From the NCBI RefSeq assembly GCF_035285525.1, contig NZ_JAYKGW010000235.1:1-32000 (forward strand): DNA of 32,000 bases, written 5' to 3'. The position numbers and the translations under genes are program-made. The first letter of the stretch is position 1. Every line of letters starts with the position of its first letter. Positions 1 through 32,000 of this stretch are shown piece by piece. The notes under the pieces were generated by a model. It did no database searches, was not told the origin of the DNA, and saw only the letters and a list, made by a program, of their open reading frames with translations. The stretch comes from Okeania sp. (GTDB lineage Bacteria > Cyanobacteriota > Cyanobacteriia > Cyanobacteriales > Microcoleaceae).

Positions 1-96
1 AAGGAGGGCAAGGAGGGCAAGGAGGGCAAGGAGGGCAAGGAGGGCAAGGAGGGCAAGGAGGGCAAGGAGGGCAAGGAGGGCAAGGAGGGCAAGGGA
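1..96. repeat. Tandem nonamer array (AAGGAGGGC)x10; runs off the left window edge
   Basis: Ten perfect 9-bp units at 1-90 plus a partial unit. The rotated unit GGAGGGCAA is 8/9 identical to the reverse complement (GGAGGACAA) of the main unit of the 632-993 array, so the two arrays are inverted relative to each other. Confidence 0.95.
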
Positions 97-188
97 GAAA
101 AAAAGCTAATGCAGAGTTTTAGGCGTGTTAGTCTACTACATGAACTTTTTGAGGGTTATAGTTATAGATATTTGTGATGTAACGTAGC

Positions 189-584
189 TCAACCAATTAA
201 CCAATTTTCTGGACTATTAATCATTTTAACTAATCCGCTCAAAACTTGATTATATGTATGAAATAATTCTCTTCCTTGTTCTATAGACATATAACCACAT
301 TTAACAGCAAACTTCAGCCAAACTTGGCTTTCTGCGCTTTCTGCTTCACAATCACTTAATTTAGCTACAAATGCTGCTTTATATCTTCTCTTTCTCCAAG
401 CTTCTGCAAAATTTGCACAAACTGAGCGAGAAGAACGACGAATTTGATCTGTTAAAGAATATCTCTCTTCCACAGGAAACTTTTTTGATACCTCAAAAAT
501 TGTCATAGCTGCACCAAATGCTTTTCGATAAATAACTAAATCTTCGTGAGTTGTAATTTTCTTTGTTTCTGCTCCCTTATCCAC
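189..584 (-). CDS. Four-helix-bundle protein (23S rRNA intervening-sequence protein family, Avd-like)
   Basis: 131 aa. Family-typical pattern: FP..ERYSLTDQIRRSSRSVCANFAEAW.KR..K..F..KL....AE..E...WL..A..CGY. ATG start. Confidence 0.8.
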   Translation of the reverse strand: MDKGAETKKITTHEDLVIYRKAFGAAMTIFEVSKKFPVEERYSLTDQIRRSSRSVCANFAEAWRKRRYKAAFVAKLSDCEAESAESQVWLKFAVKCGYMSIEQGRELFHTYNQVLSGLVKMINSPENWLIG

Positions 585-631
585 TTTCCCTCCAGTTGTT
601 AAGTTTTACCATCTTAATCCACTTTATCTCC

Positions 632-993
632 CTTATCCCCCTTGTTCTCCCTGTCTCCCTTGTTCTCCCTGTCTCCCTTGTTCTCCCTGTCTCCCTTGTC
701 CTCCTCATCCTCCTCATCCTCCTCATCCTCCTTGTCCTCCCTGTCTCCCTTGTCCTCCTTGTCTTCCCTTGTCCTCCTTGTCCTCCTTGTCTTCCCTTGT
801 CCTCCTTGTCCTCCCTGTCTCCCTTGTCCTCCCTGTCTCCCTTGTCCTCCCTGTCTCCCTTGTCCTCCTTGTTCTCCCTGTCTCCCTTGTCCTCCTTGTC
901 CCCCTTGTCCTCCCTGTCTCCCTTGTCCTCCTTGTCCTCCTTGTCCTCCCTGTCTCCCTTGTCCTCCTTGTCCCCCTTGTCCTCCCTGTCTCC
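632..993. repeat. Tandem nonamer array, about 39 units (TTGTCCTCC / CTGTCTCCC / TCATCCTCC) with occasional 10-mers
   Basis: Direct reading. It fills exactly the space between the recG stop (994-996) and the start of the four-helix-bundle gene. The three overlapping plus-strand ORFs (563-1041) are translation artefacts of the repeat. Confidence 0.95.
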
Positions 994-3477
994 CTAATTC
1001 AAAATAGAACCTCCCATCATTTTCTCATATCGCAACTCTAACTCCCTCTTCAACAAAGGTAAACTATGCAAAGTTTCATCTTTCTCCATCACCCGAAAAG
1101 CAGCACCCCGCGCCAACTCCAAAACCTCCTGATCTTCGACCAAACTCGCTAAAGCAAAATCGGGCAACCCCGACTGTTTCGTTCCCAAAACCTGCCCAGG
1201 ACCACGCAAACGCATATCCATCTCGGCAATAAAAAATCCATCTTGAGACTGCTCCAAAACACTCAATCTTTCCACAGCATCGGTGGAACCTGCACCTCTC
1301 ATTAATAAACAATAAGACTTATGAATACCACGCCCTACTCTTCCCCGCAACTGGTGTAACTGAGATAAACCAAATCTTTCGGCATTTTCAATTAACATTA
1401 CCGTCGCATTCGGAACATCTACCCCCACTTCCACCACAGTTGTAGATACTAATATCTGAGTTTCATTATTCCGAAATGTACTAATAGTTTGCTCTTTTTC
1501 GGCACTACTCATTCTGCCATGAAGTAAACCTATTTGAAACTCTGGAAAAACTTTTTCTGCTAATTTTTGATGTTCTTCTACCGCAGATTTAACATCCAAT
1601 TTTTCGGACTCTTCAACTAAGGGTAAAACGATATAAACTTGTCTACCTTGAACAATTTCTCGGCGGATTAAATCATAAGCTTTTTTACGTTGTCTGCCAG
1701 TTAAAGTTGTAGTTTGAATTGGTTGTCTTCCTGGTGGAAGTTCGTCTATTTGACTAACATCTAAATCTCCATGTAATGTCAAAGCTAATGTTCTAGGAAT
1801 GGGAGTTGCTGTCATAGCTAAAAAGTGAGGAGATTCACCTTTTTGTTGTAATTTTGCTCTTTGTTGCACCCCAAATCTGTGTTGTTCATCTATTACTACT
1901 AAACCTAATTTATGAAAATTTACTGCATCTTGAATTAGAGCATGAGTACCGACTAAAACAGGCAATTCTCCAGTCTCCAGTTGAGCATGAATTTCTCGAC
2001 GCTTTGCTATTTTTGTGGAACCAGTTAATAATTCCACAGGCAAATGTAAGAGATTAAACCAACTAACTAATTTCCGATAATGTTGTTCTGCTAATACTTC
2101 TGTCGGTGCCATTAAAGCAGCTTGATAACCAACTTGAATAGCTGCTAACATAGCTACAACTGCTACTACTGTTTTTCCAGCTCCCACATCTCCCTGTACT
2201 AATCTTTTCATTGGTTCGGGTTTTTGTAAGTCGTTAATAATTTCATTAACTACTCTATTTTGAGCATTAGTTAATTGAAATGGTAGTAGTTCATAGAATT
2301 TATTAATCAGTTCTCCAGTCACAGGTAAAGCTATTCCTATTTCTGTAGTTTTTTGCATTTGCCGACGTTTTAATAAACCTAATTGTAAGTAGAAAAATTC
2401 ATCAAAAACTAACCGCCGACGAGCTGCTGCTAAACAATCTCTATCTATAGGAAAATGAATATTTTTAACAGCATTTTTTAAGTCTATTAATTGATATTGA
2501 TTCAGAAAACTTTCGGGCAATGTTTCTGACAAATTTTCTGCTGCTGGTAAAACAGCAACCATTGCTTTTCTGACAACATCCGCTCCGACTCCATCCGTTA
2601 AAGGATAAACTGGTACTAAACGACCAATTTTCATAGATTCAATTTGACCACCTTCACTATCAAGAACTTCAATTTCTGGATTATCTAAATTCTTCCCATA
2701 TTTGTTTTCTTTTACTAAACCTGAAGCAGCAACAGTTGCACCGACTGGATAGAATTTTTTTTGCATCATTTGCCAACCTTTATTACTAAATCTAGGTCCG
2801 GCAAAAAAGCGACTAATTTTAATTTGCCCTGTGGCATCGGTAATAGTAAGTTCAAGAATAGTTAATTTCTTATTTTTCGGACTAGAAAAACAATTAAACC
2901 TTTTGATTTTGCCAATAATAGTAACAGTTTCTCCCGCTTCCAAATCCCGAATATTAACTTGCCGAGCATAATCAATATGATCTCTAGGATAATAATAAAG
3001 TAAATCTCTAACTGTAAATAAACCTAAACTTTTCAAGCGATCGCTATTTTTAATTCCGATACCTTTGACATCTTTAAGAAGCTGTTGTAATTCAAAATTA
3101 TTAGTATATCTTTGGGAAAAATTGGAATTATTTTGCTGTATTTTGGCAGTGACTTCTAATGAATTTAATTCTGATATGTTTGTTTCTTTTTTCGTTGTCC
3201 ATAAATATTGCATTTTATTTAAAAAATGCCTAGTTTTCTCCACTAAAAATTCTCGTTCCTCCCTAGTCATTCCTGGATAAGAAGTAAACTTTTGAGATAA
3301 TTCCTGAAATTGATTCTGATAAACTTGTAATATTATTGGTACTTGACTTAAACTAATACTCAAAAAATCATTAAAAATATATTGTCTACCTTGGATATTT
3401 TGAAATCCACGTTCTGCTTCTACCAACAAAGCTTTTTTAAGTCTTTCCCAATCTATCGTTTCATTTTCATTATTCAT
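994..3477 (-). CDS. recG: ATP-dependent DNA helicase RecG
   Basis: 827 aa. Wedge/OB region followed by an SF2 helicase: Walker A GDVGAGKT, DEQHRFG, TATPIPRT, QLHQLRGRVGRG. Confidence 0.93.
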   Translation of the reverse strand: MNNENETIDWERLKKALLVEAERGFQNIQGRQYIFNDFLSISLSQVPIILQVYQNQFQELSQKFTSYPGMTREEREFLVEKTRHFLNKMQYLWTTKKETNISELNSLEVTAKIQQNNSNFSQRYTNNFELQQLLKDVKGIGIKNSDRLKSLGLFTVRDLLYYYPRDHIDYARQVNIRDLEAGETVTIIGKIKRFNCFSSPKNKKLTILELTITDATGQIKISRFFAGPRFSNKGWQMMQKKFYPVGATVAASGLVKENKYGKNLDNPEIEVLDSEGGQIESMKIGRLVPVYPLTDGVGADVVRKAMVAVLPAAENLSETLPESFLNQYQLIDLKNAVKNIHFPIDRDCLAAARRRLVFDEFFYLQLGLLKRRQMQKTTEIGIALPVTGELINKFYELLPFQLTNAQNRVVNEIINDLQKPEPMKRLVQGDVGAGKTVVAVVAMLAAIQVGYQAALMAPTEVLAEQHYRKLVSWFNLLHLPVELLTGSTKIAKRREIHAQLETGELPVLVGTHALIQDAVNFHKLGLVVIDEQHRFGVQQRAKLQQKGESPHFLAMTATPIPRTLALTLHGDLDVSQIDELPPGRQPIQTTTLTGRQRKKAYDLIRREIVQGRQVYIVLPLVEESEKLDVKSAVEEHQKLAEKVFPEFQIGLLHGRMSSAEKEQTISTFRNNETQILVSTTVVEVGVDVPNATVMLIENAERFGLSQLHQLRGRVGRGIHKSYCLLMRGAGSTDAVERLSVLEQSQDGFFIAEMDMRLRGPGQVLGTKQSGLPDFALASLVEDQEVLELARGAAFRVMEKDETLHSLPLLKRELELRYEKMMGGSILN

Positions 3478-3517
3478 ATATTTGTTTTAATTTTAGATAA
3501 AAGCTTTATTAACTGAA

Positions 3518-3578
3518 GAGTACAAATTTAGAACTTAGAATTTAGAATTTAGAATGGGAGAGTACAAATTTAGAACTT
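3518..3578. repeat. Direct repeat GAGTACAAATTTAGAACTTA x2 separated by TTAGAAT heptamers
   Basis: Copies at 3518-3537 and 3559-3578. The motif TAGAATGGGAGAGTA recurs near 3716-3734 and, inverted, near 30886-30905. Confidence 0.8.
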
Positions 3579-3884
3579 ATAGCAATGTGCGCACTTAATA
3601 TTTACAAATTCCCGGAGATGCCCAATAGGTAAAAACCTTATATTATAAGCTATTCATTCTTCCTCCATACCTGTTTCCTGTTGCCTGTTCCCTAAAAGCA
3701 GCGCTATAGAATTTATAATTTAGAATGGGAGAGTATTATTGGAAAAAGCTTACAGCACCTGATTGAAGTGTTCACCATTTACTGGAAGCTCTGATTGACT
3801 CATAATCCTACTTTATCCTAGTTTGTTTTTTTGTCAAGCGAACCAATATTCTTGAATTTCCTTCTAAGAATCCTTACTTCTTCC

Positions 3885-4901
3885 TTAATCTTCATACCAA
3901 CTTGATCGCCATGCAGACTCAGCTTCCATAACAGCTAGTTCCCGTTGCTTTTTATGATATTCTCGTTGTAGTTGACTAACCTTTCCTAAAAGACTACGAA
4001 CTTTCTTCCGCCAACTTGCCACATTAATATCAGTAAATTCTATCTCAGATAACTGTAGATTTATTGCCATCATCCGAGTAATTTTATCATCATCATCATC
4101 ATCATCAGCATCTTCTGCTTGAATCAACAAATTTAAGATATGAGGCCGCCCACCCACAGGAGAATCAGCAGATTCCATTTTGGTCGCAGCTTCTAAAACT
4201 TTTGCTGGGATTTTTTTCGGTAATATTTCTACTTTCTGAAGTATACAATTTGTCAAATGAGAAAGCTTTTTCAAAATTACTGGTATTTGCTCTTCTATAT
4301 TTTCTTGCCAACTAATTAATGTATCAATATCGCTCAATTTATCAATTATATCTTCCGGAGAAATTTTGATTTTTTCTCCCTCAGTTTCATTTGCTTTCTC
4401 TTCTTCTTTCTCTTCTGCTTCTTGATCCTGAGAATCTGTTTTAGGTTGTGCAGATATTTTACTAGCAAATAATTCAGAAGAATCAAACTCTATAGTTTCT
4501 TTTTTCTCTTTTACTTTAGGTTCTACTTGATCTTTTTGCTTCTCTTCCTCATTCAAAAGAATCTTCATTAATTCTGCAAAAGAACTATCATTAGACTTTG
4601 GTTTCGACTCTGGATTTCTATTTAATAACTTTTGTAATTCTTGAGCTGCAAACTTAGACTTTTCTCGCAACTCTTCCTGCATTTTTTGTCGCTGAGAAAA
4701 CGATAACTTGAGAAATTCTTGTGGATATCCCTGAGTACATATATGATAACTAGCCAAAATTAATTGTTGGCGCATCCCTTGCCCCAAAACTTGTAAATAG
4801 CCTTGATATGTGGTATATACTTCCTGGGCCATATCAGCGATCGCCTCTTCAATTCTTTGTAAATCTTGTTCTATTTCTGTGATAACTCCCACTATTCCCA
4901 A
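3885..4901 (-). CDS. Conserved-looking hypothetical protein with an acidic, low-complexity centre
   Basis: 338-aa ORF with a structured N-terminus (QGYLQVLGQGMRQQLILASYHICTQGYP) and C-terminus (WRKKVRSLLGKVSQLQREYHKKQRELA). The start is uncertain: TTG at 4901, first ATG at 4832. It contains an (ATC)7 run encoding poly-Asp. Confidence 0.6.
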   Translation of the reverse strand: MGIVGVITEIEQDLQRIEEAIADMAQEVYTTYQGYLQVLGQGMRQQLILASYHICTQGYPQEFLKLSFSQRQKMQEELREKSKFAAQELQKLLNRNPESKPKSNDSSFAELMKILLNEEEKQKDQVEPKVKEKKETIEFDSSELFASKISAQPKTDSQDQEAEEKEEEKANETEGEKIKISPEDIIDKLSDIDTLISWQENIEEQIPVILKKLSHLTNCILQKVEILPKKIPAKVLEAATKMESADSPVGGRPHILNLLIQAEDADDDDDDDKITRMMAINLQLSEIEFTDINVASWRKKVRSLLGKVSQLQREYHKKQRELAVMEAESAWRSSWYED

Positions 4902-4945
4902 ATATCTCTAAAATAAATATATTCTCAATTTAAAATAAATCTAAC

Positions 4946-4983
4946 CATTTCCTGCGGAATGCGCTCGCATTCAGCATTCAGCT
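4946..4983. repeat. Copy of the dispersed hairpin repeat family (GCATTTCC-TGCGGAATGC...CATTCAGC)
   Basis: CATTTCCTGCGGAATGCGCTCGCATTCAGCATTCAGC; related copies are listed below. Confidence 0.7.
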
Positions 4984-5542
4984 TTATTACTTAACTCTAG
5001 TTGATATAGCAGTCCTTTAATTTTATCTCCCTTTGTAAGCTATACTTTATAAACATCTTTGCTTAACATAAAACTTGGGTATTAATGACAAGTTATGTGT
5101 AAGTCTGGGAGTGGCTTTTTGGCTTTTTTGGCAAAAAAATGTATTTTTTTATACATTTTCCTGGGATTATTTAAGTATTTTCACTTACCTAGCATAATTG
5201 TTTCTCCCTTCTCCCCTTAATCCCTGTTCCCCCTTCCCCTCCTGGGAGGGGCTAGGGGTTTGCCCCACAACTGTTTCAGGAGTTCCTAATCGGGGATAGC
5301 TTTGTAAGCGTAGCAACCTTCAAAGTACCCCTTTCAAAGGGGTATTTAGGGGGATTTGCCATACACTTTATAACTGTAGGAATTGCTATAACTAAACTAG
5401 AGTTACTTATACTTGTTCTTGTACTTTAATTCTATGGTTTAAAATCTAGTATAAATTAAGCTAATTTTTACTTCATTTAAACCCCACTTTTAAAGGCTTA
5501 TTAAAAAGCTGTTTGGTGACTGCTAATAGCTAAATGCTGAGA

Positions 5543-6202
5543 TTATTTTTGTCCTGTTTGTGCTGCTACTTCTTCAGCAAAATTACTTTCTTTTACCTCA
5601 ATACCTTCTCCCAAAACAAACCTAATAAAACGACGAACTTTTACCTTTTCACCCAACTGAGCGCTAGTCTCCTTAATCAACTCTGCCACCGTTTTATTTT
5701 GGTCACGGATAAAAGGTTGATCCATCAAAGTTAATTCTTTTAACCGCTTTTCTATACGACCTTGAACAATTTTTTCCCTAATATTTTCAGGTTTATTGCT
5801 CAAGTCTTCCCTACCCATTTCTATAGATTTTTCACTTTCTACAAATTCAGTTGGAACATCATCAACCGATACATATTCTACCTGTGGACAAGCGGCTATT
5901 TGCATAGCAACATTCTTAACTAATTCTTTAAAAGCCTCATTTCTGGCCACAAAATCAGTTTGACAGTTGACTTCTACTAAAACACCTATTCTGCCACCTG
6001 TATGAATATAACTCTCAACCAGTCCTTCTGCTGCTACTTTACCCTCAAGTTTTCCAGCAGAAGCAATACCTTTTTGTCTGAGCCATTCTGTAGCTTTATT
6101 AATATCGCCATCATTTTCTTTTAGGGCTTTTTTACAGTCCATCATACCTGCGCCTGTTTGTTCGCGCAACTCTTTCACCAACTTTGCAGATATTTCCGCC
6201 AT
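5543..6202 (-). CDS. tsf: Translation elongation factor Ts
   Basis: 219 aa. N-terminal UBA-like [19 protein letters not shown]. Located downstream of rpsB, the classic rpsB-tsf pair. Confidence 0.95.
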
Positions 6203-6425
6203 CTTTTTTTTTCCTTTTGTATTTGAGTTTTAGTACAATGCCATTTTAGGAGATAATCCTAACTTTATTTTTTTAACTTTCAGATAGAACTTTTAGAAAA
6301 AATTCACACTATATTTTATCCCTAAAAATTCTACCTCTCCTATTCAACAATATTTTTTATATATTGATATATCGATAATGATGGAAATCTTAAACTTTGA
6401 AAAGACTTACCCATACAAACTCATA

Positions 6426-6486
6426 AACCCGGTTTCTCATAGATGTTTATTGTCAAAAACTAATGATTTACCCTAGAAACCGGGTT
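6426..6486. repeat. 12-bp perfect inverted repeat AACCCGGTTTCT / AGAAACCGGGTT with a 37-nt loop in the rpsB-tsf spacer
   Basis: Arms at 6426-6437 and 6475-6486 are exact reverse complements. Confidence 0.85.
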
Positions 6487-6595
6487 CCTCCCGTGTAAGT
6501 TCTGTTTAAGTAACCAGGAAACTTTTTGAATGCAAAAAGTCTTCTATCTATTACAAAAATAAGCAATCAAATAATTATCAATTATCAATTAATTA

Positions 6596-7414
6596 TTACT
6601 CTTCTTCTTGACTTTCCTCAGATGATTCCCCTATATTACTATTATCTATATCAAACTCTTCTTCAGCTCCCTCATAATCATCTTCATAATCTTCGTAATC
6701 TTCATAGTCTTCTTGATAGCTAGTTTCCAGTTGACCATGACGGCCCTCATAAATAGCATCAGCCAACTTACCCAATATAAGTTTAATTGACCGAATCGCA
6801 TCATCATTTGCCGGAATGGGAATATCAACTTGAGTCGGGTCACAATTTGTATCTAACAAAGACACAATCGGAATATTCAACTTCTGACATTCTTGAACAG
6901 CATTATATTCTCGTCGCTGGTCTACCATAATCACACCATCTGGGATACGACGCATATTTTTAATCCCACCCAGATATTTTTGTAGTTTAGCCATCTCACG
7001 ACGAAGCATAGAAGCTTCTTTTTTGGGCAACAAATCTAGTGCCCCATTTTCTTCACGACGCTCCAAGTCCTTCAATCTTTCTACACGAGTCTTAATCGTA
7101 GTCCAATTAGTTAGCATTCCACCTAACCAACGTTGGTTAATATAGAAAGCTCCACATCTAATAGCTTCTTGAGCAATAATACCAGCAGCTTGACGTTTTG
7201 TACCAACAAATAAAAATTTTTGCCCTTGTTCTGAGGCGGTTCTGATATAATGGTAAGCTTCATCCATTAATTGAGCTGTTTGAACCAGGTCAATAATATG
7301 AACACCATTACGCTCAGTAAAAATATACTGGGACATTCTTGGGTTCCAGCGACGGGTCTGATGCCCAAAGTGGACTCCTGACTCTAATAATTGAGCCAAA
7401 CTAACAACTGGCAT
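6596..7414 (-). CDS. rpsB: 30S ribosomal protein S2 with an acidic C-terminal extension
   Basis: 272 aa. [13 protein letters not shown] and [11 protein letters not shown] motifs. The tail is [21 protein letters not shown]...SQEEE. Confidence 0.95.
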
Positions 7415-7656
7415 AATTTTATCTCCTATTCGGGTTAATCCTCCATCCAGATGTATTCCCAGAGATTAAAAATCTGTAGAACACCCGATTACCTAGATGT
7501 GCGATTTTAGACAACTTTTCCAGGATAGCATATAAATTGCCAAATAATTTAAAGAAATAAAAATGTAGTGGTTTGGTTTCTTTTCCCCAAGTCCAAGTAT
7601 GATTTAGCTTCTCAACCCCTACTTTCATTAATTATCAATTATCCATTATCCATTAA

Positions 7657-8322
7657 TTAAGGATGTATTTGCCCTAATATTATTTTTAAACGGTCATAAT
7701 CATCTCTCAACAAAACACTCATATTTCTACCTGCTTGAACTAACCAATTACGATCTGCTTTTCTAAGTTGATAAATCTCTCTAATAGTAGCTGCAACTAA
7801 AGCATCAACAGGAGCATTAGCTAACTGTAATAATGTTCGTAAAAAATCTAACTTTTCACTAAACCTAATTATTTCTTCTGGTTCGCACAAATAAACTGCT
7901 TGATGGATTTGAGGTGGACGAGGTGGAATATATTGATAAATTCTCCCATTTTCTGGTTTAGAACCATTAAAATTTTCGGGAGATAAAAAACCTACTATTG
8001 CTGCTCGAAATTCTGTCTTCAACATAGCAAAAATCTGTGGTTGTTGCTCTCGTAACTCAGGCAAAGACATTCCTAAAGCTCTAGCTCTATGTACTGAATC
8101 TATAGGTAAAGTAGTAGCATAATAAACTACTCCATAAATCATATTTCCAGATTGTTCATCTTGAGATTTTACCCAAGTACCAAAAGCCGGCATCATCGGA
8201 AAATCTAACTCTTCTGGTTCTAAACATTGAGCTAAAAATTCTGTAGTTGCTGTTTCTATGACTTCAGCTATGTAATTATTCTGAGGATTTGTATTAGAAA
8301 ATTGTGGTAAAGGAAGACGCAT
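7657..8322 (-). CDS. Hypothetical protein, function unknown
   Basis: 221-aa ORF with non-repetitive composition, co-directional with rpsB. No motif I can name with confidence. Confidence 0.6.
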   Translation of the reverse strand: MRLPLPQFSNTNPQNNYIAEVIETATTEFLAQCLEPEELDFPMMPAFGTWVKSQDEQSGNMIYGVVYYATTLPIDSVHRARALGMSLPELREQQPQIFAMLKTEFRAAIVGFLSPENFNGSKPENGRIYQYIPPRPPQIHQAVYLCEPEEIIRFSEKLDFLRTLLQLANAPVDALVAATIREIYQLRKADRNWLVQAGRNMSVLLRDDYDRLKIILGQIHP

Positions 8323-8375
8323 TATTTAGTTATCAGTTATCAGTTAGCTTTTAGTTAAATGGTATTTATTTTTTA

Positions 8376-8890
8376 GATAAACTACTATTTAACTAAAATT
8401 TCCCATCGGAATATTTCCTTGCTAAATGTCAAAAAGTTTATCTTCTGAATTAAGAATAATACTGAAAATTCAGTTTTCATCTGTCTGTTAGATTTTCTGA
8501 TTTATTCTTTCGATAAAACTATTATTTAAGCAAAATTTATTATCGGAAAATTTCCGGTTTCCCAGTCAAAAAGTTTATCTTCTGAATTAAGAATAATAAT
8601 TAAAATTCAGTTTTCATCTGTCTGTTAGATTTTCTGATTTATTTTTTCGATCAGACTATCATTTTACCTAAATTTACCATCAGAAAATTTTGGGCTTGAA
8701 AGTCAAACAGTTTACCTTTTGACTTCAGAATAATACTGAAAATTCAGTTCTCATCTGTCTGTTAGATTTTCTGATTTATTCTTTCGATAACTACCATTTT
8801 ACCTAAATTTACCTAAAGAAGATTTTGGGTTTCAAGGTCAAACAATTTACCTTTTGACTTCAGAATAATACTGAAAATTCAGTTCTAATC
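8376..8890. repeat. Tandem array, about 3.8 copies of a 135-137-bp unit
   Basis: Unit starts (GTCAAA...) at 8428, 8565, 8702 and 8837, with a partial unit tail at 8376-8427. The conserved core is AGAATAATACTGAAAATTCAGTTYTCATCTGTCTGTTAGATTTTCTGATTTATTCTTTCGAT. No ORF. Confidence 0.92.
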
Positions 8891-8950
8891 AAATAGAAAA
8901 ATTTCTAGCTTCAATCTAGAAGAAAACTTAATTTTTAGTCAACTGAAATA

Positions 8951-8986
8951 CTTGAAATTAGGAATCTACTTGAAATTAGGAATCTA
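8951..8986. repeat. 18-bp direct repeat CTTGAAATTAGGAATCTA x2
   Basis: Exact adjacent copies at 8951-8968 and 8969-8986. Confidence 0.9.
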
Positions 8987-9137
8987 GAAGTTTTCAAGTT
9001 GGGTTGTAAAATTTAACAGCTCAAACAAACTACGAAACTTTTGTTCTTTGCCTATTTCCTATTATCCTATTTGAATTTGATTCGGAAAAAATTACAAACT
9101 CCTAAAAATATTATTTTTCCTTCTTCCTTCTTCCTTC

Positions 9138-9332
9138 TTATTTTTTCTTCCGACCTGCTGTGGCATCAACTACCTCTAATTCTGATAATCTAAATGTTAC
9201 TAACTTATCCCAATTTCCACCTTCAAATAAAACAGCAGCTTTACCATCACTTATTCGTTGAACTTGCCCTTGGAAACCATAGTAAGTATCACCAATATTG
9301 TTAACTCTAACCGCTACACCAGGTAAAATCAT
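9138..9332 (-). CDS. ndhS: NAD(P)H-quinone oxidoreductase (NDH-1) subunit S
   Basis: 64 aa. SH3-like signature [37 protein letters not shown], typical of cyanobacterial NdhS. Confidence 0.85.
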
Positions 9333-9549
9333 TATCTTTAACTCCCATTAAAATATTTACTAAATTGTACTTGATAAAACTGTAATTTTTTTCTGGTAAC
9401 TTTTGGCAGTTTATCAGCAAAATTAATTGCTGAAAAATTAAATTATAAACCTTCCTGACTTATGGATAAAAAGACAAAAGATTAATTTTAGCCAATCCTT
9501 TTATTTATAAGAATAAATAATTATTAATTATTAATTATTCCCTGCCTTA

Positions 9550-10620
9550 TTATGTCAAAGCAGCAACAGAAACTCTAGCAGCAATTTTCTGAGCGATCGC
9601 CCGTAACTCTTGAGCAGAAACAGAACTAGGTTCACCTACTACAATAGGTATACCAGAATCTCCCCCATCTCTCACAGGCATTTCCAAAGGAACCCCACCC
9701 AGTAAAGGTACTCCTAAATCTTGAGCCGTTTTTTCACCACCACCAGAGCCAAAGATATCATACCTTTTCTCTGGCATATCTGGAGGTACAAAATAACTCA
9801 TATTTTCCACTATCCCCAACACAGAAACACCCAACTGCTGGAACATTTTCAAACCCCTACGGGAGTCAAGTAAAGCCACATTTTGAGGAGTCGTCACAAT
9901 TACAACTCCAGACATAGGCACAGCTTGAGCTAAAGTTAATTGAGCATCACCAGTACCAGGAGGCAAGTCCACTAATAAATAATCTAATTCGCCCCATTGC
10001 ACCTGGTACAAAAATTGACGGATAATGCCATTCAACATAGGGCCACGCCAAATCACAGGTTGGTCTTTGTCGATGAGGAAAGCCATAGATACCAACTTTA
10101 CCCCATGATTAAAAGCAGGTTCTAATACTTCCCCAGATTGTCCTTGTTGTACCATAACTTGAGCATCTGCTAGACCCAACATCGTCGGATCATTAGGGCC
10201 ATAAATATCAGCATCAATTAGACCCACCTTAGCACCCATTTGAGCCAAAGCGACGGCTACATTTACTGCTATTGTGCTTTTACCTACTCCACCTTTACCA
10301 CTGGAAATAGCGATAATATTTTTTACTCCATCAATACCTTGGCGATCTGGTACAGCTTTTTGTTGAGGAGTTTCTGCTGTAACGTCTACTATAACTTCTT
10401 TAACTCCAGGTAGTTGCTTTACGGCTTTTTGGCAGTCTTCTACAATAAATTCTCGTAGTGGACAAGCTGGAGTTGTTAGAACTAAAGTAAATTTGACTTG
10501 TCCATCTACAACGTTAATATTGCGAATCATGTTTAGTTCTACTAAACTTTTACGCAGTTCGGGGTCCTGTACTGGTCGTAATACATCTAAAATTGATTTA
10601 GTATCGGGTATATTAGACAT
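9550..10620 (-). CDS. apbC: Mrp/ApbC/NBP35-family Fe-S cluster carrier ATPase (N-terminal DUF59/SufT-like domain plus ParA-type P-loop)
   Basis: 356 aa. Contains LRPVQDPELRKSLVELNMI (DUF59-like) and the deviant Walker A SGKGGVGKST. Confidence 0.9.
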   Translation of the reverse strand: MSNIPDTKSILDVLRPVQDPELRKSLVELNMIRNINVVDGQVKFTLVLTTPACPLREFIVEDCQKAVKQLPGVKEVIVDVTAETPQQKAVPDRQGIDGVKNIIAISSGKGGVGKSTIAVNVAVALAQMGAKVGLIDADIYGPNDPTMLGLADAQVMVQQGQSGEVLEPAFNHGVKLVSMAFLIDKDQPVIWRGPMLNGIIRQFLYQVQWGELDYLLVDLPPGTGDAQLTLAQAVPMSGVVIVTTPQNVALLDSRRGLKMFQQLGVSVLGIVENMSYFVPPDMPEKRYDIFGSGGGEKTAQDLGVPLLGGVPLEMPVRDGGDSGIPIVVGEPSSVSAQELRAIAQKIAARVSVAALT

Positions 10621-10899
10621 TTGATTTGTTTGTAAAATTGCTCTTAGAAAAAATTACTGGTTTTGAGTAATTTTATCCATCTCGTTTGTGAATGGGTTGG
10701 ATATGATCTGGACTAACCATTTAAGCCACTTAAGTGCTTTGATTAGATTTGTGGTTACTCTAAGATTATATAGCTTTAAGTATTTAGTTATCAGTATCTA
10801 CAATTATTTATAATAAAATCAAGGTAAGGATAGCATTTTTCATTTCTATAACAATGTTTTTATGACTATAATCAAACAGCCATACCAATTCCTATATTT

Positions 10900-10947
10900 G
10901 TAAGCATTTCCTCCGGAATGCTGCACAAACAGACTTCAGCTATGAGC
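10900..10947. repeat. Dispersed hairpin repeat copy
   Basis: GTAAGCATTTCCTCCGGAATGCTGCACAAACAGACTTCAGCTATGAGC. Confidence 0.7.
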
Positions 10948-11188
10948 TTTAAGTTATTAACTAACTTATTATTATGCTAAAGAAGGAATTAGCCTCATAG
11001 GGAGAATTACAAGTTATATTTATGAAGCATTCCGCTGGAAATGAAATTGGTCATCAGCTAACTTTATAATTGCTTGATTCTTGACAAAAGCTAAGTGCTT
11101 ACCTAAATTTATTGTTTGTTTTTATTAAATTTAAGAATATGACTGGAGGAAGTTTTGTTATAGGCTTGATTTTCACCCTAGCTCAATG

Positions 11189-11240
11189 GTAAGCATTTGC
11201 TTCGGAATGCTGCGCCAACAGCTATTAGCTGTCAGCTAAC
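11189..11240. repeat. Dispersed hairpin repeat copy
   Basis: GTAAGCATTTGCTTCGGAATGCTGCGCCAACAGCTATTAGCTGTCAGCTAAC. Confidence 0.7.
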
Positions 11241-11373
11241 AGCAATAAGACGCTGTTTTTAAGGATAGGGTGTTATTTCAGTTATCAGTTATCAGTATAG
11301 AGGGAACCTCCTAGTTTAGTCAGAGGCTGAAAATGCTGAAGTTAAATATTTTTTTCATCCCCTTAAAAATCAA

Positions 11374-11430
11374 TAAGCATTCAGGTATTAGCTGTCAGCT
11401 ATTCCTACGGAATGCGCTCACATTCAGCAA
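11374..11430. repeat. Dispersed hairpin repeat copy (rearranged)
   Basis: TAAGCATTCAGGTATTAGCTGTCAGCTATTCCTACGGAATGCGCTCACATTCAGCAA. Confidence 0.65.
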
Positions 11431-12034
11431 TAATACCCTATGTTTAAAGATATATTTTAAGTGAATATAAACTTTAAAGCTGACTTTTACAGTAATTTTT
11501 TTATAGCTGAATTAATCAAGCTTTTAGTGAGTAATAAAAGGAATAGCTGATGACTGAATGCTTACGTTTTTACTAAATTTATTTTTACTGGTACTGAATC
11601 TAAGACCAAATAAATAATTGAATATGTGATTGCTAGTTTTTTAATTGTCTTCTTCTTGAGTGTAACTTTATCTAAAAATATCAGCAATAATCTTCTTAGT
11701 TAAAAACAAAATAATAAAATAATTGGTATACTAACTTAATCAATAATCTATCAAAAATTTATCTATTTCATAAAAAAAATCTGGAATTATTATCCCTATT
11801 ATTTGTTTCTAAAATTCCCAGTAGTAATTGTTCATTAACAAAAAACTGGAAAAATAACTATAAATAATGCAACCTGAAATTATAATTTTTATCCTCAGCT
11901 TTTTTTTGTTAAGTATTATGTACTCAAAACAATGCCTAAAAAATTATAAAATAGTAAATACATCATAAAGAGCATGGTAAGATTGCAGTCTTAGGAAAAA
12001 GTTAATTTTTAGGCAACTTTAAAATATCATAATT

Positions 12035-13069
12035 ATGGTAGTTTCAACTAAACCCCAAAAAACATCTTCATCTGAACCAGTGGTGAGTAACACAAGGAAA
12101 CAAGTCAGTGAATTTATGCAGACTATACAAGATGAAATTTGTCAAGGACTAGAAGAATTAGACGGAGTTAAAAAATTTCAAGAAGACAGTTGGCAACGTC
12201 CAGGTGGTGGCGGAGGTCGGTCTCGCGTAATTAGAGACGGTGGTGTTTTTGAACAAGGAGGAGTAAATTTTTCAGAAGTATGGGGAGAGCAACTACCTCC
12301 AAGTATACTTAAGCAAAGACCAGAAGCGGCAGGTCATGGTTTCTATGCCACAGGAACTTCTATGGTACTACACCCGAAAAATCCCTATGTTCCAACAGTC
12401 CATCTAAATTATCGCTATTTTGAAGCAGGCCCTGTATGGTGGTTTGGTGGTGGTATAGATTTAACACCATACTATCCTTATGCCGAAGACGCAAATCACT
12501 TTCACCAAACTATTAAAGAAGCCTGTGACAAAAGCCATAAAGAGTATTATCCTGTGTTTAAAAGATGGTGTGATGAATATTTTTACTTAAAGCATCGTCA
12601 AGAAATGCGAGGTGTAGGAGGTATATTCTTTGATTATCAAGATGGTCAAGGAGAATTATACAAAGGCCCAGATAGTAACGGGCCAGCAGCAACCTATAGC
12701 CAGCAGTTAGGAGTTCCCGAATCTCGTAATTGGGAATCTTTATTTACATTTGTACAAAATTGTGGTAAATCTTTTTTACCAGCTTATAAAACAATTGTAG
12801 AGCGACGGCAATCCATGGAATATGGAGATCGGGAACGCAACTTTCAGCTATACCGACGTGGCCGTTATGTTGAATTTAACCTAGTATATGACAGAGGTAC
12901 AATTTTTGGTTTGCAAACCAATGGTCGTACAGAATCAATTTTGATGTCTTTACCACCTTTAGTTCGTTGGGAATATGGCTACAAACCAGAGCCCAATACA
13001 CCAGAAGCAGAACTGTATGAGGTATTTTTAAAGCCTAATAATTGGGCTGAATGGAAACCAAATAATTAA
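12035..13069 (+). CDS. hemF: Oxygen-dependent coproporphyrinogen III oxidase
   Basis: 344 aa. Contains [62 protein letters not shown]. Confidence 0.93.
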
Positions 13070-13144
13070 ATTAATTACTCTCTGAGTTAAACTACAGTTA
13101 GATGGGCAACCACCGCAAGTAATATCATCCCGAGGGAAGGGTCA

Positions 13145-13519
13145 GTGATTCAGATTGAGCAAAAAACCCACACAACTCCGGACGGCACAACAGTAATCGT
13201 CCTAACACCAACTGGACGCTTGGATATCACCACAGCTTGGCAGTTTCGCCTGAAGTTGCAAGAGTGTATTTCCAAACTAAGTCGTCATGTAGTGGTAAAT
13301 TTAGGCCAGGTTAACTTTATTGATAGTTCTGGACTGACATCCCTGGTAGCAGGGATGCGAGATGCTGACAAAGTTAAAGGTAGCTTCCGTATTTGTAGCG
13401 TTCATCCAGAGGCCAAATTGGTGTTTGAGGTGACAATGATGGATTCTGTGTTTGAGATTTTTGAAACAGAAGAGGAAGCTCTTAATTATGATGATGTCCG
13501 CGAAGGAAATAGAGCTTAA
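13145..13519 (+). CDS. STAS-domain anti-sigma factor antagonist (SpoIIAA-like)
   Basis: 124 aa with a GTG start. The phosphorylatable-serine motif is FIDSSGLTSLV. Confidence 0.8.
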   Translation: MIQIEQKTHTTPDGTTVIVLTPTGRLDITTAWQFRLKLQECISKLSRHVVVNLGQVNFIDSSGLTSLVAGMRDADKVKGSFRICSVHPEAKLVFEVTMMDSVFEIFETEEEALNYDDVREGNRA

Positions 13520-13701
13520 AAGTTTCACAGCAGAACCTGTTAATTTGATGGTAGGAATAATATCTTGACAGTTAAAGTTATACTTTTAAAGGACTATTAT
13601 TTATACCTTCGGTTTCTCATGGTATATCTTGCCTTGGAAATCAATTCAACTTCAGTAGCATAAATTCTTAGTTGTAGTGAGATACTTATTTAGTTGGACT
13701 A

Positions 13702-13742
13702 AGCTATTCAAATCAAAATTTAAAATTTTGATTTGAATAGCT
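13702..13742. repeat. Perfect 41-bp palindrome (20-bp arms, 1-nt centre)
   Basis: AGCTATTCAAATCAAAATTT-A-AAATTTTGATTTGAATAGCT; the arms are exact reverse complements. Confidence 0.95.
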
Positions 13743-13928
13743 GCCAACTATAAGCTACTGATTACCAGCTTGTGGTAGGATAAACAAGATACCTATAAGT
13801 ACAGCGTTGGGGTAGGTACTTTAAATAGCAAAACCCACTCTGCTTTTCTTGTGACTTATATGCTGAAAAATGGTACAGTAGATAAGAAATCAAGCTTTAG
13901 AGATGGGATTATATAACTAGAACACCAG

Positions 13929-14648
13929 GTGAATAATATTCGTACTGTTTCAGATACTAAAAAAGCCTTTTATAATTTTCACACTCGTCCGATTAATTCA
14001 ATATATAATCGGGTCGTTGAAGAGTTGCTAGTGGAAATGCACCTGATTTCCGTTAATACTAATTATAACTATGATCCGTTTTATGCTTTGGGTGTAGTTA
14101 CAGCTTTTGACCGTTTTATGCAGGGGTACTCTCCAGAGGAAGACAAAATTTCGGTTTATAATGCTTTGATCGAAGCACAGGAAGAAGACCCCAACAAATA
14201 CCGTACTGATGCGAAAGGATTAGAGGATGCAGTTCGACAAATGTCAGCATCGGAACTCCTGTCATGGATTTGTTTGTCAACCAATATAGATGGTACTCAA
14301 AAATGGCAAGATTATTTAAGGGGTATTTCTGAGGAATCAAAATTTAAGTATAGTCGCTTGTTCGCTATAGGTTTATTTACTTTATTAGAAATAGTAGATA
14401 CAGAATTAATCAAGGAAAAAGAGAAACGCACGGAAACTCTCAAAAAAGTTTGTCAAGCTTTAAATTTGCCAGAAGAAAAGTTTATGAAAGATATAGATTT
14501 GTATCTTGGTAACTTGGAAAGAATGTCTCAAACTCTTAGCGCTATGGAAGATACTCTCAATGCAATGAAGAAAAAACGAGAACAACGTAGTTTAGAAAAA
14601 GAAAATAATTCTAATACTCTTAAGAATAGTTCAGAAGGTAGTAACTGA
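13929..14648 (+). CDS. thf1: Thylakoid formation protein Thf1 / Psb29
   Basis: 239 aa with a GTG start. The N-terminus [37 protein letters not shown] is characteristic of cyanobacterial Thf1. Only ordinary gene in the window ending in TGA. Confidence 0.88.
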
Positions 14649-14852
14649 CAAATTCTTGACACTACTCTAATACAAGACAGTGTGGTATTTCTAATTCTCA
14701 CTAAGTGTCACGGTTGGGAATTCTATTTTATACTTATTGCTAATTAAATGCCAAAAAACTGACAAATAAAGATTTGAGCTTTTTTGGCTTGAAGTTAAGA
14801 TAAAATTAGGAATTTGGGTAGGGAAGTACAGAAAGAAATATCAAAGAATAAT

Positions 14853-15088
14853 TAGGGTCTGCTGATTAAATCTAATCTAAAATAACCTTTAGCTGTAAAT
14901 ATTTTAGGATTTTATTTACTTTGTAAAAAAAACTAAAGTAACATTTTTTAGGTTGCTCAGATTAAAAAAAAAAGTCATAATTTTCGGTTGACTATGGTAG
15001 AAAAATTGAGATTTAATTCTTTAAGCTACCTTGGCTCCGTTTTTTTTGTGACTCTACTCTGACCCATAAGATTTTTTTAGCAAACCCT
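14853..15088. mobile_element. Candidate MITE, family 2 (ends TA|GGGTCTGCTGA ... TTAGCAAACCC|T)
   Basis: Imperfect terminal inverted repeats are shared with 17367-17610. The interior is AT-rich with no ORF and differs from the other copy. Confidence 0.4.
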
Positions 15089-15380
15089 GCTTGACTTTAA
15101 CCCACCCATTCTCATTTTTGTGATGAAAAAAATTTGTATATCCTAACACAACAAAGTGATTTGATATCTGAACTTCCTCTCTCCGTAAAAATCTACCATA
15201 AAGCTTTCCATTCTGTCAGGGTGGCTATGTAAATTGTAATATTCATTAATATAAATAGTAATAGAAAAGATCTGCTAAAACTATAGCTATGTATGTTGAC
15301 TTATTGGATAATTTAATATGTACAGATTTTACCCAGCAAATCTAGGTGGACAATTTATAATAGATGAATAATCAAAAAAC

Positions 15381-15920
15381 CTAATCTAGATTCAAATCTT
15401 GAGCTTCAAACTGATCGGCATAAGATTTAAGTAAGTTACTTAATTGTAAACCAACGTTAGGAGAACTGCCAAAAACTGTAGAGTGAATTGGTTTTCGAGT
15501 AATATTTTGCTCGATCGCTTCACCTACCTGTTGAGAAATCAACTGTTGCAACTCATCCTTAGCTTTAGTTCTTTGAAACTGCGCACCCTCTTCAGTAGTA
15601 GCATACAAAGGAGGAAGTCTATTCAAAGCATAAGCGGCAATATCTCCTACATCAAGGCTTTTATCGCTGGTTGCCTCTATTTCCGCTACTTTGGCGATCG
15701 CCTCAGATAATACTAACTCCTCCATCACGTTAATAAATTGTTTCCGTGGTAAAACAACCACTTCTCCTGTTAATAAAGCCCCCATTAAACGATCTAAGGC
15801 CATATATTCTTCAATTGACAATTCAGAAGCTGTATTACAAATTTTTCCTACCTCTGCTTCCATCGAAGGTGTTAAATAACCATCTTGTAAAGCTTGTTCT
15901 ACAATTCTTTCTATAGTCAT
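15381..15920 (-). CDS. ComFB-domain protein (family of cyanobacterial cyclic-dinucleotide receptors)
   Basis: 179 aa. Contains NVMEELV....I and DIAAYALNRLPPLYATTEEG, typical of late-competence ComFB domains. Confidence 0.75.
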   Translation of the reverse strand: MTIERIVEQALQDGYLTPSMEAEVGKICNTASELSIEEYMALDRLMGALLTGEVVVLPRKQFINVMEELVLSEAIAKVAEIEATSDKSLDVGDIAAYALNRLPPLYATTEEGAQFQRTKAKDELQQLISQQVGEAIEQNITRKPIHSTVFGSSPNVGLQLSNLLKSYADQFEAQDLNLD

Positions 15921-16120
15921 AACTTTTATTTAAGCTTACTGATAAAAATTTTTCTATAAGATTTCTAACTTAATAATTTAGAATAAAGTGAGAAGTTTAT
16001 CAACGTTAACATAAACAACTCCATTGAATTATTCAAATAATTAATAAATTACAGATATTTTTATATGGAAAAAAGTCTTTAATACAGAAAGTTTTCCATA
16101 ATTAGACTGTAAAATAAAAT

Positions 16121-16999
16121 CTATTCCATACCATTGTACCGCCAAGGAACCGGGTCTACAGCTTGACCATTTACATATAATCCCCAGTGAAGATGAGGGC
16201 CTGTAGATGCACCTGTAGTTCCTACAGTACCAATTTCCTGGCCAGCTTTCACCATATCACCCTTCTTGACATTAATACTATTCAAATGCATAAAAATACT
16301 GGTTACTCCTTGACCGTGGTCAATACCTACAGTATTACCATGAATTTCATAACCTTGGGATTCTAATCCTACCAGGGCCACACGACCAGAGGCAGGAGCT
16401 ACTACAGGGGAGCCATTGTAATCTGCATAATCTACTCCACGATGATAATAGTCTTCAGCAAATTCTCCATTATAGTATCTTCTTACCCCGTATACGGTAC
16501 TAACCGGACCATTGTTGGGGCGAAGGAAAGGACCATTCCACAATTTTTCTGGTGTGACAAGTTGTTTAAATGCTCCTACTGTATCAAATTCTAAATCTGT
16601 TCCTTCGAGAGATTCTTTATCAGGGGACAACCAAATAGATTGAGTTGGAAAAGAACGATTTTGCAAGTTTATAGTGAGGTTTTGTGTACCTGTATTAGTT
16701 GTTACTTGCACTTGTCTGGAGCCAGATTTATCTAAGGGAGTTGTCGGTAAGAATGCTCGAAATTTATTTTGTCCAAGAGAAAAGGAGGGGTAAGTTTTTC
16801 CATCCATATTAACAGTAGGAGGGGGGAGGTTTCCATCTGGTTGCTGAATGAAAACAGATATAGTATCTCCTAGTTTTGGGTTAGTGGGAGTTATCTGTAC
16901 GGTTTGACTGAAACCAGGTAAAACTAAGACTAAAACTGCTGTCACAGTAGCTAATATTAAACTTTGAATAAACTGCTTCAATTTAGATGATAAAAACAT
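16121..16999 (-). CDS. Secreted M23-family metallopeptidase
   Basis: 292 aa. N-terminal hydrophobic signal/anchor, HRGVDY (HxxxD) and GPHLHWGLY (HxH) zinc motifs. Confidence 0.88.
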   Translation of the reverse strand: MFLSSKLKQFIQSLILATVTAVLVLVLPGFSQTVQITPTNPKLGDTISVFIQQPDGNLPPPTVNMDGKTYPSFSLGQNKFRAFLPTTPLDKSGSRQVQVTTNTGTQNLTINLQNRSFPTQSIWLSPDKESLEGTDLEFDTVGAFKQLVTPEKLWNGPFLRPNNGPVSTVYGVRRYYNGEFAEDYYHRGVDYADYNGSPVVAPASGRVALVGLESQGYEIHGNTVGIDHGQGVTSIFMHLNSINVKKGDMVKAGQEIGTVGTTGASTGPHLHWGLYVNGQAVDPVPWRYNGME

Positions 17000-17066
17000 T
17001 GATTATTTTTGTTGAATATTCTCTAGATTAATGAAATTAAAGTTGATTTTTTTTGACTCCTACATC

Positions 17067-17326
17067 TAGGGTGTGTCATCAATTAGATGTTAGAAGCTTT
17101 ATCAATAAAAGTAGTGGACTGACAAAGTCAAAACTGTTCATTACATCATTGGGGGCGGGTTTATCTAAGCTTGTGAAAATCGTTTTTAACTGAGAAACCC
17201 GCCCCTACCGACTGCACAATTTCAGGTATGTGCTCACTGTATCTGAACCTACTCAATCGCAATCACCATTTTTACATAACAGAGAATAGCCTTTTTGTCA
17301 ACTTATTTAATTAATGACACGCCCTA
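17067..17326 (+). mobile_element. MITE, family 1, copy 1 (about 260 bp, TA-flanked)
   Basis: TA|GGGTGTGTCATCAATTAGATG ... TTAATTAATGACACGCCC|TA, with terminal inverted repeats matching about 17 of 20. Internal 11-bp GC stem GGGGCGGGTTT/AAACCCGCCCC. No ORF. A highly similar copy (by eye) lies inverted at 30929-31194. Confidence 0.85.
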
Positions 17327-17366
17327 ATCTAAGTATTTTCAAAATTAATTGATCATCGGGTATAGT

Positions 17367-17610
17367 TAGGGCTGGCTGATTAAATATGGAAGCATTAACA
17401 AATAAAGGTTTCAGCAAGTTTAGGTCTGGAAGAAGTACCAGCTTTTAGGCCTGGAAAGCTAAAAAATCTAGTATTTTTGGCTAATTGTGACAGAAAATCC
17501 AGGGATAATTCTTCCTCCTACCTCTTTTGTAATTCCCCTGACTCCTGGATTGCAGGATGGCAGGATTCTGACTCCTCCCCCTACCACTCATACTTTTTCA
17601 GCAAACCCTA
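17367..17610. mobile_element. Candidate MITE, family 2 (TA|GGGCTGGCTGA ... TCAGCAAACCC|TA)
   Basis: 9/11 terminal inverted repeat, TA on both flanks, no ORF. Confidence 0.45.
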
Positions 17611-17795
17611 GTTAGTTAATGTCGGGCAAAACTGAGGTTACTTTAGTCATTATACTCTGTGTTTTGAAAATTACTTCAGAGCTATTAAATTGGGAATTTT
17701 GGATGGAATTGTGATTAGGCATCTCCAATAATAAGAAAATTAAATCAATTATGGCAGAGAAATTATCAATTATTTCTTCCTACTCCCTCTTTATA

Positions 17796-18008
17796 TTAGT
17801 TTTTTGGTTTAAGATAAACAATAGATTGTCGCCAGATGAGAATTGGTAAATCATACTGATCTAAAAGACAGATACAATCTGGGTCTTGCCAGAAAATTTT
17901 TCCTACATGGAGGTCGTTAGTAATTAGTTTTAGTTCTACTTCTTTTTTTTCTTTAATATAAGTTTGAATCTGGCGAACACTAGGTAAACTGGTATCAAAT
18001 TCAGACAT
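17796..18008 (-). CDS. hfq: Cyanobacterial Hfq-like (Sm-fold) protein
   Basis: 70 aa. FDTSLPSVRQIQ.YIK....VE.KL.T.D...G...WQDPDC, matching short cyanobacterial Hfq. Divergent from dapF, as is typical in cyanobacteria. Confidence 0.85.
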   Translation of the reverse strand: MSEFDTSLPSVRQIQTYIKEKKEVELKLITNDLHVGKIFWQDPDCICLLDQYDLPILIWRQSIVYLKPKN

Positions 18009-18051
18009 AATAATTATTTAATATTTTTTCTAAAAAATCTCAGATTATAAG

Positions 18052-18096
18052 GTAAGCATTTCCTGTGGAAGGCTGCGCAAACAGCCTTCAGGTAAC
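18052..18096. repeat. Dispersed hairpin repeat copy
   Basis: GTAAGCATTTCCTGTGGAAGGCTGCGCAAACAGCCTTCAGGTAAC. A partial inverted partner (GCTGACAGCTAATAGCTGAATGCTTAC) lies at 18211-18237. Confidence 0.7.
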
Positions 18097-18278
18097 AGAA
18101 GAGTGCTTTTAGTTTTAGATAAAAGCTTGACTAATTGAGTTAGAATTAAATCTTAACTATAAAAGCTCGCTTTCAAGTTATATTCTATTAAAAATCTCTC
18201 CTTTCTGAGAGCTGACAGCTAATAGCTGAATGCTTACAAGTAAAGTAAATTTTAACTTGATTATTTGGATAATTAATA

Positions 18279-19115
18279 ATGACAATATTATTTACAAAAT
18301 ATCATGGCCTGGGAAACGATTTTATCTTGATTGATAATCGTCATCAGACACAACCTATACTAACACCCGAACAGGCCATAAAATTATGCGAGCGCAATTT
18401 TGGCATTGGTGCAGATGGTGTAATTTTTGCCCTACCAGGAGCGGAGCAAGCAGATTATACCATGAGAATTTTCAATTCTGATGGTTCAGAGCCAGAAATG
18501 TGTGGAAATGGAATTAGATGTTTAGCTAAATTTATAGCAGAACTAGAAAATAATAACAAGAGTAAATATAATATTCATACTGGTGCTGGTCTAATTGTTC
18601 CAGAATTAAAAGGTGATGGTCAAGTAACAGTTGATATGGGACAACCAAGACTATTGGCATCGGAAATACCGACAACTTTAGCTACTGCTGATGAAAAAGT
18701 TGTGGCTCAACCTCTAGAGGTAGCTGGAAGGTCTTGGTCTGTTACTTGTGTTAGTATGGGAAATCCCCATTGCATAACTTTCGTAGAAGATGTTAGTATT
18801 ATAGACTTAGCCAAAATAGGTCCTGAGTTTGAACATCATTCAGTATTTCCAGAACGTACTAATACAGAATTTATTCAAGTAATTAACCCAAAATATGTGA
18901 AAATGAGAGTCTGGGAAAGAGGTGCTGGTGCAACATTAGCTTGTGGTACAGGTGCTTGTGCGTCAGTGGTAGCAGGAGTTTTAACTGGAAATAGCGATCG
19001 CTTAGTTACAGTGGAGCTACCGGGAGGTTGTTTGGAAATTGAATGGTCAACTACAGACCAAAAAATTTATATGACTGGAGCTGCGGAAAAAGTATTTACA
19101 GGGGTTATAGCATAA
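18279..19115 (+). CDS. dapF: Diaminopimelate epimerase
   Basis: 278 aa. Contains [29 protein letters not shown] (the two catalytic Cys). Confidence 0.95.
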
Positions 19116-19187
19116 ATAAGTCAGGACTAATTGTTGACTTAGTTAATCTTTACTTTGACTGCTATATATAAAAAAATTGATAATAAA

Positions 19188-19459
19188 CAGGACTTACACT
19201 ACTGTACTAATGTTGGGTTGGGTTCCTCAACCAAACCTATGGCTACTGTACTAATGTTGGGTTGGGTTCCTCAACCAAACCTACGGCTACTTGAGCCAAC
19301 CTAAGACTATTGCAGGATTTTAGATGTGTCAAGCTTAAAGTGATCATATAGGTTTTTGACTAAAAATTTTGAAAAATTAGCATTCTACCATTTTCCTAAA
19401 GTCAAATTTGAAGCTTAATATGGCAGTAGTGTTTAAAACTGAAAAATGTGTAAGTCCCG
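19188..19459. mobile_element. MITE-like element with GGACTTACAC termini and an internal 44-bp tandem duplication
   Basis: Left end CAGGACTTACAC (19188-19199) and right end GTGTAAGTCCCG (19448-19459) share a 10-bp perfect terminal inverted repeat. The unit TACTGTACTAATGTTGGGTTGGGTTCCTCAACCAAACCTAYGGC occurs at 19200-19243 and 19244-19287. No ORF. Confidence 0.6.
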
Positions 19460-19613
19460 ATCAAATAAATCATTAATCAACGGTTAGTATTTCAAAGTGT
19501 ATAATAACTAACAGCTAAATACTATTTATTTAATTTTGTAGGAAAAGCTAACAGTTTGTCAAATTATAATTTGTAGTAATTTTAACTTTTAACTTAACAA
19601 TAGGGGTAAATTA

Positions 19614-20759
19614 ATGGGGGGAGGTATTTATTTAATTCAAGATAATGACCAACTTGTGGAAATGACTGAACAAGCTTATGATTCTGAAGATCAACTGCAA
19701 GAATATCTGGAAACTTATCCTAATCTTTTAGCAGGAGATGATATAGATAGAGGTATTCCTAGAAGATGGTTATTAATTTCACAGGACATAGCCACATCAA
19801 AAGAAGAAGATATAACTCAGGAATGGGCATTATCTCATTTATTTCTTGACCAAGAAGCAATTCCGACATTAGTAGAAATAAAACCGACTCATAATAGAGA
19901 TGTTCGGCAAAAAGTGGTTGGTCAAATGATTGATTATGCAGCTAATGCCGGAGTTTATTGGCCTATCGAATCAATTATTACTAAGTTTGAGGTTAATTGT
20001 CGAGAGCATGGTCGCGATCCAGAACAAGTATTTGAAAAGTTTCTAGGGAAAGATGCTCATGAGGAGAAGTTTTGGCAGAAAGTGAAAACTAATCTACAAG
20101 CAGGTAAAATTCGTTTAGTATTTGTAGCAGAGAATATTTCAGCAGAACTACGAAGGATTGTAGAATTTCTGAATGGACAGATGGATCCAGTAGAAATTTT
20201 AGCACTAGAAATTAAACAGTATGTTAGTCAGGATGGTTTAAGGACTTTAGTTCCTAGGGTAATTGGTCAAACTACGGAAGCGCAACTGAAAAAATCAAGT
20301 ACCACTCGCGAGAGAAGGAAGTGGGATGAGACATCTTTTTTTCAGGAGTTTAAAACGAGATGGGGTGCTGATGAAGCATCAATAGTGATAAAAATTCATA
20401 ACTGGGCGAAAAATCAAGGACCTTTGGTGAAAATTCAGTGGGGTAGGGGGGACGTTTATGGTGGTTTTGCAGCAATAGTTAATCAGCAAGGGAGAAAAAA
20501 TCTAGAGTTGTTTAGTATTGATATTTCTGGTAGTCTAGAAATTTATTCTAATAATTATAGTTGTCAACCTCCATTTAATAGTAATAGTAAATGGTTAGAG
20601 TTGAGAGGTAAACTTAGTTCTATTGGTTTAGCTTTACCTGGAAATGCTGAGGAGTTTAGAGCGCCTAGTCTACGTTTATCAACTTTGGAAGATGATGCAG
20701 CATTGGAGCAAGTAATAGAAACTTTTAATTGGGTTATTGAGGAAATTAATCAAGGTTAA
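19614..20759 (+). CDS. Orphan protein with an N-terminal RecB/NucS-like PD-(D/E)xK nuclease core and an uncharacterised C-terminal domain
   Basis: 381 aa. D79 (HLFLD), E88-I-K90 (TLVEIK) and Q104xxxY108 (GQMIDYAANA) have the spacing of RecB-family nucleases. The lead-in (QLVEM.E..Y.SEDQLQEYLETYPNLL) resembles NucS/DUF91-type proteins. The C-terminal 170 aa are unassigned. Confidence 0.6.
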   Translation: MGGGIYLIQDNDQLVEMTEQAYDSEDQLQEYLETYPNLLAGDDIDRGIPRRWLLISQDIATSKEEDITQEWALSHLFLDQEAIPTLVEIKPTHNRDVRQKVVGQMIDYAANAGVYWPIESIITKFEVNCREHGRDPEQVFEKFLGKDAHEEKFWQKVKTNLQAGKIRLVFVAENISAELRRIVEFLNGQMDPVEILALEIKQYVSQDGLRTLVPRVIGQTTEAQLKKSSTTRERRKWDETSFFQEFKTRWGADEASIVIKIHNWAKNQGPLVKIQWGRGDVYGGFAAIVNQQGRKNLELFSIDISGSLEIYSNNYSCQPPFNSNSKWLELRGKLSSIGLALPGNAEEFRAPSLRLSTLEDDAALEQVIETFNWVIEEINQG

Positions 20760-20918
20760 TTCAGTTATTAGTTATTAGTTATCAGTTATATCAGACCTAG
20801 ATAATTAATTATTGTAGTCATTGTGACTGTAAGGGAGTGAAAGGAAGCAATGTTAGGATTTTAGGAGATTGTTTCCTATTGTCGAATGTGATATTCAAAC
20901 AAATTCTATATTATTATT

Positions 20919-20947
20919 TAGCTTCTTCCCTAGAAGCTAAGTTTTTC
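20919..20947 (+). terminator. Candidate intrinsic terminator
   Basis: TAGCTTCT-TCCCT-AGAAGCTA (8-bp stem, 5-nt loop) followed by AGTTTTT, 160 bp downstream of the 381-aa gene. Confidence 0.45.
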
Positions 20948-21017
20948 ATGCTGTGGAGCAAAATAGTACCTCCAGAAATAGGAATGTAGTAAGACAGTGT
21001 TTTCTTTTTTTATCCTT

Positions 21018-21265
21018 ATTAATGGTGCTGATAAATTTTAATGTTTAGGGATTTAGTTAGCTAAAACCTCAAGTAAATTTATAGCAGATTTTATCGAGCA
21101 TTTAGTAACATTAATATTATAGGTAGGATACTTGTGTTACTGTTTAACGGTGCTGATAGATTTGAATGTTTAGGGATTTAGTTAGTTAAAACCTCAAGTA
21201 AATTTATAGCAGATTTTATCGAGCATTTAGTAACATTAATATTACAGGCAGGATGCTTGTGTTAC
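21018..21265. repeat. Tandem duplication, 2 x about 125 bp, directly upstream of and overlapping the kinase 5' end
   Basis: GGTGCTGATA starts at 21024 and 21149 (period 125). The copies are near-identical by eye through ...GAGCATTTAGTAACATTAATATTAYAGGYAGGATRCTTGTGTTAC. Confidence 0.9.
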
Positions 21266-22117
21266 CTTATTTATGATCTTGATAATATCATACTTTTATA
21301 TCTAGGTGTAAATAATTTCAAAATAATTATATCTGATTCTCTTGTCGGTGAAATTCTTGGTGGTAGGTATGACATTTGGGCTGATATTGGAAAAGGTGGA
21401 AGTAGTTTTGTTTATTTGGCTAAAAAATTAAATAACAATGAACGTTATGCTATGAAAACAATTTCTACAGATGAAAAAAATGCAATTAAATTCTTAGAAA
21501 GAGAGACTGATACTTGAAAACGTCTTAATCATCCTCATATTGTAAAGATTATAGATTATGGTTATGAAGAACGTCATAATTTGGTTTATTTAGTATTAGA
21601 ATATTTAGATGGTCAAGATATTAGAAATTATTTTGATAGTGGGATTGATTTAAAAACAAAGTTGAGTTGATTTTTGCAGATTATTGATGGGATTAGTCAT
21701 GGTCATGGAAAGAATATTATTCATAGGGATATTAAACCAGATAATATTAAGGTGATAGATATTGATGAGGAACCACAAGCAAAAGTTTGAGATTTTGGTA
21801 TAGCTATTATTACTACTACTTTGTTAACAAATACGATTAGAAGTTATCATACACCTTTATTTTCTGCGCCGGAACAAATTAATCTTGAGGGAGTTTCTAG
21901 AGATTCGGATGTTTTTTCTTTGGGGATGACTTTTTTATATTTATTATCAACTCCGTCGGAGGGAATTAAATTTCAAGATGAAAGGGATAAAAATATTCTT
22001 TATGAGTCTGTTGAAGAAGTTTTAAATGATTATGAAAATTCTCAAAATTTAATAGAAAATTTTCAAGCTGGGACAAGTATAGATCGCGAACAACGTCTTC
22101 TTACAACAAAATATTGA
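21257..22117 (+). pseudogene. Hanks-type Ser/Thr protein kinase in a single frame interrupted by three in-frame TGA codons, with no ATG start
   Basis: Motifs IGKGGSSFVY, YAMK, FLERE, HPHIV, LVLEYLDG, HRDIKPDNI, DFGIA, SAPE and DVFSLG all lie in one frame. TGA occurs at 21515-21517, 21668-21670 and 21788-21790, and the terminal TGA is at 22115-22117. The 5' limit is nominal (TTG). Confidence 0.8.
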
Positions 22118-22187
22118 GATAGGTTTGCGAATTAAACCGACAGAAAATAAATTGGAAAAAGATATATAAGTTTTTTTGAGGGGAGGG

Positions 22188-22511
22188 ATGGATAACGAAA
22201 TTAAAGATTTTGAAAATAAGATTAGAAAATATCATTCACTTCTTGAAGCAATAGTGCTTGATTATAAATCAGTAGGCTATCCTTTCTATGTCTTATGTCT
22301 TCACTTAACTTATTTGGCAAATAGAGAATTACAATTATTAGAATAGTTTGTGCTGAAATCTATTACTAATGGGTTGGCAAGAATACAAGAAATTTATAGT
22401 TTTCTTGGTATAGAAATTTATCAAATAGAAAAAGTATTATCAGAATTAATTTCTAGAGATTTAGTCAAAAAACTTGACAAAATAGAGAAGTTATGTGCTT
22501 GCCAATATTGA
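22188..22511 (+). pseudogene. Small ORF downstream of the kinase with one in-frame TAG; possibly a winged-helix-like protein
   Basis: ATG at 22188 is preceded by GAGGGGAGGG. TAG at 22344-22346 and TGA at 22509-22511. The segment FVLKSITNGLARIQEIYSFLGIEIYQIEKVLSELISRDLV looks HTH-like, but the assignment is weak. Confidence 0.35.
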
Positions 22512-22640
22512 TTTTATCCTCCAAAGGTGGATTTGATATAATAGTAAATCCGGTTATTATAGACTGATTATAAAGTGAAGCATAATATATATATTTGTAA
22601 TCAGCTTTTCGTTCATCGGATTTGGTATTAATAGCTAAAG

Positions 22641-22689
22641 TGCTGACTACTAATAGTTGTTGGAGCAGCATTTCCCAGGAAATGCTTAC
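22641..22689. repeat. Dispersed hairpin repeat copy (inverted orientation)
   Basis: TGCTGACTACTAATAGTTGTTGGAGCAGCATTTCCCAGGAAATGCTTAC. Confidence 0.65.
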
Positions 22690-22722
22690 ATTATTTTAAT
22701 AATAAATTTAAAGGTAATTAAA

Positions 22723-22953
22723 ATGAATTTAGCTGATTTAAAAATAGGAGAAACAGGAATAGTCAAGCAAGTATTAGAGGTTGGTTGTCAACCAGGAATA
22801 GTTCAGAGATTAACAGCAATGGGAATAGTTTCTGAGAGGCCAGTGCAGGTCTTACGAAAGGCTATATTTAATGGACCTTTGCACATTCGAGTTGGAGCAA
22901 CCACAGAAATAGCTATTCGACTTCAGGAAGCAGAAATGATTATTATTAAATAA
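22723..22953 (+). CDS. feoA: Ferrous iron transport protein A
   Basis: 76 aa from the ATG at 22723 (the track ORF starts upstream inside a repeat). SH3-like FeoA pattern L..L..GE.G.V........G...RL.AMGI..........A..GP..I.V. Confidence 0.85.
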   Translation: MNLADLKIGETGIVKQVLEVGCQPGIVQRLTAMGIVSERPVQVLRKAIFNGPLHIRVGATTEIAIRLQEAEMIIIK

Positions 22954-23233
22954 GTCAAAAGTCAAAAAGACATCTCCGGAAAAGAGGGAACACTTAACTG
23001 GGAACAGGTATGGAGGGAATAGGGAATACAAATTGATGATTTATGAATAATAATTGATTCTATTTTTTATTTTTGGAGATGTCTAAAGTAAGAAGAAAAT
23101 TATAGCGGTCAATAGAATTTAATGATGGTGACTGCTAATAGCAGAAATGATTATTATTAAATAAGTCAAAAGTCAAAATTAAGAAGAAAATTATAGCGGT
23201 CAATAGAATTTAATGATGCTGACTATTAATAGC
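22930..23233. repeat. Tandem duplication spanning the feoA 3' end; the first copy is split by a MITE
   Basis: A1 at 22930-22967 equals A2 at 23141-23178 (GCAGAAATGATTATTATTAAATAAGTCAAAAGTCAAAA). B1 at 23089-23142 is near-identical to B2 at 23179-23233 (TAAGAAGAAAATTATAGCGGTCAATAGAATTTAATGATG...). Confidence 0.9.
22968..23084. mobile_element. 117-bp MITE-like insertion (termini AGACATCTCC / GGAGATGTCT)
   Basis: Terminal inverted repeat AGACATCTCCGGAAAA ... TTTTTGGAGATGTCT. It is absent from the second copy of the duplication. Related sequence (CCGGAGATG..., CCTCCATACCTGTT) lies at 3611-3700. Confidence 0.7.
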
Positions 23234-23266
23234 TGAATGCGAGCGAATTCCGCAGGAAATACTTAC
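23218..23266. repeat. Dispersed hairpin repeat copy (inverted orientation)
   Basis: GCTGACTATTAATAGCTGAATGCGAGCGAATTCCGCAGGAAATACTTAC. Confidence 0.7.
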
Positions 23267-23306
23267 CTGTTAACTAATAACTAATAACTAATAACTGATA
23301 AATGAA

Positions 23307-25133
23307 ATGACTTGCCATAACAATAATACATCAACAATTACTAAATCTAATTTAGCCAAAAGAGTTGCTTTAATTGGAATGCCAAATACAGGCAAATCTA
23401 CTTTTTTCAATCAAATTACTGGAGTTTCAGCTCATGTAGGAAATTGGCCGGGAATAACAGTTGATGTCTTGGAAGCTGAGGTGAAAATAAATAATGAAAT
23501 AACGCAATTTATAGACTTACCAGGAGTCTATAATCTTAACGGTTTTTCTGAAGATGAAAAAGTTGTACAAATATTCCTAGAAAATAATCCTGTCGATCTA
23601 ATAATAGTAGTTATTAATGCTTCACAAATTGACCGTCAAATTATCCTGCCATTGCAGATAAAAGCTTTTGGTTTCCCCGCAATTTTGATGCTAAATATGT
23701 CAGATGAAGCTAAAAAATATGGAATTAAAATAGACACGGAAAAATTATCTCAACGTTTGGAAATGCCAGTTTTTTTAATAAGTGCTAAATATGGTAAAGG
23801 TTATATGAAGGCATATTTGGCAATTTCTGAAAAGTTAAAAGAGAATCAAAGTTCAACTACATTAGATATCTTAAAAGCACAAGAAAATATTTCCGTTAAA
23901 GAAATAAATACTGTCTTAAATGAAGTTGTGACTATGCCTTCAGAAATAGCCAAAAATTTCACAGCTCAAGTCGATAAAATTCTGCTTCATCCTGTCTGGG
24001 GTTTACCCTTATTTTTCCTGGGAATGTTCTTAGTTTTTTGGGCAGTTTGGAATATCGGACTTCCTTCAGTAGACCTCTTGGATATGGTGGTTGAATGGAT
24101 ACAATTATTAATTGTTGAACCTCTAGTTCAACCTTTACCACAGTTACTTCAAGACTTTCTAATTAATGGAGTTTGGGCAGGGGTGACAACAGTTGCTTCT
24201 TTTGTGCCTTTAATTATTGTATTTTTTATAATTATGGCAGTCTTAGAAGATAGTGGATATCTATCACGTTCTGCTTATTTAATGGATGCCTTTATGGCAA
24301 AATTAGGTTTAGATGGACGTAGTTTTGTACTGCATATAATGGGGTTTGGTTGTAATGTTCCAGCATTAATGGGAACTAGAGTAATGCGATCGCGTGCTTT
24401 ACGACTTTTAACTATGTTAATTATTCCTTTTGGTTTATGTTCGGCACGACTTCAGGTATTTGTATTTATTATTGCTGCGATATTTCCAAATGGTAATGGA
24501 GCGATAGTTTTATTCTCTCTATATATCCTCAGTTTTTTGGTTGCTATGATCGTTGCAGCCTTATTTCAAGGAATATATAAAAATGAAGAACCTTTCCTTT
24601 TAGAACTACCTCCTTATCGTTTACCTACATTAAAACAAATTTTACTGAGAAGTTGGGGAGAAGTCAGAGAATTTTTAGTTAGAGCATCTGGCTTTATTAC
24701 TTTTGGTTGTATTGCAGTTTGGGTACTTACAAATTTACCTCCAGGAGCAACAGGATTAGATACAATTGGTGGTCAAATTGGGCAATTTATGAGTTTTATT
24801 ATGGAGCCTATTGGCATCAATCCTTATTTAACATTATCTCTATTTTTTGGGTTTATTGCTAAGGAAATTGTGATTGGTTCTTTAGCAGTTATTTATAGCA
24901 TGAGTGAACAAAATGTTAGTAGTAATATTGCGGATACAGTTACTTTTATTCAAGGATATAGTTTCTGTATTTTTTGTTTGCTTTATACCCCATGTTTATC
25001 TACTTTAGCTACTTTAATTAAAGAGTCAAAATCATGGAAATTTTCTCTACTTTCTTTAGTATTTCCATTAGTTTTAGCTTGGTTATCTAGTTTCATTTTT
25101 TACCAAAGCGCTCTGGCTTTACTGAAGAATTAA
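23307..25133 (+). CDS. feoB: Ferrous iron transporter FeoB (GTPase plus membrane permease)
   Basis: 608 aa. G1 GMPNTGKST, G3 DLPG, G4 NMSD, followed by a polytopic membrane domain. Confidence 0.93.
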   Translation: MTCHNNNTSTITKSNLAKRVALIGMPNTGKSTFFNQITGVSAHVGNWPGITVDVLEAEVKINNEITQFIDLPGVYNLNGFSEDEKVVQIFLENNPVDLIIVVINASQIDRQIILPLQIKAFGFPAILMLNMSDEAKKYGIKIDTEKLSQRLEMPVFLISAKYGKGYMKAYLAISEKLKENQSSTTLDILKAQENISVKEINTVLNEVVTMPSEIAKNFTAQVDKILLHPVWGLPLFFLGMFLVFWAVWNIGLPSVDLLDMVVEWIQLLIVEPLVQPLPQLLQDFLINGVWAGVTTVASFVPLIIVFFIIMAVLEDSGYLSRSAYLMDAFMAKLGLDGRSFVLHIMGFGCNVPALMGTRVMRSRALRLLTMLIIPFGLCSARLQVFVFIIAAIFPNGNGAIVLFSLYILSFLVAMIVAALFQGIYKNEEPFLLELPPYRLPTLKQILLRSWGEVREFLVRASGFITFGCIAVWVLTNLPPGATGLDTIGGQIGQFMSFIMEPIGINPYLTLSLFFGFIAKEIVIGSLAVIYSMSEQNVSSNIADTVTFIQGYSFCIFCLLYTPCLSTLATLIKESKSWKFSLLSLVFPLVLAWLSSFIFYQSALALLKN

Positions 25134-25547
25134 TTAATAATAATTAAGGAGTAGGGAGTAGGGAATAGGAAGAGAAGTCAGAAACCGGTTTTCTCTCAGG
25201 GATTAGGGACGTTGCATACAACCTACATCTACGGGAGAAAAATTTTTGCCCTTGTTTCGGACCTGCATCCAACCTAAATCTATTCCATCATTTAAGATGA
25301 AACAATCCACTACCAATAGCTTCCCACTCTTCCCAAACTTCCCACCTTTGCTGTATTTCGGCAAGAGTTGGGCATAAAAACCAAGGGATAATTTTTCTGA
25401 TTTCTCGGGAACCGTGTACGTCTTGTATAACTTCTCTAAATCCTCGCTCTTAACTACTCCCTACTCCCTGTTCCCTACTCCCTTTAAAAAAAAACAACTA
25501 AGGAGTAAAATTAAAGACAAATCTGCCAAAATTCAAGCCAACATTTA

Positions 25548-28406
25548 ATGATGTGGTATCAATATAATATCCAAGAAGAAGTACAAACTTATCTTAAGAC
25601 ATTTGTCTATCCGTACACAGGCTTTCTAACCAAGTCTTTACTCAGACCTAAAATTATAGCAATTTTTGAAGCCAGTTTAATCGGAATAACTTCAGGGTTA
25701 GCTGCCGTTGCTCTCAAAGAAGGTGTCGGATGGCTAGGTAGCTGGCGAGTAGCAGCATCCCTAAAACTTCCCCCTTGGTTATTACTACCTATTTTTGGCT
25801 TAGTTGGAGGATTTGTCACGGGTGCATTAGTAAAAAATTTAGCTCCAGAAACTGCGGGAAGTGGAGTACCACAAGTAAAAGCAGCACTAGCAGGTATGCG
25901 AGTCCCCTTAAACTTCCAGATCGCTATTGTCAAAATGCTGACAACCATTCTGACAGTTGGTTCTGGATTAACACTAGGAAGACAAGGCCCAACTGTACAA
26001 ATAGGTGCATCTTTGGCAGCTTGGATTAGTCGTTGGCTGCCCACTTCTCCCAGGTATCGTCATCAGTTAATCGCTTGTGGTGCTGCTGCTGGATTAGCTG
26101 CTGGGTTCAATGCTCCTATTGCTGGAGTGTTATTTGTTGTGGAAGAACTGATGCACGATATTTCTGGTATTACCTTGGGTCCAGCAATTATCGCTTCTTT
26201 TCTTGGTGCAGTTGTTCCCCAAATGCTAGGGGGAAAAAGTTCCTACTACAGCAGTTATCAGCTAGATACATCAGTTACCGGATTTTTAGATTTGAAAGAA
26301 ATTCCTGTCTACATAATTTTGGGACTGTTAGCAGGGTTACTAGGAGCATTATTTAGTCGGGGAATTATTAAAATTTCAAGATTTAATCAGCGTCAACTGA
26401 AATTAGAATTACCTTGGCGAATAGCTATTACTGGATTAATTAGTGGTCTAGTAATTGCATTTTTACCAGAGTCATTTCACAATTATACAGGTTTGAGACA
26501 ATTATTAGGTACTGAGGAAGCTGACTTGAAAGTGAGTTTTATTGCTTTTACAGCCCACTTTATCTTAACGATACTGGCAGCAGGTTCAGGTGCCCCCGGT
26601 GGATTATTTGCACCATCATTAGTTATTGGTTCTGCTTTAGGTCATATAGTTGGCATTTTGCAAAATAATTTAGTTGGTGTTGAACAACCAACTGTTTTTG
26701 CTCTCGCTGGAATGGGGGCATTTTTTTGCGCGGTATCAAGAGCGCCGATCACAGCAGTAGTAATTATTTTTGAACAGACACAAGAGTTTCGGTTAGTCTT
26801 ACCGCTGATGATTGTTTCTATTGTAGCTTTATTGATGGCAGAAAAGATAGATAAGAAATCTTTGTCTGACCAAATTTTAGATTTAAAAGGTCTACAAATA
26901 AACAAACCAATGTCAGCAAATGATTATTTAAGTTACATTCTTGCCGATAAAGTGATGCACACTCCTGTAGAAACCCTAGATTATAATTTAACTTTAAATG
27001 AAGTGAAGCAGAAATTTTCTAATTCTCACCATCGAGGTTTTCCTGTAGTTGATAATCAAGGTTTGCTGATTGGTATCGTTACTCAGACAGATTTAGCCAA
27101 CACTCGAAAACGTCAACTTCCAGGGAATAGTATTTTAAAAGATTTTATGACACCCCATCCAATGACTGTTAAGACTACAGATAATTTGAGTGAAATTTTA
27201 AACCTTTTACATAGATACAAAATTAGTCGTTTACCTGTGATGGAAGGTCGTCATCTGGTGGGAATTATTACTGATACTGATATTATTAAAATAGAATCAG
27301 AACAATTAACTGACAATATAAATTTAAGAACTAATCTTTCTGTACCATCTTATGTAGTTTATCAAACTCAATCCCCTCAAGTTGGTAATGGTAGGTTATT
27401 AGTACCTTTGAGTAATCCTCGCACTGCTCCTGCATTATTAAAATTGGCTACTGTTATTGCTCGACAGCGCAATTATGAATTAGAATGTTTGCAAGTTGTC
27501 ATTGTACCTCGTCAAAAATCTCCTGCTGAAACCGTTGTCGATACAACTGAGAGTCGCCGTTTGTTGGCAATGGCAGAACGTATAGCTAAAGATTGGCAAA
27601 TTCCTATCCACACTCAAGTGCGCGTTAGTCACGATACTGCGGATGCTATTTTGGAAACTGTGAAAGAGAGACATATATCTTTAATATTGATGGGTTGGAA
27701 GAGCGAGCTTGCTCCTGGTCGTATTTTTGGCAGTATTGTGGATACTCTGATGCAAAAAGCTACCTGTGAGGTGGTAGTAATTAAGTGGGGTTCGATAAAA
27801 TTGAGATATGGAGAAAAGGGTATTACTGATTTTGGCTATGATTTGTATTTGTTAGCGATCGCTAAGCTTTTAAATGACCAATACTTAAGATTATTTAGTG
27901 TTTATTTTTGCTGGCTCCAGCAACGCCAAGAAAAGTTAGCAAGTGTTGCCAATGAAAAATTTCATCCTGATTATTCGTACTCATTTTTAGGATGGCGAAA
28001 ATGGTTAGTACCTCTCAGAGATATTTCTACTCAAGCAGCAGCAGTCAAACTTTTGCCTGCTTTGGTTTCTTTGAGTGTGAAGCCAGAAATTATTCTATGT
28101 CAAGTTTCCAAGCAAGTTGGTACTGCTCCTGATATTTACGAAATGAACGAAGCTGCTAGAATGCTGCAAAATAGGCTAAATACAGAGGTGACGACTACTT
28201 CAGTATGTTCTAACTTTGTCGCAGATGCTGTGATTGATTTGGCTAATGCTCATCACTCTGATGTGGTGGTTATTGGTGCTAGCAAACAAGGGTTTTTGAA
28301 GCAGATGATGAATGGTAATATTCCGGAAGCGATCGCTCGTGGTTCTAATTCTACTGTAATTTTAGTCCGAGCTGCAATTAATTATGCGATCTCCTCAAAT
28401 AGTTAG
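25548..28406 (+). CDS. ClC-family chloride channel/transporter fused to 2 CBS and 2 USP-like domains
   Basis: 952 aa. ClC motifs GSGVPQ, GRQGPTVQIG, GGLFAPS and VVEEL. Two CBS repeats (GFPVVDNQGLLIGIVTQTDL and RLPVMEGRHLVGIITDTDI). Two USP-like modules (RLLVPLSNP..., KWLVPLRD...VVVIGASKQG). Confidence 0.88.
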   Translation: MMWYQYNIQEEVQTYLKTFVYPYTGFLTKSLLRPKIIAIFEASLIGITSGLAAVALKEGVGWLGSWRVAASLKLPPWLLLPIFGLVGGFVTGALVKNLAPETAGSGVPQVKAALAGMRVPLNFQIAIVKMLTTILTVGSGLTLGRQGPTVQIGASLAAWISRWLPTSPRYRHQLIACGAAAGLAAGFNAPIAGVLFVVEELMHDISGITLGPAIIASFLGAVVPQMLGGKSSYYSSYQLDTSVTGFLDLKEIPVYIILGLLAGLLGALFSRGIIKISRFNQRQLKLELPWRIAITGLISGLVIAFLPESFHNYTGLRQLLGTEEADLKVSFIAFTAHFILTILAAGSGAPGGLFAPSLVIGSALGHIVGILQNNLVGVEQPTVFALAGMGAFFCAVSRAPITAVVIIFEQTQEFRLVLPLMIVSIVALLMAEKIDKKSLSDQILDLKGLQINKPMSANDYLSYILADKVMHTPVETLDYNLTLNEVKQKFSNSHHRGFPVVDNQGLLIGIVTQTDLANTRKRQLPGNSILKDFMTPHPMTVKTTDNLSEILNLLHRYKISRLPVMEGRHLVGIITDTDIIKIESEQLTDNINLRTNLSVPSYVVYQTQSPQVGNGRLLVPLSNPRTAPALLKLATVIARQRNYELECLQVVIVPRQKSPAETVVDTTESRRLLAMAERIAKDWQIPIHTQVRVSHDTADAILETVKERHISLILMGWKSELAPGRIFGSIVDTLMQKATCEVVVIKWGSIKLRYGEKGITDFGYDLYLLAIAKLLNDQYLRLFSVYFCWLQQRQEKLASVANEKFHPDYSYSFLGWRKWLVPLRDISTQAAAVKLLPALVSLSVKPEIILCQVSKQVGTAPDIYEMNEAARMLQNRLNTEVTTTSVCSNFVADAVIDLANAHHSDVVVIGASKQGFLKQMMNGNIPEAIARGSNSTVILVRAAINYAISSNS

Positions 28407-28490
28407 GGTTGGCGCTTCTTCAGTCTTTTTTAAGGGTAGGGACGTTGCACCGACAAAAATGCGTTTTCCTTAGGGAATGCTCTGCTTTCC

Positions 28491-28519
28491 ATGTCGCCGA
28501 GCGATACGCTCGGCGACAT
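28491..28519. repeat. GC-rich perfect hairpin (13-bp stem, 3-nt loop)
   Basis: ATGTCGCCGAGCG-ATA-CGCTCGGCGACAT, located between the convergent ClC and argJ genes. Confidence 0.9.
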
Positions 28520-28837
28520 AAAAAGCGTACTTCTACTCTATAGAACCCCTAACCGTATCTTGACAAAGCTGTGTTTTTTTGCCTAAGTCAGGAGTCAACC
28601 CACCCCTAACCCCTCCCAGGAGGGGAAATAGGGAAAAAGCTAGCTAGAGTTAGAGCCTTAGATTCACCATCTCCCGATCTCCCGATCTCTCCATTTCCCC
28701 AACTAATTTTGGAGACCCGTTGAGGGGTTCTATATGTATTGCCTTTGCGTATCAATAACCACTTCTTCTACAACTCCAGGTTTCTCCTAACTCTTAACTA
28801 CTCCCTACCCTAATCATCAGACTTTTGAGCGCCAACC

Positions 28838-30079
28838 CTAAGTAGTATACTCAGCGTTAATTTTTACATAGTCATAACTAAGGTCACATCCCCAAGCTTT
28901 TCCACTACCAATACCATCTCCAACTTTTATAGAAATTAACACAGTATCATCTTTGAGATATTCTCCTGCTGCCCTCTGTTTTAGATATTCACTAGCAGCA
29001 GGGCGGTCAAAATCTAAAGGTTGACCGTTCTCCATGAGCAAAAAGTCTCCCAACTTTACCTGTAACTTTTCCTGTTCAAACTTGACTCCAGCGCGACCTG
29101 CTGCTGCTGCTATTCTTCCCCAGTTAGGATCGCGACCAAAAATAGCTGATTTGACGAGAGAAGACCCGGCAATAGTTTTGGCAATTTGATTAGCAGATGC
29201 TTCATCAGAAGTTCCAGTAACTTGAACCTCTATCAAACAAGTCGCTCCCTCTCCATCACGAGCGATCGCTTTGGCTAAATAAATACAAACTTCTGTTAAC
29301 ATTGCCTCCAACTTTTCTGCTTCTGCTCCCATATTCGTAATCGCAGATGTGCGAGACTGACCGTTGGCTAGAGCAATGACTGTATCGTTGGTACTGGTAT
29401 CTCCATCAACAGTAATTTGATTGAAACTGCGATTAACTGCTCTGGTTAACATTTCTTGCCATAATGGAGGAGAAACTGCTGCATCACAGGTAACAAATGA
29501 TAACATTGTTGCCATATTCGGATGAATCATTCCCGAACCTTTCGCAATACCACCAATACGAACTGGGCGATCGCCTACCATAGTTTCTAAAGCGATTGAT
29601 TTTGTAACTAAATCTGTAGTGATAATAGCTTTAGCTGCTGCTTCCCCACCTTCTGGAGAAACTGTAGAAAGTAAATTGGGAATGGCTGCTTTGAGAGCAT
29701 CCATTTTAATTCGTTTGCCAATAACTCCGGTGGAAGCTAGTAAAATCGAGTCTGGGGAAATATTGAGTGCTTTACCTAATTCTGCTGCACTTTCCACAGC
29801 ATCTTGCCAACCTAAATCTCCTGTAGCAGCATTTGCTTGTCCAGCATTACATAAAATTGCTTTAGCGCTTGGTTTCTCTTCTAAACGCTGGCGACAATAA
29901 TCGACACAAGCTGCTCTGACTTGACTTGTGGTAAATACTCCCGCAGCGATCGCATCTACGTCGGACAAAATCAGAGCTAAGTCTGCTGCCCCAGAAGGCT
30001 TTAACCCTGCAATTATTCCTGTTGCCTGATATCCCTTGGGAGCTGTTACTCCACCAGTTATTACTTGCCAGTCTGACAT
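28838..30079 (-). CDS. argJ: Bifunctional glutamate N-acetyltransferase / amino-acid acetyltransferase
   Basis: 413 aa. Autoprocessing site PNMATMLSF, plus [10 protein letters not shown] and [15 protein letters not shown]. Confidence 0.95.
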
Positions 30080-30170
30080 TTTTCTTTCCTTATATTGGAT
30101 AATTGTGACTGATTATACTAATGACTTAAAAGATAGCCGTTTAAATTTCATTAAAAATTTAGTATTACAC

Positions 30171-30617
30171 TTATTTTGGCAGCCAATCTTCATCCAATAT
30201 TTGTTCCAGAGAATAAGGGTTAATTTCTCGTAATTGAAGTTCTGATTTAACTTGAGCAATTTTTCTAGCTTTGCCATAAAGATAGTCAAGTCGTTCAGCT
30301 AAATAATTGCGTAAATTTGTTGTGAGTTTGTATTCTAACTGAGTCCGAAAAGTTAAAATTTTTCCACGCCAATGCCTGGAGTTATTAGCTCTTTCTGCTG
30401 ACCAATATTGATAAAGTAGTAAATGTTGAATAATTAAAGTCACGAAACTTTCTACAGCACTTTTTTCACTTCTACCCAATCCTTCTAACTCCTCAATTAA
30501 ATTATCATAATCTAGGTTTTCTAATTGACGATTATTTAGTAGTTTAATTATTTCTTCTAACCACAGGAAATAATCTACTTCATACAGTAATTTTAGATCG
30601 GTAATTTGATGAATCAT
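30171..30617 (-). CDS. DUF29-domain protein
   Basis: 148 aa. LYEVDYFLWLEE....L..RQ...LDYDNLIEELEGLGRSEK and RHWRGKI are typical of the cyanobacterial DUF29 family. Confidence 0.8.
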   Translation of the reverse strand: MIHQITDLKLLYEVDYFLWLEEIIKLLNNRQLENLDYDNLIEELEGLGRSEKSAVESFVTLIIQHLLLYQYWSAERANNSRHWRGKILTFRTQLEYKLTTNLRNYLAERLDYLYGKARKIAQVKSELQLREINPYSLEQILDEDWLPK

Positions 30618-30928
30618 GTTGTATATCTATTTGTGTTGTGAACAAGTTAACGATCACTTGTCTTAACATTAGTAACTTTTCGCTGGCTATTCTAATGCAC
30701 CATTTTAGATGAAACGATCCACTACTGAACTACTTTACGCCATGTGCAACTTTTCCTGACTTACTAAATTTAAGGAGTTATTAAAATAGCCTTTTCAACT
30801 TTATGGCGGTTGTTGTATTTTCGTAGAAAGTTGCACACCGCGTTACTTTAAGTGTTATCAGCCTTTTCCCATAATACTTTCAGTATACTCTCCCATTCTA
30901 AATTCTAAATTTTAAATTCTACAGGACT

Positions 30929-31194
30929 TAGGGCGTGTCATCAATTAAATAAGTTGACAAAAAGGCTATTCTCTGTTAAGTAAAAATGGCGATCAGGGTT
31001 GGGTAGGTTCAAAGATAGCTCGCGCATACCTGAAATTGTGCGGTAGGTAGGGGCGGGTTTCTCAGTTAAATGAACGATTGTCACAGTTAGTTAGATAAAC
31101 CCGCCCCCCCAATGATGTAATGAACAACTTTAGCTTTGTCAGTCTACTACTTTTGTTGATAAAGCTTCTAACATCTAATTGATGACACACCCTA
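30929..31194 (-). mobile_element. MITE, family 1, copy 2 (inverted relative to 17067-17326), nested in a short GGACTTA-ended element
   Basis: TA|GGGCGTGTCATCAATTAAAT ... CTAATTGATGACACACCC|TA, with the same internal GGGGCGGGTTT/AAACCCGCCCC stem. The outer flanks CAGGACTTA (30922-30930) and GCGTAAGTCCTG (31222-31233) are themselves inverted repeats. Confidence 0.85.
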
Positions 31195-31243
31195 AGCAAA
31201 TGTACTATATCTAGGGTTGTTGCGTAAGTCCTGTATTTTTGAC

Positions 31244-32000
31244 TTAAGAAATTGGCCGATAAACTCGATAGTCAATTTCTGGAAAAATATTGTCGATCGC
31301 TTCAATTTTTTCCAACCAACCAGAGTCAATCTTTCCTTCTAAAATATCTTCATACAGCTTATTAAAACGCATTAAATGCGATCGCGTCCTCCGCACAGCA
31401 TAAGGAACCATAGTACCCGTACTCATAATAAACGCCCAGTCAGAAGATTGAGCCAGTAATAATTCTCGACTGGCCTGATTTAGGGCCTTTAGTACCAATT
31501 CATCCTGTGCTTCGTATCGCGCCAATTCAACCATCCTTTCTGCGGCCTGATGCAAATGAGGATAAATCCAAGAATTAGTATGATTGAGCCAATATTCATG
31601 GAAACCCTTATATCCCCAACTCGACTGTGCTGGAAGACAAACTTGATGTTCAGGATGTTTCTGTAAATAATCTGCTAAATGAATCATTCGATAACTGCTC
31701 TGGTCATACCAAGTTTTACGGAATAGGATATCCAAAAACCAAGGTCCTTCATACCACCAGTGACCAAACAACTCAGCATCGTAGGGAGAAACAATTATTG
31801 GCAACCTCTCCATAATATGGTATAGATGCTCGACCTGCCGTTGCCGATTAAACATAAAATTACCAGCGTGTTCTGCTGCTTTTTCTCTTGCCCAGTATGG
31901 GTCATAAAGTTGTTTATCTGCTAACCCTAGATCCCGACCTGTAATTTTATGATATTTAATCCCTGTATTTTTGCGCTGGCCATTCGGCATAATATAAGGC
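31244..32000 (-). CDS. Glycoside hydrolase family 57 protein (alpha-glucan branching-enzyme-like), C-terminal part; the gene continues past the window end
   Basis: YDAELFGHWWYEGPWFLD and SSDWAFIMSTG are typical of GH57/DUF1957. The frame stays open upstream of the listed Met to position 32000. Confidence 0.8.
   Translation of the reverse strand, partial: PYIMPNGQRKNTGIKYHKITGRDLGLADKQLYDPYWAREKAAEHAGNFMFNRQRQVEHLYHIMERLPIIVSPYDAELFGHWWYEGPWFLDILFRKTWYDQSSYRMIHLADYLQKHPEHQVCLPAQSSWGYKGFHEYWLNHTNSWIYPHLHQAAERMVELARYEAQDELVLKALNQASRELLLAQSSDWAFIMSTGTMVPYAVRRTRSHLMRFNKLYEDILEGKIDSGWLEKIEAIDNIFPEIDYRVYRPIS

Follow-up and report, generated by a model that had tools for sequence, protein, structure and literature searches.

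Type I Mokosh is an anti-phage system made up of one gene encoding a serine/threonine kinase (STK) and a COG1112 helicase, plus a second gene encoding a PLD nuclease (Millman et al. 2022, bioRxiv 10.1101/2022.05.11.491447). The intact system has an MkoA protein with an N-terminal Ser/Thr kinase joined to a Upf1-like COG1112 helicase, and an MkoB protein that is the PLD nuclease; the PADLOC Mokosh profiles used in this work were PDLC03920 and PDLC03922. A second point of comparison is given by the genetic codes in which TGA is reassigned, namely code 4, where it is read as Trp, and code 25, where it is read as Gly. The bacteria concerned here, Okeania and Dapis, are marine filamentous cyanobacteria.

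The window analysed is a stretch of 32,000 nucleotides from Okeania sp., and positions 21329-22487 very probably hold the decayed remnant of a type I Mokosh operon in the chromosome, with stop codons that are not recoded. Mokosh type I is an already known system, and the locus in the window is a dead copy of one. It resembles the described system in the gene order and domain order of its syntenic relatives, in the match of its two stumps to the N-termini of MkoA and MkoB and in its preserved kinase motifs. Unlike that system, the window copy is non-functional: it lacks a start codon as well as the helicase and PLD domains, and it carries three nonsense codons. The result is mainly a negative one. 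What looked like recoding, a kinase ORF with TGA as its sole interruption, proved on alignment with the syntenic relatives to be a dead copy of a defence system already described.

The interrupted kinase frame

The original prediction described an intact-looking Ser/Thr kinase broken only by TGA codons and followed by an ORF with an in-frame TAG. Its coordinates were reproduced. All Hanks kinase motifs lie in one frame (21257-22117), which matches the Pfam Pkinase model with an E-value of 5.8e-38. The frame opens at a TTG (21257), and its only stops are the three predicted TGA codons at 21515, 21668 and 21788 and a fourth codon at 22115, so that all four are TGA. The TGG at 21377 and the ATA codons at 21323 and 21329 are also in this frame, where they had been placed. 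The second ORF begins at an ATG (22188) preceded by the Shine-Dalgarno sequence GAGGGGAGGG, has an in-frame TAG at 22344 and terminates with a TGA at 22509, again as described. Regarding the 21 other ORFs of the window, 15 end in TAA, five in TAG and one in TGA; the last is thf1 (13929-14648, Pfam ThylakoidFormat), correctly named beforehand as the sole TGA-ending gene among them.

Relationship to type I Mokosh

The closest proteins to the window kinase are 80-85% identical to it and come from Okeania and Dapis. Sister loci were recovered as contigs encoding these kinase homologues; a scan of genome contigs with the generic kinase motifs RDIKPDNI and AKVLDFGIA returned distant kinases only. 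Five of the contigs (L082 to L085 and L087) share the gene order hfq, dapF, p381, kinase and AAA_11/AAA_12 helicase, and the next gene after the helicase in L085 (Dapis BLCC M229) encodes a PLDc_2 protein. In the window, p381 (19614-20759) encodes 381 amino acids that are 100% identical to a protein listed at NCBI as 'Okeania sp.'. The locus hfq-dapF-p381-mkoA-mkoB is conserved in both Okeania and Dapis. Where the window has feoA and feoB, EamA and permease genes are found in the sisters.

The relatives connect the locus to Mokosh over its full length. Kinase and helicase of Okeania SIO3I5 (L084) form one frame of 1,191 codons interrupted by a single TAA, and reading through it gives a full-length match to the PADLOC MkoA profile (E 9e-209). 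The PLD protein of Dapis M229 matches MkoB with an E-value of 2e-72. Correspondingly, the window kinase matches MkoA (PDLC03920, E 3.2e-38) at profile positions 6-239 of 1112, and the product of the second ORF matches MkoB (E 3.2e-11) at positions 4-73 of 610. The MkoA kinase domain is present in the window as a pseudogene only. The AAA_11/AAA_12 helicase domain has been deleted from the window and is kept in the syntenic relatives, and the PLD nuclease domain is likewise missing, a full MkoB with PLDc_2 being found in Dapis M229. Neither gene keeps an intact frame, given the change of ATG to ATA, three TGA codons, one TAG and two deletions. Generic kinase models score slightly higher than MkoA on the window kinase, as expected of a bare kinase domain.

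Anatomy of the remnant

A 125-bp piece of the p381-mkoA spacer upstream of the kinase has been duplicated in tandem (21019-21265; two units, 94% identical, detected with TRF), and L083, L084, L085 and L087 each have one copy of it. The duplication ends in the TTG from which the long kinase frame runs. The former start codon lies further downstream: the initial Met of 18 close homologues aligns with the ATA at 21329-21331 (forward strand), and this codon is ATG in all six aligned relatives. One of the two ATA codons had been proposed as the lost ATG, and the one at 21329 aligns with the start codon of every relative and differs from it by a G>A change.

From this point, codons 1-256 of about 1,191 of mkoA, corresponding to the STK domain, extend along the forward strand from 21329 to 22096, as delimited by Pfam, PADLOC and tblastn. 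The tblastn search with SIO3I5 MkoA aligns amino acids 1-256 only, at 82% identity, and at the DNA level the kinase part aligns with the relatives without gaps, at 88-90% identity, up to 22096/22097. Alignments to L084 and L085, together with tblastn, place a deletion junction at 22097-22099, where codons ~257-1191 are lost; this clean deletion of about 2.8 kb removes the helicase and amounts to 935 of the 1,191 codons, or some 78% of the gene. After it, the window resumes about 10 nt past the mkoA stop of the relatives. What follows (22098-22161, blastn) is a single copy of a repeat unit of ~65 bp belonging to the mkoA-mkoB spacer. In L084 (13699) and L085 (14475) this repeat immediately follows the stop codon of mkoA, and L084 has many more copies of it. 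In the window it supplies the TGA at 22115. The kinase frame does end in TGA, as predicted, but this TGA lies within an intergenic repeat unit and is not a native stop. The description of the kinase as intact-looking does not hold either, because the frame comprises the first 256 codons of a much longer gene and homology ends at 22096/22097. Nor can it be maintained that the frame was never broken by an indel: at the scale of the locus there are two large deletions and the 125-bp tandem duplication.

The mkoB remnant (22164-22487, forward strand) consists of a 24-nt leader with the Shine-Dalgarno sequence and codons 1-100, which encode a winged-helix-like N-terminus. Positions 22164-22472 share 87% DNA identity with the mkoB leader and first codons of Dapis M229, and tblastn with MkoB recovers amino acids 1-100 only (22188-22487), at 73% identity; the remainder of mkoB, including the PLD domain, is deleted. 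The in-frame TAG (22344-22346, forward strand) falls at Glu53 of MkoB, and it arose by a G>T change from the GAG still found in Dapis M229. A second deletion or rearrangement junction lies approximately at 22473-22490, where homology to mkoB ends and sequence upstream of feoA begins; the FeoA and FeoB genes lie downstream of the remnant.

With this anatomy, the operon has been killed several times over, through the change of ATG to ATA, three changes of TTA to TGA, the helicase deletion and the PLD deletion. The Glu-to-TAG change in the mkoB stump and the tandem duplication in the upstream spacer are further lesions. The damage probably represents neutral decay following loss of function, or decay following selection against a costly defence system.

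Ancestral codons and genetic code

All three stops within the kinase part are T>G transversions, on the forward strand, at the second position of TTA codons for leucine. The first (21515-21517) is at Leu63, where five relatives have a Leu codon, TTG in two cases and TTA in the others. The sixth, L088, has TGA there; this metagenome contig, which a pattern scan turned up, shares 95% identity with Dapis M172 and 88% with the window. The second (21668-21670) is at Leu114 and the third (21788-21790) at Leu154, the residue before DFG; both codons are TTA in six out of six relatives. An alignment of 18 homologues has conserved leucines in the three columns (TDT-L-KRLNHP, KLS-L-FLQII and AKV-L-DFGIA), so the residue carried at the stops by essentially all close homologues is Leu, and not Trp or Gly. 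The first model put forward, G>A transitions at Trp codons, is thus wrong in its mutations, as the TGA codons derive from TTA by T>G and the TAG from a GAG Glu codon by G>T; the inactivated kinase module that this model implied is supported.

In the second model, TGA (and TAG) would be decoded or read through by means of an alternative code, a suppressor tRNA or selenocysteine, giving a functional kinase. It has in its favour that the kinase motifs are all kept in one frame with TGA as the sole interruption, and in this the locus superficially resembles what is seen with TGA-reassigned codes (4, 25) and in recoded phages. It differs from them in several respects. Codes 4 and 25 would place TGA at conserved Trp or Gly and leave it unused as a stop. 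Here it stands at conserved Leu, and to our knowledge no genetic code reads TGA as Leu. The host, on the other hand, terminates thf1 with TGA, uses TGG for Trp (92 TGG codons in the neighbouring genes) and has no in-frame TGA in the conserved neighbours; it uses code 11. A selenoprotein would have TGA at a Cys or Sec position along with a SECIS hairpin; the positions are Leu, and the search of the window for Rfam families, SECIS included, gave no matches. No tRNA genes were found in the 32-kb window. The gene is moreover truncated, having lost its start and 935 of 1,191 codons, and the PLD domain of its partner is gone as well. Decoding or read-through is contradicted by these observations and by the relaxed substitution pattern described below, and we give it practically no chance of being correct. 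On the preferred reading, a decayed operon, the stops are ordinary nonsense mutations gathered under relaxed constraint, with nothing recoded.

The original prediction had stated what an ordinary decaying pseudogene would look like, with homologues carrying unrelated residues at the stop positions and sister strains carrying indels or other types of stop. Both were found, the first in the leucines just described and the second in the orthologous loci of the sister strains.

Selection on the remnant

In order to characterize the constraint acting on the remnant, changes were polarised with four sister genomes, and comFB, hfq, dapF and p381 of the window genome were taken as flanking genes. The kinase part has 24 substitutions private to the window branch, of which seven are synonymous and 17 non-synonymous, distributed over codon positions as 6/9/9. 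The flanking genes have 99, with 63 synonymous and 36 non-synonymous changes and a distribution of 18/15/66. The proportions of synonymous and non-synonymous changes differ between remnant and flanks (Fisher p = 0.003), and the share of second-position changes in the remnant stands out both from the flanks (p = 0.02) and from the sister kinases (p = 0.003). Missense changes also occur at near-invariant kinase positions of the window copy. Such a pattern is characteristic of relaxed constraint. Taken together with the loss of the start codon and of most of the gene, it rules out a functional recoded gene. The remnant has diverged little at synonymous sites (seven changes), so that it may have evolved neutrally for a short time only.

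In the third model, the assembly, being a draft or derived from a metagenome, contains errors that account for some or all of the stops, and the true codons are TTA or GAG. The genome appears to be a draft, its longest contig measuring 60 kb. A single independent contig was found (Logan SRR19514071, L081), and it ends at 21091, short of the region; look-ups of the 52-aa product of the second ORF and of a 98-aa kinase fragment in other assemblies found nothing. In L087 and L088, the singletons, rich in G>T and C>A, and the many stops may be artefacts, and some of the relatives' lesions, being on low-coverage metagenome contigs with private changes of this kind, may be sequencing artefacts. Against errors in the window, the pseudogene call would stand even without the stops, since it rests also on the loss of the start, the two large deletions, the duplication and the missense changes at near-invariant sites. 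In addition, the 21 neighbouring ORFs are all open, with no in-frame stops, and most T>G changes of the flanking genes are synonymous, which real evolution predicts. We regard sequencing or assembly error as a very improbable source of the stops.

Composition of the stop codons

The decayed operon is like ordinary bacterial pseudogenes and decaying defence islands in its mixture of lesions (nonsense point mutations, a lost start codon, large deletions and a duplication) and in its flattened codon-position spectrum, as well as in the mutual independence of the lesions of its sister lineages. It is unlike them in that all nonsense mutations of the kinase part took the rare path from TTA to TGA, whereas about 50% TAA would be expected. 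The inferred ancestor of the kinase part has 2,304 possible single changes, 128 of which are nonsense (64 to TAA, 38 to TAG and 26 to TGA), and TTA to TGA accounts for 15 of the 26. TTA, the commonest Leu codon, is one step from TGA. For 24 to 56 neutral substitutions, the probability of at least three nonsense changes is 0.09-0.6, so the number of stops is unremarkable. Under the neutral models, the probability of at least three TGA-creating changes in the kinase part is 0.001-0.025, and that of at least three TGA with no other nonsense is 0.0005-0.002. As to the claim that the stops are non-random, their composition is unusual and their number fits neutrality. We take the exclusive use of TGA to be a coincidence of small numbers, the pattern having been selected post hoc among many scanned windows.

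It could be argued instead that the locus is a pseudogene with a TGA-only pattern that did not arise by chance. The cause would be either a site- or context-specific T>G (A>C) mutational process at 5'-TTTA-3' or a series of knock-outs of an orphan, possibly toxic, kinase domain, selected after the loss of the helicase, with leaky TGA stops that needed reinforcement. Apart from the low probability of the composition, all three stop mutations share the context TT[T>G]A and are the only three T>G changes of the window branch in the kinase part. The T>G at codon 63 is seen again in L088, and a cost would be consistent with the inactivation of every copy sampled from this Mokosh clade. On the window branch, however, T>G shows no enrichment, making up 3 of 24 changes in the remnant and, among the flanking genes, 8 of 99 (p = 0.45), and the T[T]A context is found in only two of 17 window-lineage T>G or A>C changes of the flanks. 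Hairpin stability and the count of promoter-like sequences are both at background, and nonsense codons in the relatives are mainly GAA to TAA, not TGA. Stops acquired after the first knock-out should besides be neutral, and the pattern was chosen post hoc from a large scan. Taken as a whole, a pseudogene with a non-chance pattern is unlikely. The narrower proposition, that the TTA-to-TGA hits and the recurrence at codon 63 reflect a real process, whether a T>G hotspot or repeated selection for stops in a harmful orphan kinase, we hold to be improbable. The oddity and the recurrence would be of significance only if the same bias appeared in a census of the whole genome.

Several specific sources of the TTA-to-TGA changes were considered and rejected. 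A T>G mutator or context hotspot does not agree with the flanks, where T>G makes up 8% of the changes and T[T]A is not enriched. The creation of new -35 boxes from TTGA is not apparent, the promoter-like count being 13 as compared with 11.9 +/- 3.5 in shuffled sequences, with a match at site 1 only. Regarding quasi-palindrome or template-switch mutagenesis, the changes in MFE (-0.7, -0.9 and -2.1 kcal) lie within the null of -0.2 +/- 1.55. An antisense ORF opened by TAA to TCA was discarded, as no minus-strand ORF of at least 60 aa crosses 21257-22117. Finally, the TGA at codon 63 is common to the window and to the Dapis-like L088. The sites shared exclusively by these two sequences are three, scattered, and no recombination tract is evident around nt 188. 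Recombination is thus not supported as the source of the shared TGA, although a very short conversion may have occurred.

Inactivation in related copies

Intact copies are lacking in this cyanobacterial clade (0 of 9 copies examined). The lesions of the eight other copies are all different and comprise TAA, TAG or TGA stops, frameshifts and insertions. Indels and stops other than TGA are the rule at this locus. It has been inactivated independently in every sampled Okeania and Dapis copy, which fits the view of defence systems as costly and quickly lost. Point nonsense accounts for four of them: the SIO3I5 copy has one GAA to TAA, L089 has GGA to TGA in the glycine loop, L088 has GAA to TAA at codon 57 in addition to its TGA at codon 63, and L087 has four in-frame stops (three GAA to TAA and one CAG to TAG) without frameshifts. 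The remaining copies have changed in length. Two 1-nt deletions and a 157-nt insertion are present in KiyG1, a 260-nt insertion in Dapis M229, insertions and a truncation in SIO3C4 (L090), and a 1-nt insertion within a poly-A run in Dapis M172.

Broken mkoA copies in related genomes

The type I Mokosh genes mkoA and mkoB, which survive in the window as decayed remnants at 21329-22096 and 22164-22487, were compared with their counterparts in relatives from Okeania and Dapis. The comparison covered eight further copies belonging to this Mokosh mkoA clade (contigs L082-L085 and L087-L090). All eight are broken, and their lesions differ from copy to copy, comprising TAA, TAG and TGA stops, 1-nt indels, insertions of 157-260 nt and truncations. 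In the same eight loci, mkoB was seen only once, in Dapis M229.

One stop is found in both the window and a relative. The metagenome contig JAAUYK010105235.1 (L088), which is Dapis-like with 95% identity to Dapis M172 and 88% to the window, carries TGA at Leu codon 63 of mkoA, the identical codon to the first in-frame TGA of the window (21515-21517). An additional lesion, GAA to TAA, lies at codon 57 of this copy. Of the 12 private changes in L088, C>A and G>T together make up six, and all but one (11) are non-synonymous, a pattern that may reflect decay or, alternatively, an artefact of low coverage or oxidative damage.

A further TGA, in-frame under table 11, occurs in the mkoA gene at positions 419-970 of L089, a contig of GCA_034691665.1, where it takes the place of a Gly that is conserved in the glycine-rich loop of the kinase (L*EGGS). 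In the database, the product of this gene (protein P0022) has W at that position, and the table-11 translation of 419-970 does not match the P0022 query; therefore, the source of P0022 apparently translated TGA as Trp. P0022 is also one of four independent homologues (with P0018, P0020 and P0023) that terminate in divergent tails at almost the same point, approximately residues 170-176, in the TNTIRSYHT region. SIO3C4 (L090) has an insertion of approximately 170 nt in this region, which may be a recurrent site of insertion or frameshift.

Duplications and repeats around mkoA

The spacer upstream of mkoA contains a 125-bp tandem duplication (21019-21265) with copies 94% identical, whereas relatives have a single copy of the unit. 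The only independent contig of the window's strain, from Logan, ends within this duplication, at 21091. A repeat unit of approximately 65 bp (…ACAACRAAATATTGAGA…GGTTTG…AAATTGGAAAAA) is located 3' of the mkoA stop, and one copy of it survives in the window (22098-22161). The unit as taken from the window gave 24 blastn matches across approximately 2.4 kb of the Okeania SIO3I5 contig (L084, 13699-16139), occupying the expected position of mkoB; it may be a MITE-like element or belong to a spacer array. Directly 3' of the stop of p381, the 381-aa protein gene upstream of mkoA (19614-20759), window positions 20761-20789 match a tandem array of heptanucleotide period in Dapis M172 (L083, 6977-7170), where the array is expanded, with numerous overlapping blastn matches at 7-nt offsets.

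Neighbouring genes

In Okeania SIO3I5 and Dapis M229, the M23 peptidase gene and hfq are separated by a Na+/H+ exchanger/TrkA gene of 764-772 aa, and M172 also has this gene upstream of hfq. Within window positions 16999-17796, all that is left of it is a trace of 26 aa at 17616-17693 (E 0.005), and two small fragments remain in Okeania KiyG1. These remnants are a further deletion-type gene loss in the neighbourhood of mkoA.

For feoA (22657-22953), the true start probably lies downstream of the listed TTG at 22657. The FeoA domain starts at residue 23 of the listed product, an ATG is present at approximately 22724, and the putative 5' end of the gene includes a terminator-like or operator-like hairpin at 22667-22686 (AGCATTTCCCAGGAAATGCT).
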